From assembly GCA_041641305.1 (NCBI GenBank), contig JBEPYN010000002.1:576001-640000 (forward strand): DNA of 64,000 bases, written 5' to 3'. This DNA comes from Nitrososphaerota archaeon (lineage in GTDB: Archaea; Thermoproteota; Nitrososphaeria_A; Caldarchaeales; Caldarchaeaceae). Below the pieces are notes generated by a model, which searched no databases, was not told the DNA's origin, and was given only the letters and a program-made list of their open reading frames with translations. Position numbers and translations under genes: made by a program. Positions 1 through 64,000 of this stretch are shown here, piece by piece. Position 1 is the stretch's first letter. Each line of letters begins with the position of its first letter.

Positions 1-1753
1 CTTTCTGAATCTGTTTGATGAGTGAGTGGAGACGCATTTGTTTGACTTCCTTCCGTCCTCTGATGCGTAGTGCGAGTGTTCCCGACTTGGCCTCCTTTGG
101 CCCAAGTGTGGCTACATAGGGTATCCAGCTTGTCTCAGCCTCGTAGACTTTCTTGGCGAGTGTTTCGGGTCTGTCGTCTACGTCTACGCGGATATTGTGT
201 TGTGTGATTTTTTCGGCAAGCTTGACGGCGCGTTTGTTGTATTTTTCGTTGAGCGGCAGTATGCGGAGCTGTGTTGGGCAAAGCCATGTGGGTAGTGTCG
301 GCGGGTTCTTGCTTAACGCAGTGTCTACAACAGCGTATAGGTATCTTTCGACGGTTCCTATTAACGCCGAGTGAAGAATGACAGGATACTTCTTTTCACC
401 GTTTTTGTCAACATATGTTATGCCGAACCTCTCGGCGTTTCCGACGTCTATCTGAACCGTGCCTATTTCACGTGGTCGCCCAAACTTGTCTATGATGTGG
501 TACTCGATGTTAAGCACCCAGTAGTAGGAGCTGTTCTCAGGGTAGAAGGAGAGCAGCACGGGTTTCTTCTCCCTCTTGAGCAGTTTCCGGAAAAAGTCCC
601 GGTTTTCTTCGAAGAACCTTCTCGAGGTAAGGTTATACAACGAGTAGTAGTCACGGCCGAGTTTCTCGATCTCCCGGTAAATCTTGTCATGTATTCTCTC
701 GACCATTTGGAGGGCTTCTGGGATGTCGCGGCAGAAGACATGTAGGTCTGGCATGGACATTTTTCGCAGCCTGAAGCCGAGGACAAGCTCTCCTCTTTGC
801 TCGAGCCTGTAGCTGTCCGCGACCTCGAACATTCCGAAAGGCAGGCTCCTGTAGCTGATCACCCAGTTACGCGCCAGAGCAAACTGCTGGAAACAAGCCG
901 CGTAACGCATCACATAAGGCCTGCCATCCACCTCAACCCTGTACATTCTTTGGCCGAAGAGGCTGGCGTGTTCGCGGATGGGTCTGCTCTCGAGGCTGAA
1001 GAGGTTTGTTCCCTTGACAAAGTAGACAGGGAACCCGAGTTCTCTGACAATTTTTGAGGCATAATCTGATATCAGGTCGTAGACGATTGCGCCCTCGGGG
1101 CCGTAGTGCATGTGGCCGCTGTCGGAGAGCTCCTCCCAGTCGATGCCCAGCCTCTTCAAAACCTTGCCGTGCTCAGGCTCCGTCACCTCGTTCAACCCCT
1201 TGCCGAGCGCCTCTTTCTCAACAAGCACAGCCAATCCATCGGGTATGCGGGAGAGAGCCTCCTCGGGTTTGAGAAGCTCCCCATCAGGGGTCAAGACCAT
1301 GTAGCTCTTCTCAACCACGGTGGCCTGCTTCTGCTGTAGCGTGGCTTGGGTGAAGACCCTTGAACGCTCCGCAAGAGGATGGCCTTTGACGGATATTGTG
1401 AGAGTCTTGTTCCAGCCGAAAGGCGAGCGATGAACCTCAACCCCACGCTCCCTCGCCAACTTCTCCATCAGAGCAAGAACCTCCACAGCGTGCTCCGGCC
1501 TAGCCAGCTCACGGGAAAGATGCGCAAAAGGGTAGATGACGAGCCTCGGAATCTTTAGACGCTTCATGAACTCGACCGCGTCATCCACAGCGGCCTCAGC
1601 AACTCTTTCATCATCCTCGGGCTCCACAGAAGTCAACAACACATAGGCATCCTCAACCCGCACAGGCTCGGGAGAAGCCTCATCCACAACAGACGACTCC
1701 TTCTTCACAGGACGGTACTCGACAAAATCCACGTGAAGACCCAGAATCCTCAA
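1..1753 (-). CDS. thrS: Threonyl-tRNA synthetase, archaeal type with N-terminal editing domain (3' end runs off window)
   Basis: Absent from the ORF track because there is no stop in the window. Hand translation from TTG at 1753 gives LRILGLHVDF...YPFAHLS...RSPFGWNK...KGHPLAERSR (editing domain), RYAACFQQF, YRLEQRGEL..RLRKMSMPDLH, and an anticodon domain RVDVDDR. Confidence 0.96.
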   Translation of the reverse strand, partial: MRILGLHVDFVEYRPVKKESSVVDEASPEPVRVEDAYVLLTSVEPEDDERVAEAAVDDAVEFMKRLKIPRLVIYPFAHLSRELARPEHAVEVLALMEKLARERGVEVHRSPFGWNKTLTISVKGHPLAERSRVFTQATLQQKQATVVEKSYMVLTPDGELLKPEEALSRIPDGLAVLVEKEALGKGLNEVTEPEHGKVLKRLGIDWEELSDSGHMHYGPEGAIVYDLISDYASKIVRELGFPVYFVKGTNLFSLESRPIREHASLFGQRMYRVEVDGRPYVMRYAACFQQFALARNWVISYRSLPFGMFEVADSYRLEQRGELVLGFRLRKMSMPDLHVFCRDIPEALQMVERIHDKIYREIEKLGRDYYSLYNLTSRRFFEENRDFFRKLLKREKKPVLLSFYPENSSYYWVLNIEYHIIDKFGRPREIGTVQIDVGNAERFGITYVDKNGEKKYPVILHSALIGTVERYLYAVVDTALSKNPPTLPTWLCPTQLRILPLNEKYNKRAVKLAEKITQHNIRVDVDDRPETLAKKVYEAETSWIPYVATLGPKEAKSGTLALRIRGRKEVKQMRLHSLIKQIQK

Positions 1754-1863
1754 GCCCTGCAATACTCGAGAAGCCACGGTATTTAAACCAGCCAACCAGC
1801 GGCACACACCCCTCAGCGAGGTTAATGACAATCCTTATGAACCTCCACCCAATTCATGTTTCT

Positions 1864-2346
1864 ATGGGTAAGCAGGGTAAAGCTATAGTAAAGGCGCCGG
1901 TTGACGAGGTGATATCAGACCTTCTCAAGGCCTATGCAGACGAGTGGCTTGCACACTATCAGTACTGGGTTGCCGCCGTGACTTTGAAGGGTGTGGACGC
2001 TGACACGTTTAGACCAGTTTTGATGGAGATGTCCCAGCACGAGCTTAAACACGCTGAGAAACTGGCCAGAAGAATAATCCAGCTTGGTGGAAAACCTGTA
2101 CTGGAGTTCGATAAACTTTTGGCCACCAGCGGATGCGGCTACATTCCCCCGCCCGAGGACCCCACCAATTACGAGCAGCTGATTAAGGATATTTTGAAGG
2201 CGGAGGAGTGTGCCATCAAGTTTTACAGCAAGATGATTGAGAAGTATCGTTTGACAGATGTCGTCACCCATGAGCTGTTCGAGGAGCTTCTAGAGGACGA
2301 GGTGGAGGATGAACAGAAATGGGAAGATTTTCTCGCCAAGCTCTAA
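1864..2346 (+). CDS. DPS-like (DPSL/thioferritin) ferritin-family protein
   Basis: AYADEWLAHYQYW, ELKHAEKLARRIIQLGG, Cys pair SGCGY...EECAI, EDEVEDE di-iron ligands; ATG at 1864. Confidence 0.9.
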   Translation: MGKQGKAIVKAPVDEVISDLLKAYADEWLAHYQYWVAAVTLKGVDADTFRPVLMEMSQHELKHAEKLARRIIQLGGKPVLEFDKLLATSGCGYIPPPEDPTNYEQLIKDILKAEECAIKFYSKMIEKYRLTDVVTHELFEELLEDEVEDEQKWEDFLAKL

Positions 2347-2387
2347 CCTAAATAAGCCTCCTATCCATCATTCTTGTAGGCGATGGT

Positions 2388-3626
2388 TTGAAGGTTGCGC
2401 TTGTGCAGAGGCTGGACAGCTGGGCCGATTACAACCTCGATGAGTTGGAGGAGCTGTGCAGGTCGGCTGGCTACACTCCTGTGTATAAGCTGGTTCAACG
2501 GAGGCCTCCGCACAGCAAATACATGATAGGGCCGGGCAAGGTTGAGGAGCTACGCCGCGCGGTCAAGTCTCTAAAAATTGAGAAAATTGTTACGGAAAAC
2601 GAGTTGAAGCCTGTTCAGGAATACAACCTCGCCAAGGCCTTATCAATACCAGTGATTACGAGGACACAGCTCATTCTCGAAACCTTCGCCCGACGAGCAG
2701 CCTCAACCGAGGCCAAGCTCCAGATAAAGCTGGCCGAGCTTCAGTACGAGTTGTCGAGGGCTAAGGAGAAGGTGAGGCTTGCGAAGAAGGGTGAGCAGCC
2801 CGGGTTCCACGGCCTCGGCGCATATGAGGCGGATGTCTACTACAACGAGGTTTTCAGACGAATCGTCACAATCAAGCAGAAGCTAAAGCAGATTAGGATG
2901 AGGAAGAACCTTGTGAGGCAGAGGAGGTTAGAGGGTGGGCTTCCCATAGTAGCTTTATCGGGTTACACAAACGCTGGCAAAACAACGCTGTTCAACAGGT
3001 TCTCCGGCGAAGAGCATCCCGCCGGCTCCCAGCTTTTCACCACATTATCCACGACTGCGCGAATAGTGAGGTTCAGAGGCAGAAAAGCTTACTTGAGCGA
3101 CACGGTAGGGTTCATCAAAAACCTTCCCCACCTACTGGTTGAATCTTTCCACTCAACCCTAAGCGAGTTCATCTACGCCGACCTCCTGCTACTCGTTGTA
3201 GACATCAGCGAAGAAAAGTCGGTGGTCGAGACCAAGCTAAACACGTGTTTAAAGGTGCTCGATGAAGTGGGTGTCAAAAACGTGCCGATACTTGTCGTCT
3301 TCAACAAGATAGATATGGCGGAAGATTACCGGGCAAAGATTGAGAGCATAAACCCCGAGTTCCGCTACGTGGCTGTGTCGGCTCACACGGGGCAGGGGCT
3401 TGATGAATTGGAGGAGGCTGTCGCCGATATGATGGGCGGCTACATACGTGTAAGGGCTCAGCTTGAGGATGGGCATACCACTCCGTCTCTGCTAAACGAG
3501 ATAAAACAGTTCTGCAACGTTTTGAAAATCGAGTACAACAGCTCAGGCTACGAGATCGAGTGTGAAACACCGCTTCAGCTTGCCGAGAAGATTAAGAGGC
3601 TGGCGGCCGAGTTTCATGTCGTTTAA
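2388..3626 (+). CDS. hflX: GTPase HflX
   Basis: GYTNAGKTT, LFTTL, DTVGFI, NKID, VSA motifs; EAKLQIKLAELQY. Confidence 0.96.
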   Translation: MKVALVQRLDSWADYNLDELEELCRSAGYTPVYKLVQRRPPHSKYMIGPGKVEELRRAVKSLKIEKIVTENELKPVQEYNLAKALSIPVITRTQLILETFARRAASTEAKLQIKLAELQYELSRAKEKVRLAKKGEQPGFHGLGAYEADVYYNEVFRRIVTIKQKLKQIRMRKNLVRQRRLEGGLPIVALSGYTNAGKTTLFNRFSGEEHPAGSQLFTTLSTTARIVRFRGRKAYLSDTVGFIKNLPHLLVESFHSTLSEFIYADLLLLVVDISEEKSVVETKLNTCLKVLDEVGVKNVPILVVFNKIDMAEDYRAKIESINPEFRYVAVSAHTGQGLDELEEAVADMMGGYIRVRAQLEDGHTTPSLLNEIKQFCNVLKIEYNSSGYEIECETPLQLAEKIKRLAAEFHVV

Positions 3627-4080
3627 CGAGTTTCTGCTGCGTCAGGTGAGGCAGCTCGCGTCTTTCCAGTTCGGTGTAGCTGGGGAGCTGTTTTTCCCCG
3701 AAGGCTGCGTGGTCGAGGTTTCACCTTCCACGGGGAGGCCTCGGCGAGTCTGGCTCGAGGGAAAATGCGTAGCAACCATCAGGGCCACAGATGGTTGGCT
3801 GACGCTCACGGTTTTAGGGGCTCAGCGGTTAAACGCTCTCCTCGAGAGAGGTAGGAACAGGGTTGTGGTAAGCAACGAGGGCGCTGAACGGGTTGCTGCG
3901 GGCTACGATGTACAAGCTGGTTACGTGGTTGAGGCTGATGCGTCGATTATACCGGGTATGGAGGTGCTTGTTGTTGACAGAGATTATAGGCTTCTCGGTG
4001 TCGGTAAAGCGGTTGTCGCAGGTGTTGAGATGACGGAGCTTCGCCGTGGAGCGGTTGTAAAGGTTAGGCATAAGGTTTAA
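3616..4080 (+). CDS. PUA-domain RNA-binding protein (archaeosine TGT C-terminal-like)
   Basis: FQFG, S.STGRPRRV, IRATDG.LTL, EVLVVD..LLGVGKA..G.VVKVRH; ATG at 3616. Confidence 0.85.
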   Translation: MSFNEFLLRQVRQLASFQFGVAGELFFPEGCVVEVSPSTGRPRRVWLEGKCVATIRATDGWLTLTVLGAQRLNALLERGRNRVVVSNEGAERVAAGYDVQAGYVVEADASIIPGMEVLVVDRDYRLLGVGKAVVAGVEMTELRRGAVVKVRHKV

Positions 4081-4107
4081 ACATGGTATAGTGGGGGGTA
4101 TGGTGAT

Positions 4108-4476
4108 TTGAAGAGGCTCAGTCCCCGTGAGATGAGACGTGCACAGGAGAGGATGCTGAAGAGCCTCGGCCTCAACGTTGAGGAGATAGGGCAAGCTGAC
4201 GAGGTCGTCATCAAACTTGGTGAACGCGTGATCACGTTGAAGGGGCCGCTAGTCTATGCTGTCAAAACAGGAGGCGAAAAAGTTTTCCAGATAATTGGCG
4301 GAGAAGAGGTGGCGGCGCAGGTGGAGGAGACGAAGCCTGTTTACATGCCGTCGGAGGAAGATGTTTCGCTGGTGATGGCGCAGACAGGCGTGTCAGAGGA
4401 TGAGGCGAAGAAAGCGCTTGTCGAATCGGGAGGAGACCTAGCCAAAGCCATCCTAATACTCCGCTCAAGAAGATAA
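4108..4476 (+). CDS. nac: Nascent polypeptide-associated complex protein (aNAC)
   Basis: NAC domain plus C-terminal UBA (EEDVSLVMAQTGVSEDEAKKAL..GGDLAKAI). Confidence 0.93.
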   Translation: MKRLSPREMRRAQERMLKSLGLNVEEIGQADEVVIKLGERVITLKGPLVYAVKTGGEKVFQIIGGEEVAAQVEETKPVYMPSEEDVSLVMAQTGVSEDEAKKALVESGGDLAKAILILRSRR

Positions 4477-6054
4477 GACGACAAGCGGCCGCAGGTCCAG
4501 CAGCTCCTCGGCCTCTTTCACATTCATTTTTGCGACCAATCCGCCTGTGAAATACCGGGCAAGCTCACGGGCTTCATTTGACGAAGCAGGGACGACATCA
4601 GAGGAATACTGTGCATCACCGGTCATACGCTCGACCTCGCGCACTCCGAGAGACAGCTCATCGAGCCTCTTCATCCTGTCCGCCGCTCTTCTACTCGCTC
4701 TGCTTCCCAGAAGAACCACAACATCATCCACGCCGCTGCATTCTTGTGCAGCCTTCCTCACTAGCTCAACTCTGCCAAAGCCCTGCTTGGTGACAAGCTG
4801 CTCAACACCCACAAGAGACACAACATACGAGCCTTCTTCCCCTGGCCAGAAACGCTGCAAAAACCGTTTTTTCGCGGTGAAGGCGGCTACAACCGTCTCC
4901 ACCGTCTCGTTCAAATTGTCCCAGAATTTTCTTTCAGAGTTCCCAGACTTGAGGAAGAGGTTTAGCATGTTTATGGAGGCTTTTCCAGAAATAATCCCCG
5001 CCTCACCGAAGGGATGGCCCTCCGAGGAAACCGCCCCACGGGCCATAACAAGCAGAAAACCATCAACCGGCTGCATAACCGTTTTGTCAAAAGGCCGAAT
5101 AACGCTTATTTCCGCTTCAGCCAACCAGTTTGAAGTGTTTTCCCGCGGCTCTGAGTAGAAAATGGAGAGCCTCCTCCCAAACATGCGCACCGAATCAGAC
5201 AAGAGCATTAGCATGTCTTCGTTCATGTCAGGGTCTCGCAAAACCACCTCAGCCTCAACACCCCCAACCTCGCCGATAACCGTCCTCACCAAATCGGGGA
5301 GATACAGACGCGAATAGACGCTGAAGCACCATGTCTCCAAACCCTCAAAATCAATAGTGCCCAGGAGATATAGTCGAGCCGCTTCCCTCGGCAGAATCTT
5401 GTGAACAACATATTCTCTGAAAACCGATGCAGAGGTTGTCGCCATTAGAGACATGAAATTTCTTTGACCACGGTTCTCGCTAAGCATCCTATCGACATCG
5501 GCGACGGGCATGCCCAGCCTCGCCAGCTTATTCCTATGCTCCAGCAACCCATGCTCGACAAGTAACGCGTTGACCATCTCCCGTATTAAGGGGGCGGAGA
5601 GCTCGCCGAGCTTAAGCTCCTCAAGCTTCTCCTCAAACAGTTTAACAATCTTATCCGCGGCCTTCGGAGGCATAGACGCCTCCTCCACAAGAACTCTCGC
5701 AATCTTGTTTCTGTCAAAATCTTCAAGAAACATATCAGACCTCCGAACCTTAATCCTTTGGGAGATCCTCTCCCTCATCTCATTCAAGATTTTCAGAACC
5801 TGTGCACCCTTTGTCGTCAACTCATAGCTTTTGGTGTGACGGTTGACCGTTATCAAGCCTGCGGCATAGAGCATCTTAAGATGATGCGCAAACTTTCCGG
5901 CGTCGCTCTTCTTATCCATTCCGAGAACATGCATCAACTCGGTGTAATTCAGCGAGCTTTTCTCCAGCTGCCTAAGGATATTAATCCTATTGGGTGAAGC
6001 TAATGATTTGAATATTTTAGCGTCATCGATTGCTTCGCTCATCTCGAGACACAT
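4465..6054 (-). CDS. ArsR-type wHTH + ATP-cone + degenerate class III ribonucleotide reductase (NrdD)-like domain protein
   Basis: N-terminal IFKSLASPNRINILRQL...FAHHLKML..AGLI..YELTTKG (wHTH); VRRSD..LEDFDRNKI...LIREMVN.LL (ATP cone); REY...ILP..AA, SINM, VSLVGVE, YFTGG (NrdD-like). No glycyl-radical loop. Confidence 0.75.
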   Translation of the reverse strand: MCLEMSEAIDDAKIFKSLASPNRINILRQLEKSSLNYTELMHVLGMDKKSDAGKFAHHLKMLYAAGLITVNRHTKSYELTTKGAQVLKILNEMRERISQRIKVRRSDMFLEDFDRNKIARVLVEEASMPPKAADKIVKLFEEKLEELKLGELSAPLIREMVNALLVEHGLLEHRNKLARLGMPVADVDRMLSENRGQRNFMSLMATTSASVFREYVVHKILPREAARLYLLGTIDFEGLETWCFSVYSRLYLPDLVRTVIGEVGGVEAEVVLRDPDMNEDMLMLLSDSVRMFGRRLSIFYSEPRENTSNWLAEAEISVIRPFDKTVMQPVDGFLLVMARGAVSSEGHPFGEAGIISGKASINMLNLFLKSGNSERKFWDNLNETVETVVAAFTAKKRFLQRFWPGEEGSYVVSLVGVEQLVTKQGFGRVELVRKAAQECSGVDDVVVLLGSRASRRAADRMKRLDELSLGVREVERMTGDAQYSSDVVPASSNEARELARYFTGGLVAKMNVKEAEELLDLRPLVVLSS

Positions 6055-6102
6055 AGACCCGTCTGCACCTGCTTATTGGCTTATCGTTTCAAGGTTAAAA
6101 TC

Positions 6103-6116
6103 AGACTATCTAGTCT
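6103..6116. promoter_or_regulatory. Inverted repeat AGACTA-TC-TAGTCT just downstream of a TATA-like GTTAAAA in the divergent HTH-NrdD/argF intergenic region
   Basis: Perfect 6-2-6 palindrome seen directly; a function is only inferred. Confidence 0.3.
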
Positions 6117-6127
6117 TGGGGTGCGTG

Positions 6128-7060
6128 GTGAAGTTGAGGCATTTCTTGGAGGTCGGCGACCTCAAGCCCAAAGAAATAGACGCAATTGTTTCTGCTGCAC
6201 TGCGTTGGAGAAAACGTGGATACCCGAAGACAAAGCCTCTCCGCGACAAAACAGTTGTTCTCGTTTTTCAGAAGCCTTCGACGAGGACACGTGTATCTTT
6301 TCAGGCTGCTGTGGCTAAACTGGGAGGTGAGTCGATGTATCTCGGCTGGAGCGAGCTTCAGCTGGGCCGCGGAGAATCTGTTGAGGACACTGGCAAGGTT
6401 CTGGCGAGATATGTTGATTGCATAGTTGCGCGTGTGTTCGGCCACGGCGACTTGGTGGAGCTGGCTAAAAACGGACGCATACCTGTGGTCAACGCGCTCA
6501 GCGACAGGCATCACCCATGTCAGGCTTTGGCCGACCTCATGACCATTTACATGTATTCGAAGAAACCGTATCAGTCGAAAGTGGCTTTCGTTGGCGACGG
6601 AAACAACGTATGCGTCTCGCTTATGCAGGTTTGTGCGGCGGCGGGTGTTGACATAGCGGTGGCCACTCCACCGTCATACAGGCCGCCGGAAGAGGAGGTG
6701 AAGAAGGCTCTCAAAGTCGCTGAGGAAACAGGGTCCAGCATCATCTTGACAGACGACCCAAGTGAAGCCGTTAGAAACGCCGACTTTGTCTACACAGATG
6801 TCTTTGTCTCGATGGGTCAGGAACAGGAGCGGAACAAGAAACTAGCCGACTTCCTCCCAACCTACCAAGTCAACACCGCGTTGATGTCACGGGCCAAGCC
6901 AACGGCCAAGTTCATGCACTGCATGCCCATGCACCTCGGCGAAGAAGTCACACCCGAAGTAGCCTATGGGCCACAATCCGTGATTTACGACCAGGCCGAG
7001 AACAGGATGCACACCGAGGCAGCGCTGCTCGCCTATCTTCTGCGAGGTAGGGTTAAATAG
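6128..7060 (+). CDS. argF: Ornithine carbamoyltransferase
   Basis: FQKPSTRTR, HPCQALAD, VGDGNNV, YTDVFVSMG, FMHCMP, QAENR; probable GTG start at 6128. Confidence 0.95.
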   Translation: MKLRHFLEVGDLKPKEIDAIVSAALRWRKRGYPKTKPLRDKTVVLVFQKPSTRTRVSFQAAVAKLGGESMYLGWSELQLGRGESVEDTGKVLARYVDCIVARVFGHGDLVELAKNGRIPVVNALSDRHHPCQALADLMTIYMYSKKPYQSKVAFVGDGNNVCVSLMQVCAAAGVDIAVATPPSYRPPEEEVKKALKVAEETGSSIILTDDPSEAVRNADFVYTDVFVSMGQEQERNKKLADFLPTYQVNTALMSRAKPTAKFMHCMPMHLGEEVTPEVAYGPQSVIYDQAENRMHTEAALLAYLLRGRVK

Positions 7061-7082
7061 GTCGCGAGACCGCTGAAAAGGC

Positions 7083-7253
7083 GTGGGCATATCGAGCTTT
7101 TTCAAGTCAGCGCTGACAACCTTAAGGATGGCGAAAAAACCATCTTGGAAAGAATATTCCATAACGCTGAGAATAACTTTGCTGGGGCTGGCCATAATAG
7201 GTGTCCTGGCTTTCATAATCAGGTTTCTGGCGATAGCTTTCCAGCCTGCTTGA
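7083..7253 (+). CDS. secE: Protein translocase subunit SecE/Sec61-gamma (56 aa)
   Basis: Below the ORF-track cutoff. GTG7083 gives MGISSFFKSALTTLRMAKKPSWKEYSITLRITLLGLAIIGVLAFIIRFLAIAFQPA*, with the KKP..KEY motif and one TM helix, in the canonical position before spt5. Confidence 0.9.
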   Translation: MGISSFFKSALTTLRMAKKPSWKEYSITLRITLLGLAIIGVLAFIIRFLAIAFQPA

Positions 7254-7308
7254 TGAGGGTTTTTATAAGCGGCTACGAGCATAAGTAGGCAGGTTGAGCA
7301 CGACTGGG

Positions 7309-8193
7309 ATGAAGTATTTCGCGGTCAAGACAACGGTGGGTCAGGAGAGGACTGTAGCCAACGTTCTCGAGGCACGGTTCCACGGCATTTTCCTCGACTT
7401 TGTCGCCGAACCTGTAGGGACTATCACGATAAGCGACAAAACCCACGGCGCTGTGGTTTTCTCCTCACCTAAATCCACTACACTGGAGAAGGTGGCGATA
7501 TATGTATCCAAGACAGGAGAGCCGACCGAACCTCTGCACGCCCAGTTAACCGAGTACAGCGATGAAACAGGGTTTGGGTCTGAGACTCTGGGAGAAGGTA
7601 GGTACGACCCATTGCTTCTCAAAACGGAGAGCTGGGCTGAGATAGTTTTCCGCTCACCTGTAAAACTGAGGCGGGGCGCATCCTATGCTCTGAAGATTTT
7701 CAAGACGGCGGAGGAAGCAGGCGGCTATAACCTGTTTCTTGGGGATGGTGAGAAGGAGGATGTGCGGTTTAAGGTGTTTGAGCTGGGAGAGTGGAGAGAC
7801 GATGCACGTCTTCCGCTCTTCAAGCTAATTGAGAAGCCGTCTATTGCTTCAATATTCATTCTCCCAGCTCTGAAGGGCTATGTGTTTGTTGAAGCGGCGT
7901 CGAAAGAGGTTATCGCAGATGCGTTGCAGAATGTTAGACATGTGAAGGCGAGGCCGCCGATGCCTGTGAAGCTGGAGACAATCGCCTCACACTTGGTTGA
8001 GAAACCTTTGATAGAGGTTTTGTCTGCGGGGCAGATGGTTGAAATCGTGTCCGGGCCTTTAAAGGGCATCGTCGGCAAAGTCATCAGGGTGGAGAAGTCG
8101 AGGCGCGAGGTCACGCTTGAGCTGAAGGAGGCGGCTTTCCAGCTTCCCATATCAGTCTCCATCGACGCCGTCCGCCCTATAGACAAGACGTAG
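7309..8193 (+). CDS. spt5: Transcription elongation factor Spt5 (NusG family) with ~150-aa insertion in the NGN domain
   Basis: YFAVKTTVGQERTVA...LKGYVFVEA (NGN) and GQMVEIVSGPLKG..GKV (KOW); lies between secE and rpl11. Confidence 0.92.
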   Translation: MKYFAVKTTVGQERTVANVLEARFHGIFLDFVAEPVGTITISDKTHGAVVFSSPKSTTLEKVAIYVSKTGEPTEPLHAQLTEYSDETGFGSETLGEGRYDPLLLKTESWAEIVFRSPVKLRRGASYALKIFKTAEEAGGYNLFLGDGEKEDVRFKVFELGEWRDDARLPLFKLIEKPSIASIFILPALKGYVFVEAASKEVIADALQNVRHVKARPPMPVKLETIASHLVEKPLIEVLSAGQMVEIVSGPLKGIVGKVIRVEKSRREVTLELKEAAFQLPISVSIDAVRPIDKT

Positions 8194-8227
8194 GTTTAAG
8201 AATAGCCAATCTGGGAAGGGGTTAGAC

Positions 8228-8716
8228 ATGGGTGAAAAAACTTTCCGCTTCCTCGTAGAAGGCGGCAAGGTCACGGCAGGGCCTCCCCTGGGCCCAGCCC
8301 TAGGGCCTCTAGGGCTGAATGTTATGGCCGTGGCTGAAGAGGCTAACAGGCTTACACAGGAGTTTAACGGCATGCGTGTCCCGATAGAGGTGGTGGTAGA
8401 CACAGATACTAAGAAGTTTGAGATAAAGGTTGGGACGCCGAGCACCTCGGCTCTTTTAGCCAGTGCGGCGGGCGTCCAGAAGGGAAGCGGGACCGCGGGA
8501 CGCGATTACGTGGGCGACCTCAAATTCACCGATGTTGTGAAGATCGCTAAGACGAAGCTTCCAGACATGAGGTCCAAGACATTGAAAGCTGCTGTCAAAG
8601 AGATACTCGGCTCATGCGTCAGCATGGGGATAAAGGTGGACGGCATGGACCCTAGAGAAGTCGTCAAGCTCGTCGAACAGGGAAAATACGACCAGCTACT
8701 GGGTGAAGAGAATTGA
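8228..8716 (+). CDS. rpl11: 50S ribosomal protein L11 (uL11)
   Basis: GGKVTAGPPLGPALGPLGLN, GSCVSMG. Confidence 0.97.
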   Translation: MGEKTFRFLVEGGKVTAGPPLGPALGPLGLNVMAVAEEANRLTQEFNGMRVPIEVVVDTDTKKFEIKVGTPSTSALLASAAGVQKGSGTAGRDYVGDLKFTDVVKIAKTKLPDMRSKTLKAAVKEILGSCVSMGIKVDGMDPREVVKLVEQGKYDQLLGEEN

Positions 8717-9372
8717 TGCGCGCCGCTTTAGCCAAGGCAGTGGAAGCCGTCAAACAGGCTAAGCAGAACAAGAAGAACACAAAGTTTAAGCAATCGGTGG
8801 AGCTGGTGATCAACGTCACGGGAGTGGACCTTACCAAGCCGCAGAACAGGTTTTCAGAGGTTATTGAGCTTCCTAACGGACTTGGAAGAAAGCGGAGAAA
8901 AATCCTTGTCATAGCGTCGGGAAACCTTGCACTAGAAGCCTCTAAGACGCCGGGTGTCGACCGGGTCATTCAGAAAGAGGAGCTGGAGGCCCTTGTGGGC
9001 AGGAAAAAAGAGGCGAAGAAAATCGCTTCAGAGTATGATTTTGTCTTGGTTGAGCCCGCTCTGGTGGCGTTGGCTGCGAGAGCTCTTGGAGCAGCTCTCG
9101 GCGCGAGAGGTAAAACGCCTGTACCTATTCCACCCGGCTCCGACATACAGAAGCTCGTGAAAAGATATGAGAACAGCGTCCAAGTCACCATGAGAAAATC
9201 ACCGCAAGTCGCCTGCATAGTCGGCGTGGAGGAGGACCCTGATGAGAAAATAGCCGAAAATATAGAGACGGTGTTAAGCAGGGTTGTCGAGAAGCTTGAA
9301 AAAAAGAAACGGAACATCTCCGGCGTATACGTCAAGACAACGATGGGCAAGCCTGTCAAGGTGGAGATCTGA
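8713..9372 (+). CDS. rpl1: 50S ribosomal protein L1 (uL1)
   Basis: KFKQSVEL.IN, LPNG, YVKTTMGKPVK. Confidence 0.96.
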   Translation: MMRAALAKAVEAVKQAKQNKKNTKFKQSVELVINVTGVDLTKPQNRFSEVIELPNGLGRKRRKILVIASGNLALEASKTPGVDRVIQKEELEALVGRKKEAKKIASEYDFVLVEPALVALAARALGAALGARGKTPVPIPPGSDIQKLVKRYENSVQVTMRKSPQVACIVGVEEDPDEKIAENIETVLSRVVEKLEKKKRNISGVYVKTTMGKPVKVEI

Positions 9373-9429
9373 TGAATAACTTGATTAATCGCCGAAGGTA
9401 TGGGGCTGGCAACATGGAGCGATGAAGCC

Positions 9430-10293
9430 ATGGCCACTGCTGTCACTCGACCCAGCTTAGTGAAGAAGGCGCGGCTCGTTGAAGAGGTAGCTGAGCTTAT
9501 CAAGAGACATCCAGTTGTCGCAGTCTTTGACCTGAGAAGCACAAGAGCCAACACCATTCATGAAATGAGGAAAAAGCTCCGCGGACTGTGTGAGATAAGG
9601 ATACTGAAAAAAACCCTGTTCATGAAAGCGTGTAGGCTCGCGGGGAAGCCTGAGCTGGAGAAACTCGTGGAAAACATCAAAATTCCTGTCGGCTTCATCT
9701 TCAGCAGCATCAACAGCTTCCAGCTCGCTCTTACGCTGGAAAAGAACAAGGTTCCCATGCATGCGAAAGCAGGTGAGAAAGCCGACTTCGACATCTGGGT
9801 ACCCGAGACAAACACAGGGCTTCCGCCAGGCCCTATTCTCAGCGACTTCGGCAAACTCAAGATACCTACTAGGATTGAGGGTGGACAGGTTTGGATAGCG
9901 AAGGACACTCTTGTCGCCAAGAAGGGTGAGGAGATATCACAGCTCTTGGCGAGCCTGTTGGCGAAGCTCGACATCAAAGCTGTTCTGAGGGGTGTTAACC
10001 TGATAAGCGCTTATGAGGACGGGGTCTTCTTCAAAGCGGAGGACCTCATCATAGACCCTGCGAAGATTCGGCAGGAGATCGCGTCAGCGGCCTCGCTAGC
10101 CCTCGCTTTCGCAGTCGAAATATCCTACATAACCAAGGAAACTCTGCAGCCGCTGCTGATACGCGCCGAAACACATGCAAGAGCATTGGCTGTCGAGGCA
10201 GGCTACTACACAAAGGAGACGCTGCCACTCGTTTTCGCAAAGGCTTTGGCGGAGTCGAGTGCGTTAGCGCGGGCCGCGGGTGTCTCTGAGTAG
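9430..10293 (+). CDS. rpl10: 50S ribosomal protein L10/P0 (uL10)
   Basis: MRKKLRG, KKTL, TGLPPGP, IPTRIEGG; probable ATG at 9430. Confidence 0.95.
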   Translation: MATAVTRPSLVKKARLVEEVAELIKRHPVVAVFDLRSTRANTIHEMRKKLRGLCEIRILKKTLFMKACRLAGKPELEKLVENIKIPVGFIFSSINSFQLALTLEKNKVPMHAKAGEKADFDIWVPETNTGLPPGPILSDFGKLKIPTRIEGGQVWIAKDTLVAKKGEEISQLLASLLAKLDIKAVLRGVNLISAYEDGVFFKAEDLIIDPAKIRQEIASAASLALAFAVEISYITKETLQPLLIRAETHARALAVEAGYYTKETLPLVFAKALAESSALARAAGVSE

Positions 10294-12993
10294 GTTGCTT
10301 AGCTCGGGCAGGTTGGAGACGAGCTGCTCCGCTGGTGCGGCGCCTCTGCCGAGGGTTTTGCTGCCGCCGCCACCCCCTCCCGCGAGCTGCAGAAACCTTC
10401 TCAAAACTTCTCCAACGTTCACGCCCTCCGCCACAGCCTTGTCGTTGGCCACTGCAACCACCTTTGCAGTCGGGGCGCCCGCATACGCCAGAGCCACGGC
10501 AGGCTTATCCGTCTTCACAATCTCGGCCGCCAGCTTAATCAGGTAATCCTCGTCATCATACTCCTCTTCAGATATGTAGAGAAGAAGTTTGTCGACGGCT
10601 ATGCCGACGCTTCTTACTTCAGCAGCCCTGTAGCCAATTATTTTTTCCGAAAGGGTTTTGACCGTTTTTCTGAGTGTGCGGAGGTTTTCGTCGAGTTCGG
10701 CCACTTTCTTTACAACATCCTCGACCGGTGTCTGAAGTTTCTGCGCAACCTGGTGCAGCGTGTCCTCGATGTTTTGGTAGCGTGATAGGTTTGCGGGGCC
10801 CGCGGTGAACTCTATTCTCTCAACCCCGTCCTGTATCCTCTCGCTCGAGATGATTTTGATTAAGCCTACGTTCTCTGTGTTTTCGCAGTGTATTCCGCCG
10901 CATGCCTCGGCATCCCATCCAGGTATCTCTACAACCCTTATGACGCCGAGTGGGACTTCGCCGCCTTGGTAAAGTCCGAACCCGTATGTTTCCTCGGCCT
11001 CGTTTCTGTTCATCCAGCTTATCCGCACAGGTATGCGACGCGCCACAACTCTATTAGCCAATCTCTCTATCTCACCTATCTGTTCAGGTGTGAGCCTCTT
11101 GTGGTGATAGAAGTCGAGCCTGCCTTTCTCAGGCTCTTTCCTCGCACCGGCCTGCCATGCATGTTTACCCAGGACACGTCGAACAGCGCCAAGCAGGATA
11201 TGTGTGGCGGTGTGGTGTCTGACGATGGCGTGTCTTCTCTCCGCGTCTACATAGCCCTCCACCTCTTCACCAACCTCTGGAACAGGGCCCTCCACCCTGT
11301 GTAGAATAACGTCGTCTAAGACCTGTGTGTCAACCACTGTGGAGACCTTGTCGCGGAAAACCAGTGTACCAGTGTCACCTACTGCGCCGCCGCTCTCGGG
11401 ATAAAACAGCGTCGCATCGAGTATGACGTGTCCATCCACTACCCCGAGAACCTTTGCACGGAAACTGTAGCTGGTGGGCTGTTCGTAATAGAGTTTCCTC
11501 GTCTTCGGATAAGATGAGACATCTATTTGCTGCCGCGAAGTTGGTTTCTCAGGTGTCTCGCGTAGATGCCGTGAAGCCACCAGCTCGTAGAAGTTTTCGG
11601 GAACCGTTACCTCGACACCTTGCTTGGCAGCCATCTCTGCAACGATATCCGGTGTCAGCCCTTTGTCATCATAGTATTGTATCAGTTTTTCAACCGATAT
11701 TGTTTTGACGTTTTTCAATTCTCTGAGCACTGTTTCGGTTCCGCGTTTTATCGTCTCCCTGAACTTGTTAACCTCATGTTCCACGATGTCGAGAACCTCA
11801 TCCCGCATCTCGGACAAATGGGGAAAATCTTTCCCCCAATACTCTATTTGCATGTCAATTAGGTCGAGCAGCTTCTCTTCGGCATCAACTGTTCTCAGCA
11901 GCCTGTAAGCCCTACGTATGAGAAGCCGTGTAAGATACCCTGTTTTGACGTTGCTGGGGACAACCCCCTCAGCTACTATGAAGGCTATCGCCTTGCTGTA
12001 GTCGAGCGCTGAGTAAACCTTTTCATAGGGAACAATCAGGTCGTTTACCGTTTCGATGCCTATCCCAGCCATCGCGGCGACTTTTCTCCTCAGCTCGCTG
12101 ACCGTGGCATCGGCACCGGGTTTAACAAGTCCTGTGTATTTCGCATATTTGATGAGAAGCTCTTCATCCGGCCTGTTAACGGGTATAAGCTCCCGCACCT
12201 TGGAGAGCAGCTCGCCGTAAATGGCGTCGAAGGCGCTCGGTGTTTGCTGGGAGAACCACGCCAGCCTCTCTATGCCATAGCCTGTGTCAACGGTTTTGAT
12301 AGGTGTCTCAACCCTTCCGCCGTCGAGTGTTTTGAACTGCATGAAGACCAGGGTCGCCAGCTCAAGCCCACCCGCTATCACCTCGAGGCAGGGGCCCTCG
12401 TTGCCGCCGCCCGCCCACCAAGACTCCTTGTAAACAAGCTCGCCGCCAGAGACACCGAGAACATTTGTCATAAACTCGTGACAATACTCCGCCGTCTCCG
12501 ATTTCCAGTAGATTTTTTTATCGGGGTAGTTGAAGGCGTGGTGGCCACCCATCTCAAACACCGTGAGATGGCGGCCGAATGTAAGGCCTATTTTGTCGAG
12601 GTCCACAAGCCTTGCACAGGGCTGGCTTATCACCAAAGGGTTGGCGGGAGGAGGAGCGATACCGTTCGTGACCCAGGGCTGAAAATCAACTATTGACGCA
12701 TCGGTCAAGTAAAGGTCTGTGCGCCACCGCGCCACAATCGGATACGGCCTTATCGGAGCATGGCCTCTCTGAGCGAAAAACTCTATGAAAGCCTGCCTAG
12801 CCTCACCGACCGACAGAGGCCCGGAGCAGTATTTTTTCTCGAGAAAACTGTATTCGACGCAGGGGGATTCACCGCATACCTCTCTGTCGGGGTCGAGGCT
12901 CCAGAAAAACTCGCCGCAAACCCTGCACTGGTTCCTCACAAACCCGTTTTGTAGAAAGAACTCGAGCCTGTATTCTTGCTCGTCGTAGGGCAA
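10264..12993 (-). CDS. alaS: Alanyl-tRNA synthetase
   Basis: ARWRTDLYLTDASI.DFQP, FEMGGHHAFN, DTGYGIER, editing HHTATH and CGG.H, C-terminal GGGGG. Confidence 0.97.
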   Translation of the reverse strand: MPYDEQEYRLEFFLQNGFVRNQCRVCGEFFWSLDPDREVCGESPCVEYSFLEKKYCSGPLSVGEARQAFIEFFAQRGHAPIRPYPIVARWRTDLYLTDASIVDFQPWVTNGIAPPPANPLVISQPCARLVDLDKIGLTFGRHLTVFEMGGHHAFNYPDKKIYWKSETAEYCHEFMTNVLGVSGGELVYKESWWAGGGNEGPCLEVIAGGLELATLVFMQFKTLDGGRVETPIKTVDTGYGIERLAWFSQQTPSAFDAIYGELLSKVRELIPVNRPDEELLIKYAKYTGLVKPGADATVSELRRKVAAMAGIGIETVNDLIVPYEKVYSALDYSKAIAFIVAEGVVPSNVKTGYLTRLLIRRAYRLLRTVDAEEKLLDLIDMQIEYWGKDFPHLSEMRDEVLDIVEHEVNKFRETIKRGTETVLRELKNVKTISVEKLIQYYDDKGLTPDIVAEMAAKQGVEVTVPENFYELVASRHLRETPEKPTSRQQIDVSSYPKTRKLYYEQPTSYSFRAKVLGVVDGHVILDATLFYPESGGAVGDTGTLVFRDKVSTVVDTQVLDDVILHRVEGPVPEVGEEVEGYVDAERRHAIVRHHTATHILLGAVRRVLGKHAWQAGARKEPEKGRLDFYHHKRLTPEQIGEIERLANRVVARRIPVRISWMNRNEAEETYGFGLYQGGEVPLGVIRVVEIPGWDAEACGGIHCENTENVGLIKIISSERIQDGVERIEFTAGPANLSRYQNIEDTLHQVAQKLQTPVEDVVKKVAELDENLRTLRKTVKTLSEKIIGYRAAEVRSVGIAVDKLLLYISEEEYDDEDYLIKLAAEIVKTDKPAVALAYAGAPTAKVVAVANDKAVAEGVNVGEVLRRFLQLAGGGGGGSKTLGRGAAPAEQLVSNLPELSNLLRDTRGPR

Positions 12994-13040
12994 GGGGTCG
13001 ACACCACAAGGCCGCGGTCAAGACGCCGTTTTAACTATTT

Positions 13041-14549
13041 CTAAACAAGCACCTCCGCCGAAAAATTCTTGGAGGAATAGGCGACGAGAGCGAAAGCGAA
13101 CAGAGCATACCCAGACAACAGATAGGGCAGGAAAGCAGGGGGATTAGAGACAAGAGGCTCGAATAAACGGGACATCAGCAGCGGGAGGCTAAGCAGCTGC
13201 GAACCGAGGAGCGGTATAACAACTATGAAAATCGAAATAAAAGAGAAGGGAGAGGAAAGGCGCTTAACAGAAGAAGATATCATCAATGCAAGAAATGAGC
13301 CGAAAACGGCTGAACACAGAAACAGCAAGCCATCCACATATGTGAATGCGATAAACCCGTTGAAAACCTGTATAGCAGCCACCAACACAGATGAAAAAAC
13401 TAAAGAAACAATCACGTAGGCCGCCAATAATGTGTAGAAATAGGATGAGATACGGTATACAGAAAGCTGAACCAGCCATAGATTCTGTTTCTCGGAAAGC
13501 AGCCAATTGAATGAAAGAAGAGCCGGTATCATTGGGGTATACAGTGAGACTATGGTGAGGAAAATTGCCTCGGGCTGGGCGGTGAACGCGAGAACTCGGG
13601 GAAGAGCAGAACCTACGTAGACAAGTAAGAGCAGGACAAAAGCTGTTATCCAAAGACTGCCGTCTCGCAGAAACCTTGTCAAATGAGCTTTGACTAGCAG
13701 AGCCGCAGGACTGTTACCGGGGTTTATCGACAAAAATCTCGCCACAGGCTCCGGAAGTTTGAAAGAGGTTACGAATTTTCTCGGCGGGTCGGTGAAAACA
13801 TTGGTCAATATCGGCGCCAGACCCGCGTATTCCACTGACTTGGAGAGAAAAAGATGTACTGCAAGCAATCCGGCCATAAACAGAGAGGCCGCAGCCGTTT
13901 TGAAGCCGCCTTCCGTTATGCCGAGCAGGAGTGTGGTGGGAAACGGAAAGCCGCTAACCCATGCAAGTGATGCAAAAACATCCAAAAGAGGCATCAACAC
14001 TAATATCATCACAACCCCGCCAACAGCCATCACACATCTCCTCCCCAACCAGTTACGCAAAAGACCAAGTAAATGCGATATCAAAATAGACGAGACAACA
14101 GCCGCCTCAACAACCATAACGAAATTAAACAAATGGATGAGGTGGCGTGGGAAAGTCAATACCGTTACAACAAGCGCCATCGACGGCAGAGAAAACACGT
14201 TGAGGAAAATAAATTGAAACAAAAAATCTGACCACAAATAAGTTCTCGGCCTAACATTAGAGGTGAAAATGTAGTCTATCTCATAGCCCAAGGCCGTAAC
14301 ACCCCCCTTCAAACCAAGAAACACCCCAACCGCTAAGACACCAGACGTCGCCAGCGGCTTCAAAGCCCTGACAAAATCATTCATATCCATACCCATTATA
14401 ACGCCATAGAATCGCAGCGTTATCGAAACCAAACCCAGCACAAGTAAATAAAGCAGGTAGAACATCACAGGAGCGACTGCTCTTGAGAAGGATCTTCCAA
14501 AAGAACCGGCGAACTGCCTCACCTTTACGATAAAAATCTCAATTAACAT
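13041..14549 (-). CDS. Putative ABC exporter permease (about 12 TM)
   Basis: Highly hydrophobic 502-aa protein overlapping the ABC ATPase stop; EIDYIFTS motif typical of ABC-2-like exporters. Confidence 0.7.
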   Translation of the reverse strand: MLIEIFIVKVRQFAGSFGRSFSRAVAPVMFYLLYLLVLGLVSITLRFYGVIMGMDMNDFVRALKPLATSGVLAVGVFLGLKGGVTALGYEIDYIFTSNVRPRTYLWSDFLFQFIFLNVFSLPSMALVVTVLTFPRHLIHLFNFVMVVEAAVVSSILISHLLGLLRNWLGRRCVMAVGGVVMILVLMPLLDVFASLAWVSGFPFPTTLLLGITEGGFKTAAASLFMAGLLAVHLFLSKSVEYAGLAPILTNVFTDPPRKFVTSFKLPEPVARFLSINPGNSPAALLVKAHLTRFLRDGSLWITAFVLLLLVYVGSALPRVLAFTAQPEAIFLTIVSLYTPMIPALLSFNWLLSEKQNLWLVQLSVYRISSYFYTLLAAYVIVSLVFSSVLVAAIQVFNGFIAFTYVDGLLFLCSAVFGSFLALMISSSVKRLSSPFSFISIFIVVIPLLGSQLLSLPLLMSRLFEPLVSNPPAFLPYLLSGYALFAFALVAYSSKNFSAEVLV

Positions 14550-15276
14550 CTTTTTTCACCCGAACAAGAGAGAGGAAGATTTCTTCAAGAGATGCATCAC
14601 CGTTCTCCATCTTAAGCTCCGAAAGGCTCGAGGAACACAAAACTATTCCATCAGCTATTATAGTTACATGGTTGCAGATTTTCTCAGCAGAATCAAGCAG
14701 ATGAGTGGAGATAAGGACGCCACCTCCATTCTTTATGATGTCGTTGATGTAGAGCCTTGTGATTTTCTGGGCCTCTGGGTCAAGTCCGTTGAATGGCTCG
14801 TCGAGAATTAGAATAGTCGGGGAGTTTACAAGCGAAGCTGCTATGGCCAATCTCTGTCGGACACCTTTAGAAAGCTCGTAAACAAGCCTATCTGAAACAT
14901 GGTGCAGCGAATAAGCATCCAACAGTTCAGAAACTTTCCTCCGCAAACCATCACCTTCAAGGCCTTTTAAACGGGCTGAGAAAATCAGAAACTCTTGAAC
15001 TGTCAAGTAGTCTGGAAGGGACGGATTTTCGGGAACATATCCTAACCTTTTTTTGTAGCCGTTGTTGGATGATGGTTTTTCGCCGAGGATGGTTACGGTT
15101 CCTTTGTCAGGTTTCAGAAGTCCGACGATGCATTTCAGGGTCGTTGTTTTTCCTGAGCCGTTGGGGCCAAGTAGGCCATGAACCTGCCCAGCCTCAAGCT
15201 TGAAAGAAACCCCCCTAACAGCGGCCACTTTACCGAAACTTTTCCAGATATCAGCAGCCTCAAGTAGGACAGGCAT
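14539..15276 (-). CDS. ABC transporter ATP-binding protein
   Basis: GPNGSGKTT, LSKGVRQR signature, ILILDEP, STH. Confidence 0.95.
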   Translation of the reverse strand: MPVLLEAADIWKSFGKVAAVRGVSFKLEAGQVHGLLGPNGSGKTTTLKCIVGLLKPDKGTVTILGEKPSSNNGYKKRLGYVPENPSLPDYLTVQEFLIFSARLKGLEGDGLRRKVSELLDAYSLHHVSDRLVYELSKGVRQRLAIAASLVNSPTILILDEPFNGLDPEAQKITRLYINDIIKNGGGVLISTHLLDSAEKICNHVTIIADGIVLCSSSLSELKMENGDASLEEIFLSLVRVKKDVN

Positions 15277-15318
15277 CCGATAAACAATACAAATGAGATG
15301 GGTAAAAAATTTTTGATG

Positions 15319-15630
15319 TTATCCGAAGAGGGCGCTCAGACCAGATAGAGCCTCTTCCTGCGCCTTCTCCTCCTTCGGTTTCTCGGCGGGAGCCTCTGCT
15401 GCCTGTGGAGCTGCGGCGGCTGCGGCAGGTGCCGCTGCAACTGCTACAGGAGCTGCGGTCGCCTGTTTTAGGACCTCGTCGATGTTTATCTCGGCTAGGG
15501 CCGCGGACAGTGATTTGATTTTCGACATGTCAGGCGTGATACCCGCTGCTTCGACAACTCTCTTCAAGCTTTCCTCGTCGATTTTTTTGCCAGCCTTGTG
15601 GAGCAACAGCGCTGCGTAAACATACTCCAT
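15319..15630 (-). CDS. rpl12: 50S ribosomal protein L12 (P1/P2 stalk)
   Basis: [11 protein letters not shown]..., Ala-rich hinge, C-terminal GLSALFG. Confidence 0.97.
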
Positions 15631-15776
15631 CTTTCTATGCACCTGATGTTTTTGACAACTGCCCATTCTTAAATATTAACTGGGCTAGTTCAGCCGGATG
15701 CTGGAAAGACTTTATAAATAGTGGCCCCGGAGTTTGACAAAATATTTCTTTACGCCGAGGAATTAGGTATTGGTGG

Positions 15777-16877
15777 ATGAAGCGCACCGGCACGGCTACG
15801 CTGTGGTTGACAGAGGGTTCGGTGCCGCATTTTAGGGAGATGGTGGAGCTTGGTCGTGAGATTATGAGGGCGCTGTGTGAGCAAGTGGGTAATGAGGAGA
15901 CGGTTAGAAGGTTTGCGGACCCGTTCTGGTTAAGCAGCCTTGCATGCGCACTGGGGTTTGAGTGGAACACGAGCGGGCAGACCACGGTAACGCTGAAGGC
16001 TCTCAGCCACGGGCTTGTGGGGACAGATATCCCGGTCAGGGTTTTGGGAGGAAAGGGTGCTGAGATGCGGTCGGCTCAGTTGGAGGCGGGCAAGCTTCTC
16101 GCTGAAATCGGCGTCAGAGAGGTTGGGGAAATCCGCAGGGCCATGAGACTCACGACGTCCGTCGACAACGCAGCACTACAGGACTCTTACGACATCTATT
16201 TCCACGCCGCAATTGTGTCCGAATCCGGGCAGTGGGTCATTATCAACCAAGGCATGAACACGGATAATAAGACAGCGAGACGTTATCACTGGTCAAGCGA
16301 CCGCGGTCTCGGCGTTGTGGAGCCTCACACAGAGATTTTGAGTGAGGCTGTTGAGGATGTGGTGCTCGACCTGACAAGCACAGCATCCGCGGAAACATGT
16401 CAGACAATCCTTGAGATGCTTGAGGACACTCCGCCCAGCAGGCTTAACCAAGACCTCGCACAGATCAAGGCAATAGCTCGTAAACAACACACCCTCACAG
16501 ACTCATTCGAAGATCTTCCCACAATCCCGACGCATCTCTCCCCACCCAATAGGTTTGACGAGGAAACAATTAGAAGGGCCAAAAACGTGTCAAGCTTCGA
16601 CGAGCTTTTGACAACGCAGGGAGTAGGAGCAGCCACCATACGCGGGCTCGCCTACATAGCCGCCCTCATCTATGGCTCAAAGGTGTCGTGGCGGGACCCG
16701 GTTAAATTCAGCTACGCCTTCGGAACCAAAAGCGGGAAACCCTATCCAGTCAACAAAGCAGCCATGCTTGAGGCCGCTGAATTCATCAAACAGGCCGTTA
16801 TGGCGTCTAAGATGGGTGACGAAACAAAGCTAATGGTTCTACGTAGGCTAAACAGTTTGCTGGAGTCCAACCACTAG
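15777..16877 (+). CDS. DUF763-family protein
   Basis: RFADPFW, GFEWNTSGQTT, LQDSY..YFH, QGMN, ARRYHW, DPVKFSYA.G.K.G.PYPV. Confidence 0.88.
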   Translation: MKRTGTATLWLTEGSVPHFREMVELGREIMRALCEQVGNEETVRRFADPFWLSSLACALGFEWNTSGQTTVTLKALSHGLVGTDIPVRVLGGKGAEMRSAQLEAGKLLAEIGVREVGEIRRAMRLTTSVDNAALQDSYDIYFHAAIVSESGQWVIINQGMNTDNKTARRYHWSSDRGLGVVEPHTEILSEAVEDVVLDLTSTASAETCQTILEMLEDTPPSRLNQDLAQIKAIARKQHTLTDSFEDLPTIPTHLSPPNRFDEETIRRAKNVSSFDELLTTQGVGAATIRGLAYIAALIYGSKVSWRDPVKFSYAFGTKSGKPYPVNKAAMLEAAEFIKQAVMASKMGDETKLMVLRRLNSLLESNH

Positions 16878-17140
16878 ATACGGGTCACGGACTGGACATC
16901 ATATTCGCCCACAAGCTCCACCGACGAGAGATATTGTTCAAGCGCCTCACCCACCCCGTCCACCTCGGGCATTAGGAAACCAATCACGAGCGCCTTCAGC
17001 CCAAACCCTATGTCCTCAACCCTTTTGTCACTTACCTGCACATCATTCGGCAGGTTTGATTCAACAGCCTTCGCCACCTCATCCAAATCCGTGTCAGAGT
17101 CTTTTGGCAAAATCCTGACAACCATCAATACCTTACCCAT
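16874..17140 (-). CDS. ef1b: Translation elongation factor aEF-1beta
   Basis: ILPKDSDTDLD..., EDIGFGLKAL; ATG at 17140. Confidence 0.92.
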   Translation of the reverse strand: MGKVLMVVRILPKDSDTDLDEVAKAVESNLPNDVQVSDKRVEDIGFGLKALVIGFLMPEVDGVGEALEQYLSSVELVGEYDVQSVTRI

Positions 17141-17165
17141 GCGCGATAATCTGTTTGACCACAAT

Positions 17166-18056
17166 TTAACGCATACTTGGCAACATTTTTCGACGGATGT
17201 AGGCATCCATTCTCGCGCAGAGTGTAGCGGCCCCGGATGAGCCTGCTTTCTCGAACATTTTGGACGCATCTGTGAGAGCGTGCGTAGTTAAGTGAGCCAC
17301 CCCATGCGAGAGTAGTGCAAGCGCTTCATACAAGTATTCCTGCGCCGCTTCGTTGAACAGGTTTTCTCCAGAATATGCTGCGGCTTGGTGGAAGTGTTCC
17401 AAGCTTTCGGTGAGAAGTATGTCGTCTTTTACAAGGCTTCCCCGGTCTGGGCGTGGCTTGGGATTTACGAGGTCGTCAGCTGTGTTGATGTTGGCGAACT
17501 CGTAGGGATCTGAAGAAAGTTTGAACCCCACCACGAGCAACAACCTGTCAGCGCATCTAAGCATGTCCGAGGCCCTGTAAAGACCTCTCCTCTGAGCAAA
17601 CACTTTTTCGAGATAATGCTTCACCGTGTCGATGGACAACACCTGCACAAGCGTCTCCACCATCCCGTTGCCCCAGACAACAGATAAAGCGGAAGGGCTA
17701 TTATCGAGAAATTGTTCAACCAGTTTCTTGAACGTGGTGGGCTTTATCCTAGGCGTATCGGTTGGGCATGTAACCATCGCATCGGCTCCGAGTCTTTTAG
17801 CCGCCGTCAAAACTCCCGAGAGAGGTCCCGCGGGGAACTCGTCAACGATGTAGCCGCTCACATATGGTTCACAGGCTTTTACCAGCTCTTCACCTCTCCT
17901 GGCATCCTTTACGCTTAGCCAAACCTCGTCAACAGCTTCGTGAAGAGACTTTGCGACATGTCTAACCAAAGGCTCACCGTCGAGGAGGGCAAGAGCCTTA
18001 TCGCCTCCAAACCTTCTCGAAACACCTCCGGATAGAACAACACCGTAAACCCGCAT
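17166..18056 (-). CDS. mobA: Molybdenum cofactor guanylyltransferase MobA with C-terminal helical extension
   Basis: LSGGVSRRFGGDKA, GPLSG, PTD.P, NINT.DDL. Confidence 0.88.
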   Translation of the reverse strand: MRVYGVVLSGGVSRRFGGDKALALLDGEPLVRHVAKSLHEAVDEVWLSVKDARRGEELVKACEPYVSGYIVDEFPAGPLSGVLTAAKRLGADAMVTCPTDTPRIKPTTFKKLVEQFLDNSPSALSVVWGNGMVETLVQVLSIDTVKHYLEKVFAQRRGLYRASDMLRCADRLLLVVGFKLSSDPYEFANINTADDLVNPKPRPDRGSLVKDDILLTESLEHFHQAAAYSGENLFNEAAQEYLYEALALLSHGVAHLTTHALTDASKMFEKAGSSGAATLCARMDAYIRRKMLPSMR

Positions 18057-18062
18057 GCCTCT

Positions 18063-18587
18063 TCACTTCAAACCTAGAGCCCTCCTCACATGGTTGAAAA
18101 AACTCGGCGAAAACTCCGGCCCATAGACGGGAACATGCAAAACTGGCGGCGAAAAATCTTCTATACGGTAAACAGCTATGATCGGCGGAGAAATCTCTTC
18201 AATCAACCTTAGGTCTTCTTGTTTTCTAACGGTCAATATTTTGTGAACATCTGGAGACTTTCCATAAAGAGCCGCGAACCCCTCATAGACGATGACGTCG
18301 ATTCCCTGTTCTTGGAAAATTTTTCTGAGGAACATGTGGTTCATGGGCTCCTGTGCCTGCCGAGGGATTATTATGGCTGTTTCGTTAGGTGATACACTTG
18401 TAACAATCTTGGCCCCGCTCCGGGCCATACGCCATGTATCCTTGCCCTCTGTGTCGATTGTGAATTCGTGATGAATGTGTTTAACAGCGGCGACACGGTA
18501 CCCAGCAGCCGCCAAGTCTTCGATAATCCTAGTGGCGAGGAGAGTTTTGCCGGTTTTTTTGAACCCCATTATCGCCAGATGTTTCAC
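18063..18587 (-). CDS. mobB: Molybdopterin-guanine dinucleotide biosynthesis protein MobB
   Basis: GFKKTGKT, VKHIHHEF.ID.EGKDTWR, VYEGF. Confidence 0.92.
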   Translation of the reverse strand: MKHLAIMGFKKTGKTLLATRIIEDLAAAGYRVAAVKHIHHEFTIDTEGKDTWRMARSGAKIVTSVSPNETAIIIPRQAQEPMNHMFLRKIFQEQGIDVIVYEGFAALYGKSPDVHKILTVRKQEDLRLIEEISPPIIAVYRIEDFSPPVLHVPVYGPEFSPSFFNHVRRALGLK

Positions 18588-18671
18588 ACAAATTGTTCAC
18601 TGACGGGGGTAATATGCATATCAATATGGTGCGCAAAAGTTATAACACCGCCGCCGAGACGCAGGGCCGGG

Positions 18672-18923
18672 TTGTACGAAGACCTCATCATTTTACTGAT
18701 TGTTTTCACCGCAACCACTATAGCGGCCTTGGTATACATTCTTCTCAAAACATCGCCACGTGCTCCGCCACCACGTCAAACCATAGTGATAAACAGCGCC
18801 GACATCCCGCCGCAAACAGATACACATCTCTCCCCGATAATTTTGCAGACTGAGAAGAATGTTGAGATGCTTGAAAAGGAGGTGGAGAGTGTTCTTGGTG
18901 GAGGCGAAGAAAAGAGCGGCTGA
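18672..18923 (+). CDS. Small single-TM membrane protein (hypothetical, ~83 aa)
   Basis: TTG at 18672 lies about 26 nt after a BRE/TATA-like GCAAAAGTTATAA; N-terminal TM helix, Pro-rich linker, acidic tail. Confidence 0.5.
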   Translation: MYEDLIILLIVFTATTIAALVYILLKTSPRAPPPRQTIVINSADIPPQTDTHLSPIILQTEKNVEMLEKEVESVLGGGEEKSG

Positions 18924-19563
18924 GGCTGCGGTAGAGTTTGTGGAGGACGGGTTCGTGGTGGGGGTGGGCAGCGGCACAACTGTTTCGCTGATTTTGTCAG
19001 CGCTGGCTGCTGCTGGGAAAAGAGTAGTGATTATTCCAGCATCTTGGCAAAGCCGCTTCGAGGCGATTGAGGCGGGGCTAACTGTTTCGAGCTTGGATCA
19101 GCATCCTTTTCCCGATGTCTATCTCGACAGCTTCGACCAGGTGACACGAGAAGGTGTGATGATTAAGGGCGGAGGCGGCGCCATGCTGAGGGAGAAGGTT
19201 CTCGCTTCGGCGTCGAGAAAAAGGGTCTTTCTCGGCGACCAAAGCAAGCTTGTGGAGAAGCTCAGCAGGCCCGTGCCTCTGGAAATCATCCCCTTCGCGT
19301 ACAAGCTTGTGGAAAACAAGCTCAAGGAAAAAGGTGTAAAACTTGTGACGAGGACCTCGCCGGCCAAAAATGGGCCCACCATATCCGACAACGGCAACTT
19401 TCTCGCCGACGCGGACTTTGGCCAAATAGATGAACCAGCTCAGGTGGAAAATTTTCTCAGAAAAATACCAGGCGTTGTCGAGACAGGGATTTTCATAGGC
19501 TACATCGACACGTTGATAATCGCTTACGCCGATGGAATGGTTGAGCGTCTGAATTTTGGTTAA
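18889..19563 (+). CDS. rpiA: Ribose-5-phosphate isomerase A
   Basis: GVGSGTT, IKGGGGAMLREK, SDNGN, PGVVETGIF; GGAGGTG RBS before GTG 18889. Confidence 0.95.
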   Translation: MFLVEAKKRAAEAAVEFVEDGFVVGVGSGTTVSLILSALAAAGKRVVIIPASWQSRFEAIEAGLTVSSLDQHPFPDVYLDSFDQVTREGVMIKGGGGAMLREKVLASASRKRVFLGDQSKLVEKLSRPVPLEIIPFAYKLVENKLKEKGVKLVTRTSPAKNGPTISDNGNFLADADFGQIDEPAQVENFLRKIPGVVETGIFIGYIDTLIIAYADGMVERLNFG

Positions 19564-19587
19564 AAAGCTTATATAAATCATTCAAGT

Positions 19588-20166
19588 ATGCAAAACATGG
19601 CGGATATAAATCAGGCTAGAATGATTGGCGGTATAGGCTCTATTCTTCTTGTTCTCGCAATCGTGCCGAGTGTCGGACCTGTTCTCAGCATCGTCGGCTT
19701 CATCTTAGTATTGCTGGCGTTGAAGTATGTGGCTGATGCTGTTCAGCAGCGGGCGATTTTTCAGAACGCTTTATACGCTGTTATCGTCGGGATAATAGGT
19801 GCCATTATCGGTATTGTGCTTGGCGGTGCGACGTTTTTCGCGTTTACAGGGTTTGGCTTAGGTCCAGCAGAGTCACCGGCAGACTTTCTCTCGTTGTTGA
19901 CGGGGATTCTCGTGGCAATCGTTGTTGTGTGGATTTTCGCCGTCATCTCAGCATTCTTTTTCAGAAAATCGCTGTATTTAACGGGGGACAGCCTAGGCAT
20001 AAAACTATTCAGAACAAGCGGCCTCCTGCTGTTTCTCGGAGCCATTCTCACAATAATTCTTGTTGGGTTTATTCTATCACTTGTCGCGTACATTCTGCTG
20101 GCCGTGGCCTTTTTCCAAATTCCTCAGACAGGTGCGCAGCCTCCACCGCCTCCACCACCGCCCTAA
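19588..20166 (+). CDS. DUF996-family membrane protein
   Basis: GGIGSILL, VG.ILVLLA, LF.TSGLL..LGA.L.IILVG, AVAFF, Pro-rich tail. Confidence 0.8.
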   Translation: MQNMADINQARMIGGIGSILLVLAIVPSVGPVLSIVGFILVLLALKYVADAVQQRAIFQNALYAVIVGIIGAIIGIVLGGATFFAFTGFGLGPAESPADFLSLLTGILVAIVVVWIFAVISAFFFRKSLYLTGDSLGIKLFRTSGLLLFLGAILTIILVGFILSLVAYILLAVAFFQIPQTGAQPPPPPPPP

Positions 20167-20900
20167 CCCACTGCGAGATCCTCTAGAGACTTCATAAGTG
20201 AAGAGGCGAACCCTCTATCCTTCACCCAGACAACCACGGGCTCGTCGTCGAGGGGCAGACCTATAATAGCCTCGCCGCCATCAGTAACCAGAATATCCAA
20301 TAGAACAGCCTCGCTGAAATAGACTTTTGCACCGATTTTCTCGAAGAACCAGTAGTCATCTTGATTTGGCTGAACTGAGGGATGCAGTATGAAGGTGAAT
20401 GTTTTGTCCGGAAACCCTGCGACAACTTTCTTAAACTCCTCCTTAAGTTTAGCCGCTTTCTTGACCGCGAAAATGAACTTGTTACCCGTATAGACCATTT
20501 CACTAAGCTTAACCAAAACTGGCTGAAGCCCCTTCAGTATAGAGGCATGCGCCTCGACATCTTCTCGTCTCCGGAGCCTCGAGACAACTGGAACAAGTTG
20601 CTCAATCATCCTCTTTTTCTCCATCATCTGCGACTCCTGACTCGTCCGCTCCCTCTCAAGCCACATGGTGAAGGCGGAGACTGGGTCGGAAACTCCGTAG
20701 CCGTTGCTGGTCTTAGTCAAAAACCCGTTCTCATACAAACTCGATAGAACATCGTAAACACGTGTAATTGGGATTTTTGATCTGCGGGCTATGTCGGCTG
20801 GCCTGCTGTATCCCTTCAATACAGCGACATAGGCCCTCGCCTGATACTTATTGAAGCCGAAAACCTTTTGCAGCGTCTCCGCCAGCTCGTTTTCCTCCAC
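20163..20900 (-). CDS. TrmB-family transcriptional regulator
   Basis: FGFNKYQARAY, IP.TRVYDVLSSL..GF; C-terminal effector domain. Confidence 0.88.
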   Translation of the reverse strand: MEENELAETLQKVFGFNKYQARAYVAVLKGYSRPADIARRSKIPITRVYDVLSSLYENGFLTKTSNGYGVSDPVSAFTMWLERERTSQESQMMEKKRMIEQLVPVVSRLRRREDVEAHASILKGLQPVLVKLSEMVYTGNKFIFAVKKAAKLKEEFKKVVAGFPDKTFTFILHPSVQPNQDDYWFFEKIGAKVYFSEAVLLDILVTDGGEAIIGLPLDDEPVVVWVKDRGFASSLMKSLEDLAVG

Positions 20901-20955
20901 GCAGCATGTTATGAGAGCAACCGTTTAAATTTGTCCACAGCATCTATCAGGGAGG

Positions 20956-21660
20956 ATGCAGAAACGGGAGTATGGACTAGGCCCAGATTGGTGGCCTGTT
21001 ATGAGGTCTTTGGAGAAGCTGGCCCCCGTGTATGATAGGTTGAACAAAACAATTTCTTTCAACACGGATGTGGGGCTTAGGGTTGAGTGTCTCGAGGGCA
21101 ACGTGGGTGTGGTGGATAGGGTGCTTAACGCGGGGTCTGGGCCCGGTGTCTTCACCGAGATTTTGCTCGAGACGCAGAAGTGGCAGGGTGACGCGGTCTT
21201 GCTCGACCCCCTGCCCACCATGCATATGCTTGCCCGAGAGAAGGTGCCTCATAACATATCGCATCAGGTGGCTGGGGTTTTTGAGCGGATGCCCTTTAGA
21301 GAAGATGTGTTCGACACTGTTTTGATGGGTTTCTCGCTGCGAGACGCGTCCAACATGGCCAAAGCTCTTTCCGAGATCCGGAAAATATTGAGAAAAGGTG
21401 GCCGACTGCTCGTCGTTGACCTCGGCAAGCCGGCTAACATTTTGAAAAGATTCGCGATAGGCGTTTACTGGGCTTTGGTGGCCCCTGTCCTGGCCTCGTT
21501 TAAGCTGGGGAAAACAGGGTTAGAGGCCGCCGCAATCTACAGAACCTACCGGCGGCTCCCGACAAATACGGAGCTAAAATCCCTGCTTAAGATGTTCTTC
21601 GAAACAGTTGAGGTTAGGGAGAAAATTCTCGGCGGTGTGGTGGTCGTTAGGGCCGGCTGA
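20956..21660 (+). CDS. UbiE/MenG-family SAM-dependent methyltransferase
   Basis: APVYDRLNKTISF, VLNAGSGPG, MPFR..FD, GFSLR, L.KGGRL. Confidence 0.85.
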   Translation: MQKREYGLGPDWWPVMRSLEKLAPVYDRLNKTISFNTDVGLRVECLEGNVGVVDRVLNAGSGPGVFTEILLETQKWQGDAVLLDPLPTMHMLAREKVPHNISHQVAGVFERMPFREDVFDTVLMGFSLRDASNMAKALSEIRKILRKGGRLLVVDLGKPANILKRFAIGVYWALVAPVLASFKLGKTGLEAAAIYRTYRRLPTNTELKSLLKMFFETVEVREKILGGVVVVRAG

Positions 21661-21698
21661 AAACATTATTAAACCCTCGGGCCCACTTTATCCAGATA

Positions 21699-23162
21699 AT
21701 GGAGAGCACCGACCTGGAGAAATCGCTGTTCCCAACTGGCCATCAGGTATTCGACCGAATAGTTTACTTCAGACACGGTATGACCGTGCTTGTCACCGAC
21801 GAGACCTTCAGCGAAGCAAAAACATTCCTACGCACGCTTCTGAAGAATCATCAACAATCGCTTATAGAGCTTGTGTCAACCCGCTACCCCCAAACAGATC
21901 CCAAACAGGTTCCAGTACCGATAGAGGCGCTGCAAGACCTATCGATAAACGTGAACCAGAAAAGGAGAGCCGAGAAAAACCGGATATTCATTCACAGCTA
22001 TCTCCCAGAGCTGCTCATCCGCCACAACGGCGACGAGGTGCTCAAGCTTTTAGAGATGTGGCAAAAAGACGTCGCCAACTCCGGAAACCTTGAGTTCTAT
22101 CTCCTTCCACGCAACACCTTCGCAGACTTCGAGAGAAAAGCCAAAGCAATCGTCGACGCCGCAATAGAGATTCAGGTCATTAAAGAAAACAACCAGTTCC
22201 TCTACTACTTCACACCCATTAGATCATGCTCACCAGCCCACCACCTGAAAAACATACGATACGAAATCAAAGAAGACCAACTACTAATAGAATGGGAGGG
22301 GGTTATGTTAGAAACATTCACAACGGAACAGCTAACAAGCAAACAAATCAGAGAAAAGATTGAAACACATGAAGACCAGATAATCATAACATTGGGAAAA
22401 TTCGACCCTAAAAACTTCTCGGTAGAAGACTATGTCTTACTAACATCGCTTAACGGGGAACGCCTTTCAGACTTTAAATTACTCTACCCTGACAGATGGG
22501 ATGAGATTCTAGATAAGATAACATTCTGGACTTTAACAGGTGTCATAAAAATGGAGGAAACCCACCCGGTTAAGAGTCACAAGATACGTAACAGGTTAAA
22601 ATTCAAGAGCAAACTACTGTTAAAAGTTCCACCGAGAATTGGCTTAAAACTAGTATCGTTGTTCGAAGGCGTCCTAGGGAAGAGGCTGAGAACAGTTCCT
22701 CTTGATGCTCATTTGGCTGTATTAGATGCTGTTAAGAACATTGTTGACGTGGTTTCCGCAGAAAGGCCTGAACTAAGAAGAGAGGCTCAACTTGCAACAA
22801 GGTATTTTGGAGAATTATCAGCTAGGAGAACGGCATTAGAACATGTTATAAGGCTCGAAGGTACACCCTATACCGTTTTTAACCTCGAAGATGTACCGAG
22901 TTTAATTGCGCTCACATTAAAGATTGGATGGGGATTAGACACAAAATTCATCTCTACAACTAAAGGAAGTTGGCTCTTTGAGATAACTAAATGTCATCTA
23001 TGTGAAGGCATAATAGATAAAGAGCCATTTTGTGACAAATTTGTTTCAAGCGTAGTGGTAGGAGCTCTGTCAGTCTGTTTAAAGAGACGTTTTGAATGCT
23101 TCGAAGTCACCTGTAGGGCCGCAGGGTCCGATAAATGCCGTTTCAAAACATTCACTGTTTGA
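21699..23162 (+). CDS. Degenerate KaiC/RAD55-like ATPase domain fused to a C-terminal V4R ligand-binding domain
   Basis: N-terminal PTG..FD..G.TVLV.DETFSEAKTF (broken Walker A), IHSY (broken IDS), IVDAAIEI, Y.I..D.L; C-terminal CHLC...PFC...EVTCRAAGSDKCRF (V4R). Confidence 0.78.
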   Translation: MESTDLEKSLFPTGHQVFDRIVYFRHGMTVLVTDETFSEAKTFLRTLLKNHQQSLIELVSTRYPQTDPKQVPVPIEALQDLSINVNQKRRAEKNRIFIHSYLPELLIRHNGDEVLKLLEMWQKDVANSGNLEFYLLPRNTFADFERKAKAIVDAAIEIQVIKENNQFLYYFTPIRSCSPAHHLKNIRYEIKEDQLLIEWEGVMLETFTTEQLTSKQIREKIETHEDQIIITLGKFDPKNFSVEDYVLLTSLNGERLSDFKLLYPDRWDEILDKITFWTLTGVIKMEETHPVKSHKIRNRLKFKSKLLLKVPPRIGLKLVSLFEGVLGKRLRTVPLDAHLAVLDAVKNIVDVVSAERPELRREAQLATRYFGELSARRTALEHVIRLEGTPYTVFNLEDVPSLIALTLKIGWGLDTKFISTTKGSWLFEITKCHLCEGIIDKEPFCDKFVSSVVVGALSVCLKRRFECFEVTCRAAGSDKCRFKTFTV

Positions 23163-23179
23163 AGAAAAACTTTACAGCT

Positions 23180-24025
23180 ATGAACCATAATACAATCCGA
23201 AAAATTAAGGGGTTTGTGGCCTTGTCCAAGTCGTATTTCTCCCTCCTAACCTCCACGTTTATGGCCTCAATTACTGTCCTGCTTGTTGCAAATCCTCATC
23301 CCTCACAATTCATTAACATTGTGTTGTTCTTCTTTTTATCGACATTTTTTCTGAACAGCTATAACAACTTAGCGGACATCAATTCGGATATCTTGACTAA
23401 AGAAAATTTTCCTTTGACGAAGGGAGTTATTTCACCTAGGGAAGCTGCGATATTTTCTGCATTAGTTTTTCTAACCGCCACACTCGCGCTAATTCCGTTA
23501 ATGATGCAGAATTTATTGGTATTTTTTGTTCTTTCACTCGACCTACTCCTAGGATATGTATATTCAGTGCCAAAGATTAGGTTGAAAAAGTATCCAATAA
23601 TAAAGGGCTCTGCCCTGATAACGCATACGGTTTTCTTCCCCGTATTGGCCGGCACCTTTTTGACTGGAAAGGATGTTTTCGATTATTGCGCGATAATGGT
23701 TCCCATCTATTTCATGGGGCTAGCTGTTCACACAGTTCAGGATATAGGTGATGTCCGCGGTGACTTGGCAGTGGGCGATAAAACTTTGCCATTGATACTA
23801 GGTCTCAGGAAGTCTGTCTGGTTAGTATTAGCTCTAATAACAATTGCCGCTTTATACTCATGGATACTAGTTGACACCGAATACTTGATCATAATCATGC
23901 CGCTGTTTCTCGTTCAAGGTCTTCTGTTCAGCATACTGCTCCAAAAGCCAAACCTATGGGAAAGGGTTTACAAGGGTTCAGCCCTTATTTCACTTATTGT
24001 ACTAGTCTTGTTTTTAGTTAGATGA
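23180..24025 (+). CDS. UbiA-family membrane prenyltransferase
   Basis: NSYNNLADINSD...PL.KG.IS, YSVP..RLK, QDIGDVRGD...G.KTLP; about 8-9 TM helices. Confidence 0.9.
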   Translation: MNHNTIRKIKGFVALSKSYFSLLTSTFMASITVLLVANPHPSQFINIVLFFFLSTFFLNSYNNLADINSDILTKENFPLTKGVISPREAAIFSALVFLTATLALIPLMMQNLLVFFVLSLDLLLGYVYSVPKIRLKKYPIIKGSALITHTVFFPVLAGTFLTGKDVFDYCAIMVPIYFMGLAVHTVQDIGDVRGDLAVGDKTLPLILGLRKSVWLVLALITIAALYSWILVDTEYLIIIMPLFLVQGLLFSILLQKPNLWERVYKGSALISLIVLVLFLVR

Positions 24026-25178
24026 TGTCTGAATAATGCAAAATCTTATCAGAGCAGCGTGGATACAAGAAGTCAACGAAATTTACTGGGTTCTTCGACT
24101 GGTAAAACCATTTGCGAACAGAAAAGATTCTGAGAACATTCATGCTCGCTATTAGACTGTCCACATCGAAGTCAATACATTTTGAGGCTTTTTTCATAAA
24201 TTTAATCCCTTTCAGATAATAAAGGTCGCCGAGCCTAATCGTCTGACTTTTGATGAAACCATTTTTTAGTGATTCTTTCGCATCTGCCATCAACCCTAAG
24301 TCACGTCCCAGATAGACAACGCTGTTAAGTATACCTAGTTCGATGTCAACCTTTAGGTCTGCGACATCATCATATAGATTGGCTGCTTTCAGTACGTAGT
24401 CGAACCCTTTTCTCAAGTAATCAAACCCCTCAATTTCGCGTGGTGTTCTAATGCATAAGTTCTCTAACATACATAGGTCGAGTCCCACCCAGATTCTTCC
24501 CACGCCTTTCTCATTCATCTCTCTAAGATAGTCGCGGATTGTCAGGTTTTCACGCGCAAGTTGGTTTTGCTGTCTAAATGATGCTTTTTGGCCGGAAAAA
24601 TAGAGGTCAAGGTCTCTTAGAAATTCTATGCTCGACATCGTTGCAGGATTTGGAAGTGATTGGAGCCATTTGTTGACGAGGAGTGCCAGTAATATACATG
24701 AGTTTTCAGCTCGTTTTACGATGTCGTTGTTTCCAGCTGATATGTATATGCCTTCTTCGATGGCTTTTTTCTGTCTATGGAGCGAGTGCTCAGCCTCTTC
24801 GGTTGTGTGAAAGGTGTCGTTGATGTTGTCGAGGACTTTTATGCTGAGAATTAGCGCCATCTTGGCGAGAACTGTTGAGAGAATTTGTGTTCTCGTAGCT
24901 TTTTTGTGAAGAAGCGGGTAGGCTGAGATGGTTGCCATGTATGACGAGTACGGCAAATACTTCTCTTTCATGACGCCGAGGTTCATCATTTCCTCGAGGC
25001 TTGCCGTCTCCTCTCCTCCTAGGATGTTTTCCATGGTTTTGCGGAAGTAGTTGGATGTTTCCCGTATGATGCAAAGCATCTGCGACAGGTTTTTCCTGTT
25101 GCCCGCTATGTATCGTAGCATCAACAGGCCCGCGGCTTTTGTAAAGTGGTCTAACCCCTCCCCCCTATTCTGATTCAT
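24018..25178 (-). CDS. Class I isoprenoid-synthase/terpene-synthase fold protein
   Basis: First Asp-rich motif VLDNIND, SGQ, Y...M.EKG.G, second motif NLYDDVAD..VD..LG.LN; predicted all-helical. Confidence 0.7.
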   Translation of the reverse strand: MNQNRGEGLDHFTKAAGLLMLRYIAGNRKNLSQMLCIIRETSNYFRKTMENILGGEETASLEEMMNLGVMKEKYLPYSSYMATISAYPLLHKKATRTQILSTVLAKMALILSIKVLDNINDTFHTTEEAEHSLHRQKKAIEEGIYISAGNNDIVKRAENSCILLALLVNKWLQSLPNPATMSSIEFLRDLDLYFSGQKASFRQQNQLARENLTIRDYLREMNEKGVGRIWVGLDLCMLENLCIRTPREIEGFDYLRKGFDYVLKAANLYDDVADLKVDIELGILNSVVYLGRDLGLMADAKESLKNGFIKSQTIRLGDLYYLKGIKFMKKASKCIDFDVDSLIASMNVLRIFSVRKWFYQSKNPVNFVDFLYPRCSDKILHYSDII

Positions 25179-25210
25179 GTTAAAATTATTTTGACGCTGG
25201 AAAATAAGGT

Positions 25211-25963
25211 TTAGATAACTTTCTCGGTGGGGTAAACCTCCAAGCCGCCAATCACGAATTTATAGGGATGAGGCTCTACGTCGTGGTCCACTCCCCTCAT
25301 TTTCTCGACTTGAATCGAGCTTGCAACGGTTGCATTCTTAAGATATTTTCTCAGAATTATTACACCGTCCGCCAAATACTCTTCGAACTGATAGGGTCTC
25401 TCGGCTCCGCTGTAACGTAGCTCTGTCAGCAGGAGGGTGGTGCACCTTAACGGCGTTATCCCCTCTAAAAGCTCCAGAAAAGCCGCCCGCCTCTCCGCAA
25501 CCCGTGGATACTGTATGAAGAAGGATGTTAGAGAGTCGATGACAAGTCTTTTCGCGTTGATGTTTCTTACATGGTTTCCGACGGCCGCTATCAAGGCCGC
25601 GAGGGAGAAATCTTTTTTACCGATGGATATGCCGCCGAGCTTTATCTCACCCGGTATCGTTCTAATCGGAGATGCGTCGACTATCGATAATCTGCCTTCT
25701 TTTATAAAAGGCTCAAGGTCTATGCCCAGGTTTGCCACGTTACGGAGAACGCTTTCAGGCCTCTCATCGAGAGTCACGTATATGCCGTTCTCTCCTTTTA
25801 GGCATCCGTGGTACAGGTACTGGAGGCCGAGGGTGGTTTTCCCGGAGCCGGGGGAGCCCATGACCACGATGTTAAACCCGGCGGGAAACCCCTTATTCCC
25901 CAAGAGAACGTCAAGGCCGCTGACGCCCGTGCTTATATACTCCATTCTTTCTCCATCAATCAC
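25211..25963 (-). CDS. KaiC/RAD55-family single-domain ATPase
   Basis: STGVSGLD, GSPGSGKTT, YVTLDE, LVIDS, EYLADGVIIL, EKMRG. Confidence 0.93.
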   Translation of the reverse strand: MIDGERMEYISTGVSGLDVLLGNKGFPAGFNIVVMGSPGSGKTTLGLQYLYHGCLKGENGIYVTLDERPESVLRNVANLGIDLEPFIKEGRLSIVDASPIRTIPGEIKLGGISIGKKDFSLAALIAAVGNHVRNINAKRLVIDSLTSFFIQYPRVAERRAAFLELLEGITPLRCTTLLLTELRYSGAERPYQFEEYLADGVIILRKYLKNATVASSIQVEKMRGVDHDVEPHPYKFVIGGLEVYPTEKVI

Positions 25964-26031
25964 GCATAAATTGAATGTAAGAATGATATAAAATTTTGAA
26001 GAACTCTTTTTACCGGCAGTAGGGAGGTTCC

Positions 26032-26856
26032 TTGGGTTTGCGGAGGTACTTGGTGGCCGTTTTACCGGTTTTGACGACTTTGGTTTTTGCTATGGTTTTT
26101 CAGTCGCTGTTGAGTGGTGTGATGTTGCCTCAGCCTCCGCTGGCGCCGTTGCAGGAAGAGGATGAGGATGTGGCTGTTCTAGGGTCTCCCACACCCTATC
26201 TAAACAGCCTGATTGTGATAGCGGTTATTTTTTTGGGCAGCCTCGCTATGCTCTGGCTTATACGATACCGCAGAGCCCTCGCAGTCATCGTGTCGGTGGT
26301 GCTTTTCGCCACCGCGGCTTCTGTCACTTTCCTTTTCCTGTTTATTTCGACCAGTCTGGGAGAGGATGTGTTGTTGGGTGTCTCGGTGATGGTGGGCGGG
26401 CTGGTTTTGGCGGGAGTGTTTTCGAGGCGTGAAGTGTTTAACGTGTTGGCTGCGGCTTATGTGGCTTCAGCGAGCGGCGTGATTTTCGGAATTTCCCTGC
26501 CTTTCTGGACATCGCTTGTCCTGCTTGGAGCAGTTGCGGTTTACGACGTGGTCGCGGTTTTCAGGGGCCATTTGAAGAGGCTGGGAAACATGGATATGGG
26601 GGAGCTGAGAGGACTGGTTGTTACTGTCGAGGGCCTCAGCATAGGGTTGGGCGACCTCTTCTTCTACTCCGTTGCCCAGAGCTTCGCGGCAAGCAACCTC
26701 GGTTGGATGTCGGGGATGGCAGCCTCCGCAGGCCTCATAGCCGGATACCTCTTAACCATCAAGCTTGCGGAAACGAGGCCTGTCTTTCCCGGGCTGCCGC
26801 TCACTCTGCTGGTTGCGATGGTCTGCGCTTTTCTCATCACTCTCATACCACTGTGA
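26032..26856 (+). CDS. Presenilin/SPP-family (GxGD) intramembrane aspartyl protease
   Basis: AVYDVVAVF, IGLGDLFFYS, PGLP (PAL-motif variant); about 9 TM. Confidence 0.85.
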   Translation: MGLRRYLVAVLPVLTTLVFAMVFQSLLSGVMLPQPPLAPLQEEDEDVAVLGSPTPYLNSLIVIAVIFLGSLAMLWLIRYRRALAVIVSVVLFATAASVTFLFLFISTSLGEDVLLGVSVMVGGLVLAGVFSRREVFNVLAAAYVASASGVIFGISLPFWTSLVLLGAVAVYDVVAVFRGHLKRLGNMDMGELRGLVVTVEGLSIGLGDLFFYSVAQSFAASNLGWMSGMAASAGLIAGYLLTIKLAETRPVFPGLPLTLLVAMVCAFLITLIPL

Positions 26857-26859
26857 AAG

Positions 26860-27729
26860 ATGATGACACCTGAGGAGGTTGCGAGATGCTGCACACTCGG
26901 CCTCTTGCTTGAGCTCGCGACATCGCCAAAACCCGGGCTGGTTGACAGGCTGTCCAATCCCGCTGCCTATGCACAGTTCACCGCCTCTGCCGTCGCGCTG
27001 TATAGATCTTTTTTGAATGCAGGTAAAGGCATGACCGTTGGCGAGGCCGTTCTACATTCATCCCGTGAGATGCTGAGCTGGCAGAAAGGAGGGAACACAC
27101 ATCTCGGCGCCATCCTACTTTTAACACCCATCGCAAAAGCAGCCGTCGCTGCACAAAAATTCGGGAATCTACGCCGCAGCTTATCGAAAACACTCAAGGA
27201 AATGGATCACAGAGACTTGCACAAGATCTTGACCGCCATAAAGCTGGTGCAGCCTGGTGCGCTGGGAAAGGTAGCATACCTTGACGTTAACAACGTGAAA
27301 ACATACGAATTGGTGAAGCGTCGCAAGACCTCTGTCACCGAAGCGTTTAAACCCTACACACGTGTTGAAGTCGTAGCTCATGAATACTGCACAAACTACC
27401 AAGCCAGCATAATGTATGGCTACCGGTATCTAAAAAAAAGAATAGACCACGAGGACTGGAACACGGCGGGGCTAAACACGTTCCTAAACATTTTACAGAA
27501 TCTCCCGGATAGCCACGTGTCACGCAGGCAGGGTAGACACGCCGCCAGAATTCTCTCCAGAATGGCTAAACAGGTTCTCGATGCTGGGGGAGTGGGCACT
27601 GCTGAAGGCGGCCGCAGATACACTCAGCTAATCAAAATCGTTAAGAGAGCGGGAATGAAGCCCGCTGCGGCCGCAGACATATTGGCCGTAGCCTACACCC
27701 TGCTTCTGCTAAACGGCTGGAGACCATGA
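26860..27729 (+). CDS. citG: CitG-family triphosphoribosyl-dephospho-CoA synthase-like protein
   Basis: LE...PKPGLVDR, GGNTHLGAILL, PDSHV.R..G, P.A.AD. Confidence 0.85.
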   Translation: MMTPEEVARCCTLGLLLELATSPKPGLVDRLSNPAAYAQFTASAVALYRSFLNAGKGMTVGEAVLHSSREMLSWQKGGNTHLGAILLLTPIAKAAVAAQKFGNLRRSLSKTLKEMDHRDLHKILTAIKLVQPGALGKVAYLDVNNVKTYELVKRRKTSVTEAFKPYTRVEVVAHEYCTNYQASIMYGYRYLKKRIDHEDWNTAGLNTFLNILQNLPDSHVSRRQGRHAARILSRMAKQVLDAGGVGTAEGGRRYTQLIKIVKRAGMKPAAAADILAVAYTLLLLNGWRP

Positions 27730-27734
27730 TTTCC

Positions 27735-28025
27735 TCATGCCCGTGAGAGGTAGATGAAGATTGTGAAGCCTGCGAAACCTATTACGTTGAGCATGAGCAG
27801 CGGCGTCGCGATATGCATTTCTTCGCTGTAGGCGAAGGACATCATGTAGAAAATGTATGCGGCGTATAGATGTTGAATTAGGAAAACCGTGGTCAAGGCA
27901 ACCAAGGCGTTCGTGAACTTTGTTCTCGCATATTTTCTGGTGAGGAGATAGTTGCGTAAGGAGTAGAGCAGCCCAATCACAATCATCAGCGATATCAGGA
28001 TGTTTATCAGCCAGAGCGGGCCCAT
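27735..28025 (-). CDS. Small 3-TM membrane protein
   Basis: 96 aa with three hydrophobic helices; overlaps the upstream wHTH gene. Confidence 0.7.
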   Translation of the reverse strand: MGPLWLINILISLMIVIGLLYSLRNYLLTRKYARTKFTNALVALTTVFLIQHLYAAYIFYMMSFAYSEEMHIATPLLMLNVIGFAGFTIFIYLSRA

Positions 28026-28336
28026 GAAACACGCGCCCGTGAACCGCCTAAAACCTCGCTTACAACAGACTCGAGTATGTCCATGTTTTCGGAAAGCACG
28101 GGAGAGAGCCTGTATTTCACGTCATACCTTCCCTCATCCGCCTCGACTAAATTGTTCTCTATGAGAAACTCGAGGTGATGCAGGATGGTTTTGTAGTTTA
28201 GGCGCAGCGCTTTAGCGAGTTGGTTGGCGTTGGCGGGGCCGTCTCGAAGCTTTAAAATTATGAGCAAGCGGGTGGGGCCTCCGCGTGTTCCTAAAAGAAC
28301 CCAACGGAAAAAAGTCTTGATGGGCCTGTCCGACAA
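28007..28336 (-). CDS. ArsR-like winged-HTH regulator (archaeal GTRGG family)
   Basis: W.LLGTRGG.TR..I...L...P.NANQLA..L.LNYKTI.HHL..L.ENN. Confidence 0.88.
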   Translation of the reverse strand: MSDRPIKTFFRWVLLGTRGGPTRLLIILKLRDGPANANQLAKALRLNYKTILHHLEFLIENNLVEADEGRYDVKYRLSPVLSENMDILESVVSEVLGGSRARVSWARSG

Positions 28337-28363
28337 ATCAAGTACCTGAATAGTTGTCGAGAC

Positions 28364-29194
28364 TTAAGCTTTTCCCTTGTAAACGAGGGCGATGGGTCTC
28401 ACGAGAGAGCCTGTACCACCGACTATTTTCAAGGGGGTGACAACCAGCACCGAGACATATGCTTTGTCTCTGGCCAGCTCCTCGAGGTAGAGGCTTTTCA
28501 TCACATGTGTTCCGGCGTCGACGAGGAACATTAGATGGACTGTGAAGGGCTTCGGAACAGCCATGGCTAGGTTGTCGATACCGAGGAGGGAGATTTTATG
28601 GTCTATGAGCCATTTGGCCGATTCCTCAGTTATTCCTGCGAAGTCGTGCAGATACTTCTCCTTGTCTGTTGTGAAGTAGCGTGAGTACCCTGTTCTGATG
28701 AGGACTGCGTCTCCCTCGTTTATCTCCGTTTTCTGAAACTTGAGGGCCTCCTCCAAATCCTGTGCTGTTATGCCGTAGCGTGGCGGGAGAATGTCGAGGT
28801 TCTTTGACGCAGGGATGTCAAGCAGGACGGCTCTCTTGACGTAGATGGGTATTTCCTCGGTGCCGTACTTTATGTAGCCGCTGTGTTTAACAATTTCAGC
28901 TGCCTTGACACCGTTATGCAGTATCCCATCGCGGGCCATGTGGCATTTGGCATCAATATGTGTCCCGGAATGCATGCTGGTTATCACAAGCTCCATCGAG
29001 TCCGAGAACCCGGGAGCAACTTTTTCAAACAGCTTCTTAGTGTACTCGTGGTACCTGTAAATCACCATAGAGTATGGAGGGTCTTCGGGGTGGACGGGCA
29101 TGCCGTTGAAATATGGTTGCCCGAGGTCGTACACCTTCGCAGAGGAAACCATTTTCACAAAATCTTCAAGAGAGGTCATGACAAACTTATTCAT
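28364..29194 (-). CDS. Cyclase family metal hydrolase (kynurenine formamidase-like)
   Basis: HSGTHIDA, GDAVLIRTG, LGID, PLKIVGGTGS.VRP. Confidence 0.9.
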   Translation of the reverse strand: MNKFVMTSLEDFVKMVSSAKVYDLGQPYFNGMPVHPEDPPYSMVIYRYHEYTKKLFEKVAPGFSDSMELVITSMHSGTHIDAKCHMARDGILHNGVKAAEIVKHSGYIKYGTEEIPIYVKRAVLLDIPASKNLDILPPRYGITAQDLEEALKFQKTEINEGDAVLIRTGYSRYFTTDKEKYLHDFAGITEESAKWLIDHKISLLGIDNLAMAVPKPFTVHLMFLVDAGTHVMKSLYLEELARDKAYVSVLVVTPLKIVGGTGSLVRPIALVYKGKA

Positions 29195-29203
29195 GGCGAT
29201 GAT

Positions 29204-30418
29204 TTAAATTGTTTGTGAAAATGTTTTCACAATCCCTTTTTCCTCGAGTTCGCGGATTTTTCGACGGGAGTATCCCAATTGTCTGAGAATTGTTTCTGTG
29301 TGTTCACCGAGGCGGGGCGCAGGCCCCTGACTTGTTGGAAACCCTTGGAAAAACGCTGTAAGCCTGACTGCCAAGGCCTCGCCTATCGTGGGATGATGCA
29401 TCGGCGAGAACAATCCCAAGGATGCGAGGTTTTCATCGCTTAAAACATCTCTCAGCGAATAAACCGGGCCCGCGGGAATTCCCTCATTCTGAAATAGTGT
29501 GACCCATTCTTTCGAGGTTTTTTCTACGAGGGTTTTCTGGAGTTCGGAAGCCAAGTGGCCCCTGTTCCGAGGATTTATCCTGTCTTGATTGGTTCTGAAT
29601 CTCTCATCCTGCATCAAGTCTTCGCGTCCTATTGTGGTGCATAGGCGGCGCCACTGTTCATCGTTTCCAACGGCTACGACTATCCAGCCGTCCTTTGTTC
29701 GGAAGGGTTCGTAGGGTGCAAGCGCTGGGTACTTGTTGCCGAATGGCTTAACCTCCTGTTTGGTGACCCATGTGTCGACAAGCCACTGAGAAACAGCTGC
29801 AACACCCATCTGCAGCAAGGAAGAATCAATCTTAACCGCTTTCCTGTCACGTTTCCTGAGATGAAGAGCGGCGCATACCGCGGTTGCCGCACCGTAGGCG
29901 GCGAGAATGTCTGTGATGGGAACTGGTAGACGCATGGGTTCGGCTCCTTGTTCACGGTTCATCCACATCAGGCCGCTCATCGCCTGTACAACAACATCAT
30001 AGCCCTTGTAGTCTCGGTAAACACCCTGTGAACCAAAGCCCGAGATTGAGCAGTAAATGATTCGTTTGTTTAGACGTTTCACCTCTTCATAGGAGAGACC
30101 GAGTTTGGAGAGTGTTCCCGGTCTATAATTCTCTACCAAGACATCGACCCTGCGTACCAGTTTTTTGACTATTGCGAGTCCGTCTTCCTTCTTGATGTCG
30201 ACGGCGAGGCTGAGCTTGTTTCTGTTGTAGTTGATGAAGTAAAGGCTTTCACCTTTCACGATTTTTCCAAAGTGTCTTGCATCATCTCCATGCAGCGGAT
30301 GCTCCACTTTAACCACTTTAGCACCCATTTCGGCGAGAATTGCACCACACAATGGACCAGCGATAGCGGTACCTATCTCAAGCACAGACACATCTTCCAG
30401 CGGCGCAGCTGTTCTCAT
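29204..30418 (-). CDS. Family III CoA-transferase (CaiB/BaiF)
   Basis: IAGP, GA.VVKVE, NRNK.S, ENYRPG, SISGFG, GYD..VQAMSG, APRLGEHT. Confidence 0.94.
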   Translation of the reverse strand: MRTAAPLEDVSVLEIGTAIAGPLCGAILAEMGAKVVKVEHPLHGDDARHFGKIVKGESLYFINYNRNKLSLAVDIKKEDGLAIVKKLVRRVDVLVENYRPGTLSKLGLSYEEVKRLNKRIIYCSISGFGSQGVYRDYKGYDVVVQAMSGLMWMNREQGAEPMRLPVPITDILAAYGAATAVCAALHLRKRDRKAVKIDSSLLQMGVAAVSQWLVDTWVTKQEVKPFGNKYPALAPYEPFRTKDGWIVVAVGNDEQWRRLCTTIGREDLMQDERFRTNQDRINPRNRGHLASELQKTLVEKTSKEWVTLFQNEGIPAGPVYSLRDVLSDENLASLGLFSPMHHPTIGEALAVRLTAFFQGFPTSQGPAPRLGEHTETILRQLGYSRRKIRELEEKGIVKTFSQTI

Positions 30419-30486
30419 CTGAGGATGAATGTCTCTGAGGAATTTAAAATCAAAGTTAAAAGGTTCTACACATATTCTACTCTGCT

Positions 30487-31284
30487 ATGACCGAGTATAA
30501 ACACATCATCTACCAGAAATTTCCGGAAGACAAGGTGGCTGTCATAACTTTCAACAGACCTGAGGCGCGGAACGCCATGAGCGTGGCCATGTTGACTGAA
30601 TTTAATGATGCTCTGCACAAGGCTGCCGATGACCCGGAGGTTTGGTCGATTATTGTGACAGGTGCGGGTGATAAGGCGTTTTGCTCAGGAGGGGATGCGA
30701 AAGAGTTTCTAGCCAACGTTGAGGCGGGAAAAATCAGCGAGATAGAGAAGTTCAACAGGTTCAACCTCGATGTCTGGAGGTTTATGGAGAAGATGAGGAA
30801 ACCAATCATAGCCGCTGTCAACGGGTTCTGCAACATTGAGGTCATTCAGGCAGTGGATATTGTTATCACCAGCCAGAACGCGAAGTTTGGCCTTCCAGAG
30901 GTCACCATAGGCGTCAGCCCCGGAGCCGGGATAACTGTGAGAATCCCGCGTTTCCTCAGCAAATACTGGGCGAAGTATTTTCTGTTCACTGGTGAGTGGG
31001 TGTCGGCGGAGGAGGGCTACAGGCTCGGCTTCGTAAACAAGGTGGTTCCGCATGAGAAGCTGATGGAGGAGGCGATGGCCCTGGCCCGTAAGATAAACAA
31101 GAACGCGCCGCTCGCAGTCGGCGCTACGAAGGCATGCGTAAACCTCGGCGGAGAAATGCCGATAGACGAGGGAATGGAGTATCAGCTCAAGGAATCCATC
31201 CTGATGTTCTACACCGAGGACCTCAAAGAAGGAATAAGGGCGAGGTTTTACGAGAAGCGGGAGCCAAGATTCACAGGGAAATAG
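30487..31284 (+). CDS. Enoyl-CoA hydratase/crotonase family protein (lacks GGG motif)
   Basis: NRPEARNAM, AFCSGGD, KPIIAAVNG, FGLPEV.IG, EDLKEG..A..EKR.P.FTG. Confidence 0.9.
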   Translation: MTEYKHIIYQKFPEDKVAVITFNRPEARNAMSVAMLTEFNDALHKAADDPEVWSIIVTGAGDKAFCSGGDAKEFLANVEAGKISEIEKFNRFNLDVWRFMEKMRKPIIAAVNGFCNIEVIQAVDIVITSQNAKFGLPEVTIGVSPGAGITVRIPRFLSKYWAKYFLFTGEWVSAEEGYRLGFVNKVVPHEKLMEEAMALARKINKNAPLAVGATKACVNLGGEMPIDEGMEYQLKESILMFYTEDLKEGIRARFYEKREPRFTGK

Positions 31285-31869
31285 CTATTCACGAGGAGAA
31301 GGCTCCCTCACAAACAACCTATACTTTTCATCTTTGTTTTTTATTTCCTGAACAATTCTCTTGACTATGGCTTCGACAGGGTTTGGGAGACCGGTCCTGT
31401 TTTTCACATCTTCGAAGCTTGTGAAACTTGCGTTATCCCTCTCCGTCAAAAATTTTTGGAGCATCTTCTTCCCTATTCCGGGAACGAGCTCCAAGGCATG
31501 CATCCTAGGCGTCAGCATCCCGCTGTTGTTGATAAAATCAAGAAACCTCTGCGGATGCTCTTCAACAATTTTGTGGACAGCGGGCTCGAGGTTGGCGATA
31601 GCTGTCTCCGTCAAATCCATGTAATCTATTCTCCTAACTATCCGGAGAATTTCTCTCGGCACATCTCTCCCTATGTAGAGTTTTGTGCCTGGTTTTGGCT
31701 TGAATTTTTCGTTGACGGCGACTTCGAGAAGTGTGAAGAAATCTTCGCCAAGTAATTGTACGATGTATTCGTTGCGGTCGTGGTGAAATTTTTGGAACCC
31801 TGCTCTCTGCTGAGCGGGAAAAACGTCTAAAACATATCCATAATCCTCGTAACGTTTTTGACGCTGCAT
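31285..31869 (-). CDS. DUF655 putative RNA-binding protein
   Basis: EDYGYVLD, GEDFFTLLE, TPRMHALEL.PGIGKK, YRLFV. Confidence 0.92.
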   Translation of the reverse strand: MQRQKRYEDYGYVLDVFPAQQRAGFQKFHHDRNEYIVQLLGEDFFTLLEVAVNEKFKPKPGTKLYIGRDVPREILRIVRRIDYMDLTETAIANLEPAVHKIVEEHPQRFLDFINNSGMLTPRMHALELVPGIGKKMLQKFLTERDNASFTSFEDVKNRTGLPNPVEAIVKRIVQEIKNKDEKYRLFVREPSPRE

Positions 31870-31882
31870 GTTTTTTCCCGCT

Positions 31883-32239
31883 TTATTGAAGGCGGCCGGC
31901 TACAGCGTCTTCAACGAGCTTAACAACGGTCCGCATCTTTTCCTCTGAGAAGAGAAGGAAGGAGACAAGACGCTTGTATCCGCTTAAAATGGCTCGCAGC
32001 TCTTCAACGTTTCGTGGACATGTGTCGGCCACTTGAACAGCTTCTTCACGGGTTAAGCCTACATCCGTCATGAGCTTCTGGACGAGGAGCTCGGCTTGGT
32101 CAGGGGCCAGCTTCGCATATTTTTTGACGTATGTGTAAACCCTCGACTGGAGGGTGCTCAGTTCATCAGCTCTCTGCTCCATCAGCTTGGCGACAGTAGC
32201 CATCGGTATCTCTGTTTTAGACAATATTTTACGAGCCAT
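31883..32239 (-). CDS. rpo4: RNA polymerase subunit Rpo4 (F)
   Basis: Y..KYAKL, EEAVQ.AD.CP..EELRAIL; conserved position after rpl21e. Confidence 0.9.
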   Translation of the reverse strand: MARKILSKTEIPMATVAKLMEQRADELSTLQSRVYTYVKKYAKLAPDQAELLVQKLMTDVGLTREEAVQVADTCPRNVEELRAILSGYKRLVSFLLFSEEKMRTVVKLVEDAVAGRLQ

Positions 32240-32242
32240 CCT

Positions 32243-32530
32243 CTACTCAACTACCCCACGGATGTGGTCTGGCAGAATGGATAGAGTTTTTCCCTCTTTA
32301 CCGACCTTGACCACATAGCCTCTGCCCCGTTTCTCCACGATCACCCCTATCTTGCCGTGATACCGTCTATGTGGTGAGCCTTTCTGTACACTTGGGTCGA
32401 TTGCTATAAGGACACGGTCGCCTATTTTGTAGTCCCTCAAGTAGATGTCCGGCCTGGGCCCGCTTCTCGACCCCCGGGGCTTTTTAAGGTATCCTCTCGA
32501 TTTCCTACGGAAACCTTTAGACTGCGGCAT
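32243..32530 (-). CDS. rpl21e: 50S ribosomal protein L21e
   Basis: SKGFRRKSR, GDRV.I.IDPSVQKGSPHRRYHG. Confidence 0.96.
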   Translation of the reverse strand: MPQSKGFRRKSRGYLKKPRGSRSGPRPDIYLRDYKIGDRVLIAIDPSVQKGSPHRRYHGKIGVIVEKRGRGYVVKVGKEGKTLSILPDHIRGVVE

Positions 32531-32573
32531 GACCTGCGTCCGTTAAAGCTGTTTTAAGCTATGATAAAAGCGT

Positions 32574-33884
32574 TTATGCCTCAACCTTCAGCACGGTCAG
32601 CTCCATCGCCGTGGGAACAAGCCCCAACACATCGGCGAAGCTTGGCTTGGTGCGGCCGCCGTCTCCTGTGGCAAGCTCTTTAACATACAGTCCTCCCTGG
32701 CAGCTTATCTTGAATAACGCGGTTCTGCTGTCGATGAGCTCCGCCTCCACCGTGTAGACTGTTTTTCTGCGAAGCTTTTCAGCGCGGCGTCTGAGAACCC
32801 TCAACGGGGTCAGCTGCTCTACAACTGTGTTTCTGAAACGTGTCTCCAGCTCCTTGACCTTTGCGGGGTCGAGGTCTGCGTCGTAGAATGCCTTGAGTAG
32901 GTAGGTTTTTGCGGCTGTTGAGGCTGTTAGCTTAATCTGTCTCACCTGTCGCCGTGTTGTGTATGCTTCGAGAAAGACTGTGACGAGGCCTTGGGTGCTG
33001 GTGTTGATGTGTTGCTGAACCTCTTCGAGTGGGATTTTCCTCCGACGAGGCTGTTTCAGCTCGAGGATAAATGGCCGACCCTCACCCTCCACCAGCGCAT
33101 CAACATCCTCCCGACCAGCGGCATGAAACTTGTAATCAGCCGCTTGGTAAAGGGCTTTGGCCGGTTCTCCGACAAGCTCGGCCACGCTCGTCGGATACAG
33201 TCGCCCAGTGTATCCGCATTCCTGGCATCCGCGTCCCCAGCATTTTTTACAGTGCCAAGGTGACTGGGGCAGCTCCCTGCTGTGCTTGAGGTAGCGTCCG
33301 CTGATGAAGACCGGGTTGGGAATTGCTTCGACCCTGTCTCGGAAAAGGTCAACCGTTATGACGACGTCGGGTGAGCTGTGGTCAATTTTTTTCCCAGTGA
33401 TGTTGGCGAAAACCCTGCTTATTTCACGTTTTATCTCATTTCTGATGTTTTCTCCCTCCGTCAACCCCACCAAGGCCCTGAGCCTGTCCTCTGTGTTGAC
33501 AACTTCTCCGCTTGCCCTCGCCCCCACGAGAAACGTCTCAAACTCGATATCACGCAGCAACTCCACAGCCTTGTCAGCAGCTTTCCTGAACACCGTTTCA
33601 TTCAACAGCCCGTGGCAAAGGCCGCAGACACGCTTCTCAACAATTCTCCCCATCTCCTCAACATACTTCACCGCCTCATCCAACCCACCGTTAGAAGCGA
33701 GAATAAACACGGTGTCCACGTCTCTTCTCTTGACCGCGTCGAGGAGCAGCGCGATCTTCAGTACCCGGCCTTTCTCCCTATTGCTTATCTCGTGATGTAT
33801 GCGTGCAAACTGTCGGCCGAGGCAGTAGTCGCAGAGGGCCTCGCTCCTCAGCAGCAAGAGAGCATCATCCAGTATCGTCGACAA
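32574..33884 (-). CDS. pus10: tRNA pseudouridine(54/55) synthase Pus10
   Basis: LCDYCLGRQF, GRY.K..R..PQ..W, FHAAGREDVD, GGLYVKE..GD.GRT.PS. Confidence 0.95.
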   Translation of the reverse strand: MSTILDDALLLLRSEALCDYCLGRQFARIHHEISNREKGRVLKIALLLDAVKRRDVDTVFILASNGGLDEAVKYVEEMGRIVEKRVCGLCHGLLNETVFRKAADKAVELLRDIEFETFLVGARASGEVVNTEDRLRALVGLTEGENIRNEIKREISRVFANITGKKIDHSSPDVVITVDLFRDRVEAIPNPVFISGRYLKHSRELPQSPWHCKKCWGRGCQECGYTGRLYPTSVAELVGEPAKALYQAADYKFHAAGREDVDALVEGEGRPFILELKQPRRRKIPLEEVQQHINTSTQGLVTVFLEAYTTRRQVRQIKLTASTAAKTYLLKAFYDADLDPAKVKELETRFRNTVVEQLTPLRVLRRRAEKLRRKTVYTVEAELIDSRTALFKISCQGGLYVKELATGDGGRTKPSFADVLGLVPTAMELTVLKVEA

Positions 33885-33885
33885 T

Positions 33886-35217
33886 TTATCCTAGTCCTCT
33901 GGAGGATTTCAGAAGCTGTCTAAGCTGGCGGCTTTTCATCATCTTCTTGGATGCCTGGTAGCTGCGGAGAAGCTCCCGCACATCTTTCTCAAGCACGCCG
34001 GCTCCGTAGGCTATGCGGCGTATTCTTGAGCCGTCGAGGATGCTGGGGTTGGTTTTCTCCTCAGCCGTCATCGACTTGAGTATAGCGTTCCACTTCTTGA
34101 TTCTCTCCTGAGCTTTTTCGAGCTGGTCCTCGGGCAAGGCATCCATGCCCGGGAACGGGAGCCTTGCCAGCAGCTTCTTCAGGGGCCCGAGCTTTGTGAG
34201 GCTGTTAACCTGTTCAACCATGTCCTCGAGAGTGAACTTGCCTTTCAGAATTGCTTCGACCTGTTTCTCGTTGGCGCTTAGCTCAGCGAGCTTAACCCTC
34301 TCCACGATGCTCTCGATATCCGGCATACCGAGAAGCGAGGCGATATATGATGAGGGGTTGAAGGGCTGGAAATCTTCAACAGATTCACCTACTCCGACAA
34401 ACTTGACCGGAGCCCCAGTCTCCGCGACTGCGGCCAACGCTCCACCACCTCTCCCAGATGTGTCAAGCTTGGTGATGATTATCGAGCCAACCGGTGTTGC
34501 CTTGTGAAAAGCCGCGGCATGCACACCTGCCTGCTGCCCGATTGTTCCATCAATAACTAGGATGTTTTCATCGGGCTTCAACTCTTTCTCAAGCATCTTC
34601 ATCTCATCCATCAACTGTTCCTGCTGTCTGTGCCTCCCTGCTGTGTCAATAATCACCACATCCACACCCATCTGCTTAAAGTGCTCAAGCCCTCTTCTCG
34701 CTATCTCGACGGGGTTGTCGTTGTCCGGTTCACCGTAGACAGGTATCTGCCTCGGCTCGAGAAGCTGCTTCAACTGGTGATAGGCAGCGGGCCTGTATGT
34801 GTCTGCGCAGACCACTCCAACCTTGTAACCCTCAACCTTGAGATAGTTGGCCAGCTTCGCGGCCGTTGTTGTTTTCCCGGTTCCCTGTATACCGAGAAGC
34901 ATCACAACATAGGGTTTCTTGCCGCCTGTCGAGAACTTGGCCGGCTTCCCGCCCAGCAGGTTAATCAGCTCCTCGTAAACAATCTTCGCTACACTGTCTT
35001 TCCTGCTGACGCCCGGTGGCAGCTTCTCCTCAAAAGCCCTCGCCCTTATCCTGTCCGAGATTTTCTGAACAAGCTCCACCTTCACGTCAGCCATCAACAA
35101 AGAACGCTGAATACCTCTCACCAATTCCTCGACCGAGGCCTTGTCAGCCGAGGGTGAGGCTAGAAATTTCCTGAAAACCTCTTTCAGAGACTTTCCCATC
35201 GAGAAGACCGAGGACAT
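33886..35217 (-). CDS. srp54: Signal recognition particle 54 kDa protein
   Basis: GIQGTGKTT, DTYRPAA, DTAGRH, TKLD...GGGAL, M domain SMT.EE..P....SR.RRIA.GAG. Confidence 0.97.
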   Translation of the reverse strand: MSSVFSMGKSLKEVFRKFLASPSADKASVEELVRGIQRSLLMADVKVELVQKISDRIRARAFEEKLPPGVSRKDSVAKIVYEELINLLGGKPAKFSTGGKKPYVVMLLGIQGTGKTTTAAKLANYLKVEGYKVGVVCADTYRPAAYHQLKQLLEPRQIPVYGEPDNDNPVEIARRGLEHFKQMGVDVVIIDTAGRHRQQEQLMDEMKMLEKELKPDENILVIDGTIGQQAGVHAAAFHKATPVGSIIITKLDTSGRGGGALAAVAETGAPVKFVGVGESVEDFQPFNPSSYIASLLGMPDIESIVERVKLAELSANEKQVEAILKGKFTLEDMVEQVNSLTKLGPLKKLLARLPFPGMDALPEDQLEKAQERIKKWNAILKSMTAEEKTNPSILDGSRIRRIAYGAGVLEKDVRELLRSYQASKKMMKSRQLRQLLKSSRGLG

Positions 35218-35293
35218 CCCGTCACATAAGCAGGCCCCGAGGATTGTATTAAACATGCCTCGTTTAAATAAAGGCTTCTAAGACAGGTCGCTG

Positions 35294-36211
35294 ATGAAGG
35301 TGCTGGTTACGGGTTCGGAGGGGTTTGTCGGCAAGCATCTTAGAGAGTATCTTGGTGGACGGGGCTTTGAGGTTGTTGGAGCGGACATTTCGCCGGGAGC
35401 GGATGTCCGCATCGATGTAACAGATTTTGACGCCGTGTTGAAAACTTTTGAACAGCATCGTTTCGACGCGGTGGTTCATCTCGCAGCCGTCGCAGACATT
35501 CCCCTAAGCATGAAGGACCCGCATCGATGCTTCAAAGTCAATGTCTACGGCTCGCTCAACATTTTAGAGGCCTCGAGAAGAATGGGTTTGGATAGAGTGG
35601 TTGTGTTCTCGTCGGCCAACTATTACGGCGCCCCGTTGAAAACACCCGTTACCGAAGACACTCCACCCAACCCGCGGACACCATACGACTACTCCAAAGT
35701 GGCGCTCGAGAACGTTGCATGGAGCTATCATAGAAACCATGGCGTACCCCTCACTGTTCTGAGGCCTTGGAAAGCATTCGGCGAATATGAGCCCGGTGAA
35801 AAGATGGTGCCACGTTTCGTGAGAGCCTGCCTGGCCTCGGAGCCTATCCCATTGTTTAACGGGGGAGCGGATGTCACCGACCCCTACCATGTCGAAAACC
35901 TCTGCCACGCGGTTGAGCTTGGGCTGATAAGAGATGAGGCCGTCGGAGAGGCCTTCAACGTAGGGACAGGCAACGCCTTATCAGTCAGGGAATTGGCCGA
36001 GAAAATCAAACAACTAACAAACTCGTCATCAAGGCTCGAAACCCTTCCTCCCCGCACACCCGCCGAAGCAACCCCGATGAAAAGCATACCCTCAATCGAA
36101 AAGATAAAGACAAAACTGGGCTACACCCCGCAGGTGAGCCTCGAGCAAGGCCTCAAACGCGTGATAAACTTTATAGCCTCAAGACAACAAAACAGCAACA
36201 CGGGCCGGTAG
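35294..36211 (+). CDS. NAD-dependent epimerase/dehydratase (extended SDR)
   Basis: VTGSEGFVG, HLAA, SSA..YG, YDYSK, FNVGTG. Confidence 0.92.
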   Translation: MKVLVTGSEGFVGKHLREYLGGRGFEVVGADISPGADVRIDVTDFDAVLKTFEQHRFDAVVHLAAVADIPLSMKDPHRCFKVNVYGSLNILEASRRMGLDRVVVFSSANYYGAPLKTPVTEDTPPNPRTPYDYSKVALENVAWSYHRNHGVPLTVLRPWKAFGEYEPGEKMVPRFVRACLASEPIPLFNGGADVTDPYHVENLCHAVELGLIRDEAVGEAFNVGTGNALSVRELAEKIKQLTNSSSRLETLPPRTPAEATPMKSIPSIEKIKTKLGYTPQVSLEQGLKRVINFIASRQQNSNTGR

Positions 36212-36275
36212 ATCAGTCTGGAAGATCGTCCGCCTTGCACGCGGAAGGTCCGGGGTTCAAATCCCCGCCGGTCCA
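36202..36275 (+). tRNA. tRNA-Ala(UGC)
   Basis: GGGCCGG/CCGGTCC acceptor with G3:U70; TCCGC-CT-TGC-AC-GCGGA anticodon arm; CGGGG-TTCAAAT-CCCCG T arm; no encoded CCA. Confidence 0.96.
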
Positions 36276-36332
36276 GAAAAATTCTTGTATGTCATGAGAG
36301 TTTATTTGATGAGGACCCATGACAACCTTTGA

Positions 36333-36515
36333 TGGCTAATCTTCAAGCCAGAAAGAATAACATGGTTGACACAACCTACGATGGATAATCCGGGCGAATA
36401 TCTCGTATATGTTATGGACGCCAGTCTCCGCGCATCTGCGAACCCCGCCTTGGAGTATGCGGTTTTTGAGGCAAACAGTCTGGGGAAAAGCGGGTTGTCA
36501 ATTAGAGCATCATAA
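36333..36515 (+). pseudogene. 5' remnant of a class II-type CPD photolyase gene
   Basis: Hand translation WLIFKPERITWLTQPTMDNPGEYLVYVMDASLRASANPALEYAVFEANSLGK... matches the photolyase N-terminal pattern ERI..L....G.Y..Y.M..S.R...N.ALEYA...AN.LGK. No in-frame start precedes the ERI segment, and the frame stops after about 60 codons. Confidence 0.65.
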
Positions 36516-36565
36516 AGATTAGTATGGTTTTTGATTTTCTCTGCAAAATCTGAATGGTCGATGTT

Positions 36566-37420
36566 CTAGGGGCCGAGTGTTTCACGGAGGCTCAGTGTTT
36601 TTGGGAGATAGGTTGTGTTTTCTATGCCAGAGGAGGTGGTTACAACGTTGTCCTCAATCCTTACCCCGAATCTGCCGGGTAAATAGACGCCGGGCTCAAC
36701 CGTAAATATCATACCATTTTTTAACGGATTCTTGTTTCCGTTTTTGATGTACGGCTCTTCATGCACCTCCAATCCTAAGCCATGTCCTGTTCTATGTATG
36801 AAGTATTCGGCGAGGCCTTCATCGGCTATTATTTTTCTGGCGGCCCTGTCCACGTCTTCAGCTGGAATATCCGGCTTTGCTGTTTCTAGCGCGTTTTGTT
36901 GAGCCTCGAGAACAGTGTTGTAGACTTTGGTCAGGCTGTCTGTCGGTCTGCCCATACATACTGTCCGTGTGATGTCTGCGTAGTATCCTCTAAACGTTAA
37001 AGCCGCGTCGAAGACAACGACATCGTCACTCTTGACGGCTCTTGAGGTCGGTTCCAAGTGTGGCTTAGCGCTGTTGGGCCCTGATTGTATCAGACAATAT
37101 GATGTTTCTGCACCCAGCTCATATGCATGTTTGTGGAACCTAAACATAAGTTCCCTCTCCTTAACGCCGGGACAGAGTTCTGCTAATGTCCTCAGCATAG
37201 CCTCCTGAAGCATCCGGGCCGATTCCCTATGTCTAGACACTTCTTCCGAGTCCTTGCAGACTCTCAAACCCTGCAGAACCTCGTCAACCTCGACGAAACG
37301 CAGACGCACGGCCATTTTTTCAATCTTTTTAAACAATCCAAGGGTCATTCTTCCCTCGACTCCAGTGGGCTTACTCATAGCCTTCCTTGTCCTCAACCAA
37401 CTGTCGGCCTTCGTATTCAA
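36566..37420 (-). CDS. Xaa-Pro peptidase (M24B), N-terminal domain apparently truncated
   Basis: PH, D...Y.ADITRT, HRTGHGLGLEVHEEP, TVEPG.Y, GVRIED; only about 55 aa precede the catalytic domain. Confidence 0.82.
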   Translation of the reverse strand: MNTKADSWLRTRKAMSKPTGVEGRMTLGLFKKIEKMAVRLRFVEVDEVLQGLRVCKDSEEVSRHRESARMLQEAMLRTLAELCPGVKERELMFRFHKHAYELGAETSYCLIQSGPNSAKPHLEPTSRAVKSDDVVVFDAALTFRGYYADITRTVCMGRPTDSLTKVYNTVLEAQQNALETAKPDIPAEDVDRAARKIIADEGLAEYFIHRTGHGLGLEVHEEPYIKNGNKNPLKNGMIFTVEPGVYLPGRFGVRIEDNVVTTSSGIENTTYLPKTLSLRETLGP

Positions 37421-37482
37421 GATGGGTGATTACAGAGCAACCGTGGCACTCATAAGAGCTGCTCTGGGCATACCCACTTAAA

Positions 37483-37557
37483 TGCTCCGGCCGGGATTTG
37501 AACCCGGGTCTCGGGCTCGAGAGGCCCGCATACTTGACCGGACTATACTACCGGAGC
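37483..37557 (-). tRNA. tRNA-Glu(CUC)
   Basis: Reverse complement: GCTCCGG...CGGGC-CT-CTC-GA-GCCCG...CCGGG-TTCAAAT-CCCGG-CCGGAGC-A. Confidence 0.96.
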
Positions 37558-37610
37558 AGTTTAGGCGGCATTTGTTTGTTGGATGCGGCGATATGTAGGT
37601 TTTTCGTTTC

Positions 37611-38078
37611 TTAGCTTTCGCGGGCGTATATGCTGACTATTCCTCTGAACCCTAGGCGTGTGTAGAATTCGACGGCTATTTCGTTGAGTGACGGGAACTC
37701 AGCTGTGATGATTTCAACTCTGTCTTTGAGCTGTTTCACGGCGTAGTCGAGCATATCAGCCCCGTATTTCTTTCTCCTATACTCTGGTAGGAGGTAGAAC
37801 TCGACTATTTTTCCCTCTATTCTCGGCTGGTAAAACAATCGTTCGACTATGTCCGCCTTAAGGAAGCCCACCACTCTGCCGCTGTCCTCTGCAACGATGA
37901 CGAGCGAGTCAGGAGACTTGATGGCTTCTTCAAAGTATTTTTTCGAGGTTTCGGCGATGTCTTCTCTTGTCTTGAAGAGCGGGTCAAACTCCTCGTTAAG
38001 CCGTTTGAGTCGGATGTTCAGCTCCACAAGCCTTGGAATGTCTCTCTCCACAGCTTTCCTGAAAACAAGCTCCGTCAT
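37611..38078 (-). CDS. GNAT-family acetyltransferase
   Basis: VAED.G.VVG, YLLPEYRRKKYG, N..A..FY.RLGF. Confidence 0.88.
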   Translation of the reverse strand: MTELVFRKAVERDIPRLVELNIRLKRLNEEFDPLFKTREDIAETSKKYFEEAIKSPDSLVIVAEDSGRVVGFLKADIVERLFYQPRIEGKIVEFYLLPEYRRKKYGADMLDYAVKQLKDRVEIITAEFPSLNEIAVEFYTRLGFRGIVSIYARES

Positions 38079-38079
38079 T

Positions 38080-39402
38080 TCAATCAACCTTTGGAAGCGG
38101 TTTTATGAACCGCTGATCCATGAGCGACATTAATAGCTTTCGCGACCTTTGGATGATTTTCTTGGCTCGGACAAACTCCTCATCGTAGTTGAGAGGTTTT
38201 CGAGCCACGTTCTCGACTCGGGCCTGTTCGGCGACCGACGCTGCTACATGAACATAGACCTCCCACTCATCCATCGTTGGGATGATGTGGTCAGGGTTTA
38301 GTTTTTCATCTGAAACGTAGTCGGCTAGTGCTTCAGCGGCTTTGAGGGCCATGGTGTCGGTTATTGAGCGGGCTTTTACGTCGAGGGCTCCTCTAAAGAC
38401 CGCGGGGAAGACAAGGCTGTTGTTTACCTGGTTTGGGAAGTCGCTGCGCCCCGTCGCTACCACAGCCGCCCCACCCTCTTTAGCCTCCCAAGGCCACATC
38501 TCTGGAACAGGGTTTGCCAAAAGGAAGACAACAGGGTCCTGCGCCATCCTCTGTATCCATTCTTTCTTTATTCTGCCGGGCCCCGGTGAAGAAGCCGCTA
38601 TCAACACGTCTGCGCCCTCTAGTGCGTCGACGAGTTGGCCCGAGAGCTTGGCACGGTTGGTTTTCAGCGCAAGCTCATATTTCCAAGGATGTTTCAGCAT
38701 AAGCTCGTCCATGTCTTCTCTTTCCGAGTAGAGAATGCCTCTTGTATCGACCAGTATCATCTTAGAGATGTCGGCTCCCGCTTTCTCGAGGAGTCTGGCG
38801 GTGGCTATGTTCGCGGCTCCTGCCCCATATAATACAATCGAAACCTTGTTCAGCTTCTTGTTGGTTAGTTTGAGTGCGTTGATTAGTGCGGCGGTGGTGG
38901 CTGCCGCTGTTCCGAGCTGGTCGTCGTGCCAGACGGGTATGGACATCTGTTGCCGAAGATTCTCGAGTATGTAGAAGCATTCTGGTGAGGAGATGTCTTC
39001 GAGGTTTACCCCTCCCAGGCCTGGCTCGAGCGTCTTAACTGTTTCAACAAACTTCTGCGGGTCTTTCACGTTCAAACAAATAGGAAAAGCATCAACTCCT
39101 CCGAGGAACTTGAAAATAAGCGACTTCCCCTCCATAACTGGGAGAGCGGCCTCGGGGCCTATGTCTCCAAGACCCAAAACTCTCGAACCGTTGGTGACTA
39201 CGGCTATAGTGTTCCACCGCCATGTGTACTCGAAGCTAAGCTCCCTATTCTCACTGATTGCCTTTGACACAGCGGCTACTCCGGGAGTATACCATACCGA
39301 GAAATCCTCAAGAGACTTCACAGGGATTTTGGGCACTATCTCGAGCTTACCCCCATAATAGGGGGCGGATTTCACGGCAAGTTTGCCGTGTTCATCACTC
39401 AT
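38080..39402 (-). CDS. NAD(P)-dependent malic enzyme
   Basis: YTPGVA, VLGLGDIG, PVMEGK, NLEDI, HDDQ.GT, GAGAA, LANP.PE, TGRSDFPNQVNN. Confidence 0.95.
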   Translation of the reverse strand: MSDEHGKLAVKSAPYYGGKLEIVPKIPVKSLEDFSVWYTPGVAAVSKAISENRELSFEYTWRWNTIAVVTNGSRVLGLGDIGPEAALPVMEGKSLIFKFLGGVDAFPICLNVKDPQKFVETVKTLEPGLGGVNLEDISSPECFYILENLRQQMSIPVWHDDQLGTAAATTAALINALKLTNKKLNKVSIVLYGAGAANIATARLLEKAGADISKMILVDTRGILYSEREDMDELMLKHPWKYELALKTNRAKLSGQLVDALEGADVLIAASSPGPGRIKKEWIQRMAQDPVVFLLANPVPEMWPWEAKEGGAAVVATGRSDFPNQVNNSLVFPAVFRGALDVKARSITDTMALKAAEALADYVSDEKLNPDHIIPTMDEWEVYVHVAASVAEQARVENVARKPLNYDEEFVRAKKIIQRSRKLLMSLMDQRFIKPLPKVD

Positions 39403-39480
39403 GAAGAATTCTTGATAACGCGACTTGATAAAGTTGTTTAGGTTCGCTCATATTTAAAAACAGGATGCCGCGGTATTTCT

Positions 39481-41493
39481 GTGATGGAGCCAATCCGTGA
39501 GACATACATCCTGTTGCCTCCGGGGACGGATCTCCTGATGTATCTTGTCCTCATGCCTTTCGCTGTGGTTTTTGTTTTTGGGGTTGTTTATCGGCTGAGG
39601 CGATTGGGTGCGAGGAGTGCGGATGAATTCTTGTCAAGTCTCTTGAAAGGAGTAGGGTACATGGTTAGGTATGGGTTGTTGCAGCGCAGAGTTGTCGCGG
39701 AGCATTTGGCGGGGGTTATGCATCTTCTGATATACACGGGTATCATCGCTCTCTTCATAGGCACTACACTTGTCTTCATAGACTATGACATTCTACGTGT
39801 TCTCGGTTTTCGTCTCCTCCGCGGAGATTTCTACATCGGTTTCGAGTTCGTGCTTGACGTGATGGGTGTGGCGTTTCTCTTCGGGTTAGCTCTTCTTATC
39901 TACAGGCGGTTCATCCTACATGAGAGGAGGCTTCGGAATAGACTGGAGTATTCCATGGCTTTGGCCGGGCTTCTTTTCATAGGGTTGTCGGGATATGTTT
40001 TGGAGGCGATCAGGCTAACGGTTGAGCCGAGGCCGTGGAGCGGATACAGCTTCGTCGGCAAAGCAGTGTCGACGGCCTTCTTTGTGAACCTGCCGACTGA
40101 GCCGCTCACTCTTCTTTATCAGGGGATCTGGTGGAGCCATGCAGTCGTGGCTTTTGCTATGGTTGCCGTGCTACCTTACTCACCTCTCGGACACGTTTTC
40201 TCCACTCTTCTCAACATCGCGGTCAACGCACCGCGTCAGCTCCCCCTAGGCAAGATGAAAACACCTTTCAGGTTAGACGAGCTTGACCCCTCGGCGGACA
40301 TCAAGCTGGGGTTCAGGAGTTTGGCGGAGCTTGGGTGGATGGAGAGGCTGGGGCTCGACGCCTGCACAGACTGCGGAAGATGTGAAGCCGCGTGCCCCGC
40401 GTATGCGGCCGGTACACCCTTGTCGCCCCGTGACATAGTGCAGAAGCTGCGGAGACAGCTTTGGAGAGGCAACGGCCTCGACGAGGATGTCTTCGCCTCG
40501 GGGTTGATTGACGAGGAGGAGATATGGGCATGCACCACCTGCTCAGCATGCATAGAGGCGTGCCCTGTGTTGATCAGGCCTATGGACTATATTCTTGAGA
40601 TGAGAAGGGCCCTCACTCTCGAGGGTAAGCTGGATAAACGCAAATCAGCGATGTTGACCAACCTTAGCAGATACGGTAACCCATACGGCTTTGACCAAAG
40701 CGAGAAACAGAAGTTTTTCGAGGAACTTGCCGAGATGGGTGTGCAAACCCTTGACGAGAAGCCTGACGCCGAATATATCTACTGGATTGGATGTGCCTCG
40801 ATATATGATGCACGAGGCCGTGAGATAGCCAAAAGCGTTGCAAAAATTTTGCTCAAAGCCGGTGTCTCATTCGCGGTTCTCGGCGTCGATGAAACATGCA
40901 CAGGCGACCCCGCCCGCCGCATAGGGGAAGAAGGCCGCTTCCAAGAACTGGCTCTACAGAACATCGATACGCTTAAGCAGAAATCAGTCAAGAAAATCAT
41001 AGTAAACTGTCCACACTGCTTCAACACTTTGAAGAAAGAGTATAGAGACTTTGGGCTCGAGCTGGAGGTGCGGCATCATTCACAGGTCATCGGCGAGCTG
41101 CTGAGAACAGGCAAAATCAAGCCATCAAGGCCTCTCTCAGAGAAGATAACTCTCCACGATTCATGCTACATCGGGAGGATGAACGATGTCTTCGAGGAGC
41201 CTCGGTTTGCTATAAAGGCTGTTAACGCGGGGGGAAGCTATGTTGAGATGGGTAAGAGCGGGCGTAAAAGCTTCTGCTGCGGTGCCGGGGGAAGCACCTA
41301 CTGGTATGAGGTGAGGAGAACTGATAGGGAGAGCAATATACGTCTGAGACAGGCTTTGGAGACAGGGGCCTCTGTGCTGGCCGTCGAATGCCCATACTGC
41401 ATGCAGATGTTCGCCGACGCAGCCCGTGTAACAGGAGTGGACCAGAGCCTCAAGATAAGGGATATAGCGGAGATCGTGGCCGAAAGCCTTTGA
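39481..41493 (+). CDS. Membrane-bound Fe-S oxidoreductase (FadF/HdrDE-like; probable ETF:quinone oxidoreductase)
   Basis: N-terminal heme-b TM domain (NarI-like His residues), two CxxCxxCxxxCP motifs, two CCG domains (CTG, CPHC, HDSC, CCGAGG, CPYC); upstream of etfBA. Confidence 0.9.
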   Translation: MMEPIRETYILLPPGTDLLMYLVLMPFAVVFVFGVVYRLRRLGARSADEFLSSLLKGVGYMVRYGLLQRRVVAEHLAGVMHLLIYTGIIALFIGTTLVFIDYDILRVLGFRLLRGDFYIGFEFVLDVMGVAFLFGLALLIYRRFILHERRLRNRLEYSMALAGLLFIGLSGYVLEAIRLTVEPRPWSGYSFVGKAVSTAFFVNLPTEPLTLLYQGIWWSHAVVAFAMVAVLPYSPLGHVFSTLLNIAVNAPRQLPLGKMKTPFRLDELDPSADIKLGFRSLAELGWMERLGLDACTDCGRCEAACPAYAAGTPLSPRDIVQKLRRQLWRGNGLDEDVFASGLIDEEEIWACTTCSACIEACPVLIRPMDYILEMRRALTLEGKLDKRKSAMLTNLSRYGNPYGFDQSEKQKFFEELAEMGVQTLDEKPDAEYIYWIGCASIYDARGREIAKSVAKILLKAGVSFAVLGVDETCTGDPARRIGEEGRFQELALQNIDTLKQKSVKKIIVNCPHCFNTLKKEYRDFGLELEVRHHSQVIGELLRTGKIKPSRPLSEKITLHDSCYIGRMNDVFEEPRFAIKAVNAGGSYVEMGKSGRKSFCCGAGGSTYWYEVRRTDRESNIRLRQALETGASVLAVECPYCMQMFADAARVTGVDQSLKIRDIAEIVAESL

Positions 41494-41538
41494 AACACGT
41501 TTTTTAGATAGGCTCGTTCAAGATGTTTCCGAGAACCT

Positions 41539-42324
41539 ATGCCCGATATCGTTGTTTGCGTCAAGCAGACGGTTGACGTTTATCAGCTGAAGCCTCATCC
41601 CGAGACTCTAGCGCCCCAGCTTTCTCAGGCCCAGTGGAAGAACAGCGACTTCGACCTGAACGCGGTCGAGGAAGCCGTCCGCATCAAGGAGAAAAGTGGC
41701 GGAAAGGTCATCGTCGTCAGCGTGGGGCCCGAGGTTAAGCCGCTTCTGGTAAGAGAGTGTCTCGCCATGGGAGCAGATGAAGCCTACATTCTCTCAGACC
41801 CTGCTCTCGCTTCTGCTGACGGCGGGGCAACTGTCAAGGCCCTGGCAGCTGTCATAAAAACAGCTTCACCGAAATGGGACATGATACTATGTGGAGAAGC
41901 TTCTCTGGACCAGAATGCTTACCAGACGGGGCCGCGTCTCGCTGAGATATTCAACGTTCCACATGTTTCATATGTGAACAAGCTGGAGGTGGGCGATGGC
42001 GTGTTGAAGGCATGGAGGACTGTCGAAGACGGTGTGGAGGTTGTTTCATGCAGCTTGCCAGCCGTGGTCACGGTCGGGTTGGAAATCAACACCCCCCGGC
42101 TACCCAGCCTGTTGATGATTAGGGCTGCGCAGAAGAAGCCTCTCAAGGAGCTTTCACTCAACGATGTTGGGCTTACAAAAGACGACCTCAAGCCAAAAGC
42201 CGAGACACTCGAGATTAAGGCTATGAAGACCGAGAGAAGAAGACAGGTTTTCGAGGGAAAGATCGAGGAGTTGGCGGAAAAACTAGCGGAAACAATCATC
42301 TCACACGGTGGTGGAAGAAAATGA
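41539..42324 (+). CDS. etfB: Electron transfer flavoprotein beta subunit
   Basis: IVVCVKQ, D.NAVEEA, LAMGAD, G..S.D, NTPRLPSL. Confidence 0.95.
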   Translation: MPDIVVCVKQTVDVYQLKPHPETLAPQLSQAQWKNSDFDLNAVEEAVRIKEKSGGKVIVVSVGPEVKPLLVRECLAMGADEAYILSDPALASADGGATVKALAAVIKTASPKWDMILCGEASLDQNAYQTGPRLAEIFNVPHVSYVNKLEVGDGVLKAWRTVEDGVEVVSCSLPAVVTVGLEINTPRLPSLLMIRAAQKKPLKELSLNDVGLTKDDLKPKAETLEIKAMKTERRRQVFEGKIEELAEKLAETIISHGGGRK

Positions 42325-43262
42325 AGACACTTGTCATAGGAGAGAAACCGGAACAAGTCATCACAACAGCCAGCTACGCAAAATCACTCAACACAGCACA
42401 AGTCGTCGCAGCGGCCTTCAAACCCTTCACAGAAAACGAGCTGGAGATGCTCGGCGGAGCAGGAGCCGAAAAACTCATCCAACTACCCGAGAAATACCTG
42501 GCATCCGGTGCCGCGGCCTCTGCAGCAGTGTTGGCGGAGCTCGTGAAAAAACTTGATCCCGACCTTGTCCTAATCTATGCGTCGAAGAAAGGTGTCGAGA
42601 TATGTGGCCGTTTGGCGCAGCGGCTTGACATAGCCTATGCATCTGAGGCCTTCGCGGTTGAGAGGGGTGAGAAAGGGTTTGTGGCTAAACGGCTTGTGAT
42701 GGGAGGTGGCTACGTGGCCACTGTTTTGCTTAACAGTAGACCCGCCTTGGCTTCGGTGAAGATATCGACATCAGAGACATCTAGGGGGCCGAAGCCGGCT
42801 GTTGAGGAATTTGACCCTAATGTCGACGCTCCGGCTGTGAAGGTGTTGGAGACCATTAAGCCTGAGAAGACACGTGTGGACCTTGAGAAAGCTGCCTTGA
42901 TTGTGGCTGTTGGCCGAGGTTTCAAGAAAAAGGAGGATTTGTCGCTGGCGGAGGAGCTTGCAAAGGTGATTGGGGCGGAGATTGGGTGCAGCAGGCCTAT
43001 ATCTGGTGACCTCAAATGGCTTGAGGAGGAGCGGCACATAGGATTATCTGGAAAACGTGTGCGACCCACCCTCTACATAGCGCTTGGTATATCCGGTCAG
43101 GTGCAGCATCTCGTCGGAATGCGTGACAGCAAAACCGTCATAGCCGTCAACACAGACCCCAACGCACCCATGGCCTCCGAGTCAGACTACTACTTCGTCG
43201 CAGACCTCTACAAAATCCTCCCCCTCACCATAGAAATTCTCAAAAAGAAACTGGGCAGTTAA
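42321..43262 (+). CDS. etfA: Electron transfer flavoprotein alpha subunit
   Basis: VAVGRG, GCSRP, IGLSG..V.P.LYIALGISG..QH.VG, AVNTD.NAP. Confidence 0.95.
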   Translation: MKTLVIGEKPEQVITTASYAKSLNTAQVVAAAFKPFTENELEMLGGAGAEKLIQLPEKYLASGAAASAAVLAELVKKLDPDLVLIYASKKGVEICGRLAQRLDIAYASEAFAVERGEKGFVAKRLVMGGGYVATVLLNSRPALASVKISTSETSRGPKPAVEEFDPNVDAPAVKVLETIKPEKTRVDLEKAALIVAVGRGFKKKEDLSLAEELAKVIGAEIGCSRPISGDLKWLEEERHIGLSGKRVRPTLYIALGISGQVQHLVGMRDSKTVIAVNTDPNAPMASESDYYFVADLYKILPLTIEILKKKLGS

Positions 43263-43265
43263 AAC

Positions 43266-43874
43266 ATGCATTACCTAACAACAGTTCTCGCTAACCAGGA
43301 TCCCGGCGGACGCAGAGGCCTCATAAAAATAAACAAGAGGCCAATGATAGAGTATGTGCTCGACTCGGTGCCCGAAGACACAGACGAAATCGTCATCATG
43401 ACCCAGCAGTGTTCGCTGAACGAGTATAGGGACATAGCCGAGGATTATGGTGCGGAGCTGTGGGACGCTGGGCCAAAGGAGCTCGACATCCGTTTCCACC
43501 TCGAGAAGCTTTTCCGCGAGAAAACATGCGACTCTGTGGTCGCCCTCTCCTGCGACACACCTCTAATCAACAGAGAGGTGGTAATGTTTCTACGCGACGT
43601 TGTTACACGATTCTCCGCAGGCATACCGCGACCAGTTTTTGACAAGCCCGAGTTCACACCCGCCTCCTACCGCGTCAAACCATTTCTCCAAGCCATGGAG
43701 CAGTATCCAGAATTGAAGATGAACGAGCTTGTGAAGCATGTTGGAAACGTGCTATACATATCGCTTCAGAGCTTCAAAATCTTTGATGACAAGCTCCGTT
43801 TTCTCGTCAGGGTTCAAACGCAGTCGGATGCTAGGAGAGCTGCTCAGATTCTTCAGTCAGTTGAGGGTGAATAG
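43266..43874 (+). CDS. MobA-like NTP-transferase domain protein (divergent)
   Basis: KRPMIEYV, LSCDTPL; the N-terminal LAGG.S.R motif is degenerate. Confidence 0.65.
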   Translation: MHYLTTVLANQDPGGRRGLIKINKRPMIEYVLDSVPEDTDEIVIMTQQCSLNEYRDIAEDYGAELWDAGPKELDIRFHLEKLFREKTCDSVVALSCDTPLINREVVMFLRDVVTRFSAGIPRPVFDKPEFTPASYRVKPFLQAMEQYPELKMNELVKHVGNVLYISLQSFKIFDDKLRFLVRVQTQSDARRAAQILQSVEGE

Positions 43875-43876
43875 GT

Positions 43877-44857
43877 TTGCTTCCGCTTGGTAAGCTTCCT
43901 GAGAAGATTTTGAAAGATGTTGTGCTACGTAGAGTGGGTGCGAGGCGGAGAGATGTAATTCTCTGGCCAAGTTTCGGAGAAGACGCGGGAGCCGTCAAGA
44001 CATCTAACGATGTCTACATAGTCTCGATGGACCCAATAACGGGTTCGAAGAGCTTCGTCGGCTGGCTTGCTGTCCACGCCTCGGCTAACGATGTCGCGGT
44101 ATGCGGTGGAAGACCTCAGTGGTTCTCCTCAACCATACTCTTGCCAAAAGGGTACACACCAGCCGACCTTAAGAAAATCGTTGACCAGATACATCTCGCC
44201 TGTAGAAGGATGGATGTGGCTGTTGTGACAGGGCACTCGGAGGTAGCGCCCTTCTTATCCTCGCCAGTAGTCATTGGACACATGACTGGTAAACTGGTCG
44301 CACCAAAACCCGTCACCACGCGTGGAGCAAAACCGGGAGACGAAATTCTATTGGTAAAGCCTCCGGGGCTTGAGGGAGCAGCAATAATTTCCGCGGACTA
44401 TGCTGATCTGCTTCGGCGTAAGGGATTTACGGAGAGGGAGGTGAGGGTAGGGGCCATGCTCATTAAGAAGACCTCGGTCGTAGAGGAGGCTTTGTCCCTT
44501 GCCTCGACAGGTGTAAACTGTATGCATGACCCGACTGAGGGAGGCCTTCTCGGCGGACTGTATGAAGTGGCTGAAGCCGCCAACGTTGGCTTCGAAATTG
44601 AAAGGTCAAGGGTCCCGATGCATCCACTTGTGCAACGTATCTGCGAAAAAATGGATATCGACCCTCTCAGGCTAATAAGCTCCGGAACCCTTATTGCAAC
44701 AGCGCCACGCTTCAGTAGCAGAGTGTTGGCAAAGGTAGGTGGAAGAATTATCGGGAAAATACTTCCCCGCAGAGAGGGTATGAGGGTAATCGAGGACGAC
44801 CGCGAGGAGAAAATCAAGGGCCCCATACAGGACGAGCTGTGGAGAATCATCTCCTAA
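43877..44857 (+). CDS. AIR synthase (PurM/HypE/ThiL) family protein
   Basis: GKLP, GEDA, DPITG, NDVA..G, GHSE, MHDPTEGG, LISSG. Confidence 0.88.
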   Translation: MLPLGKLPEKILKDVVLRRVGARRRDVILWPSFGEDAGAVKTSNDVYIVSMDPITGSKSFVGWLAVHASANDVAVCGGRPQWFSSTILLPKGYTPADLKKIVDQIHLACRRMDVAVVTGHSEVAPFLSSPVVIGHMTGKLVAPKPVTTRGAKPGDEILLVKPPGLEGAAIISADYADLLRRKGFTEREVRVGAMLIKKTSVVEEALSLASTGVNCMHDPTEGGLLGGLYEVAEAANVGFEIERSRVPMHPLVQRICEKMDIDPLRLISSGTLIATAPRFSSRVLAKVGGRIIGKILPRREGMRVIEDDREEKIKGPIQDELWRIIS

Positions 44858-44894
44858 CCCTACCTTTAAACCTGACCAGAAACACTACTAGGGC

Positions 44895-45404
44895 ATGGAT
44901 GTGTTTGAAGCGATAAGAACCAGGCTGGAGATAAGAGAATTCGCCGACAAACCGGTTCCACGCGAAGTCTTGAAGGAGATTCTCGAGGCGGCGAGGCTTT
45001 CGCCGAGCGGGCGTAACACCCAGCACTGGCGTTTTATCGTTGTTGAGGGAGCGGATGAGCTAAAGAAGTTGGCTGAGATGAGCACTACTGGTAAATGGGT
45101 TGAAAACGCTGCGCTCGCGATAATTGTTCTCACCTCTCCATCGTATCCGTGGCATTTGTTTGACGCCGGAAGGGCAGTCACCCACATGCAGCTCGCGGCA
45201 TGGAACAGGTCTGTCGGCTCACGCATATACACAGGCTACGACGAACAAGCCATGCGCAGAAAATATGGAATCCCGCCAGAATATCACATAGCTTGCGTCA
45301 TAGGATTCGGCTACCCGAAGCGGAAAATAATTGGCCGTAAAAACAGGCAGCCTATCGAGGCTCTTGCCTTCAGCGGCAAGATGGGCAACCCACTTAAACT
45401 ATAG
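44895..45404 (+). CDS. Nitroreductase family protein
   Basis: AI.TR..IR.F, ARLSPS..N.Q.W.F, D.G.A..M.LAA...GS, GYP. Confidence 0.92.
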   Translation: MDVFEAIRTRLEIREFADKPVPREVLKEILEAARLSPSGRNTQHWRFIVVEGADELKKLAEMSTTGKWVENAALAIIVLTSPSYPWHLFDAGRAVTHMQLAAWNRSVGSRIYTGYDEQAMRRKYGIPPEYHIACVIGFGYPKRKIIGRKNRQPIEALAFSGKMGNPLKL

Positions 45405-45406
45405 AC

Positions 45407-45901
45407 TCAGCGGATTGCGTCTAAACCAATCCTCGACAACGCCGTTGACCGAGCCGACCCCTCAACATACTCGCTAGTCAATTCTATCTCCTCAAGCCAC
45501 TTGATACTCTGGTAACACATTTGACTCGCGAATACAAGCCTGAGGGGGCCGCCGTGCTCGGCGGGGATTTCTTTTCCACGATAACGGTAAGCCACAACCA
45601 TCTCCCTTGCTTCTGGAAGTGGAAAACACTCATAATAATGGCCTGACTTGAAGACAGCATACCGTGCATCGGGCAGAACCCCCGCCACCTCGAGGAGAGA
45701 AGCCACTTTAACCCCCTGCCACTCGGTATCTGGCACAACCCACCCCTCGAGACACTTAAAGTCAAAACTCAAGGATACTGGAGGAAGACGCATAAGCTCG
45801 TCAAGCGAAATCTGTACAGTTCTCACTACTTTGCCGCAGATACGGAGAAACTCTCTCCCTTTCCGTTGAGTTGGGAAAGTCGGCAGGTCGTTCAGAATCA
45901 T
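45407..45901 (-). CDS. Sulfite-oxidase-family molybdopterin-binding protein (single domain)
   Basis: CLEGW...W.GV, EHGGPLRL, KWL..I. Confidence 0.85.
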   Translation of the reverse strand: MILNDLPTFPTQRKGREFLRICGKVVRTVQISLDELMRLPPVSLSFDFKCLEGWVVPDTEWQGVKVASLLEVAGVLPDARYAVFKSGHYYECFPLPEAREMVVAYRYRGKEIPAEHGGPLRLVFASQMCYQSIKWLEEIELTSEYVEGSARSTALSRIGLDAIR

Positions 45902-45992
45902 GTCTAAACACCCCCGGCAACTGATTTAACTTTTTATCCGCAACCTTTAAAGAGCGAAGGCCTCTGACAGTCTTTCAGGCAGGCTGGAAACC

Positions 45993-48900
45993 ATGACCAC
46001 GCCATCGCTTTCCAAGAGATACGACCCGTTGGCGGTTGAGAAAAGTGTTTCAGAGCTTTGGAAAAAGCTGAACATAGTGGGTAAAGTTCTCGAGGCTAAC
46101 AGTGATGGGCCTCTTTTCTCTTTTCTAGAGGGGCCGCCGACCGTCAACGGATACATGCACATAGGCCACACAAGAGGCCGCGTCTACAAGGACATCGTCC
46201 TCCGATACAAAACCATGAGGGGCTACAATGTCTGGCGACGAGGTGGATGGGACTGCCAGGGGCTGCCCACCGAGATAGAGGTGGAGAAAAGGCTCGGCAT
46301 ATCCAGCAAAAGAGACATCGAGAAAATAGGTCTCGAGAGGTTTGTTGAAGAGGCCAACAAAGTGGTTAACCACTACCTCAGCCACTGGAGAAGGGCGAGC
46401 GAGAGACTGGGGCTTTGGCTGGACTATGATAGAGCATATGAGACCCGGCGGGATGAATACATGGAGCATGTGTGGCATCTGTTGAAGAAAGCTCATGAAG
46501 AAGGGGATCTTGTGGAGAGCCTAAGGGTTGTACCTACTTGTCCACACTGCGAAACAGCGCTGTCGCAGCATGAGATGGCGCAGGGATACGAGGAGGTCTC
46601 CGACCCATCCATATACGTTAAAATGCCTCTCGACGAAGGAGGCTCTGTAATAATCTGGACAACCACTCCGTGGACGCTGCCGGGCAACGAAGCAGTGGCC
46701 GTAAAACCCGACGCCACATACCTTGAGCTCGAAGTTGGGGAAGAAAGATGGTATGTAGCGGAAAACCTTCTACAAGCCTTCACCGAGGCAACCCAGACAA
46801 AAAACGTGAAGATTATTCGAAGGGTTTCCGGTAGCTCGCTTGTCGGAAAAACATACCGCCACCCGCTTCTGGACAAAGTATCAGCTCATAGAGACCACAG
46901 ACACGTGATAGTGGCCTCCGAACACGTATCTCTCGAGGAGGGCACAGGATTTGTGCACATCGCCCCGGGCCACGGACCCGAGGACTATGAAATAGGTGTT
47001 AAAAACGGGTTAAACATCTTTTGCCCAGTCACAACATCTGGAGTATTCACATCCGAGGCCGGCGAGTACGCCGGGCTTTCGGTCTGGGAGGGCTCTGAGA
47101 AAATCATTCAAGATTTGGATGAGAAAAATCTGCTGGTGAAGCGGACTGAGATTGTTCACAGCTATCCGCACTGCTGGAGATGCGGAAGCAAGCTAATCTA
47201 CCTAGCGAGCGTGCAGTGGTTTCTCCGGGTCGACCGTATAAAGCAGCGCATGGTTGAGGAGAACAGGTCTGTGAAATGGTGGCCTGAATGGGCTGGTTCA
47301 AACCGTTTCGGCGACTGGCTTTTGAATGCCCAGGACTGGTGCATAAGCCGCAGCAAAATATGGGGTACACCGCTGAATGTTTGGAGATGCGAGTCATGCG
47401 GCGAGAAACGTGTCGTGGGCTCGCGGGCTGAGCTTGAGGAAGCTGTCGAAAAACCACCTGTCAAACGGCTTCACAGGCCTTGGGTGGATCAATATGTCTT
47501 CAAATGCGGCAAATGCGGAGGAATGATGAAACGTGTTCCCTTTGTCCTCGACACTTGGATTGACTCGGGCGTAGCCTTCTACGCAAGCATCGACGCTCTC
47601 CGTAACACCGAGTTGTTCAAAAAACTTTTCCCATATGATTTCATCACCGAGGCCATAGACCAAACCAGAGGATGGTTCTACACTCTCTTGTTCACATCCA
47701 CCCTCCTTACAGGAAAAGCCCCGTTCAAATCTGTGCTCAACCAAGGTCATGTTCTTGACGAGTTCGGCAAGAAAATGTCCAAGTCCCGTGGCAACGTCAT
47801 ATGGGCTGAAGACGCCTTCAACACCTATGGAGTAGACCCTCTGAGAATCTATCTCGTGAGCAAGGCTGAGCCTTGGAGCACAATAAACTTCGTCCCATCA
47901 GAGGTGAGCGAAACAGCCGAGGACCTGAACATACTGTGGAACATTTTCGCCTTCACCTCAACATACCAGCAGCTCGATAAATTCGACCCACAGAAACACA
48001 AGTTGACCAGCTACCTGCATCTCCTAAGGCCCGAAGACAGGTGGATACTGTCACGGGTTAACGACCTCGTCGCCAAAGTCACAAACTATCTAGAGGAAAT
48101 GGAGATACACAGAGCCGTGAGAGAGATCATGGCCTTCATCGTCGACGACCTCAGCAGAACATATCTCCGGTCTGTGAGGAGGCTCGCATGGACCGAGGCC
48201 GAGACGCCGGAGAAGATGGCTGCCTACGCCTGTCTCGACTACGTGTTGAGAAAGACTCTATTACTTCTAGCCCCATTCGCCCCCTACACCGCCGATATCC
48301 TCTACCAGCTTCAGAAAACCGATGCCGACAAGGAGAGCATACACCTCGAGAAATGGCCCAAGGTGGACACAGAGTTCTACTCGCCGAAAATCATAGAGCA
48401 GATGAATATTGTCAAAGAGGTTTTGACAGCGGTTCTGGCGGCGCGGCAGAAAGGTGGTCGAAAGCTCCGTTCACCTGTCGCACGCGTAGTGGTTGCTGCA
48501 AAGACGGAGGATTGCTTGGAGGCGCTGGAGGAGTTTCACTCGTTTGTCAAGGAGACCGTAAACACAGAGGTTTTAGAGGTTTTGCCTCCCGGGAAAGAGT
48601 TTACCGAGCTCGAGTGGATCGTAGAGGCAGACCTATCTCGTCTTGGGCCCTTGCTGGGTAAAAAACTTCCTGAACTACTCGCATACCTCAAACAAGCAGA
48701 CGGTGCAGCATTAAAACAAGAACTCGATATTGAAAAAGGCCTTCGTATCAAATTCTCGGACATGGAGAGGTTTCTGCCCGCCGAGCTCTTCAAAGTCCAG
48801 GCCAAAACATCATCCAGCTACTCAAGCGTCGACACTTCTGTGGCCACTGTATATGTTGATTTGAGGGTGTCGCGGGAGCTGGAGGCGGTGTCTGCGGCCC

Positions 48901-49184
48901 GTGAACTCATACGCCGCATCCAAGTCATGAGGAAGGAAGCCAACCTCGACATCTTGGAGAAAATAGAATGCATGGTTCAGCTTGACGACCAAGCTTTCAG
49001 AGACCTGTTGACCGAGAAGAAGAACTATATCGAGACAGAAACCCGTTCAACAATAGTTTTCACAGACACGGGTACATCCATTCCCAAAGGATTTATCACG
49101 AGGTCATGGGATGTTGACGGTGTAAACGTGATAATAGGGTTTAGACGATTGGCCGATAACGTTTATAATATGCCGGCCAGGTGA
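45993..49184 (+). CDS. ileS: Isoleucyl-tRNA synthetase
   Basis: EGPPT.NG..HIGH, GWDCQGLP.E, WTTTPWTLP.N, GTG.VH.APGHG, DQTRGWF, KMSKS. Confidence 0.97.
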   Translation: MTTPSLSKRYDPLAVEKSVSELWKKLNIVGKVLEANSDGPLFSFLEGPPTVNGYMHIGHTRGRVYKDIVLRYKTMRGYNVWRRGGWDCQGLPTEIEVEKRLGISSKRDIEKIGLERFVEEANKVVNHYLSHWRRASERLGLWLDYDRAYETRRDEYMEHVWHLLKKAHEEGDLVESLRVVPTCPHCETALSQHEMAQGYEEVSDPSIYVKMPLDEGGSVIIWTTTPWTLPGNEAVAVKPDATYLELEVGEERWYVAENLLQAFTEATQTKNVKIIRRVSGSSLVGKTYRHPLLDKVSAHRDHRHVIVASEHVSLEEGTGFVHIAPGHGPEDYEIGVKNGLNIFCPVTTSGVFTSEAGEYAGLSVWEGSEKIIQDLDEKNLLVKRTEIVHSYPHCWRCGSKLIYLASVQWFLRVDRIKQRMVEENRSVKWWPEWAGSNRFGDWLLNAQDWCISRSKIWGTPLNVWRCESCGEKRVVGSRAELEEAVEKPPVKRLHRPWVDQYVFKCGKCGGMMKRVPFVLDTWIDSGVAFYASIDALRNTELFKKLFPYDFITEAIDQTRGWFYTLLFTSTLLTGKAPFKSVLNQGHVLDEFGKKMSKSRGNVIWAEDAFNTYGVDPLRIYLVSKAEPWSTINFVPSEVSETAEDLNILWNIFAFTSTYQQLDKFDPQKHKLTSYLHLLRPEDRWILSRVNDLVAKVTNYLEEMEIHRAVREIMAFIVDDLSRTYLRSVRRLAWTEAETPEKMAAYACLDYVLRKTLLLLAPFAPYTADILYQLQKTDADKESIHLEKWPKVDTEFYSPKIIEQMNIVKEVLTAVLAARQKGGRKLRSPVARVVVAAKTEDCLEALEEFHSFVKETVNTEVLEVLPPGKEFTELEWIVEADLSRLGPLLGKKLPELLAYLKQADGAALKQELDIEKGLRIKFSDMERFLPAELFKVQAKTSSSYSSVDTSVATVYVDLRVSRELEAVSAARELIRRIQVMRKEANLDILEKIECMVQLDDQAFRDLLTEKKNYIETETRSTIVFTDTGTSIPKGFITRSWDVDGVNVIIGFRRLADNVYNMPAR

Positions 49185-49191
49185 TGACGCG

Positions 49192-49854
49192 ATGGTCAAT
49201 CCGAGACTCGGCATCATATTGGGTGCGGCGGGCGTAGCGATAGTTCTCCTCCCATTACTTGTCCTTTTCGTCACAGGCGGATATGATTCACCTATTCAAA
49301 GGTTCTATGACGCGCCCCTGGCGCCGGGTCTGCCTATGGGGATTTTGGTGTCTGCTGCGGGAGCAGCACTAACAGCCGTCGGGTTACTTTTATTCATAAA
49401 AGGTATGAGAGAGGGCCCCGCGTACCCTGCGGCGACACCAGCCATACGTAGACCCTTTTCTCGACACCGTGAGGAAAACAGAGAACTCGAGCAGATAGAG
49501 CGGGAGATTTCAAACCTGATTGACAGCCAGCCCGCGATGGAGATTAGAACGGTTCAACGTCCTCCGCCTAAACGGGCCCCGGTCAGGCAAAAACCCGCGG
49601 CAGTTGAGGCGAAGCAAAAGGAGGAGGGTATTGTCGTGGTGACGAGAGGTGTTGACATGGTTTGTCAATCCTGTGGAGCTGTTAACCCGCTTGGCTCAAG
49701 GGTGTGCGCATCATGCGGCGGCCAGCTCTATCAGCCCGATGAAAAAGCCCAGCCCTGCCCCGTATGCGGTGCACCACTCGATGAAACATACAAGATAGGG
49801 GAAAACCTAGTCTGCAAAATTTGTTTCAGCGAACTCAAACTAAACGCAAGTTAA
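49192..49854 (+). CDS. Membrane-anchored zinc-ribbon protein (hypothetical)
   Basis: Two N-terminal TM helices, Pro/charged linker, four CxxC (CQSC, CASC, CPVC, CKIC). Confidence 0.7.
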   Translation: MVNPRLGIILGAAGVAIVLLPLLVLFVTGGYDSPIQRFYDAPLAPGLPMGILVSAAGAALTAVGLLLFIKGMREGPAYPAATPAIRRPFSRHREENRELEQIEREISNLIDSQPAMEIRTVQRPPPKRAPVRQKPAAVEAKQKEEGIVVVTRGVDMVCQSCGAVNPLGSRVCASCGGQLYQPDEKAQPCPVCGAPLDETYKIGENLVCKICFSELKLNAS

Positions 49855-49896
49855 AATATGTCTAATGAGATTGTTTAGTTAACCGGTGTTTGGTTC

Positions 49897-50127
49897 TTGG
49901 AAGCCATTAAACCTCTGACGACCTTGATGCGGCAAGTCAACAAACCTGTCAAGGTTTTCCTAAAAAACGATGCACGTTATGAGGGGACTATGGTCGAGTG
50001 CGACGGCTACATGAACATGCTTCTCGAACACGTTGTCGAGTATGTGGGCGACAGCAAAACCGCGGGCTACCCCAAAGTCCTGATAAGAGGAAACAATATC
50101 ATGTACATCGTTTTCACCGAAAAGTAA
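49897..50127 (+). CDS. Sm-like archaeal protein (Lsm/SmAP)
   Basis: V.V.LKN...Y.G....D.YMN..L, LIRGNNI; directly upstream of MAT, a known SmAP2 context. Confidence 0.92.
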   Translation: MEAIKPLTTLMRQVNKPVKVFLKNDARYEGTMVECDGYMNMLLEHVVEYVGDSKTAGYPKVLIRGNNIMYIVFTEK

Positions 50128-50186
50128 CACTGTATAAAGGGTTTAGACCTTAATATTGAGGCTTTTTTAGGAGAAACGAGACAGCG

Positions 50187-51416
50187 ATGAAGCAGTCTTT
50201 CGTAACAGTCGAGCCGCTGGATCGAACTCCTGTCGAAAAGCAGGAGATTGAGATGGTTGAGCGCAAAGGATTGGGCCACCCCGACTACATCATAGACAGC
50301 GCTTGCGAAGAGGCGTCTCTGCTGCTTTCGCAGTTTTATCAGGCAAAGTATGGGCAGATTCTTCACCACAACCTTGACAAGGGTCTGCTCATCGGCGGGA
50401 GGGCGTATAACAGGTTCGGCTACGGCAGGCTTGAGGAGCCGATAACCATCATCATAGCGGGCCGGGCCTCGACATCTGTAAAAACTCCGACGGGCGAGGA
50501 GAAAATACCCTACAGAGAAATAATCACGGATGCTGTCAGGTCGATGATTAAGAGGAATTTCCGGTTTCTCGACTTTGACCAGCATGTAGAGCTTGAAATT
50601 CGTGTGAGAGAGAGCAGCCCTGACCTAAAGGCTGTGGTGGAGATGGGTAAGGATATGCCTCTAGCAAACGACACATCTTACGGTGTGGCGTTTTACCCAT
50701 TTACACCGCTGGAGAACCTTGTCCTCACAACTGAGAGACACCTTAACTCGCCTCAGTTCAAGTCAAAGGTGAGGGAAAGCGGTGAGGATGTCAAGGTTAT
50801 GGGGCTGAGAAAGGGCTCGAAAATAACTCTGACGGTCGCAGACGGCATCGTAAGCACCTTGACCAAGGATAGAGACCACTACATTTCGGTCAAGGAGCAG
50901 ATAAAACAGGAGGTTGAAAATCTGGCGTCCAAGCTGGCGGGCGACCATGACGTCGAAGTTTATGTGAACACCGCTGACAAATATGGGACAAACATCGGCA
51001 ACGAGGTTTTCTACCTCACCTTCACAGGCACTTCTGCGGAGCACGGGGACGACGGCAACACTGGCCGCGGCAACAGGGCAAACGGACTCATTACACCTAA
51101 CAGGCAGATGTCGCTAGAGGCCACCGCTGGGAAAAACCCCATAAGCCATGTCGGAAAAATATACAACGTCTGCGCAGGACTTATCGCCCGCCGCATATAC
51201 GAGGAGACCAAACGAGTTAAGGAGGTTTATGTCAGAATGCTCAGCCAAATAGGGAGGCCGATCAACGAGCCGCTATCAGTGTCTGTGCAAGCCATTCCCG
51301 AGGACAAGATGGACATCGGCTTGGTGAGAGATATCGAGAGCATTGTCTACGACGAGGTCGCAGACATCAGACGCGTCACCGAGTTGATTATCTCGCGGCA
51401 GGTGTCGGTCTTCTAA
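50187..51416 (+). CDS. mat: Archaeal S-adenosylmethionine synthetase
   Basis: VERKGLGHPD, HHNLDK, ANDTS.G, GEDVKVM, TGTSAE.GD.G..GRGNR, AGKNP..HVGK.YN. Confidence 0.96.
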   Translation: MKQSFVTVEPLDRTPVEKQEIEMVERKGLGHPDYIIDSACEEASLLLSQFYQAKYGQILHHNLDKGLLIGGRAYNRFGYGRLEEPITIIIAGRASTSVKTPTGEEKIPYREIITDAVRSMIKRNFRFLDFDQHVELEIRVRESSPDLKAVVEMGKDMPLANDTSYGVAFYPFTPLENLVLTTERHLNSPQFKSKVRESGEDVKVMGLRKGSKITLTVADGIVSTLTKDRDHYISVKEQIKQEVENLASKLAGDHDVEVYVNTADKYGTNIGNEVFYLTFTGTSAEHGDDGNTGRGNRANGLITPNRQMSLEATAGKNPISHVGKIYNVCAGLIARRIYEETKRVKEVYVRMLSQIGRPINEPLSVSVQAIPEDKMDIGLVRDIESIVYDEVADIRRVTELIISRQVSVF

Positions 51417-52135
51417 AAATGTGCATCGAGTCCTTTTTGTTTTCTCAAAATCTCCATACATGTTCGAGGCGTTAGGCACCTGTATTCGAGGTTCATGGTT
51501 TTCATCAGGCTTAGGGCGCGTTTAGTTGCTGAGGGAGCTGCTATTATCCCCCGGGGTCTTCTGCCCAGCTCTTCCTCTAAGCTTTCGAGATAACGTGCCA
51601 GCTGCTTGATGTCCTCCGGTGTGGCTGATCGCCTTTTCAACTCGACCACCGTGAATACCCCGTTTTTGTCCACGCCGAAGACATCGACTTTGCCGGCTCT
51701 CCCGGCGGCCCTCTCCTTAGCCACTGGCCTGAACCCTTCTTCAACAAGCTCGGGCCTCAGTAGAACCGCCTTCTTCATCTCGGCCTCTGAAGCATACATA
51801 ACCATCTCAGCCTCATCCACCAGCTGGTAAACACTGACCTCAGGCTCCCCATGAAACCTAATCTTCAGCACTTCGTTGGCTCGCGCAGCCCTTAGAACCA
51901 CCTCGTCATCCTCTGTGTATAGCTCGATTTTTGAGCCGCTTGGCTGCCAGTTAACAGGCTCATATCCCGAGGGCCTGTGGACCAGCACGCTTCCGTCACG
52001 CTTTATTATGATAAGCCTCTCGCCTTCACCCAGCTCCGACGAAGCACGTCCCACATATGAGATACTGCATCTCCCCGCTATCACAGCAACATGGCCCGCG
52101 GCTATTGCCTGCCGTATCTTCTCGGCCCACTTCAT
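51413..52135 (-). CDS. nucS: Endonuclease NucS/EndoMS
   Basis: C...Y.GRA.S.L..G.R...K.DGS.LVH...YEPVNWQP, VD....D, VELKR, QL.RY. Confidence 0.94.
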   Translation of the reverse strand: MKWAEKIRQAIAAGHVAVIAGRCSISYVGRASSELGEGERLIIIKRDGSVLVHRPSGYEPVNWQPSGSKIELYTEDDEVVLRAARANEVLKIRFHGEPEVSVYQLVDEAEMVMYASEAEMKKAVLLRPELVEEGFRPVAKERAAGRAGKVDVFGVDKNGVFTVVELKRRSATPEDIKQLARYLESLEEELGRRPRGIIAAPSATKRALSLMKTMNLEYRCLTPRTCMEILRKQKGLDAHF

Positions 52136-52139
52136 CGGC

Positions 52140-53489
52140 CTACCTTGGGAGGTTTAGCAGCTCGAGTATATGTATGTGGGTGTCTGATTTGACGGGGAAG
52201 TAGATGAAGAACCAGATGATCTGGAGAGCTGCTATCCCGTATAAAACGTATCTCGAGAACTTGTCATCCTTCAGCATCACGGAGAGGCCGAGGGCTACTG
52301 CTGGAAGCGTTGGTAGGAAGTAGAAGGTGTAGACCCATCGCTGGAGGAGATGTGCAACGATGAAGTATGGTAGGTAGCTCATCGCCGTCCATGAAAAGAC
52401 GAAGAGCTGCACACTGTCCTCGAACCTTGTTTTCAACACCATGTAGAGCGAGTAAATTAGCACGAGAGCAGTCGTCCACCAGTAGGGGCTGTAAATGCCA
52501 TAGTATGCAATCGGGTGCCAAACCCTTTCACCGGCAGAAACTGCCACAACCATGTAGGGGGCGGCGGCGAAGGGTGATATGGGTGTTATCCAGCTTAGCG
52601 GGAGGTCGACGACAGTTGTGCTGCCGTCTTGGTTGTGTACCGTGCAGCGGAGCGGGAGCTCGAATTCTGCGCAGTTGTATTTGAGCTGGGAGTGGTAGTT
52701 GAGCATGTAGTCGAGGTGTGCGAATGGGCTGCTATAAGCTCCGTAGCCGAGATCATAGACGGTCAGCCCCGCCATGAACACAGCCAACCCAATTAGAACA
52801 GTCTTCTCAAATACCGGTGACCAGTTTTGGATGCTGTCCAAGATTTTCCTATGTCTGCTGTAGGCTGCTAAGAGGCTGAAGAGGAGTAGGCCGCCGACGT
52901 TAAAGACTATGGAGGTCTTTGACAGCAGCGCCAGCCCGAAGACCATGGCTGCGTAGGTGTAGCGGCCTTGTAGAAACAGGTACGTTGCTAGGAAGAGGAA
53001 GAAGAATGCGGGGCCGTCGAGCATGGCGATTGTTCCTATGTTGAAGAACATCACATCGGTGGCTATGAGAAAAGTTGTGAAGAATGTGGCGAATCTGCTG
53101 CGGGTCAGGCGGTGTGCTATGAGAGGTATGAGTGCCACGGCGGCTGAGGAGAGGAGGGAGGGCATTAGTCGCCAGCCGAGGGGGTTGTCGCCGAAAACCA
53201 GCATAGACGCTGCTATCAACAGCTTCGAGAGAGGCGGATGCTCATGGTTCACCGACTCGCCCTGCAACAATTTCCTAACAGCAGGAATGTAGTGTGCCTC
53301 ATCGAATACGAGGCCACCTTCCACCCGTGTCTCTCCATCAATAACTTTGATCTCTGGAGATGGTGAGTTGATAATCATAAGCCTTAGGCCCAGCAAGATG
53401 ATGAAGACAGCTATTGCGAGTTTTTGATCATACCTAAGCCTCTTTACAAACGTGGGGAGAAGGTTCTGAAGCTTCAGCACGGTGTTCAC
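52140..53489 (-). CDS. GT39/PMT-like dolichol-phosphate-sugar-dependent glycosyltransferase
   Basis: FDEAHY, NHEHPPL.K, GWR, AMLD, SK; multi-TM. Confidence 0.82.
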   Translation of the reverse strand: MNTVLKLQNLLPTFVKRLRYDQKLAIAVFIILLGLRLMIINSPSPEIKVIDGETRVEGGLVFDEAHYIPAVRKLLQGESVNHEHPPLSKLLIAASMLVFGDNPLGWRLMPSLLSSAAVALIPLIAHRLTRSRFATFFTTFLIATDVMFFNIGTIAMLDGPAFFFLFLATYLFLQGRYTYAAMVFGLALLSKTSIVFNVGGLLLFSLLAAYSRHRKILDSIQNWSPVFEKTVLIGLAVFMAGLTVYDLGYGAYSSPFAHLDYMLNYHSQLKYNCAEFELPLRCTVHNQDGSTTVVDLPLSWITPISPFAAAPYMVVAVSAGERVWHPIAYYGIYSPYWWTTALVLIYSLYMVLKTRFEDSVQLFVFSWTAMSYLPYFIVAHLLQRWVYTFYFLPTLPAVALGLSVMLKDDKFSRYVLYGIAALQIIWFFIYFPVKSDTHIHILELLNLPR

Positions 53490-54985
53490 CTGTCCTTGAC
53501 CATGTAGGGGCCTTCGAGACGGTATCCTAGCCTTGCATAGTATCCTCTTACACCAGCTCCGCTGATTACTGCCACTCTGCCGAGGCCATGCTCCTCGTAG
53601 ATTATGCGCTCGGCCTCCTGCATCAGCTGTTTGCCTACTCCTCTGTGCTGGGAGGTTGTGTCATCAGCCGGTGTTCCAACGGCTTTCATCGAGCCGTATA
53701 CATGAAGCTCCCTAACCAACCCAGCTTCCTCGAGCTCTGGCCTCATGGTCCTCAGAGGTATGCGCACCCTCACAAACCCGAGAAGGGCATCAGCTTCCTC
53801 ATCCTCAACAGAGACAAAATACTCTAACCCGCCGGAGGCACGGTAAACCAACCTCTTCAAAACACTTCTCCTAATATCCACGGGCGCGTTCCTGTGTCCA
53901 TGTTCTCTGCAGCGGATACATCGGCACATGCCGTTTAGCTCTTTCTCCACGACTTGGCGGAGGTTCGGAATGTGGAGGCCGTCGAGAACCATTTTGAGCG
54001 GGATCTCCCGCTGTATCCTCGCTATCCTCACGTAGGGCGGCACACGTTTCATGAACTCTCGCAGGACATAGACAAGCTCCTCGTCGGAGTAGGGCTTGTA
54101 GAGGCCATGCCGCCACATCGTCTCCAGCCCTGTGTTGGGGAGTACGAGCGTCGGATAGATTTTCAACTGGTCTGGTCTAAACCGGTCGTCGTCGAATAGT
54201 GTGGTGAACATGTTGAGGTCTTTTTGGGGCGAGGAGCCGGGAAGGTTGGGCATTATGTGGTAACATACCTTGAAAGCCGTGTCCTTGAGGTCGGCGGTCG
54301 CCTCAACCACGTCATCAACATTATGGCCTCTGTTCAGCGTTAATAGAATTTTGTCGTCGAGGGCTTGGACACCTATCTCAACCCGTGTAACACCATATTC
54401 AACCAATTTCACAACCGTATCTCTCTTCGCCCAGTCAGGCTTCGTCTCAACAGTTATTCCCGAAACATGTGTCGCGGATGATGAGTTGATGCGCAGCGCC
54501 TCCTCGAGGCTGTTGCTCTGTACACCGTTCAAGACGTCAACACACTCTTTTATTATCCACTGCTGAAAATCTGGAGGACTTGCTGTAAATGTGCCGCCTA
54601 TTATAATCAACTCAACTTTGTCCACCTCGTGTCCCATTTGTCTAAGCCTGTTGACCGCTGCTTCAACCTGTTTCCGCGGATTGTAGCTCAGCTGAGCCGC
54701 GGTCTTAACAGCTGCTTCCTCGCCTGTGTAGCTCTGAGGTGTTCCCAGAGGTGCTCCGCCTGGGCAGTAAATGCATTTACCATGGGGACATGTGTAGAGC
54801 GGTGCAACAACAGTTATGACAGATACGCCGCTGAGTGTTTTGACGGGTTTGCGTGTAATGTTTGTTTTGAGCAGCTTGGCCAAGTCATCGTCTGATGGAT
54901 ACTTCTCCAGCTTGAGACTGAGGGCTAGCTGTTTTTTGAGTTGCTCTACTTCACGCCGTGTAAGTTGTGTCGCGTGGGCTGTCAA
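53486..54985 (-). CDS. elp3: Elp3 tRNA uridine(34) acetyltransferase (radical SAM + KAT)
   Basis: CPHGKCIYCPG, PQSYTG.E, GGTF, ETKPD, KIYPTL, VRELHVYG, QHRG.G, GVR.YY..LGY. Confidence 0.95.
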   Translation of the reverse strand: MTAHATQLTRREVEQLKKQLALSLKLEKYPSDDDLAKLLKTNITRKPVKTLSGVSVITVVAPLYTCPHGKCIYCPGGAPLGTPQSYTGEEAAVKTAAQLSYNPRKQVEAAVNRLRQMGHEVDKVELIIIGGTFTASPPDFQQWIIKECVDVLNGVQSNSLEEALRINSSSATHVSGITVETKPDWAKRDTVVKLVEYGVTRVEIGVQALDDKILLTLNRGHNVDDVVEATADLKDTAFKVCYHIMPNLPGSSPQKDLNMFTTLFDDDRFRPDQLKIYPTLVLPNTGLETMWRHGLYKPYSDEELVYVLREFMKRVPPYVRIARIQREIPLKMVLDGLHIPNLRQVVEKELNGMCRCIRCREHGHRNAPVDIRRSVLKRLVYRASGGLEYFVSVEDEEADALLGFVRVRIPLRTMRPELEEAGLVRELHVYGSMKAVGTPADDTTSQHRGVGKQLMQEAERIIYEEHGLGRVAVISGAGVRGYYARLGYRLEGPYMVKDR

Positions 54986-54988
54986 GGT

Positions 54989-55894
54989 TTAGAGCCGCCT
55001 CTTGACTGTCCGACAGATTGAGGCGATGCTTTTAAGGGCTTTCACATATCGCGGCCCGAGAGGCCCCGCGAAAACAACTTCGTCATAACCGATGTCAACC
55101 ACTTCATGAACAAAGTCTCGGAGCTTCTCCGGCTTGCCCCAGACGCTGAAAAAGTCAACCCACTCTCTCCGTGCAACTTGGTAAAGCCTATCCCATCTCC
55201 TGCTCTGCACCAGCTCCTCAACCTCCTTTCGATGAACCTCGTCCACACCTATTCGACTCAAGTAGCTCGGCGACGAACCTGTCATCAAGTAGGCTGCGTA
55301 TGGTACGGCGGTTTTCCACGCCTTCTCAGCATCCTCGTGAACAGATGTCATCAAGTAGGCTGCGCGAGTAAACCCTTTTGGCACGTCATCGCCCAGCAAA
55401 CGTGCAGATTCTTTCAACATCTCAAGGTTAGACCAGTTAACAAGAACACCGTCAGCCTTTGTGGATGCCTTAACCATGCGTGGTCCCTGAGCCCCCACAT
55501 AGACCTTGACATCCGAGACCCGGTAGGTCTCGAGCCTCTCAAAGTATTTCCGCATCTCCGCGACAGCCCACAAAACCTTCTCGACAGGCTTCTCCCTTAC
55601 GTAGCCGAGCTGTTTCAGAACGGATGCATCACCAGCACCGACAGCCATCCTCACCCTATGGGGCGCGAGCTCCCACAATGTGGCAGCAGCCTGAGCCATC
55701 TGAGCCGGATGAAACACATAGGGGTTGACAACCGCTGGGCCGAGCAGGACCCGACGAGTGTAGCGGGCTATGACAGAAAGAGTGATGATGCTGCTTCTGT
55801 TGAAAAAATGATCGCTCACCCACAAGCCGTCAAACCCATGCTTCTCAACCATGACAGCTGCCATCGCAAGCTTCCACAAAGGGTCCTTCGGCAC
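54989..55894 (-). CDS. LLM-class F420-dependent oxidoreductase, Mer-like
   Basis: GFD..W.SDH..NR, T..V.LGP.V.NPY..HPA, G.GD, GAQGP.M, GP.GP; the true start may lie about 27 nt upstream. Confidence 0.85.
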   Translation of the reverse strand: MPKDPLWKLAMAAVMVEKHGFDGLWVSDHFFNRSSIITLSVIARYTRRVLLGPAVVNPYVFHPAQMAQAAATLWELAPHRVRMAVGAGDASVLKQLGYVREKPVEKVLWAVAEMRKYFERLETYRVSDVKVYVGAQGPRMVKASTKADGVLVNWSNLEMLKESARLLGDDVPKGFTRAAYLMTSVHEDAEKAWKTAVPYAAYLMTGSSPSYLSRIGVDEVHRKEVEELVQSRRWDRLYQVARREWVDFFSVWGKPEKLRDFVHEVVDIGYDEVVFAGPLGPRYVKALKSIASICRTVKRRL

Positions 55895-55917
55895 AACCTC
55901 GACAGAGAACCTGGGTT

Positions 55918-56130
55918 TCAGCGAAACTCACCTCGCAGGGCCAGTCGCGTCTTCTCAGGTTCACAGATACGACAGGCCTTAACAAAAATCTGGAAACCCT
56001 GTTCACTGGACAATTGATGATTAACAAAATATTCAAACACACGCCACCCGAGTTCAGGGGGGACAAGGTTGCTGTTGACACTCGACATCAACACCTCGAG
56101 AAGCTGCTCAGTAATCCTCCTTCTACTCAT
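55918..56130 (-). CDS. Small hypothetical protein (70 aa)
   Basis: Fills the gap between two co-oriented genes with tight junctions; contains CxxC. Confidence 0.55.
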   Translation of the reverse strand: MSRRRITEQLLEVLMSSVNSNLVPPELGWRVFEYFVNHQLSSEQGFQIFVKACRICEPEKTRLALRGEFR

Positions 56131-56141
56131 TCCAGCTATTC

Positions 56142-56966
56142 TCAGCTCCTTAGAAATCGCAATATAACGTTGTTGAACGACTCCACCCGTTCCTCGTGAA
56201 CGATGTGTCCAGCATTCGGCTCAACGTGTACCTCGGCCCCGATTTTCTGAGCCAGCTCCAAGTTTTTTCGAAACGGCACAACATTATCCATTTCACCGAG
56301 AACAAACAGCTTCGGGCATTTAATCATGTCAACATATTCTGTCCTGAACTCGCGCCATATATTACCAGCCTCGACCAAAACAGGGCCAGACCTCTTTACA
56401 GACTCATAGTAGCCTTCAACAGTTTCATCATCCAGAGCGCTTTTGTCGACAAAGAGGTCGCGTAGAACTCGTTTGATGAAATATTTCCTTACAAGCAATC
56501 GTGTGATTAAGGTGTTGAACAACCTTTTTCTCGCCAGCTCCATTGCCAGAGGCCTGCGGCCGCTGTCAGCTCCGAGCAAGCTTGGGTTAACGAGGACGAG
56601 CTTCTCAACTTTATCGGGAAGGTTTGCCGCCATATACGCCGAAATTGCTCCACCCAGCGAATGACCGACCAAGCTAAACCTCTCAGCACCAAGTTTGTCG
56701 AGGGCTTTCAGCAAAATGTCTGTGACGGTTGAGAGGCTAATGCCTGCCGGAGGCCTCTTTGACAACCCGAAGCCGGGGAGATCAAGCGCCAAGGCTCTGA
56801 AATGTTGTGACACTGTGGGCAGTGTCTTGCGCCAGCTAAAGGAGGATGCAGCCCATCCATGAATAAATACAACAGGCTGTCCAACACCCCGTTCAACATA
56901 GAAAATGTCCACGTCATCCACGGTTATCCTAGAACCATTAGTGACATGCTCGGACCAGCCCACCAA
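56142..56966 (-). CDS. Alpha/beta hydrolase
   Basis: FIHGW, DLPGFG.S, GHSLGG nucleophile, G..D, AGH..H.E; start approximate. Confidence 0.92.
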   Translation of the reverse strand: MVGWSEHVTNGSRITVDDVDIFYVERGVGQPVVFIHGWAASSFSWRKTLPTVSQHFRALALDLPGFGLSKRPPAGISLSTVTDILLKALDKLGAERFSLVGHSLGGAISAYMAANLPDKVEKLVLVNPSLLGADSGRRPLAMELARKRLFNTLITRLLVRKYFIKRVLRDLFVDKSALDDETVEGYYESVKRSGPVLVEAGNIWREFRTEYVDMIKCPKLFVLGEMDNVVPFRKNLELAQKIGAEVHVEPNAGHIVHEERVESFNNVILRFLRS

Positions 56967-57060
56967 CTCAGAAAACCCTTCTACCCCTTCAATAAAACAG
57001 TTTTCCTCAGATGTTGAAAGCTGCGAAAAAAATAAATGTCCACGAAGTATGTAGAAGATA

Positions 57061-57768
57061 ATGTCGGGGTTCATCTCCCCGCGATCAAGCATCAAGGGCA
57101 CGGTTTCACCAAACGCCTATGTGTATGGAGCTACGGAGATAGGGGAGGCTACTGTAGTGGATGACGACGTTACAATAGGTTATCCAGCACGCCATCGTCT
57201 TCTACAAACCATAGAAAAGAAGCGCACAGTCATTACCTCCGTGCTGGAGGACGCGAGCCTGGGAAGCTTCATCGGCCCAGGATGCTTGATAAGAAGAGGA
57301 TGCGTAATCTATGACGAGGTTATTATCGAAGGCGATGTAGAGCTCGGGCACAACGTATTGATTCGCTCGGGGACAATGATTCGGAGCGGCTCACGGATAG
57401 GAAGCGGCACGATGCTCGACGGCGCCGTATTGGTCGGCCGCGGCGCCAACATACAGTCCAACGTCTACATCCCACATCTCACGAAAATAATGGATAACGT
57501 CTTCATAGGCCCCAACGTTGTGATGACCAACGACCCCTACCCCGTCGGCTCTCCACTGAAGGGGCCGACAATAGCCACGGGCGCTATCATAGGTGCTGGC
57601 TCAGTTATTCTTCCAGGTGTTGAGGTAGGTGAGGGAGCTGTGGTGGGCGCCGGCTCAGTGGTTACGAGAAACGTCCCGCCGCGGGTGGTTGTTTTCGGGA
57701 ACCCCGCAAAATACGCCTATGACGTGGATGAATACAATAAGAAGAAACAGGCCTATCTGAAGAAATGA
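57061..57768 (+). CDS. Hexapeptide-repeat (LbH) acyltransferase, sugar N-acetyltransferase-like
   Basis: VFIGPNVV.TND.YP, IGAGSVILPGV.VG.GA.VGAGSVVT.NVP....GNPA. Confidence 0.9.
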   Translation: MSGFISPRSSIKGTVSPNAYVYGATEIGEATVVDDDVTIGYPARHRLLQTIEKKRTVITSVLEDASLGSFIGPGCLIRRGCVIYDEVIIEGDVELGHNVLIRSGTMIRSGSRIGSGTMLDGAVLVGRGANIQSNVYIPHLTKIMDNVFIGPNVVMTNDPYPVGSPLKGPTIATGAIIGAGSVILPGVEVGEGAVVGAGSVVTRNVPPRVVVFGNPAKYAYDVDEYNKKKQAYLKK

Positions 57769-57833
57769 AAACGCCTCAAAACCTTAAAAACAAGCTCTTG
57801 CATAGGAAATTTGGTGAGGCTGAGGAGTAAATA

Positions 57834-58142
57834 ATGGCTGAGATATGCCCCACATGTGGTTTACCACAATCGATATGCGTTTGCGAAACCATAAGCCGCG
57901 AGCAGCAGCGTGTTAAGATTAAGCTTGAGCTGAGAAAATGGAACAAGCCGACGACGGTAATCGAGGGCTTGAACGGTAGCAAAAAGGATTTGCAGGAGAT
58001 AGCTTCGAAGCTAAAGTCCACCCTGGCATGCGGCGGTGTCGTAAAGGATGGAGTAATCCTATTGCAGGGCGACCATAGAGACAGGGTTAGAAAAGCTTTG
58101 GTGGAGCTTGGGCTTTCAGAAGAAAATATAGAGGTAATTTAG
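57834..58142 (+). CDS. Translation initiation factor aIF1/SUI1
   Basis: CPTCGLP...C.CE, LK..LACGG..K...I.LQGDH. Confidence 0.95.
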   Translation: MAEICPTCGLPQSICVCETISREQQRVKIKLELRKWNKPTTVIEGLNGSKKDLQEIASKLKSTLACGGVVKDGVILLQGDHRDRVRKALVELGLSEENIEVI

Positions 58143-59062
58143 GCGGCCACTGTTTCGAGAACGTCTTTGAGGCCTTTGAAACGGTTTCGCACAGTTACCT
58201 CGGTGACGCCGGCGGCTTTGGCTATGTCTTTCTGCGTAAGTGTCTGCGTTGTTTCTTGGCAGGCCATGTAGAGGGCGGCTGCCGCTATTCCGACCGGGTC
58301 CTTGCCCACGGTTGCTTTTCGTTTGACGGCCTCGTTTAGCAGACGGATAGCCTCCTGAACAGTTCTCTGGTCCAGCCCAACCTTGGCCGCAATCTTGTTA
58401 ACGTATATAGTCGGGTCCGCGACCGGAACCTTCAGACCAAGATGCTTGAGCAAAAGCCTGTAACCCTGAGCAATGGTCTTCCGCTTGACAGCTGGGTAGC
58501 TGCGTTCAAACTCTCGAAGGTCTCTTGGTGTGCCAAGCATCCTGCAGGCGGCGTATGTTGCGGCTGCCATGATGGACTTGATTGATCTTCCTCTTACAAG
58601 CCCTGCTCTGAGCGCTCTTCTGTAAATGAGCATGGCTCTTTCCGCAACCGTCTGGGATAGCCGTAGCTTGTCGACGTATATCTGGAGAATGTTTACAGCC
58701 TGCTGAAGGTTTCGCGTCTCGCTTGAGTTTATCTGAGAGGTGGCGTCGAGCTTTTTCAGCCTAATCATCTTCTCACGTGACTCTTTCGAGAGTTTGCGGC
58801 CTGAAGCGTCTTCGTCAACGCCCTCGATTACGGTTGAGAGGCCGTGGTCTCGATACATGGGTGAAAGCGGTGCTCCTACTCTGCTTCTGCTCCCTTCTTC
58901 GTCGTCAAGGTTTCTCCACTCGGGGCCCATGTCAACATCTTTTTCCTGTATTACGAATCCGCAGACTGAGCATGTTACCTCGCCTGTCCTCTGGTCGGTG
59001 ACCAGCATCTCATTTCCGCATTCTGGGCAAAGTGTTACTTCTCTCCAAGTTTTCCTGACCAA
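58139..59062 (-). CDS. tfb: Transcription initiation factor IIB
   Basis: CPECG..CSVCG zinc ribbon, GPEWR, SRVGAP, RGRSI, GKDP...AAA.LY, TQ..IA..AGVTEVTVRNR. Confidence 0.97.
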   Translation of the reverse strand: MVRKTWREVTLCPECGNEMLVTDQRTGEVTCSVCGFVIQEKDVDMGPEWRNLDDEEGSRSRVGAPLSPMYRDHGLSTVIEGVDEDASGRKLSKESREKMIRLKKLDATSQINSSETRNLQQAVNILQIYVDKLRLSQTVAERAMLIYRRALRAGLVRGRSIKSIMAAATYAACRMLGTPRDLREFERSYPAVKRKTIAQGYRLLLKHLGLKVPVADPTIYVNKIAAKVGLDQRTVQEAIRLLNEAVKRKATVGKDPVGIAAAALYMACQETTQTLTQKDIAKAAGVTEVTVRNRFKGLKDVLETVAA

Positions 59063-59209
59063 GTTTTTTCACCTTAATTTTTAGACATATAGGAGAGGCG
59101 TTTTTCCATCCTCTCGCTATAAGTCTTTCGCTCATATGATGTAAAGGGCAATATATAAACTTTCTCACCACAAATGAGATAAATAGCTAATACCAAAACA
59201 AACTACGGT

Positions 59210-60634
59210 TTGATAAAGGTTTTCAACACCTACACACGTAGGCTTGAGGTTTTCGAGCCGCATGTCCCCGGTCACGTGACTATGTATGTATGCGGCCCCA
59301 CTGTTTACGATGTCGCGCATCTGGGTCATGCGCGGACCTATGTGGCGTTTGACGCGGTCATTCGGTTTCTCGAATTCATGGGGTACCGTGTCAAGTATGC
59401 ACGGAACGTGACCGATGTTGGTCATCTGCGTGAAACAGGTGAGGACAGGATGATTGTGGGAGCGGAGCGGCTGAGGAGGCATCCGATGGAAGTTGCTGAC
59501 AAGTACATGATGGAGTTTTTCAGAGACATGGATGCGCTTGGGATAAGAAGGCCCGATATACAGCCGAGAGCGAGCATGCATATCCCCGAAATTATAGAAG
59601 CTGTTGAGAAGCTTGTCGACAAAGGCTACGGCTACGTCATCGACGGAAGCGTCTATTTCGACATAAGCAAATTCCCCGACTACGGCAAACTCTCAAACAT
59701 CAAGCCGGAAGAGCTCGTCATGCATCGCATAGACCCCGACCCACGCAAAAGAAACCCCGCAGACTTTGCCCTATGGAAAGAAGCACCACCCTCCTATCCT
59801 TTCTCGTGGAGAACACCCTGGGGAAGAGGTTTTCCAGGATGGCATATAGAATGCTCGATAATGAGTATGAAGTACTTGGGTGAGCAGATAGATATACACG
59901 GCGGCGGCCAGGAGTTGATTTTTCCACATCACGAGAATGAGATAGCTCAATCAGAGGCCCTGACAGGAAAGAAACCCTTTGTAAAATACTGGATGCACAC
60001 GGGTGAGTTGACTGTCGGAGGACGCGGGATGCATAAGAGCTATGGAAACTTCATCACAATCCAGGACGCGCTCAAAACATATCCACCTGATGCGCTGCGT
60101 CTCTTCATACTCTCCGCCCACTACCGAACACCCTTAGACTATTCCGAGAAAGCAATGGAACAGGCCAAGGAGAACCTCGAAAAACTAACCAACTTTGTCG
60201 AAAACCTCACAATCATAACAGATGAGGCCAAAAATAGGTCACGAGACCATTCCCTTGACGAGCTGGACGAAGTTTTCAGGCGAAGATTCATAGATGCGAT
60301 GTCCGAGGACTTTAACACACCCAGCGCCCTGGCAATCATCTACGACTTCGTCAAACAAGTGAACACGAAGATAGATGACATCGGCTACGAGCAGGCGGCG
60401 CAGCTTCTTCAGCACTTTCTCGATGTATGTAGGGCCCTTGGATTGTTGCAGAAGGTTGAGCGGAGAACCGCGGTAGAGGCCATGGCGCTTGTGAAGATGC
60501 TGGTAGAGGTGCGTAGGGAGCTGCGTAGACGAGGCATGTATGACTTGGCGGACAGGATTAGAAGCATGTTGGCTGAACGCGGCATCGTCGTCGAGGACAT
60601 AAAAGACGGAGAGCGGATAAGAATAGTGAGGTAG
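59210..60634 (+). CDS. cysS: Cysteinyl-tRNA synthetase
   Basis: YVCGPTVY...HLGHAR, DFALWK, GFPGWHIECS, HGGG..L.FPHHENE, MHKS.GN. Confidence 0.97.
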   Translation: MIKVFNTYTRRLEVFEPHVPGHVTMYVCGPTVYDVAHLGHARTYVAFDAVIRFLEFMGYRVKYARNVTDVGHLRETGEDRMIVGAERLRRHPMEVADKYMMEFFRDMDALGIRRPDIQPRASMHIPEIIEAVEKLVDKGYGYVIDGSVYFDISKFPDYGKLSNIKPEELVMHRIDPDPRKRNPADFALWKEAPPSYPFSWRTPWGRGFPGWHIECSIMSMKYLGEQIDIHGGGQELIFPHHENEIAQSEALTGKKPFVKYWMHTGELTVGGRGMHKSYGNFITIQDALKTYPPDALRLFILSAHYRTPLDYSEKAMEQAKENLEKLTNFVENLTIITDEAKNRSRDHSLDELDEVFRRRFIDAMSEDFNTPSALAIIYDFVKQVNTKIDDIGYEQAAQLLQHFLDVCRALGLLQKVERRTAVEAMALVKMLVEVRRELRRRGMYDLADRIRSMLAERGIVVEDIKDGERIRIVR

Positions 60635-60641
60635 ATGTTCT

Positions 60642-61352
60642 GTGAAGGCTGTTCTCCTCTCAGGTGGCTATGGAAAGCGTCTCAAGCCTCTGACAGAGTC
60701 TCTTCCAAAGCCTTTGCTCGAAGTCGCCGGCAAACCTATTATTGTTTGGCAGATTGAGTGGCTGAAAAAACACGGTATAGACGAGTTTATTGTCTGCGTG
60801 GGCTATTTGCGTGAGAAAATTATTGAGACGCTGGGCAGCGGGCATAGGCTTGGTGTGAAAATCGGTTACTCGGTGGAGGATGAACCGCTCGGCACGGGCG
60901 GAGCCTTGAAGAACGCAGAGCATCTGCTAAAGTCTGACAGGGTTTTCATCGTCGTCAACGGCGACGTCCTTACAACACTGAACCCACTTAAGCTCGTTGA
61001 GAACCTCAACTCATCGATTGCCTGCATGGCTTTGACACGTCTACCATCACCATATGGTATAGTCGAGTTCGACAATGAAACACGTCTGGTCAAAAGGTTT
61101 GAGGAGAAGCCGCGGCTGCCCAACTACATCAACGCAGGCGTCTACGCCTTCACCGCGGATGTCTTAAGCTATCTTCCTGAGAACGGAGACTTGGAGAAAC
61201 AAACGTTTCCCAAGCTTGTTGAGAAAAAATCTCTCATGGCCGTCCTGTATGAAGAGGATGACTGGATAAGCATAGACAGTCACAAAGACCTCGAGGAAGC
61301 AAAGCGTGTTGTCGAGAAGTTCAGCTTGTTAAAGGAAGCTTCACAGCCATGA
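60642..61352 (+). CDS. Sugar-phosphate nucleotidyltransferase
   Basis: LSGG.GKRL.PLT...PKPL, E.EPLGTGG, NGD, EKP, INAG.Y. Confidence 0.92.
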   Translation: MKAVLLSGGYGKRLKPLTESLPKPLLEVAGKPIIVWQIEWLKKHGIDEFIVCVGYLREKIIETLGSGHRLGVKIGYSVEDEPLGTGGALKNAEHLLKSDRVFIVVNGDVLTTLNPLKLVENLNSSIACMALTRLPSPYGIVEFDNETRLVKRFEEKPRLPNYINAGVYAFTADVLSYLPENGDLEKQTFPKLVEKKSLMAVLYEEDDWISIDSHKDLEEAKRVVEKFSLLKEASQP

Positions 61353-61833
61353 CGTAGGCGTCTTCCCCGTCGGCGTAGTAGCGGCGTTGCACCTCTTTGA
61401 CGACAAACCCGATTTTTTTGTAGAGACTGATAGCGATATGGTTACTCACACGAACCTCGAGAAAAGCCTCCTCACATCCATACTCGTTTGCGAGCGAGTA
61501 GAGGGCTCTGCGGATAAGCTGCTCCCCTATTCCACGGTTGCGGTAGTTTGGGAGAACAGCCACTGAGACAATGTGACCAGCTCGGCGGATCTTGAGGAAA
61601 TCCATTTTTGAGAAGACGCGTTCAACTCTGCACATGATGTAGCCGACCAGCTTGTCGCCCACCTCAGCTACCCAGAAAGCCTTTGGATAATCTTTGGCGA
61701 GCTCGTCAAAAAAGCTGTAAGTATAGTTTTCGGGAAGGCATATTCTGTTGATGTTCATGACGTCAATCAAGTCGGTTTGCGTTACATTCCTGAACACAAC
61801 GTCAATGTCTCCCAGCTTCGAAGCCTGTTGCAT
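61321..61833 (-). CDS. N-terminal acetyltransferase Ard1/RimI
   Basis: IN..CLPENY, GYIMCR, GHIVSVAV...YR.RGIG, LEVRVSN, YY.DGEDA. Confidence 0.93.
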   Translation of the reverse strand: MQQASKLGDIDVVFRNVTQTDLIDVMNINRICLPENYTYSFFDELAKDYPKAFWVAEVGDKLVGYIMCRVERVFSKMDFLKIRRAGHIVSVAVLPNYRNRGIGEQLIRRALYSLANEYGCEEAFLEVRVSNHIAISLYKKIGFVVKEVQRRYYADGEDAYVMAVKLPLTS

Positions 61834-61871
61834 TCATTTCCGCGTATTACCGCTTTCATATAAGAGTTTAG

Positions 61872-62582
61872 CTACACCAGAACAACAAGCTCCCGCGGAG
61901 ACGTGGGTCTGTATGCGAGCATCTGGCCAAGCCCGCGTGAGACATACAGCCTTCTGCTCCCCCATGTGTACCATCCCCTTGTGTATCGTGAGTTGCTTAG
62001 AATGACGACGCCGTTGAAAACTATTCCGCCGTGAGTATGTCCTGCGAGGATTAAGCAGTCTCCCGAGACGCTGTCGGCCACATGTGGGTCATGTGCAAAA
62101 ACCAAGCCCTTGGCCTGAAGCGGCTCATACAATCTGTCATCACTCCAATCAAATCCATATATCTTGCCGAGGTAACGGCTCAAAACACCGCCACTCACCT
62201 CCCTAAACCCCAAATGCTGCAGGTTTTCACGCAGCCAAACATGGTATCCACTCCAGTAATCATGATTACCCATTACAAAGAACTTCTCAGAACCTGGCAA
62301 CTCTGAAAGAAATTTCTTGACGTAGCCGAGGTCGGTTGTGAGCTCATCCACCACGTCACCCCCCAGAACAACAGCATCCGGCTCCTCTTGGTTCAGCGCA
62401 GAGAGTAGTTGATTGGTTTGGGTGTTTTCGCTGTGTAGATGCAGGTCGGGTAGGAAAACGGCTTTGGCTCCGAGCCCGATGTCGATGATGGTTTTGTCGA
62501 GGCGAGGTGAATCGTCTGTGATGAAGAAAGCGGCGGAGCCTGTGAGCAGAATTGATGCGATGGCTTCTCTTCTCCTCAACAC
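61872..62582 (-). CDS. Metallophosphoesterase (calcineurin-like), N-terminal RRR + hydrophobic leader
   Basis: DLH, GD..D, GNHD, HDP, GHTHGG, SRGLG; probable GTG start at 62582. Confidence 0.88.
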   Translation of the reverse strand: MLRRREAIASILLTGSAAFFITDDSPRLDKTIIDIGLGAKAVFLPDLHLHSENTQTNQLLSALNQEEPDAVVLGGDVVDELTTDLGYVKKFLSELPGSEKFFVMGNHDYWSGYHVWLRENLQHLGFREVSGGVLSRYLGKIYGFDWSDDRLYEPLQAKGLVFAHDPHVADSVSGDCLILAGHTHGGIVFNGVVILSNSRYTRGWYTWGSRRLYVSRGLGQMLAYRPTSPRELVVLV

Positions 62583-62627
62583 TCTTTCCAAGTTTTTATC
62601 ATAGAGGATTTTAGGATTTGGTGTAGC

Positions 62628-63628
62628 ATGTTTTCCAGCATATCTGACACGGTTACGGAGTCGCGGTTTTTCGTTATGCCGCATGACAGCAACGCGATTG
62701 GCAGGCTGCATGGCGGCGTGCTGATGGAGTGGATGGTTTCGGCGGCGGCCCTCTGCGGAGTCAGGTTCAGCAAAGGCGAGGTGGTGTTGGCTGCTTTGGA
62801 CGACCTCTTCTTCATGAACCCCGTATCCGTCGGCGACATGGTCGTGGTCAAAGCCTGGATAGAATACGCGGGCCATTCATCGATGGAGGTCGGCGTGGCA
62901 GCCTATGCGTATCCGGGAATAGTCGGAGAACCGCGGCTCACCACCACCTCGCATATGGTTTTTGTAGCGGTTGATAGAGCAGGCTCGCCGAGACCGCTGC
63001 CCACAAAAATCAAACCCACACGAGACGAGGAGCAGCTGTATTCCTTGGCAGAGAAACGGGCTGAGAAAAGGAGAGGCATGCTCGCAGATAGAAAAACCGT
63101 GAGCCTTGACATCTCCGAGTATGGGCCCGACGCCCGCTTCAGGATGAAATCCTCACACCTCGTGTCGCCGTCTGACGCAACCATGGGCGGAATAATGTCG
63201 GGTGGGAAGCTGCTGCATCTTCTCGACGAGATGGCTGGTGCTTTGGCTATCTCCTATGCGAAGACCGTGGCGGTAACAGGGTCCGTCGACTCCACAAGTT
63301 TCCACCACCCTATACGGCAGGGCAGCATCATAGATGTCGAGCTTGTTTTAACCGGAGTGGGCAGATCCTCCGCAGAGATTGCTGCAAAGGTTATAACGGA
63401 AAATCCATCCAGCGGCGTCAGAAGACACGCGGCCACAACATACTTCACCATGGTCGCCGTAGACTCGGGGGAAAACCGGTGCCCATGCCGCCGTTTGAGC
63501 CAGCCAACGAAGGAGAGGAGAAGCGGCTAAAGGCGATGCAGGCTAGACGCGAGGCCAGACAGAGAAGGTTTGAAGAGATACAGGCTTTTGAACCGCTGCA
63601 CGAAGTGATAGGACATGGTAAAAGATGA
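62628..63628 (+). CDS. Double hot-dog acyl-CoA thioesterase; C-terminus continues in the -1 frame after the G5A4 run at 63467-63475
   Basis: Two N/T..G...GG.L..repeats. The frame-0 ORF stops at 63530, while the -1 frame gives GKPVPMPPFEPANEGEEKRL...RREAR, paralleling the first repeat's GSPRPLP...EEQL...RAEKR, and ends at TGA 63628. Confidence 0.85.
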
Positions 63629-64000
63629 GGAGCTCGGCCTATGCATCAGAAGCGTAGACCTTACCCCGCAGCAGTTCATCGAAGTAGCTAAACGCGCGGA
63701 GGAGCTGGGTTACAGCTCGCTCTGGATGACTGAGGAAATGGCACGTGCCTCACCGATAATGCTTACGGCAGCCGCTCTCCACACCCGGCGGATAAAACTT
63801 GGAACAGCCATACTCAACATCTTCGCAAGAACACCCATGTCCACCGCCATGGAGGCAGCAACCCTCCAAGAACTCTCACAGGACCGTTTCATCCTAGGCC
63901 TCGGCGTAGGAGGCCCAGACATAACTCGCAGAGGACATGGAGCAGACATCTCCAACCCCGTGCAGAAAATGTCAGAATACATAGAGATAGTGAGAAAATT
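63615..64000 (+). CDS. LLM-class flavin/F420-dependent oxidoreductase (runs off window)
   Basis: Hand translation: AKRAEELGYSSLWMTE...TRRIKLGTAILNIFARTP..TAMEAATLQELS.DRFILGLG. Confidence 0.9.
   Translation, partial: MVKDEELGLCIRSVDLTPQQFIEVAKRAEELGYSSLWMTEEMARASPIMLTAAALHTRRIKLGTAILNIFARTPMSTAMEAATLQELSQDRFILGLGVGGPDITRRGHGADISNPVQKMSEYIEIVRK

Follow-up and report, generated by a model that had tools for sequence, protein, structure and literature searches.

Does the meeting of isoprenoid-type enzymes and KaiC-type proteins in one archaeal locus represent a system that both makes a hydrophobic compound and senses it? The window analyzed here (the whole stretch of 64,000 nucleotides) comes from the 99%-complete genome of a Nitrososphaerota archaeon, a Caldarchaeum from a hot spring. 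According to the coordinates of the open reading frames, five genes are located in 20956-25963 and form two convergent units. As proposed in the first-pass annotation, the last genes of these units overlap: the genes for UbiA and for a 386-aa protein share 8 bases at their 3' ends (24018-24025). The features of the locus are as follows.

20956..21660, plus strand: UbiE/MenG-like SAM methyltransferase, 234 aa (PF01209 match)
21699..23162, plus strand: dead-KaiC / middle domain / V4R protein, 487 aa (AF2 model, Foldseek, and V4R match)
23135..24025, plus strand: divergent UbiA-family membrane prenyltransferase, 296 aa from 23135 (PF01040 match)
24018..25178, minus strand: class I terpenoid-synthase-fold enzyme without a family name, 386 aa (AF2 model, motifs)
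25211..25963, minus strand: single-domain KaiC-family ATPase, 250 aa, first gene of the minus-strand unit (PF06745 match)
22250..24650, no strand: recombined low-GC allelic tract (nucleotide identity to the relatives L043 and L007, GC)
25964..26031, no strand: divergent intergenic region between the KaiC gene and a presenilin/SPP-like gene (read from sequence)

For UbiA, the ATG at 23180 (281 aa), located past the stop of the upstream gene, is the more likely start; UbiA lengths in the relatives are 276-285 aa. The divergent intergenic region contains an A/T-rich TATA-like palindrome, AAAATTTTATAT, on the minus strand, and a promoter role is predicted for this region.

The reading preferred here, with roughly even chances of being correct, is that the locus is an accessory isoprenoid "make-and-sense" module of TACK archaea, whose core is the 386-aa enzyme encoded beside a dead-KaiC/V4R ligand sensor.

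Enzymes of the locus and housekeeping pathways

No match to the 386-aa enzyme was found by Pfam, NCBIfam, or PDB sequence searches. Its AF2 model (pLDDT 91.4) aligns with structures of class I terpene synthases and of prenyl diphosphate synthases at Z of 20-22 over 270-311 residues, and the initial description of this protein as a class I isoprenoid synthase is thus confirmed for the fold. Two motifs are invariant in the enzyme, K114-x2-D117-N118-x2-D121 (DNxxD) and Y269-D270-D271-x2-D274-L275-x2-D278 (DDxxDxxxD). Both of these metal motifs are kept throughout the wider family, and in the model each lies at the end of a long helix (residues 96-123 and 246-273). Because DNxxD replaces DDxxD in the first metal motif, the enzyme is considered only putatively catalytic. 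Weak matches to the Pfam family Terpene_syn_C_2 were found in 6 of the 33 family members (best E 4e-4). By language-model features, the class IB family PF10776 is the sole named family near the enzyme (0.90); neither PF10776 nor PF00348 was matched even at E 10. In the preferred explanation, the enzyme would be soluble and Mg2+-dependent and would belong to a non-canonical family whose motifs resemble class IB.

The other three identities given by the first-pass annotation, for the active KaiC, UbiA, and the methyltransferase, are supported by Pfam. The KaiC ATPase matches PF06745 (191 bits, E 2e-56), carries an intact Walker A (GSPGSGKT), and is 100% identical in the near-identical relative L043. 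UbiA matches PF01040 (93 bits), and its Asp-rich motifs NNLxDxxxD and QDIGDxxGD are present in all alleles. The best NCBIfam matches of UbiA are PRK12884 (66 bits, cut-off 269) and DGGGPS (64 bits, cut-off 296); it reaches at most 66 bits against models with cut-offs of 200-350 bits. The methyltransferase matches Ubie_methyltran (PF01209, 64 bits); its best NCBIfam match is NF004452 (117 bits, cut-off 207), and no MenG/UbiE equivalog cut-off of NCBIfam is reached.

The trio of a methyltransferase, UbiA, and a prenyl-synthase-fold protein resembles the final steps of quinone synthesis. The cluster might therefore be a housekeeping branch for quinones or core lipids, consisting of a polyprenyl-chain enzyme, a MenA- or DGGGPS-like transferase, and a UbiE/MenG methyltransferase. 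The DDxxD of the second enzyme motif and the structural matches to trans-prenyl diphosphate synthases (Z about 20) agree with this possibility, which is nevertheless highly improbable. The enzyme was found in just 26 of the 400 sampled genomes, and 5 of the 10 congeners in the sample gave no hit; equivalog cut-offs are not reached, PF00348 is not matched, and the methyltransferase is unlinked to the cluster outside Caldarchaeales. Moreover, a DGGGP-synthase-like UbiA, a MenA-like UbiA, two heme O synthases, and two canonical polyprenyl synthases are encoded elsewhere in the genome. Membership in housekeeping clades was one of the checks set in advance by the first-pass annotation; with these separate enzymes and the low UbiA scores, the cluster enzymes fall outside such clades.

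The methyltransferase had also been counted as a part of the cassette, and this assignment is not supported. Its gene adjoins the cluster in Caldarchaeum-type loci and is five genes away in locus L006; in other classes, the clusters do not include it. It sits in the constant flank and is retained by genomes without the enzymes. The methyltransferase is a syntenic neighbor and probably not a core component.

The dead-KaiC/V4R protein and its genomic partners

The AF2 model of the 487-aa protein (pLDDT 83) contains a KaiC fold (residues ~1-205), a middle alpha/beta domain (~205-330), and a helical linker with a Cys-rich V4R domain (~335-487). The first domain was matched by Foldseek to KaiC CI, PH0284, PH0186, and FlaH (E about 1e-7, TM 0.63-0.68); for the single-domain KaiC proteins, matched over the N-terminal ~200 residues, TM is 0.65-0.68. 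It has no Walker A; that position reads DETFSE. The V4R match, at residues 427-483, scores 24.9 bits, under the Pfam cut-off of 31; in the family, V4R is matched by all 29 of the 29 members (best E 5.7e-12). The modeling thus bears out the earlier proposal of a pseudo-KaiC joined to V4R. Invariant positions in the sensor-family alignment are D34, E39, H99, C432, C435, C445, E469, C472, and C480. No sigma-54 or HTH module was detected in this protein. A paralogue of this protein in the same genome is located between two NuoL/Mrp-like genes, so the architecture is general and not isoprenoid-specific.

Co-occurrence was analyzed in one sample of 400 genomes from the phylum. Of these, 25 carry the enzyme together with the dead-KaiC/V4R sensor family, 1 the enzyme only, 4 the sensor only, and 370 neither; that is, 25 of the 26 enzyme-bearing genomes also carry the sensor. 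In the neighborhood survey suggested by the first-pass annotation, 26 of the 31 species-representative loci, drawn from three archaeal classes, have the two genes side by side. This adjacency was seen in Caldarchaeales, Methanomethylicia, and Bathyarchaeia, as well as in genus g5, which belongs to the same taxonomic order as the present archaeon. No adjacent sensor was found beside the enzyme in three Bathyarchaeia loci (L021, L023, and L031) or in L005, a locus outside the survey. The cluster is rare and conserved, with a patchy spread.

Other partners of the cluster (KaiC, UbiA, GGR, and HAD) depend on the lineage. The recurring ones all come from isoprenoid-lipid families: UbiA, GGR, and HAD phosphatase or pyrophosphatase. 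KaiC is absent from the GGR-type clusters of Bathyarchaeia and from genus g5. Of the initially proposed co-conservation of four genes, the link between the enzyme and the dead-KaiC/V4R protein stands; UbiA and KaiC accompany them in particular lineages and are not universal partners.

In the make-and-sense reading, a prenyl diphosphate would be ionized or transferred by the class I-fold enzyme. In Caldarchaeum, the dedicated UbiA prenyltransferase would continue the chemistry within the membrane, a step for which other lineages would instead use a GGR-type reductase and/or an HAD phosphatase. The hydrophobic product or a precursor would be bound by the V4R domain, taken to be of the Zn/Cys type, and the dead-KaiC domain might relay the ligand state by contact with the neighboring active KaiC ATPase. 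The compound may act within the cell or between cells.

The tight adjacency of the enzyme and the V4R protein across classes would also be expected of a carrier or scaffold. BchJ is a proposed carrier or scaffold for hydrophobic substrates. By analogy, the V4R protein may hand an isoprenoid or tetrapyrrole-like substrate to the enzyme and UbiA or GGR, with KaiC as an ATP-driven assembly factor. UbiA, GGR, and V4R would then parallel BchG/ChlG, BchP/ChlP, and BchJ; UbiA has weak ChlG/BchG matches (54-56 bits), and the cluster GGR belongs to the GG-reductase superfamily. A functional BchG-like gene on an MCG (Bathyarchaeia) fosmid has been reported in work cited in PMC3930316. This role is quite unlikely: genomes from which both enzymes have been lost still carry a well-conserved V4R protein and KaiC, the sensor paralogue has an unrelated context, and a dead-KaiC domain beside an active KaiC resembles a signaling pair.

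The allelic tract and joint loss of the enzymes

When aligned with L043, the flanks show nucleotide identities of 98-100%, and 22250-24650 shows 49-70%; a three-way comparison with L007 gives the same tract boundaries. The tract includes the C-terminal part of the sensor, starting at residue ~185-200, the whole UbiA, and the C-terminal part of the enzyme, starting at residue ~176. Its GC is 0.39-0.42, vs. about 0.51 for the window. At least three alleles of the tract were found, with breakpoints inside the enzyme and sensor genes, and the trees of the sensor N-domain and of the rest of the sensor disagree. Because in the Caldarchaeum subterraneum clade the C-terminal half of the enzyme, UbiA, and the ligand half of the sensor are swapped between strains as one block, in the manner of the "pherotype" loci of quorum sensing, the sequences suggest that the specificities of product and receptor are matched.

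In four congeners, the sensor is kept and the enzyme gene is absent. UbiA and the enzyme are missing jointly at the same site, with KaiC and the sensor retained, in all three sensor-only loci examined. The sensor and KaiC are well conserved in genomes without the enzymes, and the sensor thus needs no product made in cis. Both the allelic block and the sensor-only congeners fit a matched producer-and-receptor unit.

Sensor-only genomes also agree with another reading, in which KaiC and the dead-KaiC/V4R protein respond to an unrelated cue; examples are the state of the membrane, temperature, a quinone, and a hydrophobic compound from the environment. The enzymes would then produce a structural membrane lipid, not the ligand, and the sensor pair would merely regulate a nearby accessory lipid-modification pathway. 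The paralogous sensor adjoins NuoL/Mrp-like membrane genes, and the partners, a DGGGPS-like UbiA and a DGGGPL-reductase-like GGR, belong to typical membrane-lipid families. The module genes of Methanomethylicia and Bathyarchaeia diverge evenly, as do their housekeeping neighbors. Such a role is unlikely; it leaves unexplained why the ligand half of the sensor is exchanged with UbiA and the enzyme C-terminal half while the KaiC-facing half is constant, and why the enzyme is almost never found without this sensor family.

The make-and-sense reading is thus supported in part: co-conservation, the non-housekeeping character of the enzymes, the allelic block, and the sensor-only congeners are in favor; the non-core methyltransferase, the non-universal UbiA and KaiC, and the even divergence elsewhere are against its original form. 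The pherotype-like pattern may be a feature of the Caldarchaeum subterraneum clade only.

Comparison with known systems

Like the class IB "large-terpene" synthases (BalTS, BsuTS/YtpB; PF10776; 5yo8, 6loo), the enzyme has a single alpha-domain class I fold. The alignment with the class IB beta-prene synthase 5yo8 (Z 21.4, 311 residues) is the longest among the structural matches listed. The LDNIxD of the enzyme resembles the class IB DYLDNLxD, and its D-x3-D-x3-D resembles DY(F,L,W)IDxxED. Unlike class IB, the enzyme has Lys for the first Asp of motif 1, is archaeal, not bacterial, and is paired with a dead-KaiC/V4R gene. The best structural matches are bacterial class I terpene synthases, tolypothrichol synthase (9kgb, Z 22.2) and Sat1646 (7e4n/7e4o, Z 21.5), with a Foldseek E of 2.5e-5 for the canonical bacterial enzymes. 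Sequence identity to canonical terpene synthases is 8-14%, and the enzyme has DNxxD for DDxxD and DDxxDxxxD for NSE/DTE. Archaeal terpene synthases were recently reported; the only one with motifs described in that preprint, A0A5E4I9B1, differs from the enzyme in having the canonical DDXXD and an NSE-like motif (bioRxiv 10.1101/2024.01.29.577750).

In the ComQXPA quorum-sensing locus of Bacillus subtilis (PMC4008528), an isoprenoid-fold enzyme gene is likewise located beside a receptor gene, the receptor here being putative. In both systems, close strains are highly polymorphic, above all in the enzyme and the ligand-binding part of the receptor, with conserved signaling part and flanks. However, there is no homology to ComP or ComA, the intergenic gaps (at most 38 nt) leave no room for a ComX-like peptide gene, and the candidate receptor is a cytoplasmic dead-KaiC/V4R protein, not a membrane histidine kinase. 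Additionally, the polymorphism was seen in just one clade, and the candidate module has no known secreted signal.

The V4R effector sensors of bacterial enhancer-binding proteins (DmpR, XylR, MopR, and PoxR) share the conserved Cys/Glu cluster and the fusion to a P-loop-type oligomerizing domain. DmpR has a Cys3Glu zinc site, and C445, E469, C472, and C480 resemble its C151, E172, C177, and C185, the last two Cys being 8 residues apart in both (PMC7264223). Unlike in DmpR-type sensors, the domain joined to V4R has a dead KaiC/RecA-type fold in place of an active AAA+, a sigma-54 or HTH module was not detected, and an additional invariant CxxC (C432, C435) is present. The arrangement of an active single-domain KaiC beside a dead-KaiC/sensor-type fusion is like that of the archaeal KaiC-like ATPases and inactivated KaiC domains described by Makarova, Galperin and Koonin (2017), as cited in PMC5847659.

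Gene content of the locus

The five ORFs read at positions 20956-25963 of the window form two convergent units with overlapping 3' ends, as described in the first-pass annotation, and the terminal genes of these units, encoding UbiA and the 386-aa enzyme, overlap by 8 bases. A/T-rich TATA-like boxes are present in both upstream intergenic regions. The host genome (1.66 Mb, 4 contigs) is 99.3% complete, and its close relatives carry the label Candidatus Caldarchaeum.

Genes of the locus and the adjacent regulator
20163-20900, minus strand: TrmB-family regulator, divergent from the methyltransferase
20956-21660, plus strand: UbiE/MenG-like methyltransferase (Pfam match)
21699-23162, plus strand: dead-KaiC/V4R protein of 487 aa, herein referred to as the sensor (Pfam match to V4R at the C-terminus)
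23135-24025 (longest ORF), plus strand: UbiA prenyltransferase (Pfam, 93 bits)
24018-25178, minus strand: predicted class I-fold enzyme of 386 aa (without Pfam match)
25211-25963, minus strand: predicted KaiC ATPase (Pfam, 191 bits; Walker A intact)

Read as its longest ORF, UbiA would begin at 23135 and share 28 nt with the gene before it. Judging from the sequence, the likelier start is an alternative ATG at 23180, located 17 nt past the stop codon of the upstream gene; the resulting protein of 281 aa fits the length of the UbiA relatives (276-285 aa). The methyltransferase, previously counted as a member of the plus-strand unit, does head this unit here but is separated from the cluster in a related locus (L006), where it lies five genes off and still beside TrmB; the clusters of other classes lack it. 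Because the pairing with TrmB persists in L006, the methyltransferase may belong with this regulator and not with the isoprenoid genes. KaiC is flanked by genes for a presenilin/signal-peptide-peptidase-like membrane protease and a CitG-like triphosphoribosyl-dephospho-CoA synthase (26032-27729), whose synteny is kept throughout the Caldarchaeum loci, also where UbiA and the 386-aa enzyme are missing. A role in anti-phage defence was considered and rejected, as PADLOC returned nothing beyond weak and generic hits to P-loop proteins and methyltransferases.

The product of the KaiC gene belongs by sequence to the KaiC family (PF06745, 191 bits), and its Walker A (GSPGSGKT) and Walker B (RLVIDS) motifs predict ATPase activity. 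The prenyltransferase belongs to the UbiA superfamily (PF01040, 93.4 bits; cut-off 34.2), and its Asp-rich motifs, NNLxDxxxD and QDIGDxxGD, are kept in all alleles of the locus. It misses every NCBIfam equivalog cut-off for DGGGP synthase, MenA, and ChlG; its best scores are 66.5, 64.5, and 56 bits (cut-offs 269, 296, and 313, respectively), with 24.6 bits for MenA (cut-off 264). It lies nearest the DGGGPS/ChlG group, though far under any cut-off. Six UbiA genes were found in the genome: two for heme O synthases, one DGGGPS-like (255 bits), one MenA-like, one PRK12875, and the cluster copy. Clustering with housekeeping clades, which would have spoken against the proposed cassette, was not observed for this copy. 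A housekeeping pathway is the weakest of the alternative explanations for the cluster; the DGGGPS-like and MenA-like genes, together with two canonical polyprenyl synthases, are present elsewhere in the genome.

Family and fold of the 386-aa enzyme

No match to the 386-aa enzyme was found in Pfam, NCBIfam, or PDB sequences by single-protein search, and a search of the PDB sequences with the family profile gave nothing meaningful. A word-based comparison against 5.8 billion proteins found 41 relatives. When the family profile was run exhaustively against 1.84 billion representative proteins, 68 members were recovered, all of this one family, and none of the representatives linked it to a named family. 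By these searches, the family is small, separate, and sharply bounded. Its members were found in Caldarchaeum, other Nitrososphaerota, Methanomethylicia, and Bathyarchaeia.

The AlphaFold (AF2) model of the enzyme (pLDDT 91.4, pTM 0.90) has the all-alpha class I (alpha-domain) fold, which bears out the earlier assignment of this protein to the class I isoprenoid synthases at the level of fold. The model was most similar to tolypothrichol synthase (9kgb; VIA Z 22.2, rmsd 3.6, 297 residues aligned), followed by a pimarane-type diterpene synthase (Z 21.5), the class IB beta-C25/C30/C35-prene synthase (Z 21.4, 311 residues aligned), and many trans-prenyl diphosphate synthases (Z ~20). In total, 115 chains had Z >= 8, mostly terpene and prenyl synthases. 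Terpene synthases also filled the whole top 50 in Foldseek, and the best named match in the ESM Atlas shape search was a terpene synthase cluster (TM 0.66/0.70).

Two motifs are invariant in the enzyme alignment, K114-xx-D117-N118-xx-D121 and Y269-D270-D271-xx-D274-L275-xx-D278, as are the residues E158-N159, G196-Q197, K224, and R350/R355/K356. The cores of both motifs, DNxxD and DDxxDxxxD, are kept in nearly all more distant full-length members, with one exception (P0105). The canonical DDxx(D/E) of helix D and NSE/DTE of helix H were not found in the enzyme; DNxxD (117-121) and DDxxDxxxD (270-278) are present instead. In the model, each motif sits at the C-terminal end of a long helix (residues 96-123 and 246-273, respectively), where Mg2+ and diphosphate are bound in class I enzymes. 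By helix position, the modeled motifs fit helices D and H and would be equivalent to their metal sites.

Class IB enzymes are marked by two sequence signatures (PMC5939612), DYLDNLxD and DY(F,L,W)IDxxED, which the enzyme motifs resemble in part: the first, K-V-L-D-N-I-x-D, has the LDN[IL]xD core but a Lys at the first Asp, and the second, Y-D-D-x-x-D-L-x-x-D, has the D-x3-D-x3-D spacing. Class IB was also the sole named family near the enzyme in language-model features (0.90). No match to PF10776/DUF2600 was found in 33 enzyme-family members at E up to 10; weak matches to Terpene_syn_C_2 were found in 6 of the 33. The trans-isoprenyl diphosphate synthases are compatible with the enzyme in its second motif, DDxxD, and in structure; however, no family member matched PF00348 at E up to 10, and the FARM motif (DDx2-4D followed by RRG) is absent, the first motif being DNxxD with no RRG after it. 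Having the class I fold and IB-like motifs without a PF10776 match, the enzyme was classified as a non-canonical protein of the class I fold superfamily; in style it comes nearest to class IB, but it was set outside class IB, the canonical terpene synthases, and the trans-prenyl diphosphate synthases. With this family, the class I terpenoid synthases would gain a non-canonical class. Reports of archaeal terpene synthases are very recent, and the motifs described for one of them, the archaeal protein A0A5E4I9B1, are canonical (bioRxiv 10.1101/2024.01.29.577750).

The sensor and its association with the enzyme

The AF2 model of the sensor (pLDDT 83) has a KaiC/RecA fold in residues 1-~205, with Foldseek matches to PH0284, PH0186, KaiC-CI, and FlaH (2dr3, 2zts, and 4tlc among the entries; TM 0.65-0.68, E ~1e-7). 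Profile-profile comparison of this N-domain with the neighbouring KaiC detected no sequence similarity, and its KaiC assignment is based solely on predicted structure. Walker A (GxxxxGK[TS]) is absent from the N-domain, the corresponding stretch being V-T-D-E-T-F-S-E; across the sensor family, V-x-D-E-T-F-S-E with invariant D34 and E39 is found where KaiC has GxxGxGKT. An invariant His, H99, seems to stand at the position of the Walker B Asp; both equivalences were read off the sequence. The modeled fold and the loss of Walker A agree with the pseudo-KaiC reading of the first-pass annotation. The V4R domain that it had placed in this protein was likewise recovered at residues ~335-487: PF02830 was matched by all 29 sensor-family members (best E 5.7e-12), although this sensor itself scores 24.9 bits, under the Pfam cut-off of 31. 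The invariant residues of the V4R part are C432, C435, C445, E469, C472, and C480, and four of them (C445, E469, C472, and C480) are reminiscent of the Cys3Glu zinc site described in DmpR (PMC7264223).

The middle domain (~205-330) is the least conserved part of the sensor. A winged-helix reading of this domain, drawn from secondary structure, was not supported by the family Pfam scan, the PDB profile search, or the Atlas feature search, and DNA binding by the sensor is not claimed. Complex prediction for the enzyme and sensor, run without controls, gave a score of 0.00, which speaks neither for nor against binding.

The gene neighbourhoods were surveyed in 31 species-representative loci, this window, and further metagenomic loci. 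All Caldarchaeum-type loci have KaiC and the enzyme followed by converging UbiA, sensor, and methyltransferase genes. The layout in Methanomethylicia is enzyme, phosphatase/pyrophosphatase-type gene (HAD), sensor, and KaiC. Two layouts were found in Bathyarchaeia: enzyme, geranylgeranyl-reductase-type gene (GGR), sensor, and HAD, or KaiC, enzyme, sensor, and UbiA. In another genus of the host's order, the genes run HAD, sensor, and enzyme; there, the enzyme and sensor pair adjoins a Vps4/CdvC-type AAA ATPase with an MIT domain (L045:9446-10567). Of the 31 species loci, 26 have sensor and enzyme side by side, and two of the five exceptions stop at a contig edge. Every recurring partner comes from an isoprenoid-lipid family: UbiA, the geranylgeranyl-reductase family, or a PpaX/phosphoglycolate-phosphatase-like HAD. 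In many Bathyarchaeia, a geranylgeranyl-reductase gene (440-465 aa) lies between enzyme and sensor, in the place of UbiA in Caldarchaeum.

Geranylgeranyl-reductase family genes in Bathyarchaeia
L002:9253-10650
L004:9353-10675
Other Bathyarchaeia loci

In a phylum sample of 400 genomes, the enzyme was found in 26 and the sensor in 29. Both were present in 25 genomes, the sensor alone in 4, and the enzyme alone in only one, an assembly of 320 contigs that is 86% complete. Related genomes in the sample are not independent, but enzyme and sensor co-occur in no fewer than six families. Of the four-gene co-conservation expected for the cassette, the enzyme and sensor part was confirmed, whereas UbiA and KaiC vary by lineage. 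The best-supported reading is an accessory isoprenoid module, in which the enzyme would be linked in function to a V4R sensor of its own that signals through KaiC. Alternatively, the V4R protein may have a carrier or scaffold role. KaiC-like ATPases and V4R domains occur in large numbers in archaea, and to our knowledge almost none has a known input; a specific enzyme pair genetically tied to one KaiC/V4R sensor makes the input of the module directly testable.

The sensor-only genomes represent two separate lineages. At the same site in three congeners (G081, G144, and G206), the gene order is RpiA, DUF996, TrmB, methyltransferase, sensor, converging KaiC, SPP, and CitG, and both UbiA and the enzyme are missing; their joint absence indicates that the two enzymes were gained or lost as a unit. 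A fourth genome (G308) has a similar sensor and KaiC and no enzyme match. Since the sensor and KaiC are still well conserved in these lineages, the pair appears to work without UbiA and the enzyme. Such genomes are compatible with "listener" strains as well as with a sensor responding to a cue other than the local product, and the latter fit counts in favor of the rival explanation that the sensor reads a cue unrelated to the neighbouring enzymes.

A sensor paralogue was found elsewhere in the host genome, between two genes for NuoL/Mrp-antiporter-like membrane subunits, and a similar second copy is present in most congeners. These copies suggest, at the sequence level, that the dead-KaiC/V4R architecture is a general archaeal sensor type.

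Paralogue of the sensor
Contig C1, ~462.4-463.7 kb (L053:6360-7709), minus strand: dead-KaiC/V4R protein of 449 aa

An allelic block spanning enzyme and sensor

The GC content drops from ~0.51 to 0.39-0.42 roughly at 22100-24500. In a fully syntenic locus of a close relative (L043), the flanks are 98-100% identical to the window, whereas nucleotide identity across 22250-24650 is only 49-70%. KaiC (100%), residues 1-175 of the enzyme, and residues 1-184 of the sensor (98-99%) are constant between the two loci; inside the tract, identity falls to 59% for the C-half of the enzyme, 47% for UbiA, and 65% for the C-part of the sensor. Another relative (L007) has flanks ~85% identical, and its tract, with the same boundaries, is equidistant from those of the window and L043; its allele is shared with the complete genome G018. 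At least three alleles with shared boundaries exist, and the allele trees disagree with the backbone trees. Among the sensor-family proteins, identity over the dead-KaiC domain is 96% for P0047 and P0048, against 59% over the middle domain; for P0046 and P0048, the values are 90 and 81%. Identity of 100% beside 55% has recombination as its only possible source. All three alleles are GC-poor in the tract, unlike the more distant species. Membrane-protein codon bias was ruled out as the cause, because the soluble sensor and enzyme halves dip too and the same genes in three other loci (L008, L009, and L013) show no dip.

The breakpoints leave constant the KaiC-facing dead-KaiC domain and the predicted first metal motif of the enzyme and exchange the middle and V4R domains of the sensor, UbiA, and the enzyme half with the second motif. 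Thus, closely related strains with conserved flanks carry a polymorphic block covering both the enzyme and the ligand part of the putative receptor, as expected for pherotypes, i.e., ComQXPA-like matched producer-receptor alleles. This pattern was not seen in Methanomethylicia or Bathyarchaeia. By analogy, the allelic block favours matched specificity of producer and receptor. The terpene-synthase-fold enzyme and UbiA would then make an isoprenoid-derived small molecule serving as a strain-specific signal between Caldarchaeum cells; the V4R domain of the dead-KaiC protein would receive it and drive the KaiC ATPase switch; and the specificities of producer and receiver would be swapped together as alleles, sensor-only strains being listeners. 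We consider this between-cell reading, taken as a whole, unlikely. If true, it would represent an archaeal quorum-sensing chemistry and a receptor type without a described counterpart. The allelic block and the sensor-only genomes constitute a natural experiment, and matched and mismatched producer-sensor pairs are already present in nearly identical genomic backgrounds.

The families UbiA, GGR, and V4R echo BchG, BchP, and BchJ, respectively, and a functional BchG-like gene has been reported on a fosmid of MCG (Bathyarchaeia), as cited in PMC3930316. The allelic tract shows the same pattern as the ComQXP pherotype loci (PMC4008528), a likeness that is functional and carries no claim of homology.
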